Below, piece after piece: positions 1 to 64,000 of a stretch of DNA of 64,000 nucleotides. Origin of the DNA: an archaeon (GTDB taxonomy: Archaea > Nanobdellota > Nanobdellia > Pacearchaeales > GW2011-AR1); contig JABHWZ010000009.1 in assembly GCA_018657525.1 (NCBI GenBank), forward strand, positions 2,855 through 66,854. Direction: 5' to 3'. A program made the translations under genes and the position numbers. Each line of letters begins with the position of its first letter. Positions within the stretch are counted from its first letter, which is position 1. The notes under the pieces were generated by a model that worked only from the letters and a program-made list of their open reading frames with translations, searched no databases and was not told where the DNA came from.

Positions 1-35
1 TGCGTATGATAATTTTCTTTTAGTCTTTTAATCCC

Positions 36-64
36 AATCTTTCAATAAATTTCTCTTTATCAAA
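36..64. repeat. downstream duplicate of the ftsY 3' end; on the minus strand it reads FDKEKFIERLGLKD-stop
   Basis: aatctttcaataaatttctctttatcaaa is identical at 36-64 and 180-208; weaker similarity continues about 9 nt further. Confidence 0.85.
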
Positions 65-169
65 TGAAATAAACCTAAGCGGTTTCCTTTCACAATCCTT
101 CCCTTCCTTTGCGGTTAGGTGGTTTCTTTTAATTGCGTTTACAGATACCACGTTTGATAAAGAATTATT

Positions 170-1411
170 TTATAGTCCTAATCTTTCAATAAATTTCTCT
201 TTATCAAAGGGTTCAATTTTGTCATATTCTTGTCCGGTTCCTAAATATAGAATTGGTCTTTTTGTTACGTGCCCTACACTTAATGCTGTTCCGCCTTTGT
301 CGTCGATATCTGCTTTGCTTAGAATTATTCCATCGATTCCAATTGAGAAATTAAATGAACGAATTTGTTCAATAGCGTCGTTTCCGGTTGTTGATTCTCC
401 GACATAGATTTTTAAATCTGGATTGCAAACTCGTGCTATTTTTTCTATTTGTGCCATTAGATTTTTTGAAGTGTGCATTCGCCCGGCAGTATCAATTAAT
501 ACACAATCTAATTTATTTTTTTCAGCGTATTTTATTGCATCAAAGCCAACTGATGCAGGATCAGATTCATATCCATGAGCAATTACTGGCACTCCTATTT
601 TCTCTCCGTGTTTTTTTATTTGTTCAATTGAGGCCGCTCTAAAAGTATCTGCTGCAGCTAAAACACATGAAATGTTTTGCTTTTTCATAGCGTCGGCAAT
701 TTTTGCTATTGAAGTTGTTTTTCCGGTTCCATTTATTCCGCAAAATAAAATGACAAAAGGTTTGGATTTATCTTCCCTTGATTTTATCTTCCCATAAATA
801 TCAAATGGTTCAATTAGGATTTCATAAATTATATCTTTAAAGGATTCCATTATCTGTCCCTCAATTTCTTTTTTTAGTAATTCTTTACCGACGACTTTTT
901 CTTTTAGTTCTGCAATTATTTTTTCTGCAACTTCAAAAGCTACATTGTTTTCTAAAAGCAACATTTCTAGTTCTTCTGCATAAATGTCAAATTGTTCTTC
1001 TGAAATTTTTACTTTTGTTATTTTTGATTTTACTTTTGAAAAAAATGATTCTTTTGTTTCTTTTTCGGTTGTTTGAGGATTTTCTTTAATTATTGTTTTG
1101 GGTTTTTCTTGAATTTTTTTTGCTGGCTTTTCTTGGATTATTTCTTTTTCAAGTTCTTTAAGTTTTTCTAAATCTGGTCTGAAGCTTTTATCAAAAACTT
1201 GAAATTTCATTGGCATTGAAATTTCTTTTTTGGATTTTTTATCTTTATTGATTTCTTTTTTTGAAGTTTTTGATATTTTTTTTGTCTCTTTTTTAATATC
1301 TTTAACAATTTTGGCTTCAGCTTTGTCTATAACTTTCTTTGTTTTTTCTTCTACGTCGCTGGTGAACTTTTTTGTCCAAGCTTTTAATTTATCTTTTAGT
1401 TTTCCAAACAT
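170..1411 (-). CDS. ftsY: signal recognition particle receptor FtsY
   Basis: SRP-GTPase NG domain motifs GINGTGKTT, DTAGR, LSKADID; Lys/Glu-rich N-terminus; no M domain. Confidence 0.9.
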   Translation of the reverse strand: MFGKLKDKLKAWTKKFTSDVEEKTKKVIDKAEAKIVKDIKKETKKISKTSKKEINKDKKSKKEISMPMKFQVFDKSFRPDLEKLKELEKEIIQEKPAKKIQEKPKTIIKENPQTTEKETKESFFSKVKSKITKVKISEEQFDIYAEELEMLLLENNVAFEVAEKIIAELKEKVVGKELLKKEIEGQIMESFKDIIYEILIEPFDIYGKIKSREDKSKPFVILFCGINGTGKTTSIAKIADAMKKQNISCVLAAADTFRAASIEQIKKHGEKIGVPVIAHGYESDPASVGFDAIKYAEKNKLDCVLIDTAGRMHTSKNLMAQIEKIARVCNPDLKIYVGESTTGNDAIEQIRSFNFSIGIDGIILSKADIDDKGGTALSVGHVTKRPILYLGTGQEYDKIEPFDKEKFIERLGL

Positions 1412-1484
1412 GTTTTTATTAGAGGTTGTTCATATAAAAAGGTTTTTAAAGAAGTTTTGTTTTAATAATTTAAAGAGAGGGGTT

Positions 1485-2927
1485 ATGGAAAAAAAGAGTG
1501 CGTTTATTTTGGGTATATTGTTTTCTATATCATTAGTTATTGCTGCGCAAGTTATTACAACTTCTGGGGGTGCAACATCTTATTCAGTTCTTGAAGATTT
1601 GACTTTTAATTTTAATATGACTGTGAATAATACTGATGTAGATGTTAACATTACTCAGGTTAATATGACTATCCCAAGTTCATTTAGTTTTTTAGTAAAT
1701 TCAAATGGCACAAATGCAGCGACTCATACTTTTTCCAATACTACTACTATTTTGACTTGGACGCATGATGGGTTGGTTCAAAATGTAACTTCTAATTATC
1801 TTTGGTTTAATGCAACTCCTGCAACTCCTGGACTTTATAATATCACTGTAACCAGTTTAAATACTACTGGAACTTCAGCAACAAATATTGCAGTTACAGT
1901 GAATGATACAAATAGTCCTTCTGAAATTAATTTTACTTCTCCAATAACTTATGGAAATTATTCTGGAACATTGATTTTGAATATTACTCTTATTGATGAT
2001 GGAACAATGGATTTGGTGTTTTTTAATGTAACAAATAGTACAGGGGGACAGAATGCAACTTATACTGCTTCAAATCCTTCTGGGAATTATTGGAATGCTT
2101 CATTACTTACTACTGATTTTGTCGACGGAACTTATAATATAACTGTTTGGTCAAATGATTCAGCCGGGAATGCTAATAACACAGTGGTTGCATCTAATTT
2201 GACTTTTGATAATACCAATCCTACTGTTACTTTTAGCTGTAGTCCTACAAGTGTGAGAAGAGGAACAGCAACTACTTGTACTTGTACTCCTGCAGATGGA
2301 GGTTCAGGAGTTAATGCAGCTTTAACTTCTCTTACTGCGAGCCCTTCAACTACAAGTGTTGGGGCGTTTACTACTACATGTACTTATGCTGATTTGGCAG
2401 GGAATACTGGGAGCACAACTGCATCATATACTGTTACAAGCGAGGGAGGTATTTCATCTGGTAGCGGAACCCCTTCTTTTTACCAAAATACTTATGTTCA
2501 TAATGAACAAGAGTTGGATGAATTTCAAAAGCAATTGAAAGTAAAAGAAAGAGTTAAATTAAAAATTAATTCGCAAACGCATTATGTGGGTATTAAAGAA
2601 TTGACTGATGAGAGTGTTACTTTGGAAATTCAAAGTGATCCAATTGAAGTTACTTTAAAAATTGGGGAAGAGAAAAGAGTGGATGTTGATGCTGATGATA
2701 TTTTAGATTTGATTGTAAAGTTAAATGGTATTACAAATAATCAGGCAGATTTAATTGTTATAGCCATAGAAGAAGGGGTGGGGGGGGAACCTGTAGGTGA
2801 GATTGTTGATGGAGTTGAAGTAACTGAAAGTGAGGAAAAAGGATCTTCAGCGGGGGTTATTATCTTAGTTATTTTAGTTGTTGTTTTGATTTTAATTGGC
2901 TTAAAATTAAAATCAGGTAAAAAATAA
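1485..2927 (+). CDS. cell-surface glycoprotein-like protein with signal peptide, very many N-x-S/T sequons and a C-terminal TM anchor
   Basis: Start moved to ATG 1485 (MEKKSAFILGILFSISLVIAAQ, preceded by gagagggg). Thr/Asn-rich body; C-terminus AGVIILVILVVVLILIGLKLKSGKK. The track's upstream extension overlaps ftsY. Confidence 0.7.
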   Translation: MEKKSAFILGILFSISLVIAAQVITTSGGATSYSVLEDLTFNFNMTVNNTDVDVNITQVNMTIPSSFSFLVNSNGTNAATHTFSNTTTILTWTHDGLVQNVTSNYLWFNATPATPGLYNITVTSLNTTGTSATNIAVTVNDTNSPSEINFTSPITYGNYSGTLILNITLIDDGTMDLVFFNVTNSTGGQNATYTASNPSGNYWNASLLTTDFVDGTYNITVWSNDSAGNANNTVVASNLTFDNTNPTVTFSCSPTSVRRGTATTCTCTPADGGSGVNAALTSLTASPSTTSVGAFTTTCTYADLAGNTGSTTASYTVTSEGGISSGSGTPSFYQNTYVHNEQELDEFQKQLKVKERVKLKINSQTHYVGIKELTDESVTLEIQSDPIEVTLKIGEEKRVDVDADDILDLIVKLNGITNNQADLIVIAIEEGVGGEPVGEIVDGVEVTESEEKGSSAGVIILVILVVVLILIGLKLKSGKK

Positions 2928-3102
2928 TTTTAAGTTATTTAAATTAACATAAATTTTTATAAAGATGAATTTCGTATTATTTGTATGTTGAAAGTAAAAT
3001 TAAAAATTTTTTATTCATTCGCTAACTCTTCGAAGGGGGTTATCAAATGAAAGCAAATAAGAAATTTTCATTCATCCAAAAAGTTAGCGGAGGTTATTTT
3101 AA

Positions 3103-4347
3103 ATGAAAGGAATATTAGTTATTTTGGATGGATTGGGAGATTTGCCTAATAATCAGTTGGGGGGTAAGACTCCGTTAGAGGCGGCTAAGACTCCCAATAT
3201 GGATTTTTTGGCTACTCGTGGAGAGTTGGGGTTTATGTATCCTGTTAAACCTGGATTTGTGCCGGAATCAGATGAAGCAATTGTTTCTATATTTAATAAT
3301 AATTTAATTTCAAGTACTCGGGGACAGTTGGAAGCGAAAGGGACTGGACTAAATCTTACTCGAGGGGATTTGGCTTTGAGAGTTAATTTCGCTACGATTG
3401 ATTCTTTGGAAAAAGGAAATATTTTGGATAGAAGAGCTGGGAGAAATTTAACAACTGAAGAAGCAGAGATTCTTTGTAAAGCATTGAATAAGATTTCTTT
3501 ACCAGTAAAGTTTGAAATTGTGCCTAGTGTGCAGCATAGAGCAGTGTTAGTTTTTCGAGGAGGATTTTCAGATAATCTTGTGGGTAACGATTTAACTTAT
3601 GTTAATGGTAAAACAAAGGGGTTTAATAAAATTCATTCTTGTGAGGTTTTAGACGAGGAGGACAATTCTCAGTATACTGTAAATATATTAAATGAATTTT
3701 TAGATAAAGCGTACGATATTTTGAAAGACCATCCAGTTAATTTGGAGAGGAAGAAGAAAGGGTTTTTGCCCTCCAACTATCTTTTAGTAAGGGGCGCAGG
3801 AATTGAAATCCCTAAATTAAAACAATACAAAAAGTGGGCATCTGTTGCTTATATGCCTCTAGAAATTGGATTTTCCAAATTATCTGGAATGAATGCTTAC
3901 GAGTTTGATTATCCCAAACTAAAAAGTTTTGATGCTTACGAAAATTTATATAACGCTTTAAAAAAAGCTTGTAAATTTTCTGTTAAGATAATTAAGAAAA
4001 TTATGAAAACTTCAGAGTATCTTTATATTCATATAAAAGAAACAGATTTGCCTGGACATGATAATAAGCCTTTAGAGAAAAAGGAGATGTTGGAATATAT
4101 TGATAAAACCTTGTTTAAGTATATACGGAAAGTGGCGCCTCCAAATGAGATTAAGGTTGTTGTGACAGGGGATCATTCAACTCCGTGTAAGCTTAAGGAT
4201 CATTCTTCTGATCCTGTTCCGGTTTTATTTTATAATAATAAAGAGGTGCCAGAAGAAAAACACTTTAATGAAAAAGAGTGTAGAAAAGGGAGAGTGGGAA
4301 GAATTCTTGGTAAGGATTTGTTGAAAAGAGTTGGTTTTTCCAAATGA
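3103..4347 (+). CDS. apgM: cofactor-independent phosphoglycerate mutase, archaeal type
   Basis: N-terminus MKGILVILDGLGD, TGDHSTP motif, length typical of ApgM; ggaggt RBS upstream. Confidence 0.85.
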   Translation: MKGILVILDGLGDLPNNQLGGKTPLEAAKTPNMDFLATRGELGFMYPVKPGFVPESDEAIVSIFNNNLISSTRGQLEAKGTGLNLTRGDLALRVNFATIDSLEKGNILDRRAGRNLTTEEAEILCKALNKISLPVKFEIVPSVQHRAVLVFRGGFSDNLVGNDLTYVNGKTKGFNKIHSCEVLDEEDNSQYTVNILNEFLDKAYDILKDHPVNLERKKKGFLPSNYLLVRGAGIEIPKLKQYKKWASVAYMPLEIGFSKLSGMNAYEFDYPKLKSFDAYENLYNALKKACKFSVKIIKKIMKTSEYLYIHIKETDLPGHDNKPLEKKEMLEYIDKTLFKYIRKVAPPNEIKVVVTGDHSTPCKLKDHSSDPVPVLFYNNKEVPEEKHFNEKECRKGRVGRILGKDLLKRVGFSK

Positions 4348-4661
4348 GCAAGATGGGGGAAGTAGATTATGCTACAAAGTGTGGAGAATGTGAGGATGTT
4401 ATTTATTTGGCTAATAATGAAAATTTTGGGTTGTGTGATAAATTAGGGGATTGTTGTGGTCCTGTTTATCGAGTTAAACTTGCCTACCAAAAATGTATTT
4501 ATGCTGCTCCTGGCATAAGGATTAATGAGAGAGAAATTTCCAATAGAATTCAAGAGGCAAAAGATAAACAAGTTGAATTTGAAAAATCTCTTCAGAGGGC
4601 TAGAGAGATAATTGCAGGATGGCCTGAGTGGAAAAGAAATTTTTTTTTAGGTACGGTTTGA
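4344..4661 (+). CDS. hypothetical Cys-rich protein
   Basis: ATGA start/stop overlap with apgM; several CxxC-like pairs; no recognised family. Confidence 0.5.
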   Translation: MSKMGEVDYATKCGECEDVIYLANNENFGLCDKLGDCCGPVYRVKLAYQKCIYAAPGIRINEREISNRIQEAKDKQVEFEKSLQRAREIIAGWPEWKRNFFLGTV

Positions 4662-4774
4662 AGATTTTCGGATCCAGAGTATGTAAGAGCAAAAGCTCGT
4701 CTCCAAATTAAGTAAGTAAATTCTCTATTTTATATCATCGCAATCAATATAAACTGGAAGTGCCTTTTGTTTAT

Positions 4775-5332
4775 ATGATAACTTACAATGATATTTACGA
4801 GGCTGCGCGAAATGAAAGATATTCAGAAAGTCTCCAACCGATTTTAAAAAGTTTTATTAGCGATGTTGCTGTTTATTTGAAGGATAAAAAAGAAGTTGCT
4901 TCAAAGGAAGATGATATTTTTGTTGATGTGATTGTTAAGAATAAAAAGCAACTTGAAAATGCAATAACTTTATTTAAGGAGTTAATGTTAAGAAGAAAAA
5001 AGAAACTTCTTGAGTTGGTTTTGGTTGCGTCTGAAACAGGGATTTCTAAACAGGATTTTCAAAATATGTTACATTTTGAAAAAGAATTATTTGAATCTTT
5101 AATGAAAAAGGTTGACGATTCAGATAAAAAATTGAATCAACTTTTAAATGGAGCAGAAGAAGGAAATGAAAAGAAAAATGGCTTAGTTTCATTTTTAGAG
5201 GATGTGGAAGAGTTTGTTGATTTAACTGGAACTTCAATTGGGCCTTTTGAAAAAGGACAGATGGCAAATCTGCCTTCAGAGATTTCTAGCATCTTAGTTG
5301 CTGATGGAAGATGCGAATTAATTGAGGGATAA
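4775..5332 (+). CDS. GINS-like DNA replication complex subunit (Gins51/Gins15-like)
   Basis: N-terminus MITYNDIYEAARNERYSESLQPILKSFISDV followed by helical repeats resembles archaeal GINS proteins. Recognised from memory only. Confidence 0.5.
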   Translation: MITYNDIYEAARNERYSESLQPILKSFISDVAVYLKDKKEVASKEDDIFVDVIVKNKKQLENAITLFKELMLRRKKKLLELVLVASETGISKQDFQNMLHFEKELFESLMKKVDDSDKKLNQLLNGAEEGNEKKNGLVSFLEDVEEFVDLTGTSIGPFEKGQMANLPSEISSILVADGRCELIEG

Positions 5333-5370
5333 TTTTAAAGGTTTATACAAAACGAAACATTTAAATAGTA

Positions 5371-5390
5371 TTATGAATAGGTATTCATAA
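5371..5390. promoter_or_regulatory. palindromic operator candidate TTATGAATA-GG-TATTCATAA just downstream of a TTTAAATA box
   Basis: Perfect 9-bp inverted arms at 5371-5390, immediately upstream of the DUF5320/DUF134 gene cluster. Confidence 0.45.
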
Positions 5391-5412
5391 GTAAATATGG
5401 AGAAAATTAAAA

Positions 5413-5532
5413 ATGCCAAATAAAGATAGAACAGGTCCGGAAGGTAAAGGTCCTAGAACTGGAAGAGGGTTAGGAACTTGCAAACCTGAGGATGAAACAG
5501 AGAAAGAGAAAGAAGAGAAGGACGAAGAATAA
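5413..5532 (+). CDS. small DUF5320-like protein (39 aa)
   Basis: MPNKDRTGPEGKGPRTGRGLGTC shares the MPxxDxTGPxGxGPxTGR motif with the next two genes. It is below the ORF-track length cutoff. Confidence 0.55.
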   Translation: MPNKDRTGPEGKGPRTGRGLGTCKPEDETEKEKEEKDEE

Positions 5533-5533
5533 G

Positions 5534-5911
5534 ATGCCTAACAGAGATGGAACTGGCCCTTTGGGAAAAGGGCCCCTGTCTGGGAGGAGAGGAATGCGTT
5601 TTTGTGGAGCAGTAGTTGGACGTCCAAGAATATGTAGAAGAATTCGAGGAAGGCCAGATGTTACTTATTTTAAGCCCGCAGGGATTCGAATGATTGATTT
5701 AAAGGAAGTTGTTTTAGCAATGGATGAATTTGAAGCTATTAGACTTGTCGATTTTGAAGGAATTGAACAATCTGTGGCTGGAGAAAAAATGAAAATTAGT
5801 CAGCCAACTCTTTCAAGATTATTGAAATCTGCTAGAAATAAACTTGCTGGAGCCATCACTAATGGAAACGCAATTAAAATTGAAGGTGGAAATTTTAAAT
5901 TCAGTAATTAA
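5534..5911 (+). CDS. DUF134 (UPF0251) putative DNA-binding protein with an N-terminal DUF5320-like motif
   Basis: VTYFKPAGIRM, LAMDEFEAIRLVDFEGIEQSVAGEKMKISQPTLSRLLKSARNKLAGAITNGNAIKIEGG; start moved to ATG 5534 (MPNRDGTGPLGKGPLSGRR). Confidence 0.8.
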   Translation: MPNRDGTGPLGKGPLSGRRGMRFCGAVVGRPRICRRIRGRPDVTYFKPAGIRMIDLKEVVLAMDEFEAIRLVDFEGIEQSVAGEKMKISQPTLSRLLKSARNKLAGAITNGNAIKIEGGNFKFSN

Positions 5912-5932
5912 ATCAAAAATGGAGGTATAAAA

Positions 5933-6160
5933 ATGCCAAGATATGATAGAACTGGACCTCGAGGAGAGGGACCAATGACTGGAAGAAAGTATGGTCCTTG
6001 TAATTCTCAAGAAGATGCTCGAGAACAAACAACTTCTGAAGATGTTCCTGTAAATGATCAAGAAAAGGGTCTAGGACGCGGTTATGGCCCTTGTGGGAGA
6101 GGGTTAGCAAATAGATTCGGTCAAGGACGTGGAAGAGGATTTGGTCGAGGACGTAGATAG
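5933..6160 (+). CDS. DUF5320-like protein with Arg/Gly-rich tail
   Basis: MPRYDRTGPRGEGPMTGRKYGPC motif; C-terminus GQGRGRGFGRGRR. Confidence 0.65.
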   Translation: MPRYDRTGPRGEGPMTGRKYGPCNSQEDAREQTTSEDVPVNDQEKGLGRGYGPCGRGLANRFGQGRGRGFGRGRR

Positions 6161-6194
6161 TTAAATTTATTAACTTATTTTTTTTATTATTTTT

Positions 6195-6374
6195 ATGAAT
6201 TTGATAAGTAGAACAATAACTGGGATATTAATTTTAATATTTAGTATTTATTTGCTTTGGCTTGCTTTCAAAGTTGTTTGGGTTTTAATTTATGCAATTC
6301 CACTTTTTATTATTGCTTGGTTTGTACTTTTTAATCAGAATGAAGATAAAATTGAAAGGAGGAAAGATAGATAA
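6195..6374 (+). CDS. small membrane protein (59 aa)
   Basis: Two hydrophobic helices (ITGILILIFSIYLLWLAF, VLIYAIPLFIIAWFVLF); TAATG overlap with the next gene; not in the ORF track. Confidence 0.4.
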   Translation: MNLISRTITGILILIFSIYLLWLAFKVVWVLIYAIPLFIIAWFVLFNQNEDKIERRKDR

Positions 6375-6697
6375 TGAGCGAGATAATAATTACAACAGGT
6401 GAAGCAGTTCCGGGTAAGAGTGTGGCAGAAATTTTAGGAGTAGTCAAGGGAAATACTGTTCGGGCTAGAAATTTGGGGCGAGATATTGGAGCAGGTTTAA
6501 AGAATCTTATTGGGGGGGAAATTAAGACTTATTCTGAAATGACTTCTCAATCAAGAGAGGAAGCATTTAATCGTATGGTGAATGAAGCAGTTAAACTTAA
6601 AGCAGATGCAATAATTGGAATGAAATTTATGACTTCAATGGTGATGGCAGGGGCTTCTGAAATGTTGGCATACGGAACAGCTGTGAAGTTGAAATAA
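6374..6697 (+). CDS. YbjQ/UPF0145 family protein
   Basis: GEAVPGKSV..ILGVVKGNTVRARNLGRDIGAGLKNLIGGEI..Y..M...REEA..RM...A..L.ADAIIGM is the typical YbjQ pattern. Confidence 0.8.
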   Translation: MSEIIITTGEAVPGKSVAEILGVVKGNTVRARNLGRDIGAGLKNLIGGEIKTYSEMTSQSREEAFNRMVNEAVKLKADAIIGMKFMTSMVMAGASEMLAYGTAVKLK

Positions 6698-6750
6698 GAT
6701 TTGATTTGGAGAAGGTAATTGAGAGTGGGAAATTTGTAATAAGGGATTCA

Positions 6751-6840
6751 GTCGCTTCGCTCTCTACTCCGTAGAACATCAATTTCTGTAGAAATTGACA
6801 TAAACCCCCTACAACTTCTGTAGAAGTAAAAGTTGCTTGG
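6751..6840. repeat. family D-long mini-element (three short palindromes)
   Basis: gtcgcttcgctctctactccgtagaacatcaatttctgtagaaattgacataaacc... matches 25271-25360; its left end abuts a 9-nt copy of the tRNA-Thr T-loop (agggattca, 6742-6750). Confidence 0.8.
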
Positions 6841-6876
6841 CCAATAGGCATACCCCAAATTGCGGAATATTGGGGC
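6839..6876. repeat. family F element, copy 1, in inverted orientation to 7276-7311
   Basis: ggccaataggcataccccaaattgcggaatattggggc is about 85 percent identical to the reverse complement of 7276-7311. Confidence 0.8.
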
Positions 6877-6936
6877 AAATTTACGTGACTTAGAATCCTG
6901 AAGAATTAATATATATTATCTTGCTTCGATAATTGA

Positions 6937-6976
6937 CACTGCTCAGTGTACCTCTTTTTGCGGAGTGCTTGGGCAA
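6937..6976. repeat. family E 40-nt mini-element, copy 1
   Basis: cactgctcagtgtacctctttttgcggagtgcttgggcaa; related copies at 35599-35638 and 58082-58118. Confidence 0.8.
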
Positions 6977-6993
6977 AGCCTGCAGAGGGATTC
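6977..6993 (-). pseudogene. partial copy of the tRNA-Thr 3' end (positions 57-73)
   Basis: agcctgcagagggattc versus agcctgcggagggattc at 7150-7166 (16/17). Confidence 0.8.
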
Positions 6994-7149
6994 CTTTATC
7001 TCCTAATCACGATTTGCACTTTTAAAAATACCTTCGGTAATTTATTAAATCGTAATTACTCGACCCCCAATTGAAAGTTGCTTTGAGTTTACGTGACTTG
7101 GAATCCTGCCAGGATTAATAATATTTAACAAAGTTAAATATTATAGATA

Positions 7150-7221
7150 AGCCTGCGGAGGGATTCAAACCCCCGACCTATTCCTTACAAGGGAATTGCT
7201 CTATCACTGAGCTACGCAGGC
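7150..7221 (-). tRNA. tRNA-Thr (anticodon TGT)
   Basis: The reverse complement folds as a cloverleaf: GCCTGCG acceptor, anticodon loop CTTGTAA, T-arm GGGGG-TTTGAAT-CCCTC, discriminator T. Confidence 0.9.
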
Positions 7222-7275
7222 ATATATAATTATTTTAGAAACAGGTATTTAAAGATTTATTCTTTGGTGTCTTAC

Positions 7276-7311
7276 GCCCAGTATTTCGCAATTTGGGTGA
7301 TGCCTATTGGC
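7276..7311. repeat. family F element, copy 2; overlaps the stop codon of rps3ae
   Basis: gcccagtatttcgcaatttgggtgatgcctattggc; see 6839-6876. Confidence 0.8.
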
Positions 7312-7966
7312 GACCTGCTTCTTCCTTAATTTCTTGAGCAGGTTTTTCTTTTTGAGTTTTTGTTACTTCTTTTTTAACAGGTTTTTTTTCCTTAACCTTT
7401 GTAGGTTCTATTTCTTTTGTCGGTGCATTTTCCAATTCTTTTTCTACTTTTATCCTTCTAATTTCACAAGACGAAAGAGGATATATTTTTTTAAGAACCA
7501 AACTTAATTTTTTTTGCAAGTTGTTTTTTAATATTTCTTCAAATACTTCATTTGCTGTTTTTGTTTTAATTTCATTAATTAATTCTTCTTTAGCTTTATT
7601 TCTCAATGCTTTTCTTACTGCTCTTGATACTTTTCTTCTTGTTACTAAAAATGGTTTTATTTTAATCTGAAAGTCTTTCGATTCTGTTGAAAATGAATCT
7701 TCAACATAATTTGTTCCTTTTCTTACTAATCTTTTCATGAAGTAAGGAAGGATTGTTAGTTTTTTTGGAACTGCAGTTGCAGTGTTATCTTGTACTTCTA
7801 TTTTCGCTTGGAGGATTATACTTTTTCCCCTTTGAAGTCTTGTTAAATCATACTTGATATGCTTACCTTTAAGTTCCTCTATTTCGAATGCCTGTAAATC
7901 AGTTTCTTTACTGATGATTGGTATTTCTACCTTAAAAAATTTCTTTTTACGTTTTGCTTGTGCCAT
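7304..7966 (-). CDS. rps3ae: 30S ribosomal protein S3Ae (eS1) with Lys/Glu-rich C-terminal extension
   Basis: KKKFFKVEIPIIS...LVTRRKVSRAVRKALRNKAKEEL...IYPLSSCEIRRIKV is the typical eS1 pattern. Confidence 0.85.
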   Translation of the reverse strand: MAQAKRKKKFFKVEIPIISKETDLQAFEIEELKGKHIKYDLTRLQRGKSIILQAKIEVQDNTATAVPKKLTILPYFMKRLVRKGTNYVEDSFSTESKDFQIKIKPFLVTRRKVSRAVRKALRNKAKEELINEIKTKTANEVFEEILKNNLQKKLSLVLKKIYPLSSCEIRRIKVEKELENAPTKEIEPTKVKEKKPVKKEVTKTQKEKPAQEIKEEAGRQ

Positions 7967-7967
7967 T

Positions 7968-8261
7968 TTAAAGTGTTTCTCCAGTTAATTTAGTTCCCAA
8001 TAATTCTTCTAAAATTGATTCTCCTTCTTTAAAATGTTCTGGTGAACCATAAGCAATAACTGGAAAAGTGTCATTTCGTATTATTGCCATTAATCCCGGG
8101 GCAATATAGTGGGGTTGAGGGGAGTATTCTCCTATATGAAGATAAGGATGTTTAATTTTTCCTTCTTTTTCCATTCTTTCTCTTCTTTGATAAAATTCTT
8201 TATCCCAAATAGATTGTTTATCAAACTCTTCTGGTGCCGAGTATCTTCTTGTTTCTATCAT
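7968..8261 (-). CDS. hypothetical protein
   Basis: ATG-initiated ORF packed between rps3ae and rpl44e; no recognised motif. Confidence 0.5.
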   Translation of the reverse strand: MIETRRYSAPEEFDKQSIWDKEFYQRRERMEKEGKIKHPYLHIGEYSPQPHYIAPGLMAIIRNDTFPVIAYGSPEHFKEGESILEELLGTKLTGETL

Positions 8262-8262
8262 T

Positions 8263-8577
8263 TTATTCTTGTTGTTGTTTCCCGGCTCTTTGGCCTTTCT
8301 TTTGATATTTAGATTTTTTACATGCTGAACAAGTATACATTATGTTTGTTTTTTTAGTTGTTTTAGTTTTACGTTTGTGTTTTGCTTGGGCTGGTTTTGA
8401 ACCCCACTTCCCTAAGTTTCCGATTCCTCTAGCCAATCCTCTTAATCTTGCTCTAATTCTTCCTCCGCCCCGCGTCATTGTTCCTCTTGCGAAACCTGTT
8501 CCAACTAGTTTGATTTTTTGGTCTGTTCTTTTTCTACAATAAGGACAAAACCTTTTTGTTGTTTTTGGAATTTTCAT
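8263..8577 (-). CDS. rpl44e: 50S ribosomal protein L44e (eL42)
   Basis: Zinc ribbon CPYCRK...CSACKK, basic composition, KHKRKTKTTKK segment. Confidence 0.8.
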   Translation of the reverse strand: MKIPKTTKRFCPYCRKRTDQKIKLVGTGFARGTMTRGGGRIRARLRGLARGIGNLGKWGSKPAQAKHKRKTKTTKKTNIMYTCSACKKSKYQKKGQRAGKQQQE

Positions 8578-8637
8578 ATTAATTTATCTTAATCTGAGTT
8601 TAAAAAGGTTTTTATATTGGTGGTCCCGTAGTTATTT

Positions 8638-8760
8638 GGGTTTCTTTTTTCAAAAAAAGAAAAGCTACAGTGTAAAAGAAAACTAAAATTGAAATCTTGA
8701 ATAAGATTTGTGAGTTAGAATCGTTTTCTCTTGCAATCCGAAGAACGATTCCTGTAGGGG
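8638..8760. repeat. family C structured intergenic element, copy 1
   Basis: Shares the hairpin series with 45339-45558 and 61571-61874; the central hairpin loop is inverted (gaat versus attc) and the last stem differs by compensatory changes. Confidence 0.8.
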
Positions 8761-8771
8761 ATTTTAATAAA

Positions 8772-9047
8772 ATGGCAAGGATAAAATTTAGAAAAGGACA
8801 GCAGAGAAAGTTTTTACAAAAAGTTTTGAATAATGTTAATTCTCCTTCTTTAAGAGAGCTGGCTAACCGGATGGAAATTAATTATTCTAGTTTGAAAAAT
8901 TATTATTCTGAGTTAAGACTTTTACCAGATGATATATTCAAAAATTTATGTTTTTTAGGAAAGATTAGTTTTCAGGAATTAAATTTTGAAAGGGTTGAAG
9001 AAAGTTGGGGGCAGATTATGGGTGGAAAGAAATCAAAAAAGGGTTGA
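8772..9047 (+). CDS. small putative helix-turn-helix protein
   Basis: Start moved to ATG 8772 because the track's 5' part lies in repeat C1; SLRELANRMEINYSSLKNYYS looks like an HTH. Confidence 0.5.
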   Translation: MARIKFRKGQQRKFLQKVLNNVNSPSLRELANRMEINYSSLKNYYSELRLLPDDIFKNLCFLGKISFQELNFERVEESWGQIMGGKKSKKG

Positions 9048-9060
9048 TTGTTTTATTGTT

Positions 9061-9094
9061 AGTAAGTTAGTTAGATAGTAAGTAAGTTAGTAAG
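9061..9094. promoter_or_regulatory. direct repeats agtaagttagt(t/a)ag spaced 20 bp apart, upstream of an A/T box
   Basis: agtaagttag at 9061-9070 and 9081-9090, followed by catttaaaaac; lies between the HTH gene and the large-protein operon. Confidence 0.35.
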
Positions 9095-9141
9095 AAACAT
9101 TTAAAAACAAACTTTTCTTAATGATTTTTAGGAAAAAGAGA

Positions 9142-9288
9142 ATGAAAAAATATTTGCTTTTGGTTGAAAACGAAAAACTTTGGGAAAAGTTTAAATTAAG
9201 TATAAAAAAAGATATCAATAGTGAAATTTTAGATTTGATAAGAAAAAAAGTTGGAGATAATATTTCTCGGGGGCAAAAGAATGAATAA
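9142..9288 (+). CDS. small protein (48 aa), first gene of the large-protein operon
   Basis: MKKYLLLVENEKLWEKFKLSIKK...; its stop overlaps ATG 9281; below the track cutoff. Confidence 0.35.
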   Translation: MKKYLLLVENEKLWEKFKLSIKKDINSEILDLIRKKVGDNISRGQKNE

Positions 9289-11146
9289 AAGGGCAATGAA
9301 TTCACGAGGACAAATTGCTATCTTTGTAATAATTGGAATTTTGATTGTGGGGGGAGCAATTGCTTATTTTGTTTTAAGAGATTCTGTAGCGGGAGTGCAA
9401 GTGCCTGCAAATTTAGAACCAGTTTATTCTAATTTTTTAAATTGTTTGGAAGAAGATGTACTTGTTGGAATTGATATTCTGGAATCTCAGGGAGGCTATA
9501 TTACAATTCCAGACTTTGAACCAGGTTCGAATTATATGCCCTTTTCATCTCAATTGAATTTTTTAGGGAATGCAATTCCTTACTGGTATTATCTTTCTGG
9601 AAACAATATCCAACGGGAACAAGTGCCTAAAAAATCAGAAATGGAGTCTGCTCTCGAAGATTATCTGGAAAATAAAATACAAAATTGTGTTTATGATAAT
9701 CATTATCAAGATGGGTTTGAAATTATTCAAGGCAGTCCTAATGCTGAAATTAAAATTGAAAGAGAAAAGGTTTTTGTTAGTTTAGATATGGATTTAAGTA
9801 TTTCTAGATCGGAAGATAGCATTGTTGTTTCAAAGCATGATATTGAAGTGAAGTCTCAGATGGGAAAACTTTATGAGTCTGCATTGAAAATTTATAAACA
9901 AGAACAAGAAACTTTGTTTTTAGAAAATTACGCAGTGGATACTTTGAGATTGTATGCCCCTGTCGACGGTGTTGAGTTAACTTGTGCCCCGAAAATTTGG
10001 AATGCTGAAGAAGTCTTTGATGATTTGAAAGATGCAATAGAAGTTAATACTTTATCTTTGAGAAATAAAAATAATGATTTTATTTTGAGTGATAGTGCCA
10101 ATAAATATTTTGTTTTGGATTTGGGAGTTGATGAAAGTGTAAGATTTATTACTTCAAAAAATTGGCCAAGTGCTTTTGAGGTGGCACCTTCAGAGGGACC
10201 TGTTTTGAGGGCAAATCCAGTGGGGAATCAACCTGGCATGGGGATTATTGGATTTTGTTATGTTAAACATCACTTTGTTTATGGAGTTAAATATCCTGTT
10301 TTGATTCAGGTCTATTCGGAAGATGCTACTGAAATTTTTCAGTTTCCGATGGCAGTTGTAATTCAGGGGAATATCCCAAGGGAACCACTTAATATTAATC
10401 TTGCTGATGAAATTCCAAAAGAGTTTTGTAAAGATAAAAATAGCTTGATGCAAGTAAGTCTTTATGATTCTAATTTGAATTCTGTCGAGGGGAAGGTTGC
10501 TTATTCTTGCCTTGGAGAGGTGTGTGATATTGGGGCGACTTCTAATGGAGTCTTGGAGGATTATTTCCCACAGTGTGTGAATGGTTTTTTAATTGTGGAA
10601 GCAGAAGGTTTTGCAGATTCACATACAATGGTTTCTAGCGTGGATAGTTCTAGTGTTGATGTGATCCTTGATCGATTGTATGAAAGAGAAGTTGAGTTAA
10701 AACTTGATTCAAAAGTTTATGCCGAGCAAGCAATTGTTAGTTTTGTTTCAGATAAAGTTTCTGCTACAATTATTTATCCAGAACAGAAAAGCGTAGAACT
10801 TGTCGAGGGGCAGTATAATATTAGTGTTTCTGTATATCGAGAATCAGAGTTGAAAATTTCGGCAACAACTTCTCAACAGTGTTATGAGGTGCCTCGTTCG
10901 GGGTTGGGTGGATTGGTTGGTTTGACAGAGGAAGAATGTGTTGATTTGGAAATCCCGGAACAGATTTTATCAAATGCTTTGGCTGGAGGAGGTGTGCAGG
11001 CACATTATATTTTAGAAGGAGATTTACAAGCAAATGAAATAATTGAAATTAATGCAAAAAGTTTACCAACACCGAAGAGTCTGGAGGAATTGCAAGATAA
11101 TTATATTTTGTATGAAGAACAAAACTTGAGGATAAATTTTAAATGA
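9281..11146 (+). CDS. large exported hypothetical protein with N-terminal RGQ-hydrophobic anchor (class III signal-peptide-like)
   Basis: MNKRAMNSRGQIAIFVIIGILIVGGAIAYFVL; no recognised domain in the remaining ~590 aa; paired cysteines. Confidence 0.75.
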   Translation: MNKRAMNSRGQIAIFVIIGILIVGGAIAYFVLRDSVAGVQVPANLEPVYSNFLNCLEEDVLVGIDILESQGGYITIPDFEPGSNYMPFSSQLNFLGNAIPYWYYLSGNNIQREQVPKKSEMESALEDYLENKIQNCVYDNHYQDGFEIIQGSPNAEIKIEREKVFVSLDMDLSISRSEDSIVVSKHDIEVKSQMGKLYESALKIYKQEQETLFLENYAVDTLRLYAPVDGVELTCAPKIWNAEEVFDDLKDAIEVNTLSLRNKNNDFILSDSANKYFVLDLGVDESVRFITSKNWPSAFEVAPSEGPVLRANPVGNQPGMGIIGFCYVKHHFVYGVKYPVLIQVYSEDATEIFQFPMAVVIQGNIPREPLNINLADEIPKEFCKDKNSLMQVSLYDSNLNSVEGKVAYSCLGEVCDIGATSNGVLEDYFPQCVNGFLIVEAEGFADSHTMVSSVDSSSVDVILDRLYEREVELKLDSKVYAEQAIVSFVSDKVSATIIYPEQKSVELVEGQYNISVSVYRESELKISATTSQQCYEVPRSGLGGLVGLTEEECVDLEIPEQILSNALAGGGVQAHYILEGDLQANEIIEINAKSLPTPKSLEELQDNYILYEEQNLRINFK

Positions 11147-11180
11147 TAAATAAAATTCAATTAAATAAAAGGAGTAAAAA

Positions 11181-11282
11181 ATGAAAAAACAAACAAAAAA
11201 AGTGTTGGATTCTGTGTTGTGGATATTGGGAATTCTTGCAATACTAATGCTGTTGTATGGAATCTTTAAGACATTTATATAA
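11181..11282 (+). CDS. small membrane protein (33 aa)
   Basis: ggag RBS 9 nt upstream; single TM VLWILGILAILMLLYGIF. Confidence 0.35.
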   Translation: MKKQTKKVLDSVLWILGILAILMLLYGIFKTFI

Positions 11283-11283
11283 A

Positions 11284-11454
11284 ATGGATAATGAAGTATT
11301 GAACTGGATTGGAAATGCGCTAAATTTTTTAATTTTAGTTTATCTTATCCGTACGAATATTATTTTGGGTAGTTTTAATTTCGAGCAAAGCTTAATTGCT
11401 ACTTTTGGATTGTTTGTTGCAGTTTTGATTCAACTTTATAATATAAAAAAATGA
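11284..11454 (+). CDS. small membrane protein (56 aa)
   Basis: Two hydrophobic segments; ATGA overlap with the 1998-aa gene. Confidence 0.4.
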   Translation: MDNEVLNWIGNALNFLILVYLIRTNIILGSFNFEQSLIATFGLFVAVLIQLYNIKK

Positions 11455-14400
11455 TAAATAAAAGAATTTTGTTGGTTGGAATGTTTTTGATATTTGGGAT
11501 ATTTTTATTTGGCGGGGTTAATGCAGCTTATTCAAGTGCGACTCCACAAATTAGTTCTTTTGGGGGAGGGTCTTCTTCATATTTGGCAAAACAAGGAATT
11601 AATTTATTCCCGACAGGGATTGGTGAAAATGGTCAGTGTGGTGCGGGGCAGGATTTTGTTTTACAGATTCATCCGTTAGGATGTAGCCCGAGTTTGGTGA
11701 CTTCTGATTTATTGGAGGAACAGAATGTTCCTGTTTTTTGTCCGATTGTTGCAACGCAAATAAATCCTTTAATTAAAATTAATGCAATTGATTCTATGAT
11801 TTTTTCTGGAACTTATCCTCCAGAGATTTCTGGAATTGGTTTTCATCCGGCTAATGCGGCTGTGTCTGGGCCGGGCAATGATTTGTTGAATTATCCTGTT
11901 TTAGAAAATGTCGGTTATGCAGTAATTGTTTTGAATAGAAATGAGAATGAATCTTCGATGCCGGATTATGTAGAAGGGAATTTGACTGCTAAGATTAGAT
12001 ATGATATTGAAAACGCATTTGGCTTTGGGGATTTTAGAACTTCTATTCCGATAATGAGTGATGTTGAATGGGATGCAAGATATAATGAATTTAATTTTTG
12101 GCAAGGGAAAGGGTTTGTGCGAGTTATGGATATTGATGGGGAAAAGGCAAGTGTTGCGGTGTATGAAGATAAAGATAGAAGGATAGCTAATTTTGATTTA
12201 AAGGTCGGAGAGAGTTCTAGGAAGATTTATCTTGGAGGAAGCTACTGCCTCGCTGGTCTGCAGGTAAAGTTGGAAAATTTGGAGAATCCAGATACAAAGG
12301 TTCGGTTAAAGGTGGATGAAGATTATTTTGAGGTGGGAGTGGGTGAGAAGTTTTTAGAGAATCGATGTACTGTTAATAATATTCAGAAAACAGGTTTATC
12401 AAAGTCAACACAAATTACTTGTAAAGATGACGATAGTTCAAGAAAAGTTTTAAATTTTGAGATTAATCCACAGATAAGTTTGAAGGTTGGAGATAAAGAG
12501 AAGAATTATGTTTTAGGAGATAATTTTAAAATTGGAGAACAAACTTATTATATAACTTATTTGGATTTGGCTGGAAAGTCTACAAATGAAAATTTAATTG
12601 TTTGGATTGCTAGTTTAGATGAGGCTGATACTAAAAAATATGTTAATAATGGAAAATTGAATTCAAGAGGAATTGATGTTTTTTATGAGAATGTTATTTC
12701 AAAACAGGAGGAAGATTTTACTAAGGGGAAAGTGTCAAATAAGAATGTTTGGAAATTAGTTTATGGAAGTAATAATTATGCTAATGTTAATGTCGATGTT
12801 AAAGGATTTGCTAAGTTAGGGGGAACAGGAGAGGAAGGAGTAAATAATGCATGTTCTGATGCTCAAGATTGGTGTCCTCATTTTTTGAATGCTGTTAATC
12901 TTTATAGTGAGGAGTCTGTAAATATTATTAAAGAGGGAAAGGAAGTTAAATATTCTGAACCCGGACTTTTATTTTATAAAAATATTGGGCAGGTTGATAA
13001 ATATAGCTCTCAAATTTCTGGGTTAGAAACTTATACTGAGAAAGGAATTAAAGAGGGGATTGAGTTAGCGATGAAAGTGGAGGATTATGCGAGGAGAGAT
13101 AATTTGATTAGAATTCTTTTAGATAATTTTAATACTAAGGCTAATCAGTTGTATGTTGAAAATAAAATTAATAATTATTATTTGAGTAATTCTGCTGGGC
13201 TTCGAGTAAGCGAGAGTATTTATATTTCGGGCCAGCATAGGGATATAGAATTTGTAGATATTTATCAACCGGGTTTTGAAGATTATGGTGTGGAATTGCA
13301 AATTAGTGGAACCGGAGATAAGATTCGTTTGAGTAAGAATTCTCCGAGTTATTTGTTTAAAGGAAAGATTATTGAATTAGTCGAGTTAAAGGAAAATGAA
13401 GTTAAGCTTAGCACCAATATTGAATCTACTGAACAGAATTCAAGAAATATAATTATTTTGAAACAAGGTGAGGTGAAATCTTTTGTTTTAGAAGAAGGTG
13501 AGATAGAAAATAAATATTCCCTTAAAATAAATAAAATTAATTTAAACAAAGTTGCGAAGGTTAGTGTTTTAGCGAATATTGATAGGACTGGAACTGATGC
13601 AAATATAAGTTTTAAAATTGGAATTGAAAAGCGGGCGATTGATTTGAGTCCGGAGAGAATTGAAAAAATGATTGATAGTTTAAATGAGAGTTTAGTTAAA
13701 TGGGAAGAGAGGTCAGAAAAATTAGGAAACGTCGTCGATGGTTTACAAAAAGCGTGTATTGTAACTGCAGGAGTTTTGACGGTTAAGAATTTATTTTTGC
13801 AGGCAGGAGGGCAGGTAAAAGCAAGAAAGCAAACTATGGAAGATATTAGAGTCTTTTGTAAAAAGACTGATAAATATAAGGGAGATATTCAAGATTGTAT
13901 AAATCAGAAAGGAGAATTGATTGATCAATTACAGAAGACAAACGAAAAGATTGTAAAAGAGCAGGATGCTCGAAGTAAAGAGATAAAGGAAAATTTAGAG
14001 AAAAAGAAATTAGAAGAAGGGCAGAATTATGACACTGAATTTAAGAAAGAATATATTGAAGTAAAAGGATATCAAAAGGAATTGGATGGGCAGTTTGTTT
14101 CAATTGATGAAATGATGGAATATGATTCTTGTAAACAGAGGTTGGTGAAAGATTCTTATTCTACGGGGGTTCTGAAAGAAAAATGTGAGGATGTTGTGAA
14201 GAAGTATGAAACGCAGGTGAGCGAAGCCAAGGCCGTAGAGAATGCAAGATTAGAACGAGAGGGAGAGATTGGGCTAGTAGTTAGCGGAGTTCCAAGTGTT
14301 TTGGCCTTTGCTCCTAAAAATGCTCATTCAGGGATTTGGTCTGGTCAAACTACTGAGGGGAGCAAGATTTCTAATGAATTTTCAGGGGAAAAAAATGTTC

Positions 14401-17400
14401 AGTTTGTTACTCTTTCTGGGGAAGATTATGTTTTAGTTTTAGCAGATAATCCGGATGCAAAAGGAAGGTATTCAGTTACTGATGCTTATAAGTATCAGGG
14501 ACTTAGTGGAGGTTCATTTAAGGGATGGGAAAAAAGTGACACTTTGAAATCTAAATTTATTTTTACAAAAGCAGGTCAGTATAAAACTCCAATTAATAAT
14601 CCTCAAGTGAGATATTTTGGTGCGGCGCCTGATAAAGATTTTCCTGCGATTGTTCCTTTTCCTTATCCTTCTCGGGAGAATAATGGTTATTATGTTGGGG
14701 TAAGGCATAAAACTGTGACTGGGCAATATGCTAAGTCTGGAGAGGCAAAGAGTTATTATGTTTGTAATGCAATGGATGGGGAAATTGATTTTAATCCAGA
14801 GAATCAACAGTTTATGGGGGGAGATAAGTGTATTGGAGTGAATCTTGTTGGAACTAATTTAGTGACTTCGCAAAAGGCGTTTGGTTTATCTGAAGCACAG
14901 ACGAAAGATGTAGTTAGTGCGGCATCGAGGGCAATTAATGAGGCGCAGAGAAAAGTTGGTTCTTCAGCTAAAGGGAGTATTTTGGGGATGGATGTGAATT
15001 TTGGCGACGCTGTATTTAGTACTCCACAAATGCAATGTCAGGATTTTATGTCTCCAACTGATTGTGCTTGGTTATTTAATTTATGTGACCCAGTAATTTG
15101 TCCTGCTTCAAGATGTGATTTTGGAGGTGCAATGCCTGTGGCTGACCCTATTCAGTCTGGGATAATTGGAAGTTTGATTTTATGCTTGCCAAATTTTAAA
15201 ATTGATCCAATGAAAGGTGTTTTGATGCCTGTTTGTTTGACTGGTTTGAAAGCAGGGATGGATGGTTATATTTCAGTTGTTAAGAGTCACAGAGATTGTT
15301 TGATTGAGAAAAAAGAGACTGGGAAAACTGTTGGAATTTGTGATGAGGTTTATAGTTATAATTTGTGTCAGTTATTTTGGCAACAGGTTGCTCCGTTAAA
15401 GGATTTGTTAATTCCTAAGCTTTTGCAATTGTTAACTGGAGGAGGTTTGGGAAGAGGGGGAGGAGAGTATACTAATGCTGCTGCTGCTTGGCAGAATGCG
15501 AGAGATTCTTTGAGTTTTTTTACTCAAAATTATGCTACTACTGCTTATCAAACTTTTAAAGTTCAAGCGGTTGATGAATTACAAAATGAAGTTTGTAAAA
15601 ATTCTATTTCGTCAGTTATCCCTGAGATAGGAGTTTTGAATTCTATGGTTGAGCCGAGTTCGCCGCCTCAATTCCACGCTAAATTTGATGAGGTTTTGTT
15701 TACAGATGCTACTGTGCCACCAATTTCAAAATATAAGGTGTTCTACCATGTATTTGCTGGAAAGAGCTCTGGAGTAAGTTATCAGGTCTATTTGAAGGCA
15801 TCTAGCGAGGGGATTTCACTTTACAAGATTAATCCAACTTATGTTGTGAATAGTGGGTTTATTCCTTTGGGAGAGAGTGCGACTGAGACAAAAGATTTTA
15901 CTGCGCCGACAGGATATGTTGAATTGTGTGTTCGGGTTAATAACCAAGAAGAGTGCGGATTTAAACAGGTGACGACTTCGTTGGCTTTGGATTATCTTAA
16001 TGATCAATTTGTGCAAAATGAAGTAGAGAATACTGAGATTAAAACAGAGGTAGAGTGTATTTCAGGAGGGAATAATATTTACAGCTTTGTGAGTCCGAAT
16101 TTGCAAGGGGGGGCAACTGAATTTGCTAATCCAGATATTTCTCAGCGAGGGATAACCCGTGTTTGTTCAAGTGGAGTTCCGGATGGATTGGTGGAAGAAA
16201 TGAGCAAGTGGGTGAGAGTGGGATATTGTGATGATACAAATTTGGGATGTTGGATTGATAAAGACAGCGTCGAGAATGCAATTACTTTTGCTGGGGCAGA
16301 AGAAGAAACACTTTCAAAATTAAGTTCTGAAACCTTAAATAGATTAGCGGGAGGAAGTATGAATATTGAGGCATATAATAATAATGTGGAGAAAGTTAAA
16401 TTAAATATTGCAGAGATTGAGAAAAGTGGTGATAGAACAAAGGAAACACAAACTGTTAGATTAATTGAACAAACAGCTTTGGTTTCAACTTATTTTACTC
16501 AAGTTCCATTTGATTGGCAGAAGGCAGAGCTGACTTATTTGAAGGCGAGGATTTATGATGTTTTGACAAGGTTAGTTTATAATAAAGAGAGTGGGGAGAG
16601 TCAGGGGGTTGCTCCTTTAACTGATAAAGAGAAAGAATTGATTAATGCTGCAAAAGAGGACAATATTGATAAGGTTCGTTCATTAATTGAGGATGGAGCA
16701 AATGTTAATGCTAAAGATAATGAGGGATTTACTGCATTATTCTATGCTTTAGAACTGAATTATTTTGATATTGTTAATTCATTAATTGATAATGGAGCAG
16801 ATGTTAATACTAATGGGAAAGGGGGAGTGACCCCATTAATCTACGCCTCTTTTTATGGCTATGAAGATTTTGTTAATTCATTAATTGAAAAAGGAGTAGA
16901 TAATTTCAATGCTCAGACTGATGTAGGGATGACTGCCCTAATTCATGCATCACGACAGGGTTATGAGAATATTGCGCAATTATTGATTGAAAAAGGGGCA
17001 GATGTTAATGTTAAAGATGATAAGGGAAATACTGCTTTAATGTATGCTAAGGATGGAGGTTATGAGAATATTGTGCAATTATTGATTGATAATGGGGCAG
17101 AGAGCTCTACTGAAGGTGAAGGGGATCTAGTTGAAGTGACTAGTCCAAAATTGGATAAGGAGAAGACAGGGTTTTATGATGGAGATATTAAAATTCGTTC
17201 AGTAGATTATGGAAAAACAGTAATTTTTAAAATCGTTACTTCTGGGTCTAATTGTGATAAAATTTCATATGACTTTTACAAAAGAGGAATTTTATCAAAT
17301 AATAAATTAAAGCCTTTGAATGAACAATCCTTTTCTTTTAAGAATCTTGTTGTTGGAAATTATTATGTTGATAATATTGTTTGTAAGGTTGGGGGCAAAA

Positions 17401-17447
17401 TCAGGGAAGATTTTGATCCTAAGATATTTGATTTAACTGTGAAATGA
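11451..17447 (+). CDS. giant secreted protein (1998 aa): Sec signal peptide, coiled-coil segment, Cys-rich hydrophobic core, about five ankyrin repeats, C-terminal beta-rich domain
   Basis: MINKRILLVGMFLIFGIFLFGGVNA-AYSS; ankyrin consensus (G.TALxxAxxxGxxxIVxxLIxxGADVN) at aa ~1730-1883; uninterrupted 6-kb ORF. Confidence 0.85.
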   Translation: MINKRILLVGMFLIFGIFLFGGVNAAYSSATPQISSFGGGSSSYLAKQGINLFPTGIGENGQCGAGQDFVLQIHPLGCSPSLVTSDLLEEQNVPVFCPIVATQINPLIKINAIDSMIFSGTYPPEISGIGFHPANAAVSGPGNDLLNYPVLENVGYAVIVLNRNENESSMPDYVEGNLTAKIRYDIENAFGFGDFRTSIPIMSDVEWDARYNEFNFWQGKGFVRVMDIDGEKASVAVYEDKDRRIANFDLKVGESSRKIYLGGSYCLAGLQVKLENLENPDTKVRLKVDEDYFEVGVGEKFLENRCTVNNIQKTGLSKSTQITCKDDDSSRKVLNFEINPQISLKVGDKEKNYVLGDNFKIGEQTYYITYLDLAGKSTNENLIVWIASLDEADTKKYVNNGKLNSRGIDVFYENVISKQEEDFTKGKVSNKNVWKLVYGSNNYANVNVDVKGFAKLGGTGEEGVNNACSDAQDWCPHFLNAVNLYSEESVNIIKEGKEVKYSEPGLLFYKNIGQVDKYSSQISGLETYTEKGIKEGIELAMKVEDYARRDNLIRILLDNFNTKANQLYVENKINNYYLSNSAGLRVSESIYISGQHRDIEFVDIYQPGFEDYGVELQISGTGDKIRLSKNSPSYLFKGKIIELVELKENEVKLSTNIESTEQNSRNIIILKQGEVKSFVLEEGEIENKYSLKINKINLNKVAKVSVLANIDRTGTDANISFKIGIEKRAIDLSPERIEKMIDSLNESLVKWEERSEKLGNVVDGLQKACIVTAGVLTVKNLFLQAGGQVKARKQTMEDIRVFCKKTDKYKGDIQDCINQKGELIDQLQKTNEKIVKEQDARSKEIKENLEKKKLEEGQNYDTEFKKEYIEVKGYQKELDGQFVSIDEMMEYDSCKQRLVKDSYSTGVLKEKCEDVVKKYETQVSEAKAVENARLEREGEIGLVVSGVPSVLAFAPKNAHSGIWSGQTTEGSKISNEFSGEKNVQFVTLSGEDYVLVLADNPDAKGRYSVTDAYKYQGLSGGSFKGWEKSDTLKSKFIFTKAGQYKTPINNPQVRYFGAAPDKDFPAIVPFPYPSRENNGYYVGVRHKTVTGQYAKSGEAKSYYVCNAMDGEIDFNPENQQFMGGDKCIGVNLVGTNLVTSQKAFGLSEAQTKDVVSAASRAINEAQRKVGSSAKGSILGMDVNFGDAVFSTPQMQCQDFMSPTDCAWLFNLCDPVICPASRCDFGGAMPVADPIQSGIIGSLILCLPNFKIDPMKGVLMPVCLTGLKAGMDGYISVVKSHRDCLIEKKETGKTVGICDEVYSYNLCQLFWQQVAPLKDLLIPKLLQLLTGGGLGRGGGEYTNAAAAWQNARDSLSFFTQNYATTAYQTFKVQAVDELQNEVCKNSISSVIPEIGVLNSMVEPSSPPQFHAKFDEVLFTDATVPPISKYKVFYHVFAGKSSGVSYQVYLKASSEGISLYKINPTYVVNSGFIPLGESATETKDFTAPTGYVELCVRVNNQEECGFKQVTTSLALDYLNDQFVQNEVENTEIKTEVECISGGNNIYSFVSPNLQGGATEFANPDISQRGITRVCSSGVPDGLVEEMSKWVRVGYCDDTNLGCWIDKDSVENAITFAGAEEETLSKLSSETLNRLAGGSMNIEAYNNNVEKVKLNIAEIEKSGDRTKETQTVRLIEQTALVSTYFTQVPFDWQKAELTYLKARIYDVLTRLVYNKESGESQGVAPLTDKEKELINAAKEDNIDKVRSLIEDGANVNAKDNEGFTALFYALELNYFDIVNSLIDNGADVNTNGKGGVTPLIYASFYGYEDFVNSLIEKGVDNFNAQTDVGMTALIHASRQGYENIAQLLIEKGADVNVKDDKGNTALMYAKDGGYENIVQLLIDNGAESSTEGEGDLVEVTSPKLDKEKTGFYDGDIKIRSVDYGKTVIFKIVTSGSNCDKISYDFYKRGILSNNKLKPLNEQSFSFKNLVVGNYYVDNIVCKVGGKIREDFDPKIFDLTVK

Positions 17448-17707
17448 TTTATTTTGTTTTGTTAATGTTCAGAGTTTTTTGAGGAAATATTTCGTTTTTT
17501 TATTTGTGGCTCTAAAAAAAATAAGATAAATATAAAAAGGTCTTTTTCTTGAAATAATTTATGGCTATAGCTAATAGAATTTTGCTGAATAGAATTCTTT
17601 TAGTCGTGGCCTTAATTAAATAGTCTAAAAGCTGTTCGATTTCTGCTTTTGGATGATTTTTTATTCTAAACAGATTTCTATGCTTAAGACTGCAACAGGA
17701 GGTTAAA

Positions 17708-17971
17708 ATGGATTATAAAACAGAAGAATGGTCTGACTATGAGGCAGATTGGTGGGGATTTGAAAAAGAATCATCTTTGTCAGTTGGAAAACAATCCTCT
17801 CAAGAACCTTTTGCTAACCCAAAAGATTCTGCTGACAAATATTTGGTTATTTTAGAAACAGCACTAGGTATTTCTCTAGAGAATAGACAAATTATACAAA
17901 TGATAATGGACAATCCCAAGATGAGTTTTGATATGAAAAATGTTAAGATTCATAGAAGGATTTTTGGGTAA
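17708..17971 (+). CDS. hypothetical protein
   Basis: aggagg RBS, ATG start, followed by a hairpin terminator. Confidence 0.45.
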   Translation: MDYKTEEWSDYEADWWGFEKESSLSVGKQSSQEPFANPKDSADKYLVILETALGISLENRQIIQMIMDNPKMSFDMKNVKIHRRIFG

Positions 17972-17991
17972 GGTTTATAATTTTAAATTAT

Positions 17992-18019
17992 GGGGCGAAA
18001 GCCCCTTTTTCTTTTTTTT
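17992..18019 (+). terminator. hairpin GGGGC-GAAA-GCCCC followed by a T-run
   Basis: Read directly at 17992-18005, with a T-rich tract to 18019. Confidence 0.6.
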
Positions 18020-18067
18020 AAAAGTTTTTTAAGCTGAGTTATACTACTTTTTTCATGCGGGTATGCC
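18020..18067 (+). repeat. copy 1 of the tRNA-Leu promoter plus tRNA positions 1-11
   Basis: aaaagttttttaagctgagttatactacttttttcatgcgggtatgcc is identical at 18020, 18244 and 18395. Confidence 0.9.
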
Positions 18068-18243
18068 TCCGAGCTTGCAATCTCAATTTGTAATATTTAG
18101 ATACTTTTTTGGTTGTTCTATTTTAGAATTCAAAATCCTCCTTCCATCCCCCTCCCTCCCGCCCGGAGGAAAAGTAATTATTGAATTCTAAAATTATTAA
18201 TTGGTTTAAATAAAGTCAAACTTGTTCTCCCACCCCTCAATTC

Positions 18244-18291
18244 AAAAGTTTTTTAAGCTGAGTTATACTACTTTTTTCATGCGGGTATGCC
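18244..18291 (+). repeat. copy 2 of the tRNA-Leu promoter plus tRNA positions 1-11
   Basis: Same 48-mer as 18020-18067 and 18395-18442. Confidence 0.9.
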
Positions 18292-18365
18292 TCCGAGCTC
18301 CCAACCCTGATTTTTTCCCATTACCCCTTTTTTATTTGAATAAACCCAAAATCAAAGTTGCTCGG
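18292..18365 (+). repeat. family B module, tRNA-Leu locus
   Basis: tccgagctcccaaccctgattttttcccattaccccttttttatttgaataaacccaaaatcaaagttgctcgg is about 88 percent identical to 22626-22697. Confidence 0.85.
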
Positions 18366-18394
18366 GTCAAACTTGTTCTCCCACCCCTCAATTC

Positions 18395-18431
18395 AAAAGT
18401 TTTTTAAGCTGAGTTATACTACTTTTTTCAT
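18395..18431 (+). promoter_or_regulatory. tRNA-Leu promoter (BRE/TATA-like aaaagttttttaagc about 27-37 nt upstream of the tRNA 5' end)
   Basis: A/T box at the canonical archaeal distance; a similar aaaagtt box lies upstream of tRNA-Cys. Confidence 0.5.
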
Positions 18432-18514
18432 GCGGGTATGCCGGAGTGGTCAAACGGGTCAGGTTTAGGACCTGATAGCTTATGCTTACTTAGGTTCGAA
18501 TCCTAATACCCGCA
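18432..18514 (+). tRNA. tRNA-Leu (anticodon TAG), long variable arm
   Basis: GCGGGTA acceptor, anticodon loop TTTAGGA, 15-nt variable arm, T-arm TTAGG-TTCGAAT-CCTAA. Confidence 0.9.
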
Positions 18515-18595
18515 TTTATTGAGATTCGAAGCCTCGGGTTTCGTTGAAGAATTGTGAAGCAATTGCTTTGGCGAGCGAGGATTTACATCCGACGC
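18515..18595 (+). repeat. family A module, tRNA-Leu locus (variant central segment)
   Basis: gattcgaagcctcgggtttcgtt...gagcgaggatttacatccgacgc shared with 21403-21604 (reverse strand) and 22832-22904. Confidence 0.85.
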
Positions 18596-18613
18596 CGAAT
18601 CCTAATATCCGCA
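18596..18613 (+). pseudogene. copy of tRNA-Leu positions 56-73
   Basis: cgaatcctaatatccgca versus cgaatcctaatacccgca at 18497-18514 (17/18); both are followed by tttatt. Confidence 0.9.
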
Positions 18614-18625
18614 TTTATTTTTTAT

Positions 18626-19573
18626 TTAATTATTTGTAGAATTATTTAGCTTTTTTTCTTTGGCTTCTTTTTCTTTTTGTTTGATTTTGTCTTCAAGTTC
18701 TAATCTTTCAATTAATTCCTTGTATCTATTTCTAATTGTTACTTCAGTTATTCCTGCTACATCTGCAACTTCTCTTTGAGTTTTCTTTTCATCATTTATT
18801 AAAGCAGCGACGTAAAGCGCAGCGGCAGCTATTCCGGCCGGGCCTCTTCCTGAAGTTAATTCAACTCTTTCAGCGTCTCTTAAAATTTTTAATGCTTCGT
18901 TTTGAGTTTTTGGTGAGAGCTTTAGTACTGAAGAGAATCTGGAAACATAATCCTTTGGAGATGATTGTTTTACTTTTATTCCAAGTTTTCTTATTACAAA
19001 TCTGTATGTTCTTCCGATTTCTTTTCTTTCTACATCTGAGGCAGTTGCCATTTCGTCGAGGGTTCTTGGAATATTATAGGAACGACAGGCGGCGTATAAG
19101 CAAGCAGCAATTACAGATTCCATACTTCTTCCTCTTACTAGTCCTCTTTGAAGAACATAGTTATAGATTCTTGATGCTTCGTCTCGGATTACATTTGGTA
19201 AATTTAGGTATGATGCTATAACTCTTAATTCGGCCATGGCTAATCTTAAGTTTCTTTCAATCGAAGTTGAAACTCTTTCTTGCCATTTTTTTAATCTTAA
19301 GAATTTTCTTGTTTGTCCTGGATCAAGTTTATAGATGTCAGAAATCTCCCCAATATTTGTCGTTAATCCCTTGTCAAATTTTTGCATAGAGATTGGCGCT
19401 CCTCCACGACCTTTTTTACCTGATTTATCAAATTGGCCTTGGGGGTCTATTCCAGTATCAACCATTTTATCTTCAACAACTAGCCCACAATCATTACAAA
19501 TGACTTCTCCTAAATGAGGATCATAATTTAAATGAATACTCCCACATTCAGGACATTTTTTTATATTTGGCAT
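18626..19573 (-). CDS. tfb: transcription initiation factor IIB (TFB)
   Basis: N-terminal zinc ribbon CPECGS...CNDCG followed by two cyclin-like repeats. Confidence 0.9.
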   Translation of the reverse strand: MPNIKKCPECGSIHLNYDPHLGEVICNDCGLVVEDKMVDTGIDPQGQFDKSGKKGRGGAPISMQKFDKGLTTNIGEISDIYKLDPGQTRKFLRLKKWQERVSTSIERNLRLAMAELRVIASYLNLPNVIRDEASRIYNYVLQRGLVRGRSMESVIAACLYAACRSYNIPRTLDEMATASDVERKEIGRTYRFVIRKLGIKVKQSSPKDYVSRFSSVLKLSPKTQNEALKILRDAERVELTSGRGPAGIAAAALYVAALINDEKKTQREVADVAGITEVTIRNRYKELIERLELEDKIKQKEKEAKEKKLNNSTNN

Positions 19574-19674
19574 TTTAGAAATTACTTTTGTTACTCTAGA
19601 GGTTTATAGTAAGATTTATAAAGCTTTTCTATTTATAAACTTTTCTATTTAAAAATTTATTTCAAAATGAGAAT

Positions 19675-20034
19675 TTATTCAATTAGAATTCCGTTAATAA
19701 CACCTTCTTGACTTGGCCTATTTGTGATTTTTGCTTTTCCAAGTGTGGTTTCTACAATTGTGCCTTTTGTTAAAATATTTTGTCTTGCTAGAAAACGATT
19801 TGAAGGAGTCTCGAGAACATTTTTAATTTCTGTCTTTTGAATTTTTTTATCTTTTAAAATATTTATTTTATTGTTCTTTAATGAGTATGTTTTTTTATTT
19901 CCGCCCATTGTTCTCAAGGTTCTTCTTTTTTCTTCTCCTAGTTTTACAATTCTTTTTTGCCCTGCTGTCTCGAAGGATTTTTTCTTTCTATTCTTGATAT
20001 ATTTTCCGCCAGTGATTTTTTTTCCTTTGTTCAT
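19675..20034 (-). CDS. rps8e: 30S ribosomal protein S8e
   Basis: KITGGKY...RKKKSFE.G...T.LGEEKRRTLRTMGGNKK...; start at ATG 20034 is preferred, the track start 20079 is possible. Confidence 0.8.
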   Translation of the reverse strand: MNKGKKITGGKYIKNRKKKSFETAGQKRIVKLGEEKRRTLRTMGGNKKTYSLKNNKINILKDKKIQKTEIKNVLETPSNRFLARQNILTKGTIVETTLGKAKITNRPSQEGVINGILIE

Positions 20035-20137
20035 GATATAATGGGCTATTTTTGATTTAAAAATGTTTTGACGCGTCATTTTGTGTAATAGTTGTTGCTA
20101 AATAGTAATGCGATAGGTTTAAAAGTCAATTCAGCCG

Positions 20138-20392
20138 TTGATAATTATGGTTAACGGAATCGAACGTCCTTTGGATTTGTTGAATAATTCAAAGAGCCAA
20201 GAAGTTATGGTGCAGTTGAAAAGCGGAAATAAGTTTGTTGGAACTCTTCTAGCTTTTGATATACACATTAATTTGGTTCTAGAGAATACAAAGGAAATGG
20301 ATGGAAGTGACATAAAACGAAACCTTGGTTTGACCTTTTTAAGGGGAGATACAATTATATTTATTTCTCCAGCGTCGACATCTTTGAAATAA
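20138..20392 (+). CDS. Sm-like (LSm) archaeal protein
   Basis: RPLDLLNNSKSQEVMVQLKSGNKFVGTLLAFDIHINLVLENT...LFLRGDTIIFISP (Sm1 and Sm2 motifs); the start could be 20147. Confidence 0.8.
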   Translation: MIIMVNGIERPLDLLNNSKSQEVMVQLKSGNKFVGTLLAFDIHINLVLENTKEMDGSDIKRNLGLTFLRGDTIIFISPASTSLK

Positions 20393-20475
20393 GTAAGCGT
20401 TTTTGTTTTAGTTTCGCAAGTTGTAAAATTTTGAATAGTGGTAACTCTTAAAAACTTAGGTTTATTCTGATAGTT

Positions 20476-21381
20476 ATGGCTACTAAAATTAAAATTACTT
20501 TTTTGGGAACTGCGGATGCAATTCCTAGCGTGAGAAGAAATCATTCAGCTGTATTTTTGAGTTATGATGCAGAGAATATTCTTTTTGATTGTGGGGAGGG
20601 GACACAGAGACAGTTTAGAAAGGCTAGATTAAACCCTGGGAAAGTAACACGTATTTTAATTACTCATTTACATGGGGATCATGTTTTGGGTTTACCTGGT
20701 TTAATGCAAACTTTGAGTTTGTCCAATTATAATAAAACACTTTATATTTATGGGCCAAAAGGTACAAAACAATTTGTTAGAGAAATGTTAAATACTTTTA
20801 AATTTCAAGAAAATTATCCAATTAAAGTGGAAGAAGTTTCTGGGAACTTTTTTGAAAACAAGCATTTTTATTTGGAAGCGGAAAAGATGATTCATGGAAT
20901 TCCTTGTAATGCATATAATTTTGTAAAAAAAGGAAAACTTAGAATTGATAAAAAAAAGTTGAAAAAATCTGGTTTGCCCGAAGGACCTTTGCTGTCTAAG
21001 ATTATTCAGGGGAAAGATGTTGTTTATCAAGGGAAGAAATTTAAATCAAAAGCTTTGACTTATCAAGATAAGGATTTGAAAGTGAGTTTTGTGATGGATA
21101 CTTTAGATAATAAAAGAATTGTGCCTTTTGTTAAAGGGGCAGATGTTTTTGTTTCAGAATCTACATTTAGCTTGGAGGAAAAAGATAAAGCCGAAAAGCA
21201 TAAACATTTGACGTCGGAACAAGCAGCTAAAATTGCAAAAAAAGCAAAAGTAGGGAAATTAATATTAACTCACATTAGTGCTCGTTATGATAAAAATCCT
21301 AAGAAAATTTTACTAGAAGCAAAAAAGATTTTTAGAAAGTCTGAAGTAGTTAAGGATTTAGATGTTTTGGAAGTGGAATAA
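20476..21381 (+). CDS. rnz: ribonuclease Z
   Basis: ITFLGT...FDCGEGTQRQ...ITHLHGDHVLGLPGL, metallo-beta-lactamase tRNA 3' endonuclease pattern. Confidence 0.85.
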   Translation: MATKIKITFLGTADAIPSVRRNHSAVFLSYDAENILFDCGEGTQRQFRKARLNPGKVTRILITHLHGDHVLGLPGLMQTLSLSNYNKTLYIYGPKGTKQFVREMLNTFKFQENYPIKVEEVSGNFFENKHFYLEAEKMIHGIPCNAYNFVKKGKLRIDKKKLKKSGLPEGPLLSKIIQGKDVVYQGKKFKSKALTYQDKDLKVSFVMDTLDNKRIVPFVKGADVFVSESTFSLEEKDKAEKHKHLTSEQAAKIAKKAKVGKLILTHISARYDKNPKKILLEAKKIFRKSEVVKDLDVLEVE

Positions 21382-21384
21382 ATA

Positions 21385-21495
21385 TGGCCCGGACAGGATT
21401 CGGCGTCGGATGTAAATCCTCGTTCGTCCGCTATTGAATTTCTGAAGCGAACGAAACCCAAGGCTTCGAATTCAAAAATAATTTCTTAAAAATTA
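21385..21495 (-). repeat. tandem unit 1: tRNA-Arg positions 56-73, family A module, and a copy of the tRNA trailer
   Basis: tggcccggacaggattcg (18/18 with 21605-21622) followed by gcgtcggatgtaaatcctcg...; starts 3 nt after the rnz stop. Confidence 0.9.
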
Positions 21496-21604
21496 TGGCC
21501 CGGACAGGATTCGGCGTCGGATGTAAATCCTCGCTCGTCCGCTATTGAAATTCTGAAGCGAACGAAACCCAAGGCTTCGAATCCAAATAATTTCTTAAAA
21601 ATTA
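21496..21604 (-). repeat. tandem unit 2: tRNA-Arg positions 56-73, family A module, and a copy of the tRNA trailer
   Basis: About 95 percent identical to unit 1; periods of 111 and 109 nt. Confidence 0.9.
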
Positions 21605-21679
21605 TGGCCCGGACAGGATTCGAACCTGCGACTTTCAGCTTAGAAGGCTGACACTCTATCCAGGCTGAGTTACCGAGCC
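21605..21679 (-). tRNA. tRNA-Arg (anticodon TCT)
   Basis: Reverse complement GGCTCGG acceptor, anticodon loop CTTCTAA, T-arm GCAGG-TTCGAAT-CCTGT. Confidence 0.9.
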
Positions 21680-21733
21680 ATAATAATATTTAAGATAAAA
21701 ACATATTTAAAAGTGTTTGTTTTTAAAGTTAAA

Positions 21734-22576
21734 ATGAAAAAGAGTGTGAAAACACTGAGTTTTCCGGTTAGAGGAAAATACGTTGTAATGCTAGCACCAA
21801 GTTTTGTGGTGGATTTTTCTTACCCTGAAATTATTTTAAAATTAAGACGTCTTGGTTTTGATAAAGTTGTCGAATTAACTTTTGGAGCAAAATTAGTTAA
21901 TAGAGAATATCATAAATTGCTAAAAAAATGTCCCTCAGGATGTTTGATGATTTCTTCTGTTTGTCCTGGAGTGGTGAGTTTAATTAATAATAAATTTTCA
22001 AAGTTAAAAAAGAATTTAATTTTGATAGATAGTCCAATGGTGGCTATGGCGAAAGTGTGCAAGAAAATTTATCCTAAACATAATGTTGTTTTTATTTCTC
22101 CTTGTGAATTTAAAAAACAAGAGGCTGAGGGTTGTAAGGAAATTGATTTTGTGATTAATTTTAATGAATTAAAAGAAATTTTTGCAAAGAAACTTTTTAA
22201 GAGAGAAGATAAAAATTTGTCTACAAGTTTTGATAGGTTTTATAATGATTATACAAAAATATATCCTCTTGCTGGGGGGTTGAGTAAGACAGCTCATTTG
22301 AAAAATATTTTAACAAATAAAGAAAGTATTTCAATAGATGGAATTAAGAGAGTGGAAACTTTTTTAAAAAAAGGAAATTTTGGGAAGTTGAAATTTTTGG
22401 ATGTGAATTTTTGTGTAGGGGGTTGTGTTGGAGGGCCTTACATTAATTCAAGTGTGCCTTTGGTTGTTAAAAAATTAAAAGTAAGAGGTTATTTGAGAAA
22501 ATCTAAACAAGAAGATATACCTGAAATTAAAAAAGGTTTAGTAAAAAAAGCAAAAGGAATTAGTTTGAAGAAGTAA
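21734..22576 (+). CDS. [FeFe]-hydrogenase large-subunit C-terminal-domain-like protein
   Basis: SSVCPGVV, SPMVAMAK, ISPCEFKKQEA and CVGGCVGGP echo the H-cluster-domain motifs TSCCPGW, SPQQM, MPCTAKK and CPGGC. Function unknown. Confidence 0.55.
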   Translation: MKKSVKTLSFPVRGKYVVMLAPSFVVDFSYPEIILKLRRLGFDKVVELTFGAKLVNREYHKLLKKCPSGCLMISSVCPGVVSLINNKFSKLKKNLILIDSPMVAMAKVCKKIYPKHNVVFISPCEFKKQEAEGCKEIDFVINFNELKEIFAKKLFKREDKNLSTSFDRFYNDYTKIYPLAGGLSKTAHLKNILTNKESISIDGIKRVETFLKKGNFGKLKFLDVNFCVGGCVGGPYINSSVPLVVKKLKVRGYLRKSKQEDIPEIKKGLVKKAKGISLKK

Positions 22577-22615
22577 AGAAATAGTTTTAAATAGTGTTTT
22601 CTTAAGTAATTATGT

Positions 22616-22697
22616 GCGCGGATGGTCTGGCTCCCAACTTTGATTTTTTCTCATTACCCCTTTTTTATTTAAATAAACCTAAAATCAAATTTGCTCG
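22616..22697 (+). repeat. copy of tRNA-Cys positions 1-10 (22616-22625) followed by a family B module (22626-22697)
   Basis: gcgcggatgg equals 22759-22768; tctggctcccaactttgattttttctcattaccccttttttatttaaataaacctaaaatcaaatttgctcg matches 18292-18365. Confidence 0.85.
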
Positions 22698-22758
22698 ACG
22701 GCTACATTGTAGCCTTGTACCATCAACTTTAAAAGTTCTGAATTTCTATTTATTTCAT

Positions 22759-22831
22759 GCGCGGATGGCACAGCGGCTACTGCGTCTCCCTGCAGAGGAG
22801 ATTTTCACGGGTTCGAGTCCCGTTCCGCGCT
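22759..22831 (+). tRNA. tRNA-Cys (anticodon GCA)
   Basis: GCGCGGA acceptor, anticodon loop CTGCAGA, T-arm ACGGG-TTCGAGT-CCCGT. Confidence 0.85.
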
Positions 22832-22904
22832 TTAGACGAGAATCCTTGGGTTTCGTTCGCTTCAAAAATTCAATAGCGGACGAGCGAGGATTTACATCCG
22901 ATGC
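22832..22904 (+). repeat. family A module, tRNA-Cys locus
   Basis: ccttgggtttcgttcgcttcaaaaattcaatagcggacgagcgaggatttacatccgatgc is nearly identical to the tRNA-Arg(TCT) units. Confidence 0.9.
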
Positions 22905-22922
22905 CGAGTCCCGTTCCGCGCT
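22905..22922 (+). pseudogene. copy of tRNA-Cys positions 56-73
   Basis: cgagtcccgttccgcgct is identical (18/18) to 22814-22831. Confidence 0.9.
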
Positions 22923-22962
22923 TTTCCCTAAAATTTAAAAACGTGTAGTGTATAATATTTTT

Positions 22963-24747
22963 ATGTATATTGTTAAACAACCTGTGAAGGGGAAGGATTA
23001 TTTTTATCTTCGGAAAAGCGTTAGAGAAAATGGAAAAGTTGTTAGTAAGTCTGTTGCGTATCTTGGAAAAACAAAAACTGATGCAGAGAAAAGATTTAAA
23101 GAGCTAAAAAATCATGGAAAATTGGAGGATTTTGAAAATAAAATTTTAGGGAAAAATGATATGAAAAAATTGGAAACTGAAAAGAATATGGATCAAGAAA
23201 AAATGAAAAAAACTGAAAGTGAATCTATAAAAAATAAAGAAATTAAAGTTTCTACAGATGAGAAAGAATTTTTGAGTTTTCTCAATGAGTCTGGTTTGGT
23301 TTGGGGTCCGAGTCCTGAGATTTATGGTGGGCTTGCAGGATTTTATACTTATGGTCCGTTGGGAAAGTTGTTAAAAAATAAAGTGGAAGATTCAATAAGA
23401 AAAATTTTTAATTCAAATGGTTTAAGGGAATTAGAGTCTCCAACTATTTTGCCAGATTCAGTATGGAAAGCTTCAGGGCATTTAGAAACTTTTAAAGATA
23501 GAACAATAAATTGTTCAAAGTGTAAGGCAGTTTTTAGAGCAGATAAATTAATTGAAGAAAAATATGATGTTCCGGCAGATTCTTTTTCAAATGAGAAGAT
23601 TCTAAATTTTATTGACGAGAAAGGAATTAAATGTCCGAGTTGTAAGGGATTGATGGAAAAATCAATTGATACTCAAAGTTTGATGATGAAGACAAAAGTG
23701 GCTGGGAAGGATGCTTCTTTAAGGCCTGAGACTGCTACAGGAACTTATTTACCATTCACTAGATTTTATAATTATTTTAGGAAAAAACTTCCGTTGGGGG
23801 TTTTTCAAATTGGTAAAGCATATAGAAATGAAATTTCTCCTCGGCAACATGTTTTAAGGGGGAGGGAGTTTACGCAAGCTGAAGGACAAATGTTTGTTGA
23901 TCCTGAAACAAAAAATAATTGGGAGAAATATGAATTAATAAAAGGGGAAAAGTTGCCGTTTTGGAATTCTGAAAGTCAAGAGTCAGATAAATCTGTGGTA
24001 AAGATTACCGTGGCAGAGGCTTTGAAAAAAGGAGATATAAAAAGTCAAGCATATGGTTGGTGTATTTGGTTAGCTTATACTCAGTTTATTAATTTAGGTA
24101 TTCCTTCAGATAGAATTCGTCTGCGACAACATCATCCGGATGAAAAAGCATTTTATGCCGACGACGCTTGGGATATAGAAGTTAAATTAAATAATTATGG
24201 TTGGTTTGAAATGTGCGGAGTTCATGACAGAACAGATTATGATTTAACTCAGCATTCCAAATTTTCGGGGGTTAAATTGGAAGCGGCAAGAGAGAATGGG
24301 GAGAAGTTTGTACCGCATGTTTTAGAAATTGCCTTTGGTACTGATCGTCCGACTTATGCGTTGATTGATATTTTTTACGATAAGAAGGAAGAAGGAGAAG
24401 GGAAGTCAATGTTTAAAATTCCTTATTGGATTGCTCCAATTGATTGTGCTATTTTTCCTTTGGTTAAGAAACCTGAATTATTTAAAATTGCAGAAGACAT
24501 TAAGGAAAGTTTAGAAAGAGAATTTGTCGTCGAGTATGACCTTGCAGGGAGTATTGGTAAAAGGTATTTAAGAAGTGCAGTGGCAGGTATCCCTTATGCA
24601 ATTACTGTTGATTTTGATTCTATTGAAAATGGTGATGTAACTTTGAGAGATCGTGATACTGAAAAGCAAGTTCGTGTTAAGATTTCTGAATTGAAAAATA
24701 TTTTGAGAAAATTAATAAATCAAGAACTCAGCTTCGACAAATTATAA
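22963..24747 (+). CDS. glyS: glycyl-tRNA synthetase (archaeal/eukaryotic type) with ~115-aa N-terminal extension
   Basis: SPEIYGGLAGFYTYGPLG, class II motifs, RPETATG, FRNEISPR. ATG 22963 lies about 27 nt after the aaatttaaaa box, suggesting a leaderless mRNA. Confidence 0.85.
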   Translation: MYIVKQPVKGKDYFYLRKSVRENGKVVSKSVAYLGKTKTDAEKRFKELKNHGKLEDFENKILGKNDMKKLETEKNMDQEKMKKTESESIKNKEIKVSTDEKEFLSFLNESGLVWGPSPEIYGGLAGFYTYGPLGKLLKNKVEDSIRKIFNSNGLRELESPTILPDSVWKASGHLETFKDRTINCSKCKAVFRADKLIEEKYDVPADSFSNEKILNFIDEKGIKCPSCKGLMEKSIDTQSLMMKTKVAGKDASLRPETATGTYLPFTRFYNYFRKKLPLGVFQIGKAYRNEISPRQHVLRGREFTQAEGQMFVDPETKNNWEKYELIKGEKLPFWNSESQESDKSVVKITVAEALKKGDIKSQAYGWCIWLAYTQFINLGIPSDRIRLRQHHPDEKAFYADDAWDIEVKLNNYGWFEMCGVHDRTDYDLTQHSKFSGVKLEAARENGEKFVPHVLEIAFGTDRPTYALIDIFYDKKEEGEGKSMFKIPYWIAPIDCAIFPLVKKPELFKIAEDIKESLEREFVVEYDLAGSIGKRYLRSAVAGIPYAITVDFDSIENGDVTLRDRDTEKQVRVKISELKNILRKLINQELSFDKL

Positions 24748-24852
24748 AATTAATAATTAGTTTTTTAATTGAAAATTTATTTTTTATTGTTACTAAGAAA
24801 AGTTTTTAAAGTTCTTTTACTTGATTTGAGTAATTAAATTGAGGTGATATAA

Positions 24853-25050
24853 ATGCCAAAAGCTATCAAAACTGTTAAAGCAGCAAACAATGAAATCAAA
24901 AGGTTGAAGAAAGCTATGAAGAAAGTGGAAGTGCGTAAGAAGAAGTTAAGTGTTAAACCTAAGAAAGTAGTTAAGAAAAAGGCTGTGAAGAGGAAATCCA
25001 AGAAACCAGCCAAGAAGAAAAAAGCAGCTAAGAAAAAGAAAAGACGTTAA
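24853..25050 (+). CDS. small lysine-rich basic protein (possible chromatin or nucleic-acid binder)
   Basis: gaggtga RBS; roughly half of the 65 residues are Lys/Arg. Confidence 0.55.
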   Translation: MPKAIKTVKAANNEIKRLKKAMKKVEVRKKKLSVKPKKVVKKKAVKRKSKKPAKKKKAAKKKKRR

Positions 25051-25194
25051 GTCTATTTTTTTATTTTTTTTTATTGATTAGTTAAAACCCGAGGACAAAA
25101 AGTTCAATGAAGGGAAGTGATGTAAATATTTTTAAATTGTAATTGATTGTGTTTTTTATTGAAAGTGATTGTATTTTTTGTAGGGGAGAAATTA

Positions 25195-25212
25195 TGGCTC
25201 TGGTGAGAGTTT
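25195..25212 (-). pseudogene. copy of tRNA-Met positions 56-73
   Basis: tggctctggtgagagttt is identical (18/18) to 25413-25430. Confidence 0.9.
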
Positions 25213-25412
25213 GTCGCTTCGCTCTCTACTCCGTAGAATGAGAGTTTCTATTTAAATTTGGAAATCTCATGATCACTTCGTTCTCTACTTCGTAGAACAT
25301 CAATTTCTGTAGAAATTGACATAAACCACCGACGTTCTGTGGAACAAAAAGTTATCTGAATTTTGGGAGCCTAAATTCTCAAAAATTTAAATGGCATTGA
25401 AAATGCCATAAA
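25213..25412. repeat. 200-nt mosaic insert: D-short (25213-25238), atgaga...tctcat hairpin module (25239-25270), D-long (25271-25360), hairpin atggcattgaaaatgccat
   Basis: Matches 6751-6840 (family D) and the atgaga...ttggaaaatctcat module at 46483-46576. Confidence 0.8.
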
Positions 25413-25485
25413 TGGCTCTGGTGAGAGTTTAACTCACGACCTCTGCCTCATGAGAGCAGCGCTCTAAACACTGAGCTACAGAGCC
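25413..25485 (-). tRNA. tRNA with CAT anticodon (elongator Met or Ile2) with atypical D and T loops
   Basis: Reverse complement GGCTCTG acceptor, anticodon loop CTCATGA, D-loop AGTGTTTA, T-loop TTAAACT. Confidence 0.75.
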
Positions 25486-25544
25486 AAACTTAAAAGAATA
25501 ATTTCATTTAAAAGGTTTTTTAAAGTTTAATTCTATCCAGGAAT

Positions 25545-25808
25545 ATGGTTTTAGGTGATGTAGCAAGCAATTTAACTCAAATTAATCAATCTACGGATTT
25601 TTTTACGGATCTAATTGTGGAAGTGGGTAAAATTGGTCTTTGGTTGCAAACTTTGGGAATTTTTGTTATTCTCTGGTTAGTCTTCCAAATTATTAATTTT
25701 TTATTGAATAGAAAAAGAACTAATTTAACTGATAGTTTTAAAGTAGAGATAAAACAAATAAATACTAAACTTAATCGGATTGAAAAATTGATAAAAAAGA
25801 AAATTTAA
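25545..25808 (+). CDS. small membrane protein
   Basis: One clear TM (IGLWLQTLGIFVILWLVFQIINFLL) and a coiled C-terminus. Confidence 0.5.
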   Translation: MVLGDVASNLTQINQSTDFFTDLIVEVGKIGLWLQTLGIFVILWLVFQIINFLLNRKRTNLTDSFKVEIKQINTKLNRIEKLIKKKI

Positions 25809-26018
25809 TTATTTTTTGTCTTGAATTTTTAGTGCTTGTTGTCTTTCTTGTTGTTTGACTTTTACTGCTAATCCAGCTATTTGATTTCTAATTTTTTTAC
25901 TGGGCATGGTATTTCCAAGAGTTTTTTTATTTTTTTCAAAATCTTCTGTGAATTCTATTCCATTTTCTATTAAACCTTTCAAGGTTCTTCTTACTAATTT
26001 AGATTTTATTTTTCCCAT
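25809..26018 (-). CDS. rps17e: 30S ribosomal protein S17e
   Basis: MGKIKSKLVRRTLKGLIE...F..DFE.NKK is the typical eS17 N-terminus. Confidence 0.8.
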   Translation of the reverse strand: MGKIKSKLVRRTLKGLIENGIEFTEDFEKNKKTLGNTMPSKKIRNQIAGLAVKVKQQERQQALKIQDKK

Positions 26019-26052
26019 ATTAAATTGTGTTCGGTTCTGTTTTTAAAGGTTA

Positions 26053-27096
26053 CTATTCAAAAATTTCTATCTTTTGAAGGCTTTTTGCCGCGTTAATGAA
26101 TTCTGTTAATTTTTTTGTTTGATGTCCTTTTGTGAGAATTGCATATGGTAAGCTGAGTTCTGCACTTTTTTTATGTGCGTCGATTATGTCTATTTCATTA
26201 ACTCTTTTTTTGTTATATGCAACTAAGATTTTTTCATTTTCATTTGTTTTGACATGTAAAATTATTTGTTGGTGATTAAAAGAGATTATATCAAGAAGTT
26301 CTGTATTGTTTTCAGAAAGGAAGTGTTTTATTTTTTCAAAAAACTTTTGGTTTTGTTTTGTTGAAGTTTTTTTCTTTTTTACAGTTGTTTTTTTTATATA
26401 TTTTTTTTTGTCGAAAATATTTAAATTTTTTGCTGATGCAGATTTTTCTGTAAGAGATTCTTGCGTAGTTATTTCTTGAGAAATTTTGATTTCTTTGGGT
26501 ATTTTATGTGATTCAATATTTTCTTCTTGGGATGAACTTTGATTTGCTGGTTTTTCAGGAGGAATTTCTGAGATTTTTTTTGTTTGTATTTGGTTATCAG
26601 GTTTTTCTTTTTCTTGAGGGAGATTTTGCGGTTTTTCTTTTTGTGTTGGGTGACTGATGTTTTCTTTTTTTTCTTGGATAGATTCTGCTTCAGTGTTTGT
26701 AAAATATCTCCACATTACTCTTCCTTCTTTTTGAAATGCAACTGCAAAATCTTTTATAGCTCGTAATGCTACGCGAATTGCTGGTTCTTGTTTTTGATCT
26801 TCTAAAATTTGTTTTTCTTTTAACAGTAGGAATGCATCTTTCTCTCTTGATTTTAAATGCTGTGAATATTTTTCTAATTGGGGTTCTTGTCCAGCTAAAA
26901 GGTATATTGGCGAATTACCAACTTTCATGTGGCTCATCTTTATCTGTTTATTTGAGAGGAGTTCTCCGAGAAATGCTGAGGCAAAAAGGGTATTGACTCC
27001 AATTTCTTTTGAGATATGGATTGGCAAACTAGGACCATTTGTTTTTAATGTTTGAATTATTTTCTCTTTTGGTTGATTTGTATTTTGAATAGGCAT
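26053..27096 (-). CDS. hypothetical protein with N-terminal winged-helix-like domain and low-complexity Gln/Lys/Glu linker
   Basis: IIQTLKTNGPSLPIHISKEIGVNTLFASAFLGELLSNKQIKMSHMKVGNSPIYLL looks like a wHTH; the C-terminal ~90 aa are compact and globular; family not recognised. Confidence 0.55.
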   Translation of the reverse strand: MPIQNTNQPKEKIIQTLKTNGPSLPIHISKEIGVNTLFASAFLGELLSNKQIKMSHMKVGNSPIYLLAGQEPQLEKYSQHLKSREKDAFLLLKEKQILEDQKQEPAIRVALRAIKDFAVAFQKEGRVMWRYFTNTEAESIQEKKENISHPTQKEKPQNLPQEKEKPDNQIQTKKISEIPPEKPANQSSSQEENIESHKIPKEIKISQEITTQESLTEKSASAKNLNIFDKKKYIKKTTVKKKKTSTKQNQKFFEKIKHFLSENNTELLDIISFNHQQIILHVKTNENEKILVAYNKKRVNEIDIIDAHKKSAELSLPYAILTKGHQTKKLTEFINAAKSLQKIEIFE

Positions 27097-27130
27097 GATT
27101 AAGAAAAAGATAAAGGAGTTATAAATATTG

Positions 27131-27868
27131 TTATGTTTTGGCTATGTTCCATAAAACTTGATGATATGCTTTAAATGAATCTGCTATTTTTTTATTTTTT
27201 ATCATAAATACAAAAGGTTTTTCTTCCCACAAGAAAATATAAACGTAATCTTCAAAAATATCCATCGCAGCTGGACTTATGTATCCTCTTGGCATGTAAC
27301 GGACTTCTGTAAATTTTTCCTTTTCTCTATCTTTCCCGAGTGTTTGTTTAGTTGATTTTTCAAGTAATACTTTTAATTTTTGTTTTTTAGTGGAGGATTT
27401 TAAATTTGTATTAATTAAAAAAGTTCTTAGCGATTCTATTGCATAAATTCCTTCAGGGAATCCAGTAATTTTTATTTCCCCCTTTTCTGGACAATCCTCA
27501 ATTATTTTACTGAATGCTGTTTTAAATCCTTCAAAACCTTCATAGACTGCCATCGTTGTTTCAGAATCTTGTTTTTTTAATTCTGATAAATCCCCAATTA
27601 TTTTTTCTATTTGTCTTTTTCTTTCTTCTTCTTTATTAAGTAAGATTTCGGGATTAGATGAGGAAAAATGTTTGCCATCTTTTTGGATGTTATATGAAAC
27701 AAATCCTTTTGAGATTAATGAATTTAAATCTTCATAAACTCTTGAATTTGCTATTTTAGTTCCTTTAATGATGGGTCCGGTTGTAGATTCTGGATGTTTT
27801 AATAAAAATAAATATATTTTGATTTGATTTTCTGTGAGTCCTAATTCTTTTAGTATTTTAGTCTCCAT
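27131..27868 (-). CDS. TrmB-family transcriptional regulator
   Basis: LGLTENQIKIYLFLLKHPESTTGPIIKGTKIANSRVYEDLNSLISKGFVSY. Confidence 0.75.
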   Translation of the reverse strand: METKILKELGLTENQIKIYLFLLKHPESTTGPIIKGTKIANSRVYEDLNSLISKGFVSYNIQKDGKHFSSSNPEILLNKEEERKRQIEKIIGDLSELKKQDSETTMAVYEGFEGFKTAFSKIIEDCPEKGEIKITGFPEGIYAIESLRTFLINTNLKSSTKKQKLKVLLEKSTKQTLGKDREKEKFTEVRYMPRGYISPAAMDIFEDYVYIFLWEEKPFVFMIKNKKIADSFKAYHQVLWNIAKT

Positions 27869-27953
27869 GTTGTAATAATGTACTTTTGTATTATAAATCT
27901 TTCTCCTTTATGGGAGAAAGATAGTTTAAAAGGAAAATTAAGAGAAACATCTT

Positions 27954-28301
27954 ATGGGAAATATTTTAGAAAAATTGTTTGGAAAGAGACTTTTTTTTAG
28001 TAGTCGGAACAGGCAATTGAAAGAGCAAGGATTTCGTTTTTATAAGGAGGGAAAATTAATTTTAACTTCAGGAAACTTTGTTGAGGGGGAATGGAATCAA
28101 GATGCGGTATCAAAGATTGGAACAGATCTCCCTGTCTTATTAAATGTTCCTTGGCAAGGAAGTTGCTCGAATGCGAATATAGAAGATGTTGTCATATGTT
28201 TTGGAAAATTGAAACGAATTCAAGATGAGGTATCAGACGAACATCCTGAGATTAAGAAATATGAAAGGGAGTATGTGGTCTATTGGAGGGATGGAAGTTA
28301 A
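27954..28301 (+). CDS. hypothetical protein
   Basis: ATG ORF with no recognised motif. Confidence 0.45.
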   Translation: MGNILEKLFGKRLFFSSRNRQLKEQGFRFYKEGKLILTSGNFVEGEWNQDAVSKIGTDLPVLLNVPWQGSCSNANIEDVVICFGKLKRIQDEVSDEHPEIKKYEREYVVYWRDGS

Positions 28302-28302
28302 A

Positions 28303-28755
28303 ATGGCATTGATTATAAGTTTAGAAGATAGCGAAGAAGGATTAATAGGAATAGCTCGGGATGGAAAAAGAGTTCATTTGGGGGTCCCATTCTCTTATTC
28401 CACTACTCGTAATTTAAAAACTTTAGATTATTCCGTTTCCTTGAGAAGAGGAAGAGAAGAAGCAATTAAATTTGAAGAACATTTAGATTCAGTTTCTGGA
28501 GGATATATTTATTTTAATAAAGATGATGTTAAATGTGTTTGTTATCACCAGGAGGATATTCCTTTAAGACGTTGGTTTTTAGATAAAAAATTTCTTAGAA
28601 ATATTAGTGTTCATTTCACATATCTTCAATTTGAAGGTAAAAAAGAAGAAGCATTTCAAGATTCTTCTCGAGATGTTTATTACGAAAAGATTAACTTTAA
28701 TGAAAGGAGAATTAAGATCCATAGAGTTGAGAGGAAAGATGATGAAACAATCTAA
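28303..28755 (+). CDS. hypothetical protein
   Basis: Start moved to ATG 28303, directly after the preceding stop. Confidence 0.45.
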   Translation: MALIISLEDSEEGLIGIARDGKRVHLGVPFSYSTTRNLKTLDYSVSLRRGREEAIKFEEHLDSVSGGYIYFNKDDVKCVCYHQEDIPLRRWFLDKKFLRNISVHFTYLQFEGKKEEAFQDSSRDVYYEKINFNERRIKIHRVERKDDETI

Positions 28756-28990
28756 TCTTTCGCAAATATTATTTCACGGAGTTTTTTTAGCCGCTTGGTT
28801 TAGGGTTATTATTTATGGGGGAGATAAATGAGTTTGAAATGTTTTCTTGTCCGGAGAGGTATCTTGTAGGTTATTCTTTATTTGATTTAAATTGCGATGG
28901 TTTTATAGACTCTAAAGAAATTAAGAAAATGCCCTTTGAAACTTTTATCCCCTCCGCTCTTAGTTTTAATAGAAATCATAGAAATTATTG

Positions 28991-29512
28991 TTATGTCTTA
29001 ATCCAATCGACTTCATAGTAACTTACTTTTCCTTCGTGATCTACTATTGCAATGAGAAGTTTCTTTTTTGTGGAATGTGCAACTCTATTTTTTGCAGTGA
29101 ATTCGTGCCAAGTTAATTTTCCTGTTTCTGAATCCACAAAGACAATCCATTTGGCGTGAGATTGTCCTGGTTTTTTTCCTTTACCATAAACTCTAAAATC
29201 TGCTCCAAATTTTAATGCGGTTTTTACAATGTGCCCTTTTTCTCGTAGATCTTCAAAGACTTCGTATTTTAGATTAAATCTTTTATCTATTTTTTGCAAT
29301 TTTTTTTGCAATTCTTGTTCACTTAGTTGTTTGTTTTGTTGTAAAACTTCCAGTTTATTTTGATTGACTAAGAAGAGAGTTTCAACTAGGGAATATTGGA
29401 TTTTGTCTCTTACTCTTTCTCCAAATCTCGATTTGTCGTGCAATTGATATGCCAATGAATCGTTGGTTGATATAATGTGCCCTACAATGTGTGCTTGAAT
29501 TTTGTTTGTCAT
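28991..29512 (-). CDS. endA: tRNA-splicing endonuclease
   Basis: KGHIVKTALKFGADFRVYGKG....SHAKWIVFV matches the catalytic C-terminal domain pattern. Confidence 0.8.
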   Translation of the reverse strand: MTNKIQAHIVGHIISTNDSLAYQLHDKSRFGERVRDKIQYSLVETLFLVNQNKLEVLQQNKQLSEQELQKKLQKIDKRFNLKYEVFEDLREKGHIVKTALKFGADFRVYGKGKKPGQSHAKWIVFVDSETGKLTWHEFTAKNRVAHSTKKKLLIAIVDHEGKVSYYEVDWIKT

Positions 29513-29646
29513 GGTTATTTTAGTTTATAGTAATATTTAAAAATATGCTTTTTCTTTTATTTTTATGATAGTTAATAATAAATTACTTAATGTAGAATTA
29601 TTATTAGCTGGACTTCTCTTACTCTTATAAAAGAGTCATTTTGAAA

Positions 29647-29847
29647 ATGGCGAATACATCAATATCTTATACTGAAATAGGAATGCGTTGTGAATTTAAG
29701 GGCAGTGCAACTATACATACTAATGATCCTAAAAGACTTTTAGATTTATTGGATTTAATTCCAGAAAAAAAAACTTTAAAGATAGAATTTTTAGATTATA
29801 AGCGTGGAGAGAATTTTGTTTCTGTTTGGAGAAATTATCAAAAATAA
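29647..29847 (+). CDS. hypothetical protein
   Basis: Short ORF with an ATG at 29647. Confidence 0.35.
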   Translation: MANTSISYTEIGMRCEFKGSATIHTNDPKRLLDLLDLIPEKKTLKIEFLDYKRGENFVSVWRNYQK

Positions 29848-29874
29848 TATAAACTTGATTTTGTATAAAATAAA

Positions 29875-32544
29875 ATGGTAGAAATTAATTTTGCAAAGAT
29901 AGAAAAGAAATGGCAGAAAAAGTGGGAACAGAGAAAGATTTTTGAGGTAAATAGGGAAGAGGGGAAAAAGAAATTTTTTATGATTTTTGCATATCCCGGT
30001 ATTTCTGGATATCAGCACGTTGGGCATATGCGAGGATATTCCTATACAGACATTGTTTGTAGATATAAACGGATGAGTGGGTTCAATATAATGTTTCCTG
30101 CTGGAACACATGCATCTGGAAATCAAGCAATTGCTTTTGCCAATAAAGTTAAACATGGAGATAAAACTTGGATTGAATATTTGAGAATGAATGGATGTTC
30201 AGACAAAATTATTAAAACTTTAATTACGCCGGAAAAAATTGTTAAATATTTTAATAAAGTTTATGGGGATTTTTGGAAAAGATTCGGATTTTCATATGAT
30301 GAAAGAAGATTCACTTCAACTATTTATCCAGATTATCAAAAGTTTATTCAATGGCAATTTAAAAAGTTGAAGGATAATAATTTACTTGTGCAAAAACCGT
30401 ATTTTGCAACTGCTTGTCCAAATTGTGGTCCGGTTGCGGTAGATGCTTCTGAGACAGATATTTCTCAAGGAGGAAATGCAGAAAAGCAAGATTTTATCTG
30501 GATAAAATTCAAAGTTAAAGATTCAGATTTGATTTTGATGGCTGGAACAACAAGACCTGATGCTCTTTATGGGCAGACTCATCTTTGGATTGATCCTAAA
30601 GGAAAATATGTTGTAGTGCAAGTCGGTGGTGAAAAATGGGTGGTTGGGAAGGAGGTGGTCGAGAAAATTAAATATCAGTATAAGGATTATAAAATAATTA
30701 GGGATATTAATCCTAAAGAATTAATGGGGCAATGGGCTCGAGGTCCGTTGGTGGATTATGATACTTATATTGTGCCTGCCTGGTTCATTGATTCTGGTGT
30801 TGGTTCTGGGATTGTTTATTCTGCATTGGAAGATCCGGTTGATTTATTTGAATTAAAAAAAATACATTCAAATATGAAAATGTTAGATAGGTTTGCTTTA
30901 GATAAAAAAGTTATCGCTAAATTAAAACCAATTCCTATAATTTCTGTTTCTGGAATGGGGGATAATCTGGGGGAAGATATTGGAAAAGAATTTGGTATTA
31001 AATCTCCTGATGAAAAAGAGAAAGTTGAATTAGCAAAAGGAGAATTGAATAAACGAGTTTTTAGGAAAGGAGTCATGAAGCAAAACTGTGGGGCATGTGC
31101 TGGAATGAGTGTTCCTGATTGCCAAGAATATTTGAAAGAACATTTAGTTAAGGATAGGGAGGCAGTTATGTTTTATGAATTAAGTGAAGAAGTTATTTGT
31201 AGATGTAAAGAGAAAGTTGTTATTAAGAGAATTGATGATCAGTGGTTTATTAAATATTCAGATAAAAAATTAACTGAAGAAAGCAAAAAGCATACAGATA
31301 CTATGTCAATTTTTCCTAAACAATATAAGAAGAATATTTCTGGAGTTTTAGATTGGTTCCAAGATAGGGCTTGTGCAAGATTAGGAAATTGGATTGGAAC
31401 AAAATTAGAATTTGATAAAAAATGGACTGTCGAACCAATTTCAGATTCAACTCTTTACCCAATATATTATCTTGTTTCATTATATTATAATCAAGGTAAG
31501 ATTAAGTTGGAGGAAATGGATGAGTCTTTTTTTGATTATGTTTATCTTGGGAAGGGAAAGGCTAAAAATAAAACTTGGGATGAGATAAAAAAGGAGGTTG
31601 AATATTGGTATCCATTGGATGTTAATCTTGGAGGGAAAGAACATCAGACTGTTCATTTTCCGGTGTTTGTTATGAATCATGTGGGGATTTTACCGAAGAG
31701 AATGTGGCCGAAAGGAATTTTTGTGAATTATTGGGTTCTTGGAAAAGGTTCTAAAATTTCTAAATCAAAAGGGGGAGCTCAACCTATTCCTGAAGCAATT
31801 AAGAATTTTGGGGTAGATGCGATGCGTCTTTATTATTCTCATATTGCGAGTCCAGAGGTGGATGTTATTTGGGATGAAAAAATTGTAGCAGATTATAAAA
31901 AAAATTTAGAAAAAATTTATAATTTAATTATGAAAGCTTCTGAAAAAAAAGGAAAGGGAAAGAGTAAGAAGGAAGATCTACTTCTTTTTGAATTAAATAA
32001 GGAATTGAAAGTTATTGGAGAATCAATTTCTAGTTTTGATTTAAGAACTGCTGCTAATTCTGCATTTTTTTTATTGTTTGGAAAGTTGAAAAAATATTTG
32101 CAAAGCGGAGGAGAAAATCATGAAATAATCAAAGAATTTTTATCTTCTTGGCTTCGGGTTATGGCGCCTTTTTGTCCGCATATAATTGAAGAATTATGGG
32201 AGAAAATTGGTAATAAAGATTTTGTTTCAATTTCAGAGTGGCCCAAATTTGATGATAAAAAAATTAATAAAAATTTCGGTAAGAAAGAAAATTTATCTGA
32301 TAAATTAGTTGAAGATGTTCTGATGGTAGTTAATTTGGTTAAAGAAAAAGGGCAAAAAGTTAGTAAAATATATGTTTATGTAATGCCTCAAGAAAAAAAT
32401 AATTTTATTAAAAGTTTAGAAGTAATTAAAAAAAGAGTGGGAATTGATCTTGATATTTTTGCAGTTAATGATCAGAAAAAATATGATCCAGAAAATAAAT
32501 CTAAAAATGCGAAGCCAGGTAAGCCAGGCATTTATTTAGAGTAA
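29875..32544 (+). CDS. leuS: leucyl-tRNA synthetase (archaeal type)
   Basis: HVGHMRGY (HIGH) and KISKSKG (KMSKS) motifs, 889 aa. Confidence 0.9.
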   Translation: MVEINFAKIEKKWQKKWEQRKIFEVNREEGKKKFFMIFAYPGISGYQHVGHMRGYSYTDIVCRYKRMSGFNIMFPAGTHASGNQAIAFANKVKHGDKTWIEYLRMNGCSDKIIKTLITPEKIVKYFNKVYGDFWKRFGFSYDERRFTSTIYPDYQKFIQWQFKKLKDNNLLVQKPYFATACPNCGPVAVDASETDISQGGNAEKQDFIWIKFKVKDSDLILMAGTTRPDALYGQTHLWIDPKGKYVVVQVGGEKWVVGKEVVEKIKYQYKDYKIIRDINPKELMGQWARGPLVDYDTYIVPAWFIDSGVGSGIVYSALEDPVDLFELKKIHSNMKMLDRFALDKKVIAKLKPIPIISVSGMGDNLGEDIGKEFGIKSPDEKEKVELAKGELNKRVFRKGVMKQNCGACAGMSVPDCQEYLKEHLVKDREAVMFYELSEEVICRCKEKVVIKRIDDQWFIKYSDKKLTEESKKHTDTMSIFPKQYKKNISGVLDWFQDRACARLGNWIGTKLEFDKKWTVEPISDSTLYPIYYLVSLYYNQGKIKLEEMDESFFDYVYLGKGKAKNKTWDEIKKEVEYWYPLDVNLGGKEHQTVHFPVFVMNHVGILPKRMWPKGIFVNYWVLGKGSKISKSKGGAQPIPEAIKNFGVDAMRLYYSHIASPEVDVIWDEKIVADYKKNLEKIYNLIMKASEKKGKGKSKKEDLLLFELNKELKVIGESISSFDLRTAANSAFFLLFGKLKKYLQSGGENHEIIKEFLSSWLRVMAPFCPHIIEELWEKIGNKDFVSISEWPKFDDKKINKNFGKKENLSDKLVEDVLMVVNLVKEKGQKVSKIYVYVMPQEKNNFIKSLEVIKKRVGIDLDIFAVNDQKKYDPENKSKNAKPGKPGIYLE

Positions 32545-32654
32545 GATTTAAATAGTTTTAAGATTTTATTTTAAAGTGACCTAAAACGAAAGATAAATTA
32601 TTTTCAAATTACGATTTTACACATTATAAATTTCCAACTTCTGTGTATAATGTG

Positions 32655-32957
32655 ATGCAAATATTAGAGATTGGAGAACATCGTTGGTTTTTTGGAGAGA
32701 GGGTGCATCATCAAGTTTCTTTAGAGGAAGCTGCTATTGATTGGGTGATTCATCAGGATGTGGATGGTTTAACTGAAGCTGAAAAGGTTCATAAAAGATT
32801 TATGGGTAATTTTTATGAAATTGAAGGGTATTGTCAAGTTCATTGTGGGGGGTTTGAACGTTGCAAGGGTTGTAAAAATTGTCCTTTAGATCTTGAGACG
32901 GTTCATAGGTTGTTGCATGATGATCCAAAAGAAATAGAAAATAAAAAAATTAATTAA
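32655..32957 (+). CDS. hypothetical Cys/His-rich protein
   Basis: CQVHCGGFERCKGCKNC cluster; family not recognised. Confidence 0.45.
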   Translation: MQILEIGEHRWFFGERVHHQVSLEEAAIDWVIHQDVDGLTEAEKVHKRFMGNFYEIEGYCQVHCGGFERCKGCKNCPLDLETVHRLLHDDPKEIENKKIN

Positions 32958-32958
32958 C

Positions 32959-33096
32959 TTATTCTCTTTTCATTATTGTGTGCCCGCATTCAGAGCATTT
33001 CCATTTTTCGAAAACATCTTCTTTGTACGAAAAAGGTAATAAGTACCCTTTATCACATTTAGGACATTTTGGAAAAATACAGTTATCTTCGGTCAT
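32959..33096 (-). CDS. small zinc-ribbon protein (45 aa)
   Basis: MTEDNCIFPKCPKCDKG...CSECGH; ggagga RBS 8 nt upstream; below the track cutoff. Confidence 0.5.
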   Translation of the reverse strand: MTEDNCIFPKCPKCDKGYLLPFSYKEDVFEKWKCSECGHTIMKRE

Positions 33097-33117
33097 TTTA
33101 TTTTCCTCCATTGTTAT

Positions 33118-34860
33118 TTATTTTAAAATTGCTTTGATTCTTCTAACGCCCGCACTTGAAGATTCTTCTTTTTTGATTTTGAAAGTTTCTAATTCCGATG
33201 TGTTTTTTGCGTGAGGTCCGGCACATATTTCTTTTGAGAAATTTCCTATTGAATATACTTTAACTTTTTCTTTGTATTTGTCGTCGAAGATTCCTTGAGC
33301 TCCAGATTTTTGAGCTTTATCTAATGGCATCTCTTCCATTTCTATTGGGATTTTTTCTTGGATTTTTTTGTTTACTAAATCTTCTATTTTTTGTTTTTCT
33401 TCATCTGTTAGTTTTCTATCAAAATTAAAATCAAATCGTAGCCTTTCGGGGGTTATATTCGAGCCCTTTTGGTGGATGTCTGGGTTTTTGAGGATTACTC
33501 GTAGGGCTTCATTCAACATATGACAGGCGGTATGGAGCTTTTTTGTCTGTTCTGAATTGTCTGCTAAACCAGATTTAAATTTTCCTGCTGAAGCTGTCCT
33601 TGAAAGTTCTTCATGGCTTTTACATTCTTTTTTGAATCCTGTTTCGTCAACTTTTATTTTTTGTTCTTTTGCTAATTCAATAGTCATTTCAATGGGGAAC
33701 CCGTAGGATTGATAGAGTAAAAAAGCATCTTTACAACTTATCTCTTTTTTATTTTTAGTTATTTTTTCAAAAATTTTAAGTCCTTTTTCTAAAGTTTTTT
33801 CGAATTTGTCTTCTTCTTGTTTGAGTTCTTTTAATATTTGTTTTTTATTTTTTTCTAAGTGTTTATAATCGTTGTAAATTTTAAAAATTGGTTTTGCTAT
33901 TTTTGAGATTGATTCTTTTATTTCTAATTCTTTTTTGAATTTGATTGCTCTTCGAATTAATCTTCTAACAACATATCCTTGTTCTGAATTTCCTGGAATT
34001 ATTCCATCTGCGATAATGAATGTTGCTGCTTTGATATGGTCTGCGATAATTCGCATCTCTTTTTTGTAATCTTCGTATTTTTTATTGGATAGTTGTTCTA
34101 TTTTTTGGATTATTTGTTTGAAAGCTTCAGTCATATAATTATCATTATGGCCCTCTAAGATTGCCAACATTCTTTCAAAACCTCCTCCATAATCCACATT
34201 TTTTTGTTTTAGTGGAAGAAGATTTCCTTTTGAATCCTTGTTGTATTCCATAAATACATTATTTCCTAACTCCATCCAATTTTCGTTTTTATAATCAAAA
34301 GTTTTTGGAACGGGTTTTTCTGAAATCCAATAAAATATTTCTGAATCTGGACCACAAGGACCTGTTTTTCCTGCGGGGCCCCACCAGTTTTCATTTTTAT
34401 CTAAAATTGCTATTCTTTCTTCAGGTAGTCCTAATTCGAGTAGAATACTATATGATTCTTTATCTTTCGGAGAGGTGGAATTTCCTTCAAATATACTTGC
34501 CGCCAATTTATTCAAGGGAATTTTTAGAGATGCTGTTAAAAATTCAAAAGTGTATTTTATTGCATCTGTTTTCCCATAATCTCCTATGCTCCAGTTTCCC
34601 ATTTGTTCAAAAAATGTGTGATGTTTTATATCTCCAACTTCTCCAATATCTACTGTTCTGATGCATCTTTGAATATTTACTAGTCTTTTTCCTTGAGGGT
34701 GTTTTTCTCCGAGGAGGAATGGAACTAATGGATGCATTCCAGCGGTTGTAAAAAGAACTGTTGGGTCGTTTTCTGGAATTAGACTTGCATTTTGAATTTC
34801 TTTGTGGTCTTTTGATTTGAAGAATTCAATGTATTTTTTGATTAATTGTTTTCGGTTCAT
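33118..34860 (-). CDS. alaS: alanyl-tRNA synthetase, compact bacterial-like form lacking the C-Ala domain
   Basis: FTTAGMHPLVPF, HHTFFEQMGNWSIGDY, editing-domain HTACHML and CAGPH; ends right after the editing domain at 580 aa. Confidence 0.85.
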   Translation of the reverse strand: MNRKQLIKKYIEFFKSKDHKEIQNASLIPENDPTVLFTTAGMHPLVPFLLGEKHPQGKRLVNIQRCIRTVDIGEVGDIKHHTFFEQMGNWSIGDYGKTDAIKYTFEFLTASLKIPLNKLAASIFEGNSTSPKDKESYSILLELGLPEERIAILDKNENWWGPAGKTGPCGPDSEIFYWISEKPVPKTFDYKNENWMELGNNVFMEYNKDSKGNLLPLKQKNVDYGGGFERMLAILEGHNDNYMTEAFKQIIQKIEQLSNKKYEDYKKEMRIIADHIKAATFIIADGIIPGNSEQGYVVRRLIRRAIKFKKELEIKESISKIAKPIFKIYNDYKHLEKNKKQILKELKQEEDKFEKTLEKGLKIFEKITKNKKEISCKDAFLLYQSYGFPIEMTIELAKEQKIKVDETGFKKECKSHEELSRTASAGKFKSGLADNSEQTKKLHTACHMLNEALRVILKNPDIHQKGSNITPERLRFDFNFDRKLTDEEKQKIEDLVNKKIQEKIPIEMEEMPLDKAQKSGAQGIFDDKYKEKVKVYSIGNFSKEICAGPHAKNTSELETFKIKKEESSSAGVRRIKAILK

Positions 34861-34942
34861 GAAATTATAGACGAAAGTGGAGTTTTAAAATTATTTGGTT
34901 TATGAGTTTTTTCTAAAACAAAATGTTTATAAGAGATCATTT

Positions 34943-35200
34943 ATGTCTGTTTTTATGGCATGGAAAATATCCTTACAAGAATTGGCTAAGAAACGAGTTA
35001 AAATAAATAATCTTGATAGAATGCCCGATCTTGAATCTAATGTTCTGGAATTACGTATTGCTGCGATCAGTGATGATTTTCGTTTAGCGAGTTATTATAT
35101 TTGGAATAAACAAAAGGAAGAAGTCGTTGGAAGATTGGTGCCCAACATTAACTGGAAGTTGGATGAATACCTAGGACATGATTATACGATTTCTGAATAA
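34943..35200 (+). CDS. hypothetical protein
   Basis: ORF only; start uncertain. Confidence 0.35.
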   Translation: MSVFMAWKISLQELAKKRVKINNLDRMPDLESNVLELRIAAISDDFRLASYYIWNKQKEEVVGRLVPNINWKLDEYLGHDYTISE

Positions 35201-35202
35201 TT

Positions 35203-35586
35203 TTATTCTGCGAGTTCTCTTAATTTTCCTTGAATTTCTTCGAGTTGTGATTCTAATGTGGAATCATATTTTTGTGTTTTTACTTTACTTATTTTTTCCT
35301 CAATTTTTTCTAACTCTTCGACGGATTCTAAATGATGTTCTTTGAGAATTTGAGGTATTTTTATTTTAGGAAGAGTTCGTTCTAGTTGTTTTAAATTTTT
35401 TACTATTTCCTTAATTCGAGTATAGACTTTTGATTTAGATTTTAGTTCTTCAATTCTTAATGGATGATATCTTTTTATTGTTTGGAGAATTGTTAATAGA
35501 TTTGCTTCTAGAGAAAGAATATCTTTTTTAGATTGAACTGCTTCTTCGTATTCAAGCTTTACATGAATTAATTTTTCTTCTGCCAT
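35203..35586 (-). CDS. coiled-coil hypothetical protein
   Basis: Start moved to ATG 35586 (MAEEKLIHV); the track's GTG start lies inside repeat E3. Confidence 0.5.
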   Translation of the reverse strand: MAEEKLIHVKLEYEEAVQSKKDILSLEANLLTILQTIKRYHPLRIEELKSKSKVYTRIKEIVKNLKQLERTLPKIKIPQILKEHHLESVEELEKIEEKISKVKTQKYDSTLESQLEEIQGKLRELAE

Positions 35587-35598
35587 TTTTGTTTTTAA

Positions 35599-35638
35599 CA
35601 CTGCTTAGTGTGCCCTTCTTTGTGGTTTGCTTGGGCAA
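35599..35638. repeat. family E 40-nt mini-element, copy 3, flanked by TTTTAA direct repeats
   Basis: cactgcttagtgtgcccttctttgtggtttgcttgggcaa; ttttaa at 35593-35598 and 35639-35644. Confidence 0.8.
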
Positions 35639-35684
35639 TTTTAATTCTTTTTGGGACTTGTTATATTTTATAAGAATTAAAAAT

Positions 35685-36248
35685 TTATTCTATTTTTGAA
35701 AATATATCTTCATCAATTTTTTCAATTTGATTTTTAAGATTTTGAATTTCCTCTTCCCAGAGAGTTAATTCATTTTCTTCTTCTTCTTTTATTTTTCTTA
35801 TATCTTGTAACATTTTTGCAACTTCAGAAATTCTCTCTTTTGTTTTTTCAAAAATCTTTAAACTTTCTTCAAATTTATCAATCCGGATAAATATTGGTTC
35901 GTTTCTAACTCTTTTAATTGCTTCAGTAAATTCCGAAGGGATATTTCTTTTAGGTATTATTTCCTCGTGAGTTTTTATTTCTCTAGTAAGAGGGCGTGTT
36001 GGAAGTGTCGGCATCATTTGGGGTTCCTCCTCATCAACTTCTTCTTCCACCTCTTTTTCTCCAGATACGGCTTCTTTAATCATGTTTTGAGAAAATCTTT
36101 CTCCAAGGGCATTTGATGGAAGGCTTGGGAGTGGGGGTAATTTTTCATTGTTTATTTCTCTAGAAGGAATTTTGGGCAATTCAGTTATTTTTGGGAGCTC
36201 TGGCAGTCTTGGAACACCCTCATCATCGTCTTTTGTAAACCATCCCAT
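35685..36248 (-). CDS. hypothetical protein with Pro-rich N-terminal half and coiled-coil C-terminal half
   Basis: LPELPKITELPKIP repeats, then EPIFIRIDKFEESLKIFEK...; family not recognised. Confidence 0.5.
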   Translation of the reverse strand: MGWFTKDDDEGVPRLPELPKITELPKIPSREINNEKLPPLPSLPSNALGERFSQNMIKEAVSGEKEVEEEVDEEEPQMMPTLPTRPLTREIKTHEEIIPKRNIPSEFTEAIKRVRNEPIFIRIDKFEESLKIFEKTKERISEVAKMLQDIRKIKEEEENELTLWEEEIQNLKNQIEKIDEDIFSKIE

Positions 36249-36357
36249 TTTTTTATTGTATCTTTCGATGTATATAACAAATCATATAGGTTTAAAAACT
36301 TTTATTTTTTAAATATAGTACCGAAAAGTATTTATTTGGTGATTATGGAATATTAAA

Positions 36358-37191
36358 ATGTCAAAAGAATTAATTAGAGAAATTGTTGTGAATGTCGTCG
36401 GGAAACAAGCAGAGCCAATTGCAGATTTATTAAATAGTAAAAAACATGTTAATGAATTTAATTTGGCTAAAAAATTGGAGATTACAATTAATCAAACTAG
36501 AAATCTTTTATATAAACTTTCAGATCAAGGCTTAGTTTCTTCTATAAGAAAAAAAGATAAGAAAAAAGGATGGTATACTTACTTTTGGAAAATTGAGAAT
36601 CTTAAGGCTTTTGAATTTTTGAAAGGGTTACTTGATCAACGGACTAATCAGATTAATGCGCAAATTGCAAGTCGTGAGAAGAATCAGTTTTATGTTTGTG
36701 AACGGTGTAACTTGGAGTATAAGGAGGAGAATGCTTTGTTTATGGATTTTACATGCGATGAATGTGGGGAAATTTTTAAGGTGAAGGATAATTCTAAATT
36801 GGTTCGTGCGTTGCAGAGAAATCTTAAGTCTATCGACGGGGAAATGAAATTAGTGGAAATAGAAATTCAAAAAGAAAGAGATAAAATTGAAAAACAGAGA
36901 ATAAGAAAGGATAAAAAAGAAAAAGCAGAGAAGACTAGAATTAGGAAGGAGAAAGCTGCAATACGGAAGGCAATTAGAGATAAAGAAAAGAAGAAAGCAG
37001 GGTTTAAGAAAACAGTAAAGAAAAAAGTAGCTAAGAAAAAAGGCAAGAAAAAAGCTGTGAAAAGAAAAGTTAAAAAATTAGCAAAGAAGAAAAAAGTAGT
37101 TAAGAAAGTAATTAAAAAGAAATCTAAGCGTCAAAAGGCATCATCCAATACCCTAAAGGGCACGAGAGTACGGAGTTCTGGACGTAAATAA
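36358..37191 (+). CDS. tfe: transcription factor E (TFE alpha) with Lys-rich C-terminal tail
   Basis: wHTH (NEFNLAKKLEITINQTRNLLYKLSDQGLVSS...KKGWYTYFWKI) followed by zinc ribbon CERC...CDEC. Confidence 0.8.
   Translation: MSKELIREIVVNVVGKQAEPIADLLNSKKHVNEFNLAKKLEITINQTRNLLYKLSDQGLVSSIRKKDKKKGWYTYFWKIENLKAFEFLKGLLDQRTNQINAQIASREKNQFYVCERCNLEYKEENALFMDFTCDECGEIFKVKDNSKLVRALQRNLKSIDGEMKLVEIEIQKERDKIEKQRIRKDKKEKAEKTRIRKEKAAIRKAIRDKEKKKAGFKKTVKKKVAKKKGKKKAVKRKVKKLAKKKKVVKKVIKKKSKRQKASSNTLKGTRVRSSGRK
37148..37173. repeat. family G GC-rich motif forming the last codons of tfe
   Basis: ataccctaaagggcacgagagtacgg versus ataccctgaagggcacgagagggcgg at 48366-48391 (23/26). Confidence 0.7.
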
Positions 37192-37192
37192 A

Positions 37193-37867
37193 ATGGGAAT
37201 TGAGATAAGTAGAATTCCTCGAAAGAGGAGATTTTTTTTTGGGAATGGATTGAGCATCACTACTAATATTATTCTTTTGAATATTGTTTTGTTTTTTGTT
37301 TTTTCTATGCTTATTTTATTTGATGTTGTGTCGGTGGGTTTTATTGCAATCAAACCATCTAATATTTTGGCAGGCAGATATGTTTGGACTTTTTTGACTT
37401 CAATGTTTATGCATGTTGGATTTTTTCATTTATTTGCAAATATGCTTTCATTATTTTTCATTGGAGGATTGGTTGAAAAATTATTAGGTAAAAAAAGATA
37501 TCTTTGGTTTTATTTAATTGCAGGTTTGTTTGCTGGCTTATTTTTTGTGGGAATAAGTTATTTTTTGAAAACAGATTTAAACACTTTTGCCGTCGGTGCT
37601 TCTGGGGCGCTGTTTGGTTTAGTGGGTTTACTAATGTTATTAACTCCTAACCTTCCGGTTTATATTATGTTTATTCCAATTCCAATTAAAATGAAATATG
37701 CTGCTCCAGGAATTTTGGTGGTGTTATGGTTGATTTCAATTACAGGTAATGTTCCTATTGGTAATACTGCTCATCTTGGAGGTTTAATTTCTGGATTAGT
37801 TTATGGGATTTATTTAAGAAAAAAGTTTCCTCAAAAAACTAATTGGATTAATAATCATTTTCAATGA
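37193..37867 (+). CDS. rhomboid-family intramembrane serine protease
   Basis: Multiple TMs, GASGALFGL (GxSG) and a downstream AHLGG histidine. Confidence 0.8.
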   Translation: MGIEISRIPRKRRFFFGNGLSITTNIILLNIVLFFVFSMLILFDVVSVGFIAIKPSNILAGRYVWTFLTSMFMHVGFFHLFANMLSLFFIGGLVEKLLGKKRYLWFYLIAGLFAGLFFVGISYFLKTDLNTFAVGASGALFGLVGLLMLLTPNLPVYIMFIPIPIKMKYAAPGILVVLWLISITGNVPIGNTAHLGGLISGLVYGIYLRKKFPQKTNWINNHFQ

Positions 37868-37900
37868 GCTAGTTTGGGAGGATATTTCAAGTCAGATAAT

Positions 37901-38494
37901 ATGGAAAATAAAAAGAGGTTTTGTTTGAAAGAGAAATATTTAGAAAGTTGGAATTATATTAAGGAGTGTAAAAATTTTATTTTGGTAGTGGTTGGTTTAT
38001 TTTTTGTATTTAGTTTAATTGGTTTTTTTATCCCCGCCTCTGCTGAAGTAGAGAATCAAATTTTGGAATTTCTTAAAGAGCTTTTAGAAAAAACTCAAGG
38101 GATGTCAGCATTTGGTTTAATGAAGTTTATCTTTTTTAATAATTTTCAAGCAAGTTTAACTGGGATTCTTTTTGGGGTTTTGTTGGGAATTTTTCCAGTG
38201 ATAGTTGCTTCTTTGAATGGGTACATTTTGGGCTTTGTTGCATCTAAGACCGTAAGTATAAATGGTATCTTTAGTCTTTGGAGGATATTGCCGCATGGTA
38301 TCTTTGAATTGCCGGCAGTTTTTATTTCTTTAGCGATGGGTATTAAATTGGGAACTTTTATTTTTGCTAAGAAAAAGTTGGAAGCTTGCAGAGATTTTTT
38401 TTGGAAGAGTATTAAAGTTTTTTTATTGATAGTAGTTCCGCTTTTATTTATTGCGGGGGTTATTGAGGGATTATTAATTGCTTTTGCTAGTTAG
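37901..38494 (+). CDS. SpoIIM/DUF95-like membrane protein
   Basis: ILPHGIFELPAVFISLAMG motif and several TMs. Confidence 0.6.
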   Translation: MENKKRFCLKEKYLESWNYIKECKNFILVVVGLFFVFSLIGFFIPASAEVENQILEFLKELLEKTQGMSAFGLMKFIFFNNFQASLTGILFGVLLGIFPVIVASLNGYILGFVASKTVSINGIFSLWRILPHGIFELPAVFISLAMGIKLGTFIFAKKKLEACRDFFWKSIKVFLLIVVPLLFIAGVIEGLLIAFAS

Positions 38495-38556
38495 TTAGCT
38501 TTAAATATACTTATTTCTTAGATAATTTATACTAATAAAAGGAGGTTTTATAAAAA

Positions 38557-38742
38557 ATGTGGTGGAAAAAAACTGCTTTGGTTTTAGCAAATATTGGTGC
38601 TATTAACTGGGGACTTGTACAACTTAACTGGAATATTGTTGACAAGTTAATTGGTAGTTGGAGTGCGGGAACAGCAACAGTTGTTTACTGGCTTGTAGCT
38701 CTTTGTGGTATTTACGGGCTTGCTAAAGTGTTTCAAGAGTAA
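38557..38742 (+). CDS. DUF378 small membrane protein
   Basis: ANIGAINWGLV...NIV pattern; ggaggt RBS. Confidence 0.7.
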   Translation: MWWKKTALVLANIGAINWGLVQLNWNIVDKLIGSWSAGTATVVYWLVALCGIYGLAKVFQE

Positions 38743-38852
38743 AACTAACTTGTTAAGAAATTTTCCCAATTGTATATTGGGATTTTTTATTTTTTTTAAA
38801 TTTTTGAAAATTGTATTTTGAAAGAATATACTAAATTAAAAGTTAAATACGT

Positions 38853-39062
38853 TTATTCTTTAAGGTCGCTGATTCCTAACATTATGAAGAGTAATCCGAT
38901 CATTATTACAAACCAGATTATTCCACCCTTTAGGAATTCCCATGCTGCTGTTCCGAAATTCAACGATACTCCTAATAAATTCCAGTTAGCTGAGTATCCC
39001 CAAACTGCAATAGCTGCAATTACTAGGACCAATCCTGCGAAAAGTTCTATCCATTTATTCAT
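38853..39062 (-). CDS. small membrane protein
   Basis: Two clean TMs; preferred over the overlapping plus-strand ORF 38818-39072. Confidence 0.5.
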   Translation of the reverse strand: MNKWIELFAGLVLVIAAIAVWGYSANWNLLGVSLNFGTAAWEFLKGGIIWFVIMIGLLFIMLGISDLKE

Positions 39063-39226
39063 TGTAATATAACTGATTTTTTTTTGTTTAAAAACATTGT
39101 GTTGGTGAAATAGGTAGTTTTAAAAATAGGAGAATTGTTAAAAAAACATGAATAATCAATTATCTTGGTTGCAGAAAGCAGTGGCTATCCCTAATTGTTA
39201 ATTTATTCGGAATTCTTTTATTTAAA

Positions 39227-40156
39227 ATGAAAAAAGTTAAAGATTTTTTTTGGAAACAAAATATGACTGTGAAAGAGCTTATAATGGGGTTTGATAGTTT
39301 AGGTTATCAGGCTTCAGAATTGGCAGAGGCTGAAAAAGTTATTTTAAAAATGAAGCGTGGTGGTGCAAAAGTTTTTTTGACTTTTACTTCAAATATGGTG
39401 ACTTCTGGATTGAGGGGTTTTTTTGCTCAGCTTTGTAAATTTAAGATACCGGATATTTTAGTGACAACTTCAGGTTCAATTGAAGAAGATATTATGAAGG
39501 CTTTGGGAGAGGGATTTGAATTGGGGAGCTTTAATGCTGACGATACTGCATTGCATGAGCGCGGTGAGAATCGAGTTGGCAATTTAATTATTCGTAATGA
39601 AAGTTATATGAAATTTGAGGATAAAATTTCCCAAATTCTTGAGAAGATTTATGTTAAGAAAAAAAGAATTATGTCTTCTGAATTGTTAAAAGAAATTGGT
39701 TTGCAGTTAGGTGATGAAGATTCTATTTTATTTCAGGCAGCTAAAAATAATATTCCTATTTATTGTCCAGGAATTGCTGATTCTAGTTTTGGATTTCAGT
39801 TATTTATGTTTCAGCAAAAGCATTCGGATTTCATTGTTGATACGATTCAGGATATGCAGAGAGTTGTTAGTGATTTGAGTTTTGATGAGAAAAAAGGTTT
39901 GATTAGTTTGGGAGGAAGTATCTCAAAACATTATGCTGTTTTTGCAGCTTTGCTTTCTGGGGGATTTGATTATGCAGTTTATATGACAACTTCTAGCTCT
40001 CAATCTGGTTCAATGTCTGGAGCTACAACTCAAGAAGCAAAGTCTTGGGGAAAGCTTAAAGATGATGGAGAAGCAGCTACAGTTAAGGGAGATGTTACAA
40101 TTACTTTTCCGTTGGTGATGTGTAGTGTTTTGGATGAATTGGAGGGGATGGAATGA
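39227..40156 (+). CDS. dys: deoxyhypusine synthase
   Basis: FLTFTSNMVTSGLRG, GGSISKHY, length ~310 aa. Confidence 0.85.
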   Translation: MKKVKDFFWKQNMTVKELIMGFDSLGYQASELAEAEKVILKMKRGGAKVFLTFTSNMVTSGLRGFFAQLCKFKIPDILVTTSGSIEEDIMKALGEGFELGSFNADDTALHERGENRVGNLIIRNESYMKFEDKISQILEKIYVKKKRIMSSELLKEIGLQLGDEDSILFQAAKNNIPIYCPGIADSSFGFQLFMFQQKHSDFIVDTIQDMQRVVSDLSFDEKKGLISLGGSISKHYAVFAALLSGGFDYAVYMTTSSSQSGSMSGATTQEAKSWGKLKDDGEAATVKGDVTITFPLVMCSVLDELEGME

Positions 40157-41199
40157 CTGCTCCTAAATTTATTCTATCTAAGTCAAAACTTTTAGAACAA
40201 TATAATAAATTAAAAGAACTTGGTTTGAAAGTTTCGTATTCTTATAAGACAAATCACGAAGTTGGAAAAGTTTTGCAAGAGTTGGAGGGGGCAGAGGATT
40301 GTGAATTTTCAATTCATGCTTTTGAGGAGATTGAAGATATTAAAGATAAATCTAAAATTAGTTTTTTTACTCAGGCAGAGAATAAAGAAGAGTTGAAATT
40401 GTTATTGGAGAAAGGAATTAGAAATTTTGTTGTGGATAATGAAATTGATTTAAGAAGGTTATTGAAAGTGGTTGAAAGTTTTGGAGAGAAAATTAATTTA
40501 AGTTTGCGGATGAAATTTCAAGAACATCGAATTGGAACTGGAAAGTATTTTGTTTATGGAATGTCTGCTGGAAAAGTTAATGAATTATTGAATAAAATTA
40601 AGGCTAATCCTTTGATTGAAAAACTGGGAGTTCATATTCATAGAAAAAGTCAGAATGTTAGTGAGTGGTTAATTCTAGATGAATTGAAAGATTCTTTGGG
40701 TGAGGAAATTTTAAGAAGAATTGATTTTGTTAATTTGGGAGGAGGATTGCCAGTTAAATATAGAAGTTATACAGGAAAGGCAGATGATTATATTTTTGAA
40801 AAAATTAGAGAAGTTGTGGATTGGTCGAATAAAAAAAATATTCAAACTATTATTGAGCCGGGAAGATTTTTGGCAGCTCCTGCAATTCAATTAGAAACTG
40901 AGATTATTCAGATTCAAGAAAAAAATTTAATTATAAATACTACAATTTATAATTGTGCGGTGGATAATGTTTTAACTGGGACAAAAATGTTAGTTGAGGG
41001 TGAATTAGATGAAGTTGAGGAGGGAAATTATTATTTGATTAAAGGAAATTCTCCCACAAGAGATGATATTTTCCGATATAGGGTTAAATTGAAAAATCCA
41101 AAGGTTGGAGATAAAATTATTTTCTTAAATGCGGGAGCCTACAATTATACTACTGATTTTTTTGGTTATAAAAAATTAAAAACAGAGATTAAAGAATAG
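40153..41199 (+). CDS. PLP-dependent decarboxylase of the Orn/DAP/Arg decarboxylase family (likely polyamine synthesis)
   Basis: YSYKTNHEV (PLP lysine), GGGLPVKY, EPGRFLAAPA; ATGA overlap with dys. Confidence 0.7.
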   Translation: MTAPKFILSKSKLLEQYNKLKELGLKVSYSYKTNHEVGKVLQELEGAEDCEFSIHAFEEIEDIKDKSKISFFTQAENKEELKLLLEKGIRNFVVDNEIDLRRLLKVVESFGEKINLSLRMKFQEHRIGTGKYFVYGMSAGKVNELLNKIKANPLIEKLGVHIHRKSQNVSEWLILDELKDSLGEEILRRIDFVNLGGGLPVKYRSYTGKADDYIFEKIREVVDWSNKKNIQTIIEPGRFLAAPAIQLETEIIQIQEKNLIINTTIYNCAVDNVLTGTKMLVEGELDEVEEGNYYLIKGNSPTRDDIFRYRVKLKNPKVGDKIIFLNAGAYNYTTDFFGYKKLKTEIKE

Positions 41200-41233
41200 A
41201 AATAATTAAAAAGTTTATGGAGTTAATAAAATA

Positions 41234-41572
41234 ATGAAGAAAGATGAAAATTTTAGGACGGGATGTTATGCGATTCCTACTAAGCAGGGCTATGATATTG
41301 GATTTATTGAGGGGGATAAAGATCGTTTCGGGGAGTATTTAGTTAGATTTGGTGATGATCATAAACCAGTTTGTAATTGTCGTTTAAAGAGGTCTATTTT
41401 TTTGGGAGATAGAGGGGGGATAGTAATTCCTGATAATAGGTTTCTTTTAGAATTTACTTTGAGGAATGGAGGATTTGAAAGTTTTTGTCCTGAAAGTGGA
41501 GGAGTAATTATCCCTAGTTGGGGCGTTGAGGATTTAGGTGAAATATCGGAAGACTTTCGTGAGATGATTTAA
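41234..41572 (+). CDS. hypothetical protein
   Basis: ORF only. Confidence 0.45.
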   Translation: MKKDENFRTGCYAIPTKQGYDIGFIEGDKDRFGEYLVRFGDDHKPVCNCRLKRSIFLGDRGGIVIPDNRFLLEFTLRNGGFESFCPESGGVIIPSWGVEDLGEISEDFREMI

Positions 41573-41611
41573 ATTAGGAATACTTAAATATGCTTTATTC
41601 TAGGTGAATTG

Positions 41612-42655
41612 ATGTTAACTGAAGAACAATTCAATGAGATTAGAGAACATTTGCAGGAAGCCCAGAATCCTGTTTTTTTTTATGATAGCGATGCTGATGG
41701 GCTTTCAAGTTTTGTTTTGTTAGCTAAATGGTTGGGGAAGGGATATGGGGTGGTCATTAAAGATTTTCGTGATATGTGGGAACATTATTTGAACAAAGCA
41801 GAACAATTGGGTGCAGATTGTATTTTTTGTTTAGACTTGCCCTATTTAAATAAAGAATTTGTGGATGCTGTTAATGAAAAGAATTTAAAATTAGTTTCAA
41901 TAGATCATCATGATACTGAAAAATTGAAGGGGTTAGAGTTTGAGTATAATACTTTTCACGAAAGCGGGAAAAATGAATCTGTTGCAGAATTGTGTTATGA
42001 AGTTACGCAGCAGAAAAAAGATATGTGGATTGCAGTTGTGGGTTGTGTTGCTGATGTGAAGATGCCTAGTTTTTTTGAAGAATTTGCAAAAGAAAATCCC
42101 GAGTGGATTGATTGTGAATATGAAACTGCTTTTGATGTTAGATATAAATGTCGGTTGGGGAAATTGATAGATGTTTTTAATTTTGGTTTGAAGGATACTA
42201 CTACTAATGTGGTGAGGTTACAGAAATTTTTAATTAAGGCACAGTTTCCTTCAGAGGTTTTAGAAGAGAATCCTAAGACTAAAACTTTTTTAGATAAGTA
42301 TGATTTTTTGAATAAAATTATTAAAAAGCTTGTTGTTAAGGCAGAGAAGAAAATTGATATTGAAAAAAAATTATTGTTTTTTACTTATGGTGGCACAACA
42401 GGTGTTAGCCAGCATTTGTCTGATCGTTTAATGTATAGGAATCCTGGGATTACAATTGTTTTGGGTTATAATAGCGGAGGCGAGAAAATAAAATTTTCTT
42501 TGAGGGGCAATCCTGTTAATGTAAGGGAAGTTGTTCTGAAAGCTATTGAAGGATTAGAGGGAGCAGGAGGAGGAGGACATAAGTTTTCTTCGGGGGCCCA
42601 AATTTGTATGAGTGATTTAGATTTATTCAGAGAAAGAGTTGAGAATTTAGTTTAA
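41612..42655 (+). CDS. DHH-family phosphoesterase (RecJ/GAN-like)
   Basis: FYDSDADGLSS, SIDHHD, GGGGHKFSSGA (DHHA1). Confidence 0.75.
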   Translation: MLTEEQFNEIREHLQEAQNPVFFYDSDADGLSSFVLLAKWLGKGYGVVIKDFRDMWEHYLNKAEQLGADCIFCLDLPYLNKEFVDAVNEKNLKLVSIDHHDTEKLKGLEFEYNTFHESGKNESVAELCYEVTQQKKDMWIAVVGCVADVKMPSFFEEFAKENPEWIDCEYETAFDVRYKCRLGKLIDVFNFGLKDTTTNVVRLQKFLIKAQFPSEVLEENPKTKTFLDKYDFLNKIIKKLVVKAEKKIDIEKKLLFFTYGGTTGVSQHLSDRLMYRNPGITIVLGYNSGGEKIKFSLRGNPVNVREVVLKAIEGLEGAGGGGHKFSSGAQICMSDLDLFRERVENLV

Positions 42656-43085
42656 TTTTTACTTCTTTAAAGTACTCTGGTTTTTACGAAAGATATTTAA
42701 ATAATAAAATCTTGAATTGAATATGAGTAATAGATTAACGTTGATGGCATGGAATAGTTTTTTTGACTTAGTCTATACTAACTGTATTAAACATTAAATT
42801 CAATTCATTGTTTCTGGGGTCTGAATTGAAGGAGATGTTTTATTTCTACTTGATTTAGATTTTAAGAAGATTTGTTTTGAATTTGCAAAAAATAATGGAA
42901 CAAAAAATGCAAATGATGGAGCTAGGACTTGAGAGAGAACTTAACCAGCTTATGGAAGTTACTCTTAAGTTAGAATGTGAGCTTGAATTAGCTGTTGCTC
43001 TACGAGAATAATTGAAATAGAAAAGAAGTCAGCTAATCTTTAGGATTTAGTATGCTTTATAAACTATATTCTTAAATATTATTTT

Positions 43086-43514
43086 ATGAAAGATAAAGAT
43101 TATTTCATAATGGACCAAGCGAATATACCTTATGGCGCAATAACTTGTTCTTTGTCGACTAGAGTCGACATCCTTGAGATGGCCTATTCAACAAAAAATT
43201 GGGAAAAAATTACTTCTTCTTTTCCCTTACTCACAGAACGTTTTAATAGGTTAGTCAAATTATATGAAAAGGTTGGAGATCTTTCCAAGTATGATTCGAT
43301 TCATGGAGGCGATATAATGAGGGAAATTGCAGTAAGGGCAATTCCAGATTTGGGAGCAGCTATTTGGGGATTTGAAATTGCTTTAAATGAGAAAGAATGT
43401 TCAGAGGAGTTGGAAATTTTATCTAAAACAATTTCTAGATTAAATTCTTTGGCAGCTTGTTTTAGGGAGCTTCCAATGTATAAAAATTATAGAGCTGAAT
43501 TAGCTAAAAAATAG
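43086..43514 (+). CDS. hypothetical protein
   Basis: ORF only. Confidence 0.45.
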   Translation: MKDKDYFIMDQANIPYGAITCSLSTRVDILEMAYSTKNWEKITSSFPLLTERFNRLVKLYEKVGDLSKYDSIHGGDIMREIAVRAIPDLGAAIWGFEIALNEKECSEELEILSKTISRLNSLAACFRELPMYKNYRAELAKK

Positions 43515-43515
43515 A

Positions 43516-44958
43516 TTAATATGTTTTACCACAATAAACCCAGTAGTCTGCTTGTTTGTTGCAAATTATGCATTTTTTATTTTTTACTGGATTGTTTTCA
43601 GGATCAATGAATAATGTTTTTCCTCCGCTTGTTTCTGCTTTTAGGTGGTCTTCACATGTTGGATTTTTACACATGGGCACCATTACGATTTTTTGTTTTT
43701 GTATTAATTTGATTAATTCTTTTTTATTTTCTGTTTTTGTTTTTGCATTTTCTAAACTTTTTTTGGCAGTTTCATAAAGCTCTGTTTGCATTTTTTCTAA
43801 TAATTTTGGAATTTCTTTTTTTAAGTCTTTTATTTTAATTGCCACTTTTTCTCCGGTGTTTCTCTTGGCAATTATTACTTCTTGCTTTTCTAAATCTCTT
43901 GGCCCTAATTCAATTCTTAGGGGAATTCCTTTTAATTCCCATTCATTGAATTTATATCCTGGAGTTACTTCTAATCTTTTGTCTAGTATTGGATTGAATT
44001 TATTTAGTGCTTTTGATATTTCTTTAGCTTTCTTTAATACTTTTTTTTCTTGTTCAAATCTTACTGGAATTATGACTATCTTGTTTGGTGCAATTTGCGG
44101 GGGCAAGACAATTCCTTTGTTGTCTGAATGTAATGCTAACATTCCTCCAAGTTCTCTTGTTGAAATTGCGTGTGTGTTTTGCCAGACGAATTGTTCTTTC
44201 CCTTCTTTATTTTTGAATTTTACATCATATGCTTTAGCGAATTTTTGTCCGTCGTGGTGGAAGCAAGTATTTTCTAGAACTTTCCCATTTTGTAAATAGG
44301 TGTGGTTTTTTTCTGAGAAAATTGCTCCTGCAAATTTTTCTTTATCTGTTTTTTTTCCGTAGATTGCTGGAACTGCCATTAAATTTTTGGTTACTTTTGA
44401 ATAAGCTTGCATTACTTTTTTTCCGTGTTCTAGTGCTTTCTTTTCTGTTTCAAAACAAGTGTGGGTTTCGTTCCATAAGAATTCTCTTCCCCTAAAAAAT
44501 GGTACTGGGTTGTTTGTGTCCCATCTTATTACGTTGTTCCATTGATTTAATAAAAGGGGTAAATCTCTCCAACTTCTAATCCATTTTGAATAAGAATCAT
44601 ACATTATTGCTTCTGATGTTGGTCGAAACGCTAATCTTTCTGGAAGTTTTGTGTTTCCTGCCTCTGTTACCCAAGCCACTTCTGGAGAAAATCCCTTCAC
44701 AAAATCTTTTTCTTTTTGAAATAATGATTCAGGAATTAGGACCGGGAAGTAACAATTTTGAATTCCTATTTTTTTGAATTCTTTATCTATTTCTTCTTTT
44801 ATTTTTTCCCAAAGAGTATAAGCAGCAGGTCGATAAATTATGAATCCTGAAACTTTTGAGTATTCAGCTAATTCTGCTTTTTGCATTAATTGAATAAACC
44901 ATTCTGTAAAGTTTTCTTCTTTTTTTATTGTAATTCCTTCTTGGTTTTTCTTCCCCAT
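43516..44958 (-). CDS. proS: prolyl-tRNA synthetase (archaeal type)
   Basis: FTEWF..LMQKAEL..YS.VSGFIIYRP, class II motifs, C-terminal zinc-binding CxxC...YWVYCGKTY. Confidence 0.9.
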   Translation of the reverse strand: MGKKNQEGITIKKEENFTEWFIQLMQKAELAEYSKVSGFIIYRPAAYTLWEKIKEEIDKEFKKIGIQNCYFPVLIPESLFQKEKDFVKGFSPEVAWVTEAGNTKLPERLAFRPTSEAIMYDSYSKWIRSWRDLPLLLNQWNNVIRWDTNNPVPFFRGREFLWNETHTCFETEKKALEHGKKVMQAYSKVTKNLMAVPAIYGKKTDKEKFAGAIFSEKNHTYLQNGKVLENTCFHHDGQKFAKAYDVKFKNKEGKEQFVWQNTHAISTRELGGMLALHSDNKGIVLPPQIAPNKIVIIPVRFEQEKKVLKKAKEISKALNKFNPILDKRLEVTPGYKFNEWELKGIPLRIELGPRDLEKQEVIIAKRNTGEKVAIKIKDLKKEIPKLLEKMQTELYETAKKSLENAKTKTENKKELIKLIQKQKIVMVPMCKNPTCEDHLKAETSGGKTLFIDPENNPVKNKKCIICNKQADYWVYCGKTY

Positions 44959-44959
44959 A

Positions 44960-45286
44960 TTATTGTTTGTCTTTTTGTTTATTTAAATTCTTTGGATTGT
45001 AGAATGCTTGCCATAAAATATCTATTTTTTTAAAGAAGTATCTATGTTGGTTGATAAGACCTTCTTGGATTAGGTGCTGGGTGAATATTTTTTCTCCTGT
45101 TCTTGAATGGGCTTTTGATATTTTTTGAAGTTGATTTTTTAATTCTGTGGAGTATTGGTGTAAATTAGATTCCCAATGAGTTGTATAATCATAAACACAA
45201 ATTGAGAATTTATTTTCTAGAAAGGTTTGTTCTAGTTTAGAGGCACAGCTATATTGATTTAGGAAAACATTCACGTGTTGTAACAC
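44960..45286 (-). CDS. hypothetical protein (needs a GTG start; no internal Met)
   Basis: ORF ends 1 nt before proS; Gln/His/Asn-rich; weak support. Confidence 0.3.
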   Translation of the reverse strand: MLQHVNVFLNQYSCASKLEQTFLENKFSICVYDYTTHWESNLHQYSTELKNQLQKISKAHSRTGEKIFTQHLIQEGLINQHRYFFKKIDILWQAFYNPKNLNKQKDKQ

Positions 45287-45338
45287 CAGTGTTTCTGCTC
45301 TTCATGTTTTTAGAATTAAATTTATGTTTATAAAGTTT

Positions 45339-45558
45339 GGGGTTCTTTTTTCAAAAAAAGTAGCGAACGAGTCGCTTCGAGTTCTCCTCCTTCGTCGGAA
45401 AAAAGAACCTACAGTGGTAGAAAATGGGTTTTTCTTTTAGAAAAAGAATAACCACAGTGTAAAAGAAGACTAAAATTGAAATCTTATTCAAGATTTGTGA
45501 GTTAGAATTTTCTTCTTTTTGCCTCCTACAGAAAATTCCCATGAGGGTTTTTCTTTTC
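45339..45558. repeat. family C structured element, copy 2, with duplicated head hairpin and a 39-nt GC-rich nested insertion (45360-45398)
   Basis: ggggttcttttttcaaaaaaa[gtagcgaacgagtcgcttcgagttctcctccttcgtcgg]aaaaaagaacctacagtggtag...aaatcttattcaagattt...gaattttc...gaaaattc. Confidence 0.8.
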
Positions 45559-45580
45559 AAATTATAAAATGCAATTTATT

Positions 45581-46228
45581 TTATTTGGAAAATAATGTGG
45601 GGTTTTCTTTTTGTATGTCTTTAATTATTCCATTGAAAATTAGTGTCTTTTTTGTTTTGAGGTAGATGTATGCAATTGAGGAGGAGATTACTGCCCCAAT
45701 TGTGTCAATTATTAGGTCGCCCATCGTGTCTATCAATCCTGATTTTTGCATATTGAATCCGAAAACTTGATCCATTGTAAATTCGAATATTTCCCAGATT
45801 GCTCCAATTGCTATTGCAAATGAGAATGAAAAGATTGCTAGTGTCCATGACCTTGCTTTTATTCCTTGTCTGCTAGCTAGATAGTAGATTACTATGAATC
45901 CTATAAATCCAAATATTATTGCTGAGCCTGCATGAAGAAGTAAGTCCCACCACCAAAATATGTTATAGAAATCATGGATCTCCCCTAGGAAGAGAGTTGC
46001 ATAAATAAAGAGAGTAATTAATAATTCTATTTCTGTGGGAGTTTTTATTTTGTATGTTTTTTTTGCTATCCACGGAAGAAGGGTTAATAGAAATGTTAGT
46101 CCTGCTACAAAAAGTATTGTCCATTGTGATCTTATAGTAGCGAAGATGATAGCGTAGAATAATGTGGTTAAAAGTATAAGGGATATTAACTTGTATAATT
46201 TTTTTATGGAGAGGTGATATTTATTCAT
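45581..46228 (-). CDS. polytopic membrane protein
   Basis: Six or so TMs; WEIFEF...DTMGDLIIDTIGA motif; family not confidently recognised. Confidence 0.6.
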   Translation of the reverse strand: MNKYHLSIKKLYKLISLILLTTLFYAIIFATIRSQWTILFVAGLTFLLTLLPWIAKKTYKIKTPTEIELLITLFIYATLFLGEIHDFYNIFWWWDLLLHAGSAIIFGFIGFIVIYYLASRQGIKARSWTLAIFSFSFAIAIGAIWEIFEFTMDQVFGFNMQKSGLIDTMGDLIIDTIGAVISSSIAYIYLKTKKTLIFNGIIKDIQKENPTLFSK

Positions 46229-46377
46229 GGTATACTTAAGGTTTTAGGGTTAAAAAGATTTTTGATTGTTTAGATAGCCATTTAAAATTATTGAATGTAT
46301 GGTTTTTGTCTTGCAAATATAAGTTTGTAGCAAAGGAAAGATATTTTAAAGGGTAAATTAGATGTTTATAATATGTT

Positions 46378-46449
46378 GGGCCTATATTTCAATGGATAGA
46401 ATAACAGGTTTCGGCCCTGTTGATCGAGGTTCGAATCCTCGTAGGCTCA
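46378..46449 (+). tRNA. tRNA-Arg (anticodon TCG)
   Basis: GGGCCTA acceptor, anticodon loop TTTCGGC, T-arm CGAGG-TTCGAAT-CCTCG. Confidence 0.8.
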
Positions 46450-46451
46450 TT

Positions 46452-46600
46452 GAGGATCTGAACCTCGTCCTCACTTTGTTGCGGATGAGACTCTTCCGCT
46501 GAATTGGAAAATCTCATAGTCACTTTGTTCTCAACAAGTTGGATGAGACTCTTCCGCTGAATTGGAAAATCTCATAGAGGATCGAAGCTTTGTAGGCTCA
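46452..46600 (+). repeat. downstream mosaic: degenerate T-arm/3'-end copy (46452-46473), 36-nt perfect tandem repeat (46483-46518, 46541-46576), second 3'-end copy (46577-46600, 20/24)
   Basis: gaggatctgaacctcgtcctca and gaggatcgaagctttgtaggctca versus the real gaggttcgaatcctcgtaggctca; ggatgagactcttccgctgaattggaaaatctcata occurs twice. Confidence 0.8.
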
Positions 46601-46630
46601 TTTGGGATCCAAAGGAAAAATAGTATTAAA

Positions 46631-46792
46631 ATGAAAAAATGTCCGGCGTGTAATAGTTCTAGAATAACTTCTTCAGAAGATGGAATGAGTTGTAAAAGGT
46701 GTGGTTATACAAATAAAAAGAATGATAATTTGAATGAGGATTTGGGGAAGGGAAATGGGGGGAAGTTTTTGGGCTCTCTGAAAATTTGTTGA
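46631..46792 (+). CDS. small zinc-ribbon protein (53 aa)
   Basis: MKKCPACNS...CKRCG; start moved out of the repeat region. Confidence 0.45.
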   Translation: MKKCPACNSSRITSSEDGMSCKRCGYTNKKNDNLNEDLGKGNGGKFLGSLKIC

Positions 46793-46864
46793 AAAGAGGA
46801 TTATTAATTTTAAAGTAGTAAATTAATCGAAAGCTTTATAAAGTATTTATTTATCTGCTTTTGT

Positions 46865-47176
46865 ATGAGAAATAAAAATTTTCCTTTGGCAAAAATATTG
46901 AATGTTACTGCAACAGAATATTTGGCTTCTGTCGGTAAGGAATTAAGTGACTATGAACTTAGGGGGGTACATCTGGAAACAGGCGAGTTATATAAAAAAG
47001 ATGATCCAGATTCTTTTGTAGAAGCATTTGCCGAAGTAGTTCCTAGAAACACAGAAGTTGTTGTAAATTATCAGATGAACGTAGGAACATCGCAATCTAG
47101 CTCTTTTTGGTTTGGTAGGCATCAGTTTGTATCATACAATGGAATAGGAATCGCTTTAGTTCCCAAGGAAATTTAA
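46865..47176 (+). CDS. hypothetical protein
   Basis: ORF only. Confidence 0.45.
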   Translation: MRNKNFPLAKILNVTATEYLASVGKELSDYELRGVHLETGELYKKDDPDSFVEAFAEVVPRNTEVVVNYQMNVGTSQSSSFWFGRHQFVSYNGIGIALVPKEI

Positions 47177-47181
47177 ATTTT

Positions 47182-48657
47182 TCATTTCAACAACTCAACT
47201 AAAATTTCTCTCGCTGTTTTATAATCTGCTCGTTTATTTGTTAAACGCATGACTTGTCCGATGAGGAAATTAATTGATTTTTCCTCTCCAGCCTTATAGT
47301 CTTTAACTGCTTTTGAATTTTCCCTAATTACTTCTTTTGCTATTTTTTCTATTTCTTCAGTATTTGAAATTGTTGCTGATTTTTTTGCTATGTTTTTTGG
47401 AGATTGTGATTTTTCTTTCCAGCTTCTTAAAATATCTTTGGCTTTAAGTTCTGTAAGTTTTTTCTTTTCTATTAATTCTAAAAGTTCTAGGAAATGTTCG
47501 TATTTTATTTCGGTATCTTCGAGGGTTATTTTGTTATAATTTAATACACTTAGTAATTCTTCTGTTGTCCATCTTATTGCTAAATTTTTGTTTTTTGTTT
47601 TTTCTACTACTTTTTCAAAGAATTCAACTAAGTCAATATTTTTTGTTAATATTCCTGCTGATTTTTCTGGGACTTTATATTTTTTAATTAATTTTTCTAG
47701 TTTTGTTTTTGGAGTTTCTGGAATTGATTTTTTTAATTTTTCAATTCTAGCTTTTGTAATTTTTATTGTAGGTAAATCTGGGTCTGAAATAAATCTGTAA
47801 TCTTGAGCCTCTTCCTTTGAACGCATTTTTGTTGTTGCTTGTTTTTGTGCATCATATCTTCGAGTTTCTTGATGAACTGGTAATTCTTTTTCTTGTCTGG
47901 CAATTTCTATATCAATTGAATTTTTTATATTAGTGATAGAGTTTACATTCTTTATTTCTATTCTGGTGTGATTTGTTTCTTTGATTGAAACATTAACGTC
48001 AGATTTTATTCCTGCTTTTTTATCAATGGCCTTTATGTAATCTAAATTTGTTATTAGTTGTTTTAACCATTCTTCAACTTCTTCAGAATTTTTGAAATCA
48101 GGTTCAGTAACTATTTCAATTAATGGACTTCCACTTCTATTGTAATCGATTTCTCCTGTTTGTGGATTCCATGCTGCTGGGTCTTCTTCAAGGTGGCACT
48201 CAGTTATTTTTATGCCTAAAAATTTTCCATTTTCTCCAATTGGAATTGCATGAGGTCCAGATAATGTGTTTTGGTAACCTTTTGGAAGGTCTGGCCAAGA
48301 ATAATGTTTTCTTTGCCAAGCGAGAGGACCCCTTGTTCCTCTCGCGCTCTCTCCTCGAAGCTCTGATACCCTGAAGGGCACGAGAGGGCGGCATCTTTTC
48401 TTTGCCTCCGATGGATACCGCATGTTTTTTATTCCATTTATTTTACATCCGAGAATTAATGCTATTTGAATTGCCTTGTCTATTGCAGAAGAATTTGGGG
48501 GCATTGGTTTACAACCAGGTTGCCCGGTACAAATTGGACAAATATTTGTGTTTGGTTTGGCGTGCTTTGCTCCGTGTTCAGCTTTACAAGTGCAAAATAG
48601 TTTCTCTTTGGTTTCAAGGTATCCGTGAATTTCTAAACCGATAATTGCTTTTGTCAT
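47182..48657 (-). CDS. gatB: Asp/Glu-tRNA amidotransferase subunit B carrying an in-frame ~33-aa insertion
   Basis: GLEIHGYLETKEKLFCTC, RKHYSWPDLPKGYQ, C-terminal INFLIGQVMRLTNKRAD. Confidence 0.85.
   Translation of the reverse strand: MTKAIIGLEIHGYLETKEKLFCTCKAEHGAKHAKPNTNICPICTGQPGCKPMPPNSSAIDKAIQIALILGCKINGIKNMRYPSEAKKRCRPLVPFRVSELRGESARGTRGPLAWQRKHYSWPDLPKGYQNTLSGPHAIPIGENGKFLGIKITECHLEEDPAAWNPQTGEIDYNRSGSPLIEIVTEPDFKNSEEVEEWLKQLITNLDYIKAIDKKAGIKSDVNVSIKETNHTRIEIKNVNSITNIKNSIDIEIARQEKELPVHQETRRYDAQKQATTKMRSKEEAQDYRFISDPDLPTIKITKARIEKLKKSIPETPKTKLEKLIKKYKVPEKSAGILTKNIDLVEFFEKVVEKTKNKNLAIRWTTEELLSVLNYNKITLEDTEIKYEHFLELLELIEKKKLTELKAKDILRSWKEKSQSPKNIAKKSATISNTEEIEKIAKEVIRENSKAVKDYKAGEEKSINFLIGQVMRLTNKRADYKTAREILVELLK
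48322..48420. repeat. GC-rich palindrome-bearing insertion inside gatB (99 nt, in frame)
   Basis: 58 of 99 bases are G/C by my count, in an AT-rich gene; hairpin gcgagagga/tcctctcgc; contains family G motif 48366-48391. Confidence 0.75.
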
Positions 48658-48707
48658 ATTAGAATATGGAAAGATAGTTTTTTATATCTTTATCTTTTTG
48701 TTTTTTT

Positions 48708-49025
48708 ATGAGAGAATTTTCAAGGCATTCAAAATTTCTTTTTAATAGTTTGCATAATTTGGGTGCTGTTTTTGATGAGCAAGAATTAAGAACTGGATTA
48801 TTTACTTATGCTTGTGAATTTGCGACATTGGATGGATTTGATCCCGCCAAATCTACTAATTATTTGGAGTGGTTAATGTATGAAAAATTAATTCAAACCT
48901 TTAAATTTTGTAGAGAGGCTTACGAATTAGGGGGATTGGGATTGGAGATTAATATTCCCACTGATAAGATTTTGGATGGAGTATTAAAAGAGAAAGAGTC
49001 TTGTGTTTTTTCTTATATTAGATAA
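48708..49025 (+). CDS. hypothetical protein
   Basis: ORF only. Confidence 0.45.
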   Translation: MREFSRHSKFLFNSLHNLGAVFDEQELRTGLFTYACEFATLDGFDPAKSTNYLEWLMYEKLIQTFKFCREAYELGGLGLEINIPTDKILDGVLKEKESCVFSYIR

Positions 49026-49054
49026 CTTTTTAACTAAACGCTTTCTTTAGGATT

Positions 49055-50338
49055 ATGGAAAAAACTAATGCAAAATCAGGGGATTACGTTGAAGTTCATT
49101 TGACTCAGAAAATTTATGAGGGAGTGCTTTTAGAGAGTTCTGAGGATGAGAAAAATATTATTTTGTTAAAGTTAGATAATGGGTATAATATTGGGTTTCT
49201 TAAAAAAGATATTCAGAAAATTATTGTTAATGAGAAGGCAAAGGAGAGTAAAGAAGAATTGAATATTAAGAAAGATAATTCAAAGCCGAATGTTGGAATG
49301 ATTATTACTGGAGGGACAATTGCTGCGCGTTTGAATCCAAAAAAGGGGGGAGTGGATTGGGTTGATACTCCTGAAAGTTTGTTTAAATATTATCCTGGGA
49401 TTTTTGATAAAGTAAATATTTCAAAAATTGATGTGCCATTTATGAAAGCATCAGAAGATATGGATTTTAAGGATTGGCAAAAAATTGCTCGGTCTGCTGA
49501 TAAGATGTTGAATGATTCAAATATACAAGGAATTATTGTTACGCATGGTACTGACTTTTTGCATTATACTTCTGCGGCTTTGAGTTTTTTTCTTAGAGAT
49601 TTAAATAAGCCGGTTGTTTTAACATATTCTCAGAGATCTATTGATCGAGCTTCATCAGATGCTAATTTAAATTTGCAATGTAGTGCTCTTGTTGCTATTT
49701 CAGATATTGCTGAAGTTATGTTAGTGGGGCATTCTTCATCTGATGATGATTATTGTGATGCAATGATTGGGACAAAGGTGAGAAAGTTACATTCGACTAA
49801 ACGAGCGGCGTTTAAATCGGTGAATGTGAAACCACTTGCGAAAGTTTATCCTGGGGAAATTGATATCCTCGGAAAATATCAGGTTAGAAATAAGGGCAAA
49901 GTTAAATTAGATATTAAGTTTGAGGAAAAAGTCGCTTTGGTTAAATTTTATCCTGGCATGTCTCCAGAGATTTTAGATTATTATTTGAAAAAAAAGTATA
50001 ATGGAATTGTTTTGGAGATGGGGGCTTTAGGTCACGTGGCAACTAAAAGGGCTAGATTAGGTTGGACTAAAAAGTTAAAAGAAGTGCAAGAGAAAGGGAT
50101 GATTGTTTGTGGGGTTACTCAATGTATTTTTGGCCGGACTGATCCGTTAGTTTATTCTAATGGGCGAGAGCTTTTAGCAACGGGAATTATTTATCTAGAA
50201 GATATGTTAGCAGAAACAGCTTTTGTAAAATTGGGGTGGGTTTTAGGTCATGAAGATTGGGCGAAAGATAAAGAATTAGTTAAAGAGAAAATGTTGGAAA
50301 ATATTGCTGGAGAATTAAACGATAGATTAGAAGAATGA
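49055..50338 (+). CDS. gatD: Glu-tRNA(Gln) amidotransferase subunit D
   Basis: N-terminal GDYVEV...GVLLES barrel followed by an asparaginase-like domain (IITGGTIA..., HGTD). Confidence 0.85.
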   Translation: MEKTNAKSGDYVEVHLTQKIYEGVLLESSEDEKNIILLKLDNGYNIGFLKKDIQKIIVNEKAKESKEELNIKKDNSKPNVGMIITGGTIAARLNPKKGGVDWVDTPESLFKYYPGIFDKVNISKIDVPFMKASEDMDFKDWQKIARSADKMLNDSNIQGIIVTHGTDFLHYTSAALSFFLRDLNKPVVLTYSQRSIDRASSDANLNLQCSALVAISDIAEVMLVGHSSSDDDYCDAMIGTKVRKLHSTKRAAFKSVNVKPLAKVYPGEIDILGKYQVRNKGKVKLDIKFEEKVALVKFYPGMSPEILDYYLKKKYNGIVLEMGALGHVATKRARLGWTKKLKEVQEKGMIVCGVTQCIFGRTDPLVYSNGRELLATGIIYLEDMLAETAFVKLGWVLGHEDWAKDKELVKEKMLENIAGELNDRLEE

Positions 50339-51063
50339 AAATTGATTTACATGCACATTTAGAGATGTGTGAAAATTCTGAAAAGGTTATTTCAAATGCG
50401 AAAAGTGTTTTAATTGTGGCTGCGGGAGTTGATTTGAATTCTAATAAAAAAGTTTTGGAGTTTTCTGAAAATTTTGAAAATGTAAAATGTTCTTTTGGAC
50501 TTTATCCAATTGAGGCTTTGGAATTATCTGGGAAAGAACTACAGAAAGAATTGGATTTTATTGAAAAAAATAAAAATAAAATAATTGCAATTGGGGAAGT
50601 TGGAATTGATTTGAAAGAATCAGATAATTTGGAAAAGCAGAGAAATAATTTTTTGAAAATAATTGAGTTAGCTAAGAAAATAGATAAACCTTTGATTGTG
50701 CATTCGCGGAAATCTGAAAAAGAGATTCTTGAAATTTTAGAACAGGAAAAGGTTAAGAGGGTGGTGATGCATTGTTTTTCTGGAAATTTTAAATTAGTAA
50801 AACGTATTGTTGAAAATGGCTGGTCTTTTAGTATCCCAACTTGTGTTAAGAGAAGTGAGCATTTTCAGAAGATTATTTTAGAAGTTCCAATTGAAAATTT
50901 ATTTTGTGAAACTGATTCTCCGTTTTTACATCCAGATGGAGAAAAAAATAATGAACCTAAAAATGTTATTGAGAGTTATAAAATGATTTCAAAAATAAAA
51001 AAATTAAGTTTAAAAGAAGTTGAGAAAAAGATTGAAGAAAATTTTGAGAGATTATTTTTTTAA
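50335..51063 (+). CDS. TatD-family metal-dependent hydrolase
   Basis: IDLHAHL, GEVGIDL, VHSR, MHCFSG, ETDSPF. Confidence 0.8.
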   Translation: MKIDLHAHLEMCENSEKVISNAKSVLIVAAGVDLNSNKKVLEFSENFENVKCSFGLYPIEALELSGKELQKELDFIEKNKNKIIAIGEVGIDLKESDNLEKQRNNFLKIIELAKKIDKPLIVHSRKSEKEILEILEQEKVKRVVMHCFSGNFKLVKRIVENGWSFSIPTCVKRSEHFQKIILEVPIENLFCETDSPFLHPDGEKNNEPKNVIESYKMISKIKKLSLKEVEKKIEENFERLFF

Positions 51064-51492
51064 AAGTCTTTTTTCAATTCTGTTTAGTTGTGTTTGAATT
51101 TCCCCGATTTCTTTTTTTGCTTTTCTGTTTACTGCATAATCATATTGCGCTCTAATTCTGTCTTTTTGTGATTCTCTATTTTGACTCATTAAAATTATTG
51201 GAGCTTGAAGTGCCGCTAAACAAGATAAAACTAAATTAAGTAGGATAAATGGATAAGGATCAAAAGGGTCACCTTTTAGATATTTTTGTAAGAAAAGAGC
51301 GTTGGCGACGATCCATAAAATTAGGAAGAATAAAAAACTTAATATAAATGTCCAGGATCCGGCCCATTTTGTTATTGAGTCTGCTGCTTTTTGTCCAAAA
51401 GTTTTGGGAATTTTAAATGTTGGATGCTGGAGAGTCAGAAAATCTATTCCTTTTTTTAATGGGTTTGTTATTTTTTTCACTTCTTTTTTCAT
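51052..51492 (-). CDS. DUF1003 membrane protein
   Basis: ILLNLVLSCLAALQAPIILMSQNRESQKDRIRAQYDYAVNRKAKKEI. Confidence 0.7.
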   Translation of the reverse strand: MKKEVKKITNPLKKGIDFLTLQHPTFKIPKTFGQKAADSITKWAGSWTFILSFLFFLILWIVANALFLQKYLKGDPFDPYPFILLNLVLSCLAALQAPIILMSQNRESQKDRIRAQYDYAVNRKAKKEIGEIQTQLNRIEKRLLKK

Positions 51493-51606
51493 GTTTAACT
51501 TACGGAGAGGGTTTTTATAAATCTTTTCTGGTTTGTTATTCAGTGTTGTAACTCTTAGGGAGTAAAGAATAGAAAGATTTATAAGTAAAAGAGGGCTAAT
51601 GATAGT

Positions 51607-51897
51607 ATGGCAAGAAAAAATAAAAAAACAAAGAAGAAGGGTGGAATTGTTGGAGAGATTGAATTAGGAAGATTGCCTCCGGCTTTGGGTAACTTAGCTT
51701 GCTCTGTTTTTAAGGATTCTAAACATGCAGGAAATTCTAGAAAAATTTATCATAATCAACAAGGGCACTTCTTTGGCGAAGGTCCCTTTGTAGAGTTTGT
51801 TGGGAAAGGGAATAAGGGAAGACTTGTTTTAGATTTTGGTTCTGGAGAAGTTTACGCTACTTTGGATCATCATAATAGTTATAGATTGGTTGTTTAA
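51607..51897 (+). CDS. hypothetical protein
   Basis: ORF only. Confidence 0.45.
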   Translation: MARKNKKTKKKGGIVGEIELGRLPPALGNLACSVFKDSKHAGNSRKIYHNQQGHFFGEGPFVEFVGKGNKGRLVLDFGSGEVYATLDHHNSYRLVV

Positions 51898-51970
51898 TTC
51901 CCACTAAATTAATAAACTCTTTTTTCTATTTAATTTTATGGCAATAGCACCTAAGGGCGTACTCCGAAAT

Positions 51971-53431
51971 ATGTCTAAGGAAATATTTACTAAAGGCAAT
52001 TATGAAAAATTAAAGTTTAAATCTGGTTTAGAGATTCATCAGCAGTTGGATACTGGAAAGCTTTTTTGTAATTGTCCGTCTGTTTTGAGAAAAGGTGAAC
52101 CGGATTTTGAAGTCAAGAGAAATCTTCATGCGGTTGCTGGCGAGAGTGGAGAAGTGGATGTTGCGGCACTTTATCAGACTTTTTTGAAAAAAGATTTTGT
52201 TTATCAAGGTTACGATGAGAATACTTGTCTTGTTGAATTAGATGAAGAGCCTCCACATGAAATTAATAAGGATGCTTTAAAAATCGCGGTTCAGATTGCT
52301 CTTTTAATGAATATGAAAATTTTTCCAATTACTCAGATTATGCGGAAGACGGTTATTGATGGTTCTAATACTTCTGGGTTTCAGAGAACAGCTATGATTG
52401 CTCGTGATGGTTTTGTTGAAACTTCTTTTGGGAAAGTTAAAATTGAGGCATTGTTTTTGGAAGAGGATTCTGCAAGGAATCTTAAGCGGGAAAAAACTGT
52501 TGAAATATATAAATTAGATAGATTGGGGATTCCATTAGTGGAAGTTGTGACTGCGCCAGAGATTAAAAATGCGGAGCATGCCAAAGAAGTTGCTTTGAAG
52601 ATTGGAGAAATTCTTCGTAGTTGTAAAGTTAGAAGGGGAATCGGAACTATTCGTCAGGATGTTAATGTTTCTATTCGAGGAGAGAATCGTGTTGAGATTA
52701 AAGGGATGCAGAATATGGATACTTTTGTGAAAGGAATTGAAAATGAGATTTTGAGACAAGAAGAACTTTCTGATGCTGGTAAGCCAGTTGAAAATGAAGT
52801 TAGGAATATTTTGCCAGACGCGAAGACAGAATTTTTGAGACCGCTGCCGGGTTCGTCTAGAATGTATCCTGAAACAGATTTGCCTTTGTTGAAAATTTCT
52901 AGAGATTTTATTAATGATGCAAAAAAGACTTTACCTAAACTCCGTGGAGAATTGGAGGGAGAGCTGAAGAGTAGAGGATTGAATGAGGAGATGATTAAAT
53001 TATTGTTTAAACGGAGAAAAGTTAATGAATTTAAGGATTTGCTTTCGGTTTATAATCAGACAGATTTTTTAGCTAAGTTGATTTTAATGTTTCCGAAGGA
53101 GATTGCCAAAAAAGAGAAATTAGCTTTAGAAAAAGTTGAGGAAATTTTTGAAGACAATTATGTTTCTATTTTGAATGCTTTAGAAAAAAATAAAATTTCT
53201 GAAGGAGATGTTAAAGATGTTTTAGTTAGTTTAGTAAAGGGAGAGGATTTTGAAAAAGCGATTAAGATTGAGAGAGTAGATGTTGGAGATGTTGAAGAGA
53301 GAATTATAAAATTAATTAATGAGAATCCTGGGCTTCGACCGAATGCGTACATGGGGTTGGTGATGAAAGAATTTGGGGGAAAGATTAATGGGGGAGAGGT
53401 TATGGAAATTATTGGAAAGTATTTGAAGTGA
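51971..53431 (+). CDS. gatE: Glu-tRNA(Gln) amidotransferase subunit E (short form)
   Basis: LKFKSGLEIHQQLDTGKLFCNCPS; start moved to ATG 51971. Confidence 0.8.
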   Translation: MSKEIFTKGNYEKLKFKSGLEIHQQLDTGKLFCNCPSVLRKGEPDFEVKRNLHAVAGESGEVDVAALYQTFLKKDFVYQGYDENTCLVELDEEPPHEINKDALKIAVQIALLMNMKIFPITQIMRKTVIDGSNTSGFQRTAMIARDGFVETSFGKVKIEALFLEEDSARNLKREKTVEIYKLDRLGIPLVEVVTAPEIKNAEHAKEVALKIGEILRSCKVRRGIGTIRQDVNVSIRGENRVEIKGMQNMDTFVKGIENEILRQEELSDAGKPVENEVRNILPDAKTEFLRPLPGSSRMYPETDLPLLKISRDFINDAKKTLPKLRGELEGELKSRGLNEEMIKLLFKRRKVNEFKDLLSVYNQTDFLAKLILMFPKEIAKKEKLALEKVEEIFEDNYVSILNALEKNKISEGDVKDVLVSLVKGEDFEKAIKIERVDVGDVEERIIKLINENPGLRPNAYMGLVMKEFGGKINGGEVMEIIGKYLK

Positions 53432-53612
53432 AAAAATTTATTTTTAATTTAATCAACTCTCAATCACGCTCGCAGTTTTTTATGGATTATTCTGCTACCA
53501 CGTAATTGTTCGCCCACCCTTTTTGTGGTTTTCCGCGAACCCAAATTGCAAAATCTCTTAGGAGATTTTGTTATGATTAAATTAAAATTATTTCTAATAG
53601 ATATATGAATTT

Positions 53613-54755
<1,143 letters not shown>

Positions 54756-54848
54756 TTAGTGAGTTAGCCTTAAAATTTATCTGTTTTTCTTATTTTATAC
54801 AATTTTTAATAAAAGAATATTTATAAATGCTAATCATTGAGTATATTT

Positions 54849-56255
54849 ATGTTAAGAGATTATGATTTGGGAGAAGTGGACGAATCTTTAATTGGGAAGA
54901 AAGTTCGACTTGTTGGTTGGGCTGACACTATTCGTGAACATGGAAATGTTACTTTTATTGATTTGAGGGATAGGTACGGTAAAGTTCAGTGTGTGATAAT
55001 TAAGAAAAATTCTGATTTTGAGGAAGCTAAAAAATTGACGACTGAGTCTTGCGTTCAGATTGAAGGGCAGGTTAATGAAAGGCCGAAGGGGACAGAAAAT
55101 AAAGAGTTGGGTTCTGGGAAAGTGGAAATTTTTATTGATAAGCTGGAGATTTTGAGTTTAGCTGAGCCGCTTCCTTTTGAATTGGGGAAGGATGATGTTA
55201 ATGAGGATTTGAGATTAAGATACAGGTATTTGGATTTGCGAAGACCTGCAATGGTTAAAAATTTGGAGCTGAGACATAAGATGATTAATTTTATTAGAAA
55301 TTATCTTGATGAGAAAAAGTTTTTGGAAGTAACAACTCCAATGTTGACTAAGTCTACACCAGAGGGGGCTAGAGATTTTATTGTTCCTTCAAGACTTCAT
55401 CCTGGAAAGTTTTATGCTTTGCCTCAAAGTCCGCAACAATATAAACAATTATTAATGGTGGCTGGAATTGATAAATATTTTCAAATTGCTCCGTGTTTTA
55501 GGGATGAAGATGCTAGGGCAGATAGAAGTCCCGGAGAATTTTATCAGTTGGATATGGAAATGAGTTTTGTTGATCAAAAAGATATTTTAGATTTGGTGGA
55601 AGAAATGATGTTGAAGCTTGTTAAAGAATTATTGCCAGATAAAAAGTTGACCTTTGATAAGTTTCCTAGATTAAGTTATGATGAAGTTATGAAAAAGTAT
55701 GGAACTGATAAACCTGATTTGAGAAAAAATAAAGAAGATCCGAATGAATTAGCTTTTGCGTGGATTGTTGATTTTCCGCTTTTTGAAGAAGAGAAAACTG
55801 AGGGAAATTATGCTCCGATGCATCATATGTTTACTCAGCCTAAAGCAGATGATTTAAGATTCTTAAATAAAAAAAATGCACATAAAGTTAAATCTTATCA
55901 GCATGATTTGGTGTTGAATGGGTTTGAGGTTGGGGGGGGTTCAGTGAGGATACATGATGCAGAAATTCAAAAGAAAATTTTTGATTTAATTGGTTTTTCC
56001 GACGAGCAGAAAAAATATTTTGAGCATATGTTGACTGCGTTTAAATATGGGGTTCCGCCACACGGAGGAATTGCTCCTGGCATTGATAGGTTGATTATGG
56101 TTTTATTAGGACAGCCTAGCTTGAGAGAGGTTATTGCATTTCCAAAGAATAAAGAAGCAAAGGATGTTTTGATGGACGCGCCTTCTTTTGTGGATAAGAA
56201 ACAGTTGAAAGATGTTTCTATAAAATCAGATTTGCCTAAAAAAGAGAAGAGGTAG
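54849..56255 (+). CDS. aspS: aspartyl-tRNA synthetase, bacterial-like motifs but without a GAD insertion
   Basis: OB-fold N-terminus, FRDEDARADRSPGEFYQLDMEMSF, GGGSVRIH, PPHGGIAPGIDRL. Confidence 0.85.
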   Translation: MLRDYDLGEVDESLIGKKVRLVGWADTIREHGNVTFIDLRDRYGKVQCVIIKKNSDFEEAKKLTTESCVQIEGQVNERPKGTENKELGSGKVEIFIDKLEILSLAEPLPFELGKDDVNEDLRLRYRYLDLRRPAMVKNLELRHKMINFIRNYLDEKKFLEVTTPMLTKSTPEGARDFIVPSRLHPGKFYALPQSPQQYKQLLMVAGIDKYFQIAPCFRDEDARADRSPGEFYQLDMEMSFVDQKDILDLVEEMMLKLVKELLPDKKLTFDKFPRLSYDEVMKKYGTDKPDLRKNKEDPNELAFAWIVDFPLFEEEKTEGNYAPMHHMFTQPKADDLRFLNKKNAHKVKSYQHDLVLNGFEVGGGSVRIHDAEIQKKIFDLIGFSDEQKKYFEHMLTAFKYGVPPHGGIAPGIDRLIMVLLGQPSLREVIAFPKNKEAKDVLMDAPSFVDKKQLKDVSIKSDLPKKEKR

Positions 56256-56257
56256 AA

Positions 56258-56995
56258 TTAGTTTATGTGAAGTATTGTTTTTGGGAGGTATAATTTAGCT
56301 TCACGAGCAGGATCAGAATAATCCTCACCTAATTCTTGTAACTGAGCTGAATTACAAACAATCGAATAAGGATTATTGAAACATCCTTTTTGTAAACAGT
56401 AAGCTAGGTCGATTAATTCATCTTTAGTGTTTTCGGGAGAACAACTAAAACAAATAAATGGATGGAACCTGAGTTTTGCAGTTTCCATTAATCCCTGAAG
56501 AACTCCTCCAATATTTAATGAAGGTGTTCCGATTGAAGTTTCTTTGTAGTTTAGGTGTTTTCCATTATGGCCGAATCTTTCTTTAAAATATGCATCCCCT
56601 TCTTTCTGAGTCATGTATATTTTTCTTGGATCCTCTTGATGAGCTTGAATCATTTTTTGTAATTTTGAATTATTTGCAATTTGAGTGTTTTTACTTAGAG
56701 TTTCCAAAACATGTGCAATTGTTTCTTTAGCGTTAGCTTCATAATCTGAAGTGCAGTTAACCCCAATGTAAGGAAAGGGGGAATCGAATGTAATTTCCTC
56801 TAATTTTTCTAAAGTTTTTCCTATTTCTGTCCATTTTTTTGGATTATCACAAACTAATAAAAATCCTCTTGTTTCTGTTAAAAGTGATCTCCCTGATTCA
56901 GAAAAACTTATTAAGGTTTTTGCTGCTTGAGTGTAATCTCGAATAGAAAAATTTTGCTGTTTGTAAGTTTGTGTTCCGATTGTTAATTCTTTCAT
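56258..56995 (-). CDS. hypothetical protein
   Basis: 245-aa ORF, no recognised motif. Confidence 0.5.
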   Translation of the reverse strand: MKELTIGTQTYKQQNFSIRDYTQAAKTLISFSESGRSLLTETRGFLLVCDNPKKWTEIGKTLEKLEEITFDSPFPYIGVNCTSDYEANAKETIAHVLETLSKNTQIANNSKLQKMIQAHQEDPRKIYMTQKEGDAYFKERFGHNGKHLNYKETSIGTPSLNIGGVLQGLMETAKLRFHPFICFSCSPENTKDELIDLAYCLQKGCFNNPYSIVCNSAQLQELGEDYSDPAREAKLYLPKTILHIN

Positions 56996-57130
56996 AAAAT
57001 TAGTCGAGTAATTTTGTTTTTAAATCTTCCCTCTATCTTTTTCTGTTAGATAAAAATTTTTAAAAGAGAAGAAGAAATAATTTATTTAGTTTTTGAAAGA
57101 TTTTATAAATAAGTTTAGATTTGTGTTTTT

Positions 57131-57913
57131 ATGAGAATTGCAGTTATGGGGGATCCGCATGGAGTAAAAGTTCCTAAATCAAAAATTGGAAAAGTTGATG
57201 CGGTTTTGATTACGGGAGATATTGGGAAAGCCGATTTAGCTAGAGCGAATTTTTTTAAAAAAATAAAAAATTCTGATTATGAACCTTCTAAAAAAGAAGA
57301 GAGAGATGCCTTTATGGAAGTTCATAATTCTTCAATGGATGTTTTGAAACATTATTCAGATATTGCTCCTGTTTATTTTGTATTTGGAAATGTTGAACAG
57401 CATGATTTTGAGGTTCGAAAATTAGCTCAAAGGATTGGATACAAACTTCCATTGTTTGTTGAAAAAGTTAAAAAGATGAACAGTGTGGGGATAATCAATA
57501 ACAGATTTGTAAATCTTGGAGGATTTAGAGTTGGAGGATTAGAATATTTTGTTGATACTTCTTGGGTAAGGGAATTTAAACCAGATGATTATTCTAAAAA
57601 GTTGAAGAAAGCGCGAAGGGAATCAGAGAAGGTCAAGAAAGTTTTGAATTGGTTTGGCAATAGAATTGATGTTTTGTTATGTCATCAACCTCCTTATGGG
57701 GTTTTGGATAAAGTTAATTTTCCGGGAGTTCCAGATAATTGGAAAGGAAAACATGCGGGAAGTAAAGTTATTTTAGATTATCTTAAAAAATATCAACTGA
57801 AATATGTTTGTTGTGGGCATATCCATGAGGGAGAAGGTAAAGCAAGAGTTGGTAAAACTGAGGTTTATAATTTAGGTTCTAGTGGTAATTTTAGAATTTT
57901 AGATATCAAATAA
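57131..57913 (+). CDS. calcineurin-like metallophosphoesterase
   Basis: VMGDPHG, TGDIG, GNVEQHD, CGHIHEG. Confidence 0.8.
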   Translation: MRIAVMGDPHGVKVPKSKIGKVDAVLITGDIGKADLARANFFKKIKNSDYEPSKKEERDAFMEVHNSSMDVLKHYSDIAPVYFVFGNVEQHDFEVRKLAQRIGYKLPLFVEKVKKMNSVGIINNRFVNLGGFRVGGLEYFVDTSWVREFKPDDYSKKLKKARRESEKVKKVLNWFGNRIDVLLCHQPPYGVLDKVNFPGVPDNWKGKHAGSKVILDYLKKYQLKYVCCGHIHEGEGKARVGKTEVYNLGSSGNFRILDIK

Positions 57914-57942
57914 CTTATAAATCCTGTTTCTTTAATTTTTTT

Positions 57943-58239
57943 ATGAGTGAATTTTTATGGCATAAGGTTTCTGAAAAAGAGAAAGAAGAAATTTCTAAAA
58001 AAGCAAAGTTAATAATGGATAATTTTTCTAAAAAGTTAGATTTTGTAAAAGAGAGTATGTCTGAGAATTTTATTGAGGGGGCACTGCTCAGTGTACCTTT
58101 AGTTGCGGAATGCCATGGTAAAATTTTTGAGAGGGAGGAAGGTAATTGTGAAGGGTTGGATATAAATAGAAAAGTTATGTTTGAGAATGCTCCTCAAAAA
58201 AATGATTCTTTTATAATTGCGGAGAAAAAGAAATGGTAG
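57943..58239 (+). CDS. gatC: GatC-like amidotransferase subunit C carrying an 18-aa in-frame insertion
   Basis: C-terminus REEG....R..MFENAPQKNDSFII resembles GatC (REDE...NAP...G.F.VP); gatA lies two genes downstream. Confidence 0.5.
   Translation: MSEFLWHKVSEKEKEEISKKAKLIMDNFSKKLDFVKESMSENFIEGALLSVPLVAECHGKIFEREEGNCEGLDINRKVMFENAPQKNDSFIIAEKKKW
58082..58118. repeat. family E mini-element, copy 2, inside the gatC-like CDS
   Basis: cactgctcagtgtacctttagttgcggaatgccatgg; the first 17 nt are identical to 6937-6953. Confidence 0.8.
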
Positions 58240-58248
58240 GCAGATTAA

Positions 58249-58590
58249 ATGTTTGAAACAATTGAAGCAATGAGGATTGCAATTACACAATTTTTGAGTG
58301 TAACTTTAGTTAATAATTCCTTTCTTTTTTTGAATCTTTGGTCGTTTGTTCATTTTATTAGTGGAGGAATTATTATGGTTTTATTATTGAAATATCCATT
58401 TTTTAGAAAACGTAATTCTCTTTTTGTTTTATTAATTTTACTTGGATTGTGGGAAATTGTGGAGTACCCTCTTTATACTTTTAAGTTGGGTTTTGCTATA
58501 GAAAATAGAATTGATATTGCGTGGGATTTAGTTCTTGGGATGTTTGGGGGAATTATAACTCATAATTATTTTAATGGGGGAAAGAAATGA
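58249..58590 (+). CDS. small membrane protein
   Basis: Three or four TMs; WEIVEY...DL..GMFGG echoes the motif in 45581-46228. Confidence 0.5.
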   Translation: MFETIEAMRIAITQFLSVTLVNNSFLFLNLWSFVHFISGGIIMVLLLKYPFFRKRNSLFVLLILLGLWEIVEYPLYTFKLGFAIENRIDIAWDLVLGMFGGIITHNYFNGGKK

Positions 58591-59876
58591 AAAAAACAAT
58601 TGAACAAATAAAAAAAGAAAATAAAAAGATTAATGCGATTTTGGAATTTAATTCAGATTTTAAAAAAAATAAATTGGGGCGTAAAGGAAAACTTGTTGGG
58701 AAGGTGATTGGAGTTAAGGCTAATATTTGTGTGGAGGGATTGCATGCGTCGTGTGCTTCGAAAGTTTTAGAAAATTATAGGGCACCTTATGATGCAGATG
58801 TTATTTCAAAAGTGAAAAAAGAAGGGGGGGTTATTTTAGGAATGTGTAATATGGATGAATTTGCCTCTGGAAATTCAGGAGAGACTTCTGCTTTTGGTCC
58901 AACTCAAAATCCCACTATTGCGGGATATATCCCGGGAGGTTCTAGTTCTGGTCCAGCTGCCTGTGTTGCTGCTGAGTTTTGCGATTTAGCGGTGGGTTCG
59001 GATACTGGGGGTTCAATTAGAAATCCAGCTTCATTTTGCGGGATGGTTGGTTTAAAACCTAGTTATGGTGCGGTTTCAAGATACGGATTAATTGATTTAG
59101 CTATGAGCGCAGATACAATTGGCCCAATAGCAAAAACTGTGGAAGATTGTGCTTTACTATATTCTGTTATTTATGGACGAGATGAAAAAGATGCAATTTC
59201 TCAAAAAACTCAGTTTAATTTAGACAAGATTAAAAAAGTTCCTAAAAAAATAGTTGTGGGAATTTTAGATTTGTCTGAATTAAAAGTGGATAAAAAAATT
59301 GTTGAATTAGTTGAGAATAAAATTAAGAAAAGTTGCGAGGAGTATAGATGGGAAATTAAGAAAATGAAAATTCCTCATTTGGACTTGGCAGTTGAAACTT
59401 ATTATCCAATTGTTTATGTTGAAGCATTTTCTGGGACTTGTAAATTAGATGGTAGAAGATTTGGAAAAAAAGTGGAGGATGCTGCTGGTCCTGAATTTTT
59501 GAGAAGAGTGCTGGGAGGGAAAGAGATAACAAAAGCAGAGCATTCCGGAAGATATTATAACAAAGCGATGCAAGTAAAGAACTTTATTGAAAAAGAATTT
59601 GAGAAAGTTTTCGAAAAGTTTGATTGTGTGGTTTGTCCAACTGTGCCTCGTTTGCCTTGGAAAATTGGCGAGAATATTTCTATTGAAGAAAATTATGCGG
59701 CAGATGCTTTGACCATTCCTTCAAGTTTGGCTGGAAACTGTGCTATTTCAATTCCTTCAGGGGAAATTAATAAAATTCCAGTAGGGATGCAAATTATTTG
59801 TGATAAATTTCAAGAAGAAAAATTGTTACAGATTGCTAATGCGGTTGAGAAAACAAAATGCAAAAATTTAAAGTAG
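58587..59876 (+). CDS. gatA: Asp/Glu-tRNA amidotransferase subunit A (amidase signature)
   Basis: GGSSSGPAACVAA...GSDTGGSIRNPASFCG..GLKPSYG. Confidence 0.85.
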   Translation: MKKTIEQIKKENKKINAILEFNSDFKKNKLGRKGKLVGKVIGVKANICVEGLHASCASKVLENYRAPYDADVISKVKKEGGVILGMCNMDEFASGNSGETSAFGPTQNPTIAGYIPGGSSSGPAACVAAEFCDLAVGSDTGGSIRNPASFCGMVGLKPSYGAVSRYGLIDLAMSADTIGPIAKTVEDCALLYSVIYGRDEKDAISQKTQFNLDKIKKVPKKIVVGILDLSELKVDKKIVELVENKIKKSCEEYRWEIKKMKIPHLDLAVETYYPIVYVEAFSGTCKLDGRRFGKKVEDAAGPEFLRRVLGGKEITKAEHSGRYYNKAMQVKNFIEKEFEKVFEKFDCVVCPTVPRLPWKIGENISIEENYAADALTIPSSLAGNCAISIPSGEINKIPVGMQIICDKFQEEKLLQIANAVEKTKCKNLK

Positions 59877-59924
59877 AGTAATAATCACAATAGTTTTTAT
59901 AAAATACTTTGATTTTATTTTTCC

Positions 59925-60413
59925 ATGAAATATGATAAAAATCAAGTTCATTATGTGACAGCTACGGCAATTTTGGTTAAAGATGGAAAGTTTTTAATTG
60001 TTAAGAGGGCAGATTGGGAAAAGGCGTTTCCTGGGAAGTGGACTGTGCCTGGAGGAAAGTTGGAGGTTTTAGATTATGCCTTAAGAAATAAAGACACTTC
60101 TGCTCATTGGTATAATGTTGTTGAAGACTTGGTTAAAAAAGAGGTCGAAGAAGAAGTGGGATTGGGAATAAAAAATTTGGGTTATGTAACAAGTTTAGTT
60201 TATGTGCGGAGTGATAATATTCCTTCTTTAATTGTTAGTTTATGGGGAGAGCCAGTAGGAGATGAAATTAAACTCTGTTCTGCTTTGACAGAATTTAAAT
60301 GGGTTAGCTTAGAAGATGCAAAAGAATGTGATTTAATCGAAGGTATTTATGAAGAATTGGAAATTTTAGAGAAGAAATTGAAGACTGGTAATATGGGCAG
60401 ATGGGGTAATTGA
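59925..60413 (+). CDS. NUDIX hydrolase
   Basis: GKWTVPGGKLEV...EVEEEVGL Nudix box. Confidence 0.8.
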   Translation: MKYDKNQVHYVTATAILVKDGKFLIVKRADWEKAFPGKWTVPGGKLEVLDYALRNKDTSAHWYNVVEDLVKKEVEEEVGLGIKNLGYVTSLVYVRSDNIPSLIVSLWGEPVGDEIKLCSALTEFKWVSLEDAKECDLIEGIYEELEILEKKLKTGNMGRWGN

Positions 60414-60451
60414 GACAATAGTTTTAAAAATAAATTCTTTATTGAGTTATT

Positions 60452-61126
60452 ATGGAAGTTAATGGAATTGATATTAAGTGGTTGGGAAATGCGGGAATTT
60501 TAATTAAAAATTTAAATGGAGGGAAGGTAATTTATATTGATCCCTATAATCTTAGAGAGGATTTAGAGAAAGCAGATTTGATTTTTTTGACACATAGCCA
60601 CTATGATCATTGTAGTGTTGCAGATATTTCTAAAATTATTAAATCTGGAACTAAAATTATTATGCCTGCAGATTGCCAGAGTAAAATTTTGAGATTTGAG
60701 ATTCCGATTAAATATCAGATTGTGAGTCCGGGTTTTGAATTAAGTTTGGGAGAGATTAAAGTTAGTTGTTTTCCTGCTTATAATCTTGATAAAAATTTTC
60801 ATCCTAAGAATGAGGAGTGGGTGGGATATCTAATTAAAATTGGAGATGTTTTGATTTATCATTCAGGGGATACTGATAAAATTCCTGAGATGCAACGATT
60901 GACAGGACATAAGCAATCTGGGAGAAAGTTGGTGGCAATACTATCAGTAGGAGGGAGATTTACGATGAATGCTGAAGAAGCAGCTGAAGCAGCTAAATTG
61001 ATTAAACCAGATATTGCAATCCCAATTCATTATGGAAGTGTTTCTGGAACTTTGGAAGACGCTGAAGAATTTAAAGAACTTTGTGAATTAGAAAATGTTA
61101 AAGTTAAAATTTTAGAGAAAGAGTAA
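60452..61126 (+). CDS. metallo-beta-lactamase-fold hydrolase (UPF0173-like)
   Basis: IKWLGNAGILIK, LTHSHYDH, YHSGDT, IPIHYG. Confidence 0.75.
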   Translation: MEVNGIDIKWLGNAGILIKNLNGGKVIYIDPYNLREDLEKADLIFLTHSHYDHCSVADISKIIKSGTKIIMPADCQSKILRFEIPIKYQIVSPGFELSLGEIKVSCFPAYNLDKNFHPKNEEWVGYLIKIGDVLIYHSGDTDKIPEMQRLTGHKQSGRKLVAILSVGGRFTMNAEEAAEAAKLIKPDIAIPIHYGSVSGTLEDAEEFKELCELENVKVKILEKE

Positions 61127-61324
61127 TTTTGTTTCTTTTTATATTTAGGTCACGTTAAATCTATTCTCATGTAGTCTGACTACACTTCGAATAAATTTGC
61201 CTAACCTAAATATAAAAATAATTCAAAATTAAAATTAAAAAGAAAATTGAAGATGAAAAATGAGAATATTATTTTAGGAGATATTTTTGTAGGAGGAGAT
61301 TTTAAAATTTTAAAGAAAGAGTAA
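61127..61324. repeat. ~180-nt insert with 11-bp terminal inverted repeat (tatatttaggt / acctaaatata), followed by a 21-nt copy of the hydrolase gene's 3' end (61304-61324)
   Basis: aaaattttagagaaagagtaa at 61106-61126 versus aaaattttaaagaaagagtaa at 61304-61324 (20/21). Confidence 0.75.
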
Positions 61325-61354
61325 ATTTATAAAGTTGAATTTTTTTAATAGATT

Positions 61355-61567
61355 ATGGTAAAGAAAAAAAAGAGTAGTGAACAAGTTTGTAAGAAGATGG
61401 ATAATTGTTCTGGACCTGGCGCAATTTACGGGCTTGGTCTTATTGGTTCAATTGTTTATTACATATCGACTGCAACTGGATTTTGGGTAGGAGTTTTAGG
61501 AGTTTTGAAATCTCTAGTGTGGCCTGCATTTGTTGTTTATGAATTAATGCAATCTTTAGGAATGTAA
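61355..61567 (+). CDS. small membrane protein
   Basis: Two TMs (GAIYGLGLIGSIVYYIS, VGVLGVLKSLVWPAFVVY). Confidence 0.5.
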   Translation: MVKKKKSSEQVCKKMDNCSGPGAIYGLGLIGSIVYYISTATGFWVGVLGVLKSLVWPAFVVYELMQSLGM

Positions 61568-61570
61568 AAT

Positions 61571-61685
61571 GGGGTTCTTTTTTCAAAAAAAGAACCTACA
61601 GTGGTAGAAAAAAATATGTTGACAAATCTTATTCAAGATTTGTGAGTGAGAATTTTCTTCTTTTTGCCTCCTAAGGAAAATTCCC
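61571..61685. repeat. family C structured element, copy 3
   Basis: ggggttcttttttcaaaaaaagaacctacagtggtag...aaatcttattcaagattt...gaattttc...gaaaattccc. Confidence 0.85.
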
Positions 61686-61874
61686 GGCCCTCCCCCTCTT
61701 TTTTCAAAAAGAAAATCTACAGGGGTAGAAAAAAATATGTTGACAAATCTTATTCAAGATTTGTGAGTGAGAATTTTCTTCTCTGCTCAAGCTCACACTC
61801 GCTTTTTGTGACGTTCGCTTTGCTCACAAATTTTTGCGAGGGTAAACTTTCGGCCTCCCATGGAAAATTCCCCC
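61686..61874. repeat. family C structured element, copy 4, tandem to copy 3, with a 71-nt nested insertion (61783-61853)
   Basis: Same hairpin series; the last stem is interrupted by ctgctcaagctcacactcgc...gggtaaactttcgg. Confidence 0.8.
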
Positions 61875-61909
61875 GATAGATTTATATTTGTTAGTTTTTA
61901 ATTAATTTT

Positions 61910-62551
61910 ATGAAAGATAATTTTAATCAGCGTAAGCAGGATATTTTGAATAAGAAAGATAAATCTTCTATTGGAGAATGGGATGAGCATATTGAAGGGC
62001 TTTGTGATAAAATAAATTCTTTGGAAAATTATTACACGACTTCGTCGTGTTCAGGGAGAATTATTGTTCTGAAAGATGTTGCAAAAAAAGGTCCTGGACT
62101 TTTTGAATTTGTGAGTCATGATTCGGTTGATGAGAAAAGATTTTTTGAGTTTTTGAAAGAATTTTCTTCATGCCCTCCTGCAGACCATCCAGGGACTCGC
62201 TCACAAGTTCGCTCGCAAAATTTAATTGATTCAGAAAATTTTATACAAAATTCAAATTTGAAGTTTAAATCAGAACCACTCATTCTCCATATTGCGTGTA
62301 GGGATTTGGATTCTGCGAAAATTTTGTTAGATAAAATAAGGGATGCTGGTTTTAAGAGAGCTGGGATTATTTCGTTAGGAAAAAATATTATTATTGAAAT
62401 TATTGGAACTGAAAAAATGGAGTTTCCTTTAGTTAAGGATGGAAAATTATTAGTTAATTGGGATTTTTTGAAAATTGTTTTGGAAAGGGCGAATAGTAAT
62501 TTGGAGCGAGGTTGGGAAAAGATTAAGAAGTTGAGAAAATTATTTGATTAA
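61910..62551 (+). CDS. taw3: tRNA wybutosine-synthesizing protein 3 homolog (Taw3/TYW3)
   Basis: YYTTSSCSGRIIVL motif and FKSEPLILHIACRDLDSAKILL. Confidence 0.7.
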   Translation: MKDNFNQRKQDILNKKDKSSIGEWDEHIEGLCDKINSLENYYTTSSCSGRIIVLKDVAKKGPGLFEFVSHDSVDEKRFFEFLKEFSSCPPADHPGTRSQVRSQNLIDSENFIQNSNLKFKSEPLILHIACRDLDSAKILLDKIRDAGFKRAGIISLGKNIIIEIIGTEKMEFPLVKDGKLLVNWDFLKIVLERANSNLERGWEKIKKLRKLFD

Positions 62552-62581
62552 ATTTATAAAGAGGGTTTGATTAAAAAAGAT

Positions 62582-62758
62582 ATGTCAAGTTTAGCTGAAA
62601 GGTCGTTGAGAATATTGAAAGATAGAATAGCAAGAGATCCAGTTGAATATAAGAAATCGCGGAAATTTTTATTGGAACGTCAAAATGAAGAATATCCTAT
62701 GAATCCTGCTCCTGAGGAGTATGAGTTAGCTAGAGAAATAAGACAAAAGAGAAAGTGA
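62582..62758 (+). CDS. hypothetical small protein
   Basis: ORF only. Confidence 0.35.
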   Translation: MSSLAERSLRILKDRIARDPVEYKKSRKFLLERQNEEYPMNPAPEEYELAREIRQKRK

Positions 62759-62895
62759 GTATTTATTCTGTTGTTTCAATCTATTCTTTTTAGTTACATA
62801 ATCTATATAAATAAAATTAGCGTCGATTTTTTCATAGGGTCTCTGACTTAGTCAGAAGTTTATAGAATTTAAAAGGAGGTCAATTTAAAAAAGAA

Positions 62896-63972
62896 ATGGT
62901 ATTAGATTTTGCAAAAGAAGCTATTGATAACGCTGATAGTCATAGCATTAATTTTGATGAGTTAAGAGCTGGGAAAGCAAACATTAAAGTTATTGGTTGT
63001 GGTGGAATGGGCGGAAATGCTGTTACATGGTTATTTAACAAAGGTATTAACGGTGCGACAATTTATTCTGCTAATACAGATGCTTTGCATCTTAGTGTTA
63101 CAAAAGCTGATGAGAAAATTCTTGCTGGAAAAGAATTAACAAGAGGTCTTGGTTGTGGTGCAGTTCCTGCAAAAGGTAGGGAAGCCGCTAAAGAATCTAT
63201 TGTTGAATTTAAGAAAGCAGTTTCAGGCGCAGATATGGTTTTTATCATTGCTGGAATGGGCGGAGGCTCAGGAACAGGAATGGCACCAGTTGTTGCTCAA
63301 TTAGCTAAGGAAGTTGGAGCGATTGTTATTGGTGTGGTTACGATGCCTTTTGAATCTGAGAAAGCAAGAATAGACAAAGCTGAATTTGGTTTACAAGAAC
63401 TTCGAGAAGTTACTGATACTTGTATAGTGTTGGACAATAATCGACTTGTAGATATAGCTGGACAATTACCTATCGAACAAGCTTTTGCCGTCGCTAATGA
63501 ACTAATTTCTACTATGATTAAAGGTATTGTTGAGACAATTACTCTTCCAAGTTTAATTAATTTGGATTACGCAGATGTTTCAGCTATTATGAAAAATGGT
63601 GGAGTTGCGGTTATTGGTATTGGTGAAGCAGATACTCAGGATAAAGTTACTGAAGCAGTGAAACAAGCCCTAATAAATCCTCTACTTGATGTGGATTACC
63701 AAGGTGCTACTGGTGCATTGATTCATGTGACGTGCGGTCCTGATTTGAAATTAGAAGAGTTTGATGTAATTGGTAGAACTGTATCTGAAAGTTTAAGTCC
63801 TGATGCGCAAGTTATTATCGGAGCTAGAATTAGTAAAGAATTTACTGGTAAAGTTCGAGTGATAACTATTATGACTGGTGTTCAATCGCCATATGTATTA
63901 GGAAGAGCTGACGATCTAAATTCAACCCCACAAAGAGAAATGTCTGACTTAGGCATTGAGATGTGGAAATAA
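62896..63972 (+). CDS. ftsZ: cell division GTPase FtsZ
   Basis: GCGGMGGNAV, GMGGGSGTGMAPVVA (tubulin signature), ggaggt RBS. Confidence 0.9.
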   Translation: MVLDFAKEAIDNADSHSINFDELRAGKANIKVIGCGGMGGNAVTWLFNKGINGATIYSANTDALHLSVTKADEKILAGKELTRGLGCGAVPAKGREAAKESIVEFKKAVSGADMVFIIAGMGGGSGTGMAPVVAQLAKEVGAIVIGVVTMPFESEKARIDKAEFGLQELREVTDTCIVLDNNRLVDIAGQLPIEQAFAVANELISTMIKGIVETITLPSLINLDYADVSAIMKNGGVAVIGIGEADTQDKVTEAVKQALINPLLDVDYQGATGALIHVTCGPDLKLEEFDVIGRTVSESLSPDAQVIIGARISKEFTGKVRVITIMTGVQSPYVLGRADDLNSTPQREMSDLGIEMWK

Positions 63973-64000
63973 GTTTTTAATTTTGAGGACTCCTTGGTTT

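Follow-up and report, generated by a model that had tools for sequence, protein, structure and literature searches.

The in-frame insert in a DPANN archaeal gatB gene is probably one copy of a multicopy, two-hairpin repeat

The window analysed here, a 64-kb stretch of archaeal DNA, contains an intact, full-length gatB gene (47182-48657, minus strand, 491 aa; open reading frame list). Its identity is supported by matches to Pfam GatB_N and GatB_Yqey and to the NCBIfam GatB equivalogs, each of which is broken in two around residues ~75-113. Alignment to the solved GatB structure 3h0l_B falls into two parts as well, pairing query residues 3-74 with 6-73 and 114-491 with 78-476. The original prediction held that GatB proteins have only about 8-10 residues between the C(E/K)I and RK.Y.YPD motifs and that the window protein has 42: measured between the conserved LxC[K] and RKHY, the gap is 8 residues in 105 of 120 close homologues, and we count 43 residues in the window GatB, so the insert comprises ~35 codons.

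The element lies between GatB residues ~78 and ~112 (48320-48422, minus, 102-103 nt), with its sense strand on the gatB coding strand and the in-frame reading (M)RYPSEAKKRCRPLVPFRVSELRGESARGTRGPLA. The family covariance model R1 matches it at full length (model positions 1-84; 85.1 bits, E=3e-20), and this placement differs by at most 2 nt from the boundaries proposed earlier, 48322-48420. The G+C richness claimed for that interval was reproduced exactly (58/99, 58.6%), against 30.4% for gatB without the element. An independent Saanich Inlet contig (L037) contains an identical 3' part of the insert in the same gatB and breaks inside the insert, and four other assemblies have homologous inserts at this position in gatB.

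In its canonical form the element measures 84-86 nt and consists of hairpin B, a purine-rich linker and hairpin A. In the window, hairpin B, the 5' module (48388-48421, minus), has an 8-bp stem (GCGGTATC / GATGCCGC) closed by the loop CATCGGAGGCAAAGAAAA. Across the family this stem is 8 bp and variable in sequence with pairing always kept: in family alignment A2, both partners have changed in six of the eight stem pairs, and pairing holds in 99.5% of cells. Hairpin B is followed in the family by a short CCCTTCAG-type spacer, the motif TTCGAGGAGAGAGC and then hairpin A. The single-stranded linker TCAGAGC-TTCGAGGAGAGAGC (48346-48366, minus) is the most conserved part of the family and invariant throughout A2. 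In loci found by pattern search this conservation is partly by construction, because the 21-nt pattern selects conserved copies; the linker is also invariant in four gatB copies found through protein homology, independently of the pattern. Hairpin A, the 3' module (48320-48345, minus), has a 9-bp stem (GCGAGAGGA / TCCTCTCGC) and the loop ACAAGGGG; the stem described originally is present, with gcgagagga at 48320-48328 pairing with tcctctcgc at 48337-48345. The family consensus of this hairpin is RCGAGAGAA...TTCTCTCGY, and comparison of the window with L001, L003 and L004 shows compensatory G-C to A-T changes at stem positions 1 and 8. Over both helices, 97.7% of cells are paired, compared with 89% in shuffles (0/500 reach the observed value), and eight pairs have changes on both sides. 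The insert was thus correctly described as hairpin-forming; the word palindromic needs refining, since it contains two different hairpins, rather than one palindrome, with a conserved purine-rich linker between them.

The window copy also carries an 18-nt extra segment, CTCGTGCCCTTCAGGGTA (48367-48384, minus), which is an insertion relative to the family model and is missing from all 25 of the other copies in the family alignment. It forms the core of the 26-nt motif (48366-48391) that was reported to recur in the window, and is found in L024:1041-1142 and at the 3' end of tfe. That motif does recur; it represents the 18-nt extra of a sub-variant (as in L024:1041-1142) rather than the core of the family. 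A gathering-threshold search of the window against Rfam 15 returned only tRNAs, and a permissive search with the insert gave only chance-level matches, all with E > 1 and scores well short of the gathering cutoffs.

Searches with the 21-nt pattern TTCGAGGAGAGAGCNCGAGAG returned 29 loci, 7 in genome assemblies and 22 in metagenomes, which represent at least 16 different host sites; the pattern was not found in viral contigs. The named genome records that contain it are MAGs of Pacearchaeota, Nanoarchaeota or Woesearchaeota, and the MAG RS_7_11 has copies on two contigs. Family copies score 78-108 bits with R1 (window copy, 85). The element is in frame in the genes for PolB (at two different sites), PIMT, UMP kinase, an ERCC4 nuclease, a LigD-PE-like protein, a metallophosphoesterase and the N-terminus of Bud32, and adjoins the start codons of pheT, EF-1beta, rpS3Ae, RPA-like and presenilin-like genes. 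These hosts share no link beyond a housekeeping role in a small genome, and all 29 copies are in the sense orientation of the host gene. The expectation of similar sequence elsewhere is therefore borne out: an 84-86-nt element is found in many unrelated genes of related genomes. The grouping of copies often follows the sample or genome and not the host gene, and two independent contigs end inside the element. A census of the 64-kb window itself (blastn-short and covariance model) detected one canonical copy only, that in gatB; beyond it there were a single diverged copy, the fragment at tfe and, within a different repeat family, modules resembling hairpin B. The three sense-frame peptides, concatenated, had no match in a 5.8-billion-protein index, whose word index is ill-suited to 28-aa segments. 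The literature searched contained no description of in-frame selfish DNA in essential genes for archaea. The family is a previously undescribed set of ~84-base, two-hairpin repeats in Pacearchaeota-type DPANN archaea.

The distribution of the insert among GatB proteins is patchy: 105 of 120 close homologues do not have it, and the five insert-carrying lineages are scattered among insert-free relatives. The eight nearest relatives of each carrier all lack the insert, and the carrier P0004 is 88% identical to the insert-free P0013. In PolB genes the element occupies either site 1 or site 2, not both, and the same sites are occupied repeatedly in orthologous genes of diverged genomes. A mere lineage-specific loop had been characterized in advance as an insert conserved in all relatives with nothing similar elsewhere; the opposite was found in both parts.

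Sequence divergence within gatB indicates the level at which the element is conserved. Host gatB DNA is 69-74% identical (50-57% at third codon positions), and the 3' module of the element is 83-94% identical (88-100% at third positions). Such an excess over host third positions implies selection or recency at the nucleotide level. Between the window and L001, 5/5 differences in the 3' module change an amino acid, and four of them are compensatory in the stem. Judging from these comparisons, conservation is acting on the nucleotides and hairpins, not on the peptide.

All internal copies preserve the host reading frame. The core is 84 nt (28 codons) in 10 of the 11 canonical internal copies measured; the exception, in UMP kinase, has a core of 86 nt yet stays in frame. 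Copies at gene 5' ends measure 84, 85 or 86 nt. The L031 element contains a 1-nt deletion and a 1-nt insertion, the second change restoring the frame, and the gatB copy of L006 is decayed and AT-rich and still in frame. From this frame conservation we infer that the element is translated rather than removed. Each of the three sense frames is used, by different hosts; among 28 copies the three are open in 24, 21 and 27, respectively, and they encode peptides with a mean hydropathy of -1.0 to -1.65 and 33-46% charged residues. In antisense, two frames are often open. Antisense frames are less hydrophilic than sense frames, and T-runs of 5 or more, which are expected to stop archaeal transcription, occur in 11 of 26 antisense copies. 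The strict sense orientation can thus be explained by selection.

Structure prediction, suggested originally as a check for a surface loop, is consistent with a loop at the insertion site. An AlphaFold monomer model of the window GatB (shallow alignment, 20 sequences) predicts a disordered loop at residues 76-108, placed between helix 56-68 and strand 110-118, with pLDDT below 50 and no secondary structure. Most of the remaining protein is predicted to fold; residues 23-49 and 122-131 also score below 50.

The sequence 3' of the element is biased: over 16 independent sites, +1 is A in 11, +2 is T in 10, +3 is G in 9 and +4 is G in 8, and an ATG directly follows the element at 6/16 sites versus a background of 1.4%. 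The bias is statistical only, and selection for start-codon positions may explain it. The 5' flank shows no motif. Five genes have the element inside a uORF of 36-38 codons that overlaps the host start codon; the uORF begins 13-23 nt upstream of the element, and its stop lies at -1 to +16 nt relative to the element's end. All four copies adjoining an ATGG start codon share a GGTG variant in hairpin A. Genes of the window show no Shine-Dalgarno enrichment and their mRNAs appear leaderless; provision of a Shine-Dalgarno sequence by the element was rejected on these grounds, and only the GGTG-variant observation survives.

The termini do not form terminal inverted repeats longer than 4-5 nt: the 5' end, YGCGAC, and the reverse-complemented 3' end, RCGAGAG, share only GCGA. 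Alignment scores between 5' and 3' flanks of canonical copies equal those of mismatched controls, and the idea of a TSD was therefore dropped; this includes the TGGCAAAGAAAACAT-like flank suspected to be duplicated in gatB of the window and the suspected duplicated start regions at 5' copies, which are not in excess over mismatched flanks. Long flank duplications are present only at three diverged copies at gene 3' ends. The Pfam lists of L001-L007 contain no Y1 transposase (TnpA).

Relatives of the element are found in other settings. A fragment of the variant element lies at the 3' end of tfe (37148-37173, minus, antisense to tfe) and matches the 26-nt motif at 23/26 positions. This recurrence had been claimed, and it has 3 mismatches where 100 shuffles gave an expectation of none; the claim that the two copies are read on opposite coding strands is also accurate, as both lie on the plus strand, the coding strand of tfe and the non-coding strand of gatB. 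The fragment encodes a TFE tail, ...NTLKGTRVRSSGRK followed by the stop codon, that is absent from the L003 TFE. L024:1041-1142 has the corresponding segment, with the antisense-frame translation ...DTLKGTRRRHLF....

A diverged relative of the tRNA-intron type (64-152, minus; R1 16.7 bits, E~0.01) lies immediately 3' of the stop codon in an FtsY-like gene and is followed by a ~35-nt duplicate of the 3' end of that gene (score 23, control maximum 19). L011:1812-1893 displays the same arrangement. In L001 and L006, giant canonical-position introns of the neighbouring tRNA-Arg(TCG) gene are filled by relatives of the element, oriented antisense to the tRNA. The exon-intron junctions form a good BHB in L001; in L006 the inner BHB helix could not be traced.

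We interpret the gatB insert as one copy of a multicopy, non-autonomous repeat of Pacearchaeota-like DPANN archaea, with a probability of roughly 0.77. Copies in multiple genes, insert-free relatives and conservation at the level of nucleotides and hairpins all agree with the selfish, in-frame, RPE-like element originally proposed, and the distribution of the element argues for mobility. The element would remain in the mRNA and be translated, its purine-rich sense strand being usually stop-free in all three frames. Each sense frame would yield a charged, hydrophilic peptide that is presumably tolerable as a disordered surface loop, and copies would survive only if in frame or in a short uORF adjoining a start codon. 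The two hairpins are probably recognised during spread, which could use a putative hairpin-recognising ssDNA transposase of the IS200/IS605 kind acting in trans or, alternatively, may proceed by recombination or gene conversion among copies.

Other explanations account for parts of these data. An old GatB loop, specific to the lineage, vertically inherited and kept for protein function, would agree with the same-site insert in five lineages, with their common motif RGES.R.T.G.L, and with the 5' flank types ING[IV]KN and KIGG, each common to several carriers. However, the carriers are scattered over the tree with insert-free nearest relatives, the gatB copies are not one another's closest relatives, substitutions in the shared module are all non-synonymous and largely compensatory in the DNA, the multi-gene census finds the same DNA in other genes and other frames, and the loop is predicted to be disordered; this makes such a loop extremely unlikely. 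GC-rich repeats are prone to misassembly and contigs do break at the element, but the chance of an assembly or chimera artefact is negligible given the intact reading frame, the independent Saanich Inlet assembly that joins identical sequence to the same gatB, and the homologous same-site inserts in four other assemblies. An intein would have splicing blocks, nucleophilic junction residues and at least ~130 aa, and was rejected for an insert of 28-35 aa whose DNA different hosts read in three frames.

Removal at the RNA level has to be weighed because relatives of the element fill the tRNA-Arg(TCG) introns, with a good BHB in L001, and because copies in protein genes are all sense-oriented and strongly conserved in structure. 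The insert would then be cut from the gatB pre-mRNA, for example by the tRNA-splicing endonuclease at a BHB, to give GatB without it. A script scan for hBHBh' structures, with 3-nt bulges and a 4-bp helix, in five gatB variants found none that excises the insert and restores GatB, and the BHB intron was rejected as a candidate; internal copies also do not show the freedom of length and frame expected of it. The ends of the element cannot pair with each other, since they form the feet of two separate hairpins and the flanks are host-specific. Moreover, the element is antisense to the tRNA within tRNA introns, the decayed L006 copy has stayed in frame, and frame conservation and the compensated frameshift of L031 would be needless in a spliced sequence. 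We consider removal very unlikely. A functional sense-strand RNA module recruited by housekeeping genes, as a protein-binding or processing site or as a translation-coupling leader, would fit the uniform orientation (29/29), nucleotide conservation far above that of host synonymous sites, the ATG at 6/16 sites against a 1.4% background, the five element-bearing uORFs that overlap host start codons, the GGTG variant in all four ATGG-abutting copies and a genome that otherwise appears leaderless and devoid of Shine-Dalgarno motifs. Against this, host genes work without the element, copies such as that of L006 decay, selection can explain the orientation bias, no Rfam family matches, and only housekeeping status unites the hosts; an RNA module is, in our view, unlikely.

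While the repeat interpretation is preferred, the strict orientation, ATG adjacency, repeated occupancy of sites and high conservation could indicate function or a targeted mechanism. A bolder proposal, which we regard as tentative and doubtful, is that the element is a site-selective, sense-specific module of leaderless-mRNA DPANN archaea: it would insert beside (A/T)TGG, often exactly at start codons, become part of a translated uORF that couples ribosomes to the host gene, be mobilised by a putative hairpin-recognising enzyme and be kept uniform within genomes by conversion. If the start-codon-targeting reading were true, translation starts would be both the targets of a mobile element and rewired by it.

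Under the preferred interpretation as a non-autonomous repeat, very small, gene-dense DPANN genomes harbour a repeat family that would persist through being translatable in every sense frame, so that GatB, PolB, Bud32, UMP kinase and other core enzymes would gain charged loops predicted to be disordered. On the practical side, HMM matches come apart and assemblies break at the element, which can also lead gene calling and the choice of start codons astray in MAGs. The covariance model and 21-nt probe are now available for a full census. The tRNA-intron link, strict orientation and start-codon association raise questions about how the element spreads amid leaderless mRNAs.

Rickettsia provides the best-known case of selfish DNA lying in frame within essential genes. 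The RPEs found there (Ogata et al. 2000, summarised in PMC10969869) are short (~100-150 bp), hairpin-forming, multicopy and non-autonomous, and lie in frame and stop-free in unrelated housekeeping genes, where they encode a hydrophilic peptide thought to be on the protein surface; they also occur in RNA genes and non-coding DNA, and no associated transposase is known (PMC10969869). The likeness to the archaeal element is functional: both are multicopy and hairpin-forming, with in-frame, stop-free copies in unrelated intact ORFs, and given Rickettsia hosts on one side and DPANN on the other, a sequence relationship is not expected. Unlike RPEs, the archaeal element is smaller (84 nt), has two distinct hairpins and a conserved single-stranded linker, uses all three sense frames in strict orientation to the host gene, abuts start codons in short uORFs in many copies and recurs at identical sites in orthologues from diverged genomes.

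MITEs, which include the Sulfolobus SM elements, those of Haloquadratum and other bacterial and archaeal examples, are likewise small and multicopy without an encoded transposase, and display presence/absence polymorphism and genome-specific subfamilies. However, they are defined by TIRs and TSDs and are typically intergenic, whereas the element described here is mostly intragenic, shares only GCGA between its termini and has flanks no more alike than controls. For some DPANN genomes, high MITE densities are reported by censuses that rely on TIRs (PMC11602168), and finders of this type would probably miss the present element.

BHB introns in archaeal protein genes, such as cbf5 of Crenarchaeota (PMC2738675), are also short structured inserts that occur sporadically among relatives, and a link to mobile tRNA introns is that relatives of the element lie inside tRNA introns; but the element has no junction BHB, keeps the frame and is antisense in tRNA introns. 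The hairpin elements derived from IS200/IS605 resemble it in having a different subterminal hairpin at either end and neither TIR nor TSD, and may resemble it in orientation-specific insertion beside a short target of 4-5 nt: read on the opposite strand, the biased A/T-T-G-G 3' flank would be a CCAW target lying 5' of hairpin A. This group includes PATEs and REP/REPtron-type sequences. An in-frame, translated lifestyle is atypical there, and the putative target of the archaeal element is a statistical bias for which selection is an equally possible cause.

The gatB gene of the window (47182-48657, minus strand; 491 aa; Pfam GatB_N and GatB_Yqey) encodes a product which the NCBIfam GatB equivalogs match at 417-431 bits. 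Its alignment to every profile and every solved GatB falls into two pieces: residues 3-74 correspond to 3h0l_B 6-73, and residues 114-491 to 3h0l_B 78-476. The LxC[K]-to-RKHY spacing is 43 residues, versus exactly 8 in 105 of the 120 best homologues, all from Pacearchaeota/Nanoarchaeota-type DPANN archaea, in keeping with the gap of 42 residues in the original prediction. That prediction also described the extra DNA accurately: its G+C content is 58.6% (58/99), versus 30.4% in the remainder of gatB, it contains the stem gcgagagga/tcctctcgc, and its 26-mer (48366-48391) recurs at the 3' end of tfe (37148-37173) with 3 mismatches, where chance would give no such match. An assembly artefact was rejected as the source: L037, an independent Saanich Inlet contig which ends within the insert, has an identical 3' part joined to the same gatB.

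The same site is also interrupted in four further clusters of GatB homologues (P0004, P0007, P0012 and P0116), where the insert ends S.(L/I)RGES(A/T)R(G/E)T(R/T)G(P/S)L(A/V)-WQRKHY. The gatB inserts span 57 to 120 nt and keep the frame in all cases, including a copy on contig L006 that has decayed to an AT-rich, shortened form. Comparison of the carriers' DNA showed that the common part is kept as nucleotides, TTCGAGGAGAGAGC-RCGAGAGRAACAASGGGTYCTCTCGY: identity in this module is 83-94% (88-100% at third codon positions), and that of the host gatB is 69-74% (50-57%). Between the window and contig L001, all five differences in the module change amino acids, and four of the five compensate one another within the stem, where two pairs change from G-C to A-T. 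A different hairpin, always perfectly paired, lies 5' of the module in each gatB copy. The insert is absent from most homologues and its carriers are scattered through the tree: the eight nearest relatives of each of the five carriers have no insert, only one of the 88% identical P0004 and P0013 has it, and the smallest clade with all carriers is the entire tree.

A census with the linker-plus-stem pattern TTCGAGGAGAGAGCNCGAGAG over three collections recovered the same sequence in many unrelated genes. Species-representative genomes gave 7 loci, all in Pacearchaeota, Nanoarchaeota or Woesearchaeota MAGs and two of them on separate contigs of one MAG, JGI/ENA metagenomes gave 22, and viral contigs gave none. 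Copies lie in frame within the ORFs of family-B DNA polymerase (PolB; two different sites, with one filled and the other empty in each PolB), protein-isoaspartate methyltransferase (the same site in three genomes), UMP kinase and an ERCC4/Hef-like nuclease. Others are in frame near the N-terminus of a LigD-phosphoesterase-like protein, a metallophosphoesterase and Bud32 (three genomes), or adjoin the start codons of pheT, EF-1beta, rpS3Ae, RPA-like and presenilin-like genes and others. All three sense frames are used among hosts (ATFVGGKEKSRPSALRGESARETRGSL / RDFRRRQRKKSPFSTSRRERERNKGFSR / RLSSEAKKKVALQHFEERAREKQGVLS).

The 26 distinct copies align over an 84-86-nt core (alignment A2) composed, in order, of one unpaired pyrimidine, hairpin B (8 bp), CCCTTCAGNGC, TTCGAGGAGAGAGC and hairpin A (9 bp). 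Changes on both sides of a pair are found at 6 of the 8 pairs of hairpin B, where 99.5% of cells are paired, and at 2 of the 9 pairs of hairpin A. Overall, 97.7% of cells are paired versus 89% in shuffles (0/500 reach the observed value), and slid registers give 37-54%. G-U pairs are rare in both hairpins, so both DNA strands could form them. No Rfam family matches the element. The covariance model built from the family, R1, places the window copy at 48320-48422 with 85 bits; it is 18 nt longer than the core, and the surplus, CTCGTGCCCTTCAGGGTA, is the heart of the 26-mer. This segment is shared with a variant copy that precedes a tRNA gene (L024:1041-1142) and with the 3' end of tfe, where antisense reading supplies a TFE tail, ...NTLKGTRVRSSGRK*, that is absent from TFE of contig L003. 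Outside long ORFs, the window also harbors AT-rich repeats (8639-8765, 45426-45552, 61576-61661 and 61697-61782) which contain a hairpin with a hairpin-B-like loop (GAATTTTC-TGTAGGAGGCAAAAAGAA-GAAAATTC) and match R1 weakly (12-13 bits); they may be distant cousins of the gatB element.

The insert could be removed from the RNA or translated. We rejected a BHB intron: a scan of five gatB variants found no hBHBh' motif able to excise it. Each end of the element is the base of its own hairpin and adjoins host-specific sequence, so pairing cannot bring the two ends together. The behavior of the frame argues for translation as the probable fate: in addition to the in-frame gatB inserts, the core is 84 nt, or 28 codons, in 10 of 11 canonical internal copies measured, and in the L031 copy the loss of 1 nt is offset by the gain of 1 nt at a distance of 26 nt, which restores the frame. 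The frame is likewise kept by the UMP kinase copy, whose core is 86 nt; at gene 5' ends the copies measure 84, 85 or 86 nt. Purines make up 58% of the sense strand, stop codons are absent from its three frames in 24, 21 and 27 of 28 copies, and the resulting peptides are hydrophilic (mean hydropathy -1.0 to -1.65; 33-46% charged). The AlphaFold model, also among the checks proposed, was built from a shallow alignment and shows residues 76-108, which separate helix 56-68 from strand 110-118, as disordered, with pLDDT below 50 and without secondary structure; the GatB fold is predicted for most other residues, with 23-49 and 122-131 also scoring below 50. We infer that the element is retained in the mRNA and translated as a surface loop.

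Orientation follows the host coding strand in 29/29 copies. Two antisense frames are often open too (18 and 23 of 28 copies), so stop codons alone cannot account for this bias. The antisense frames are far less hydrophilic (about -0.1 to -0.3), and 11 of 26 antisense copies have T-runs of 5-7, with T-runs in the sense strand never above 4; oligo-T is an archaeal termination signal. Selection against hydrophobic inserts and premature termination would be a sufficient explanation. A strand-specific insertion mechanism is a possible alternative, which fits the observation that in both L001 and L006 the gatB copy and a copy in the intron of an oppositely transcribed tRNA share absolute orientation.

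The 3' flank of the element is biased to A-T-G-G, and ATG follows directly at 6 of 16 independent sites (background 1.4%). This bias may reflect target choice or survival of the sole harmless positions. In the four copies that adjoin ATGG starts, a T in hairpin A is replaced by G, giving GGTG. At 39 ORF starts of the window there is no Shine-Dalgarno enrichment and a TATA-like box (TTTAAAA/TTTATAA) lies about 25-30 nt before the ATG, which suggests that mRNAs there are mostly leaderless. Five 5'-end copies (pheT, EF-1beta, rpS3Ae, L020 and presenilin-like; L010:7274-7390, L014:6640-6755, L020:6272-6385, L024:312-425 and L022 around 3800-3908, minus strand) are traversed by an ORF of 36-38 codons. 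It begins at an ATG lying 13-23 nt 5' of the element and terminates at -1 to +16 nt relative to the element's end, on or shortly past the host start codon, which it overlaps. The arrangement suggests that host translation is coupled to a leaderless upstream ORF. The 3' arm of hairpin B in the window copy contains an ATG from which a 64-codon ORF (MPPSRALQGIRASRRERERNKG...; 48200-48394, minus strand) extends in a frame other than that of gatB; the counterpart of this ATG serves as the apparent Bud32 start codon in L011 and is in frame inside the Bud32 ORF of L016.

Subfamilies often follow the sample and not the host gene (three different Ga0066639 hosts, for example, are 91-95% identical), gatB copies have their nearest relatives in PIMT, ERCC4 or pheT loci, and contigs break inside the element. 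Together with the many host sites and the presence/absence among close relatives, the sample-linked subfamilies and contig breaks point to mobility or turnover. Same-site occupancy in diverged genomes may represent old insertions plus loss and conversion, targeted insertion, or both. The Pfam matches listed for L001-L007 include no Y1 transposase (TnpA), the element ends have no inverted repeats longer than GCGA, and canonical copies have no target duplications, their flank similarity equaling that of controls. Long duplications of host-gene 3' ends flank only the diverged copies at window 64-152 (a relative found with R1), at L011:1812-1893 and at L010:4844-4963. In the window, the 3' end of an FtsY-like gene (1-400, minus strand) has the diverged copy and then a ~35-nt duplicate of the last codons (FDKEKFIERLGL); L011:1700-2000 has the same arrangement in another genome, and a similar gene-end duplication flanks the L010 copy.

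R1 also finds copies inside a giant intron of tRNA-Arg(TCG) in L001 (42 bits). This gene is convergent with gatB in L001, L006 and the window. The L001 (17350-17765) and L006 (1432-1640) genes, both on the minus strand, have canonical-position introns of roughly 300 and 125 nt made of tandem gatB-element relatives antisense to the tRNA, and would escape ARAGORN-type finders. The L001 junction is a well-formed BHB (AAAGG TTTC GG|A TGAG ... CTCA GAAA AA|C CCTTT); for L006 we could not trace the inner helix. The window tRNA-Arg(TCG) (46377-46450, plus strand) is intron-less; after it come two identical 37-nt direct repeats (46483-46519 and 46541-46577) and then a degenerate second copy of its 3' end, GAGGATCGAAGCTTTGTAGGCTCA (~46578-46601).

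Other window tRNA genes also adjoin repeats. Just 3' of tRNA-Arg(TCT) are two ~100-nt repeats, 95% identical (21377-21476 and 21488-21587, in region 21365-21622), each following a repeated copy of the final ~22 nt of that tRNA, and inverted copies lie 3' of tRNA-Cys and tRNA-Leu (22831-22914 and 18516-18603); they form another small repeat family, this one associated with the 3' ends of tRNA genes. A 77-nt segment comprising the upstream region and first bases of tRNA-Leu(TAG), ending ...TTTTTTCATGCGGGTATGCC, is present three times (17991-18067, 18215-18291 and 18366-18442; the last two identical), and the third copy alone continues into the tRNA. Divergent from gatB and about 400 nt away is a GatD gene (49055-50338, plus strand; NCBIfam GatD, 430 bits), with a 105-aa ORF (48708-49025) between them; GatD is also near gatB in L001. 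GatD normally partners GatE, and here its neighbor is a GatB-type, not GatE-type, subunit, so subunit pairing in this lineage may be unusual.

We conclude with high confidence that the gatB insert is carried in frame and belongs to a family of in-frame repeats in DPANN archaea resembling Rickettsia palindromic elements. The multi-gene repeat family, the kept frame and the scattered carriers support the selfish in-frame element of the original prediction; our confidence that the family is purely selfish is moderate, and in any mechanism of its spread low. The family goes beyond a routine repeat in its invariable sense orientation, its ties to start codons and upstream ORFs, its recurrence at the same sites and its links to giant tRNA introns. 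The literature searched describes no in-frame, translated hairpin element in archaea, in agreement with the expectation that no equivalent was known for DPANN archaea. Among archaea, MITEs have been described in Sulfolobus, Halobacterium, Haloquadratum and others. High MITE densities in some DPANN genomes were noted in a TIR-based census (PMC11602168); we rejected this class for the gatB element, which lacks the defining TIR and TSD. With two different subterminal hairpins and neither TIR nor TSD, its ends resemble those of IS200/IS605-derived elements, and the short one-sided flank bias would fit as well; we regard this resemblance as a lead and not a finding. In function, the gatB element comes closest to the Rickettsia palindromic element (PMC10969869).

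Follow-up and report, generated by a model that had tools for sequence, protein, structure and literature searches.

Hairpin-guided single-strand insertion at replication forks is the pattern of the IS200/IS605 insertion sequences and of the REP/RAYT systems, in which REPs are extragenic, share a conserved 5' GTAG and have RAYT genes lying between them. REP elements and the RAYT (Y1/HUH) transposases, together with IS200/IS605 single-strand transposition, were reportedly treated by Ton-Hoang et al. in 2010, and Rickettsia palindromic elements (RPEs) are said to have been described by Ogata et al. in 2000. A published review presents RPEs as bacterial elements of Rickettsia, ~100–150 bp in length, hairpin-forming and gene-less, that sit in frame in housekeeping genes (PMC10969869). 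Classic MITEs, among them the SM elements of Sulfolobus and the Correia elements, have terminal inverted repeats and target-site duplications as their defining traits; they are small, non-coding, multicopy and patchily distributed, and some of them form in-frame fusions (PMC10969869).

The repeat analysed here, family E, was found in a 64-kb stretch of DNA from a DPANN archaeon (the window, meaning the whole stretch under analysis), in which one copy lies within a gatC-like gene. The source genome comprises 828 kb on 14 contigs, with 32% G+C and a completeness of 84%. The gatC copy is very probably a mobile-element-derived insertion translated in frame with its host. The explanation that best covers the evidence as a whole, namely that a 39-nt non-autonomous mobile element made of two hairpins resides in gatC and is translated as a 13-residue loop, is held with good, if slightly lesser, confidence.

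The gatC gene and its 39-nt insertion

The host gene (positions 57943–58239 of the window, plus strand) is an open reading frame encoding 98 aa. Its assignment to GatC in the initial annotation is borne out by matches to the NCBIfam GatC models TIGR01827 and NF000681 in all 13 aligned orthologs (best E 6e-17), and by gatA, which encodes the amidase (58587–59876, plus strand; Pfam Amidase, E 4e-109) and lies two genes and 350 nt downstream of the host gene. The source-genome protein itself scores 27.7 bits, the insert taking it under the curated cut-off, and it is not recognised by Pfam. In a profile comparison, Aquifex GatC (3h0l_C) is matched weakly along almost its entire length. A GatC homologue is present in 28 of 41 related genomes.

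Within this gene the element spans positions 58082–58120 of the plus strand (39 nt), and is recovered by the family models with E-values of 9e-12 (nhmmer) and 1e-13 (covariance model R2, 42.9 bits). The sequence originally quoted for positions 58082–58121, cactgctcagtgtacctttagttgcggaatgccatggtaa, was confirmed, as was the identity of its first 17 nt to the intergenic copy at 6937, with which it agrees at 32 of 40 positions in an ungapped comparison; the corresponding figure for the copy at 35599 is 28 of 40, likewise ungapped. The 13-mer CACTGCTYAGTGT has three exact occurrences in the window, and a mismatch-tolerant search for it there returned four matches against 0.64 expected from shuffles. 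A chance similarity, or a lineage-specific GatC loop with no relation to the intergenic copies, is a negligible prospect: nothing but the shortness of the element speaks for it, and it would have to accommodate E-values of 1e-11 to 1e-13, the 32/40 identity to an intergenic sequence, and the recurrence of the element in unrelated genes, in both orientations and in several frames.

Read in the gatC frame, the copy falls in codons 47–60, the first and last of which are shared with the split host codon G^AA (the caret marks the insertion point), and encodes residues ALLSVPLVAECHG for a net gain of 13. The gatC segment that spans the element reads ...FIEGALLSVPLVAECHGKIFER..., and precise removal of the element would give the junction ...GGGG^AAATT.... 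In the ortholog alignment the source genome is alone in having 13 additional residues, which coincide precisely with the translation of the element, and orthologs from the same genus and the same family are without them; GatC from two genomes of the same genus measures 85 aa vs 98 aa in the source genome, and 51 of 54 further database homologs measure 82–88 aa. The proposal of a dispersed short element lying in frame in a GatC homologue and absent from its orthologs is thus upheld. Since the orthologs are shorter by exactly 13 aa, the insertion amounts to 39 nt, and before it the gene would, in the simplest case, have read ...ATT GAG GGG G^AA ATT TTT GAG AGG..., the 39 nt having been added after the G. 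The site lies in the linker between the N-terminal helical part of GatC and its C-terminal RE.E...NAP segment. Exactly this insert-bearing protein is encoded on 35 contigs and is thus fixed in this population; together with the intact frame and the conserved motifs, this argues for a GatC that probably still works.

These comparisons bear directly on the size originally proposed, a 40-nt element with an imperfect ~14-nt target duplication, giving an insertion of 54 nt or 18 codons. That attttattgaggggg and atttttgagaggg lie on either side of the element is correct, and to this extent the observation stands; their meaning as a target duplication does not, since insert-free orthologs hold both segments, and FIEG and KIFER of the source protein appear there as FIER-EEC-ER or FVEL-DEF-ER. 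The ‘imperfect target duplication’ is thus an old protein quasi-repeat (FIER..xxxER) that predates the element, and excision of 54 nt as a route to the ancestral state would remove residues that the ortholog alignment shows to be conserved. Nor does a duplication emerge from the family at large. When the k-mer ending at position -1 was compared with the k-mer following the element in 102 copies of the 39-nt class (k = 2–6, four offsets), matches were as frequent as in the shuffled control, and the two sites for which the empty state could be resolved, in gatC and in a methyltransferase gene described below, show no target-site duplication, the second site likewise gaining 39 nt. Set against the exact 13-residue difference, these results leave the 54-nt reading highly improbable. 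The exact TTTTAA repeats pointed out around the copy at 35599 are indeed present, as the only 6-mer flank match among the 102 copies; given the lack of signal across the set, this pair is attributable to chance rather than to target duplication. Enrichment in the flanks is confined to a purine (R) at -1 and to the AA that follows the insertion.

Other insertions occupy the same linker elsewhere. Proteins P0048 and P0053, and likewise the GatC orthologs at L008 (genome G023) and L009 (genome G014), carry different inserts of 16–25 residues a few residues downstream of the family E site. In P0053 the insert (HPRVYTKEVREPLRG...) is similar to the translated sequence of another hairpin element, found beside a family E copy at locus L022. 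The occurrence of different inserts in several lineages indicates that the GatC linker has repeatedly tolerated insertions.

Copies, hairpins and coding neutrality of family E

Searches of all contigs of the source genome by fuzzy matching and by profile HMM (nhmmer) established that the three copies initially recognised are not the only ones, the total being about 20. Fuzzy matching identified 14 full copies (HMM E-values 2e-15 to 2e-10), to which the HMM added one copy with a loop insertion and several partial copies, and covariance model R2 gave 20 matches. In the window, the intergenic copy at the tRNA-Thr locus spans 6937–6975 (plus strand), and that at 35599–35637 (plus strand) lies 13 nt upstream of the start of a minus-strand gene, to which it is antisense. 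At 6846–6881 (plus strand) lies a partial copy, in which the hairpin Y module ACCCCAAATTGCGGAATATTGGGGCAA is preceded by another 5' part. The same module follows gccaataggcat both at 6846–6881 and, as the reverse complement, at 7270–7310, so that the two lie inverted on either side of tRNA-Thr. Hairpins thus behave as modules exchangeable among element families.

Several copies of the source genome reside in genes. The C-terminal tail of an ScpB-like protein contains one in the same frame as in gatC (ALLSVP...AECLGK), with 21 extra nt in the loop and a total length of 60 nt, and a kinase-like ORF takes its final residues and its stop codon from the element. In a DUF1858-type redox protein the element follows the fourth codon (MKKQ HCSVYPKLRNAGA KITKDMTF), but comparison with the same-genus ortholog gives an 11-residue gap within a length-variable, Lys-rich N-terminus, making this a less clean case. 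A reverse-oriented element contributes a 13-aa insert to a HemK-like methyltransferase (C10:188993–189580), and exactly these 13 residues are missing from 11 orthologs, including one from the same genus that is 76% identical; nucleotide comparison fits a gain of 39 nt at G^AA, read in the orientation of the element. The family-B DNA polymerase (PolB) gene also carries the element in reverse orientation. There, at C9:47467–47560, another Y-like module, CTCCAAAAAGTTTGAATTCTGGAGCAA, comes after the degenerate reverse copy, and the two together constitute a composite in-frame insert. Two tandem family E copies separated by a 31-nt A-rich spacer were also observed at C10:15847–15957, where they precede a gene for dihydrouridine synthase and are antisense to it. 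Copies of the source genome share lineage-specific changes, a T/C-rich start of the loop and TGGG replacing GGGG, in keeping with amplification within the lineage.

Across genomes, the consensus consists of an R preceding the element, CACYGCTCRGTG TA CCCC AAAnnnCKGAATnnn GGGG CA as the element itself, and AA R following it. It comprises hairpin X (CACYG-CT-CRGTG) and hairpin Y, formed by CCCC, a 13–15-nt loop with the conserved bases AAA...CKGAAT, and GGGG, after which the element closes with CA. Both hairpins are backed by compensatory changes. At pair 4:9 of hairpin X, for which the search pattern permitted all four combinations, 79 copies have C-G, 24 have U-A and one has U-G, and two copies replace the A-U of pair 2:11 by C-G; the mini-hairpin with which the element was originally said to open is therefore real. 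Further X stems, drawn in part from other genomes, are CACCG/CGGTG, CCCCG/CGGGG, CGCAG/CTGCG, CGCCG/CGGCG and GCCG/CGGC. In hairpin Y, CCCC/GGGG is kept across loop lengths, with GGGCC/GGCCC and CUCC/GGAG as variants, and the copy at C8:4355, in which the whole stem is swapped to GGGCC/GGCCC, supports the hairpin in its own right. Pairing is intact in 98% of all stem cells, and the observed covariation score was reached by none of 500 shuffles. In the gatC copy, hairpin X (CACTG-CT-CAGTG) occupies 58082–58093 on the plus strand and has compensatory variants across the family, whereas hairpin Y (58096–58118, plus strand), as placed by family alignment and pair counts, is degenerate, reading CCTT...ATGG vs CCCC-loop-GGGG in the consensus and keeping three of four pairs.

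Compensation is also seen between resident copies. Two orthologous aminoacyl-tRNA synthetase loci that are ~90% identical and carry the element at the same site differ by a compensatory C-G to T-A switch. Comparison of the metagenome loci L224 and L215, ~90%-identical orthologous aminoacyl-tRNA synthetase loci with a KMSKS motif, revealed a 45-nt, 15-codon in-frame insertion in L224 only. It lies ~230 nt downstream of the family E copy that both loci have and is unrelated to family E, amounting to a presence/absence polymorphism of another mini element.

With ends placed by a regular expression running from CAC to GGGGCA, 91 of 116 copies measure 39 nt, and in 103 of 116 the length is a multiple of three. 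Other recurrent classes are 33, 42, 57 and 69 nt, and the composites of 57, 60 and 69 nt contain extra hairpin modules. A 42-nt variant is tandemly duplicated in an ORF of ~700 codons at metagenome locus L206 (2600–2685). Taking in-gene status from the length of the open frame rather than from annotation, 40 of the 91 copies of 39 nt are embedded in frames that continue for 40 codons or more without a stop on either side. In-ORF copies are mostly in sense, a first tally counting 32 forward vs 6 reverse. The most common phase is that of gatC, with one host base before the element, as might be expected if GAA (Glu) codons are the most common target at G^AA; phase 0 comes next. At gene junctions the element frequently finishes with ...GGGGCAAAGATG, which puts its G-run at what may be the position of a ribosome-binding site. 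Of the reading frames checked on the consensus, almost all are free of stops; this and a unit of 13 codons account for the maintained gatC frame and for translation of the element as a 13-residue loop, which the frame and length constraints make probable.

The same features weigh on the possibility that the element is an intron removed from gatC mRNA at the RNA level, for instance by the archaeal splicing endonuclease acting on a bulge-helix-bulge (BHB) motif. A BHB at the element ends would require a conserved exonic CCCC 3–6 nt upstream, and inspection of the consensus with its flanks found no conserved exon-side complement, only the R at -1; the BHB candidate was rejected on this ground. 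Moreover, translated sequence would be expected to have length classes divisible by three and to stay open in the frame of its host, as the in-gene copies do, neither of which an intron requires. Removal of the element as an intron is very unlikely, and we retain the reading of an insertion translated with its host.

Distribution and strand orientation

A first covariance model, R1, was built from source-genome copies only and proved too lineage-specific, with matches in 3 of 61 relatives, so that the broader model R2 was used instead on 201 genomes sampled from the order. Matches were found in 14 of these, with 1–20 copies each and the source genome the richest; the 14 genomes belong to one family and to 12 of 101 genera. 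Genome and metagenome collections were additionally scanned with an 18-nt degenerate core, and yielded a non-redundant set of over 100 copies from AT-rich contigs, whose metagenomic portion was seeded by an exact 18-mer and is biased toward well-kept copies. The named AT-rich contigs among these are labelled Pacearchaeota, Woesearchaeota or Nanoarchaeota, while the many matches of the 18-mer scan to GC-rich bacteria in the genome collection were set aside as a chance effect of composition. Phage records contained no family E match and IMG/VR viral contigs no exact motif. Against Rfam, the window gave only tRNAs at the gathering threshold, and the surroundings of the 6937 copy gave nothing meaningful at E <= 10. 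No polymorphism between empty and occupied family E sites was seen between very close strains, so that mobility is read from the distribution of the element rather than observed.

The direction in which the element points is locked to GC skew. Skew serves as a proxy for the direction of replication, but is confounded with gene-strand bias and so mixes replication with coding-strand effects. In the source genome all 15 full copies have their forward strand on the local G-rich strand, and six further R2 matches follow the same rule, for a total of 21/21. The only plus-strand copy on contig C10 lies beyond a skew switch at ~183 kb and is still on the G-rich strand, and the PolB and methyltransferase copies are oriented according to skew and not according to their host gene. 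In two further genomes (G219 and G080) 19 of 20 copies are concordant, and among the collection loci 66 of 80 are, including four of five antisense to the host ORF. The region of the C10 switch (~182–184 kb) combines the minimum of cumulative GC skew with a flip in majority gene orientation and a gene-free gap of ~1 kb (182135–183216), making it a possible replication origin; Orc1/Cdc6 was not recognised by eye among the long ORFs near ~183 kb.

This locking invites the alternative that family E is a cis-acting hairpin selected by the host as a strand-oriented chromosomal signal (in protein binding, priming or chromosome organisation), following a logic similar to that of REP/BIME, Chi or KOPS, of which the gatC copy is a tolerated by-product. 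The conserved loop nucleotides AAA...CKGAAT and the compensatory change that keeps pairing between orthologous resident copies point the same way as the orientation, and could reflect a host function of the element. However, a core signal would be expected to be more universal than one found in 14 of 201 genomes at 1–20 copies, some copies are decaying (the Y stem in gatC, the PolB copy), and a mechanism of spreading would be required in any case. A primary role as a host signal is therefore improbable, though it is the most substantial of the competing explanations, and a mobile element remains the preferred account.

Proposed mechanism and relation to known systems

In the scenario we propose, the family would have spread through part of the Pacearchaeota-type DPANN archaea, with insertions into genes, into gene junctions and into intergenic DNA, and the gatC copy would have entered the linker by splitting a G^AA site, leaving no target-site duplication. 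Small size, two hairpins, the lack of terminal inverted repeats (TIR) and of duplication, a weak R^AA preference and strand locking together form a pattern like that of IS200/IS605 and REP/RAYT. By analogy, insertion may target one particular strand at the replication fork, at the time when this strand is single-stranded, through an enzyme acting in trans that recognises the hairpins and is either of the HUH/IS200-IS605/RAYT style or new. This fork-coupled mechanism is offered tentatively, as one that may well prove wrong. No candidate mobilising gene was found, and the Y1 transposase (PF01797) is absent from the 84%-complete source genome. Y1 transposases occur in 12 of 41 relatives, and neither the X nor the Y motif was present within 2–3 kb of seven tnpA loci of relatives. 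In three related genomes (G002, G017, G021), several IS200/IS605 tnpA genes were noted at most a few hundred bases away from a contig end, indicating that such insertion sequences may be under-represented in draft assemblies, that of the source genome included.

A more far-reaching generalisation, speculative and on balance unlikely to hold in full, is that DPANN archaea harbour a previously undescribed class of phase-neutral hairpin elements of 13 codons, which a divergent HUH/RAYT-type or new hairpin-recognising enzyme would write into one strand at the fork with a preference for G^AA, mostly in Glu codons. If this were true, phase-neutral elements could establish themselves in the essential genes of densely packed genomes with no lethal effect, and act as a steady source of protein surface loops. 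DPANN genomes are very small and gene-dense, with scant room for selfish DNA, and a 13-codon, nearly stop-free and duplication-free element could be inserted almost anywhere in a gene with the frame kept. Copies in GatC, DNA polymerase, ScpB, aminoacyl-tRNA synthetase and other proteins would explain many odd short insertions in DPANN proteins, which, not being homologous positions, matter for annotation and phylogenetics of this group. The link between orientation and strand asymmetry provides a testable handle on the insertion mechanism, and could serve to mark replication direction in uncultured archaea.

A literature search did not find such elements described in DPANN archaea; what is new here is the minimal unit of 39 nt, its codon neutrality, the lack of duplication and the strand lock. 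The likeness to RPEs lies in a repeated palindrome placed in frame in protein-coding genes (here gatC, the HemK-like methyltransferase, ScpB and PolB) of a small-genome host, adding a peptide segment without destroying the gene. Unlike RPEs, family E is archaeal, measures 39 nt, consists of a defined two-hairpin unit and is locked in orientation to strand asymmetry, and no sequence relation between the two was seen. With a similar outcome but a different size and lineage, family E works as an RPE does without being a member of that group. As in classic MITEs, a small multicopy non-coding element shows a patchy spread suggestive of mobilisation in trans, but its ends (CACYGCTC... and ...GGGGCA) are not reverse complements, so that TIRs are absent, and neither the 102 copies nor the two resolved sites show target-site duplication.

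In form the resemblance is closer to REP/RAYT and IS200/IS605, with which family E shares an imperfect palindrome of 20–40 nt, multiple copies, the absence of TIRs and target-site duplications, and an orientation tied to the replication strand (here by way of the skew proxy). It departs from REP/RAYT in that about 40% of its copies are intragenic and the source genome lacks a Y1 gene. As to the specific 4–5-nt target immediately 5' of the insertion, and the ends shared with an autonomous IS, that go with IS200/IS605-type transposition, only R^AA enrichment was seen and no autonomous partner was found. Family E thus resembles RPEs in outcome, while in form it stands nearer to REPs or to relics of IS200/IS605.
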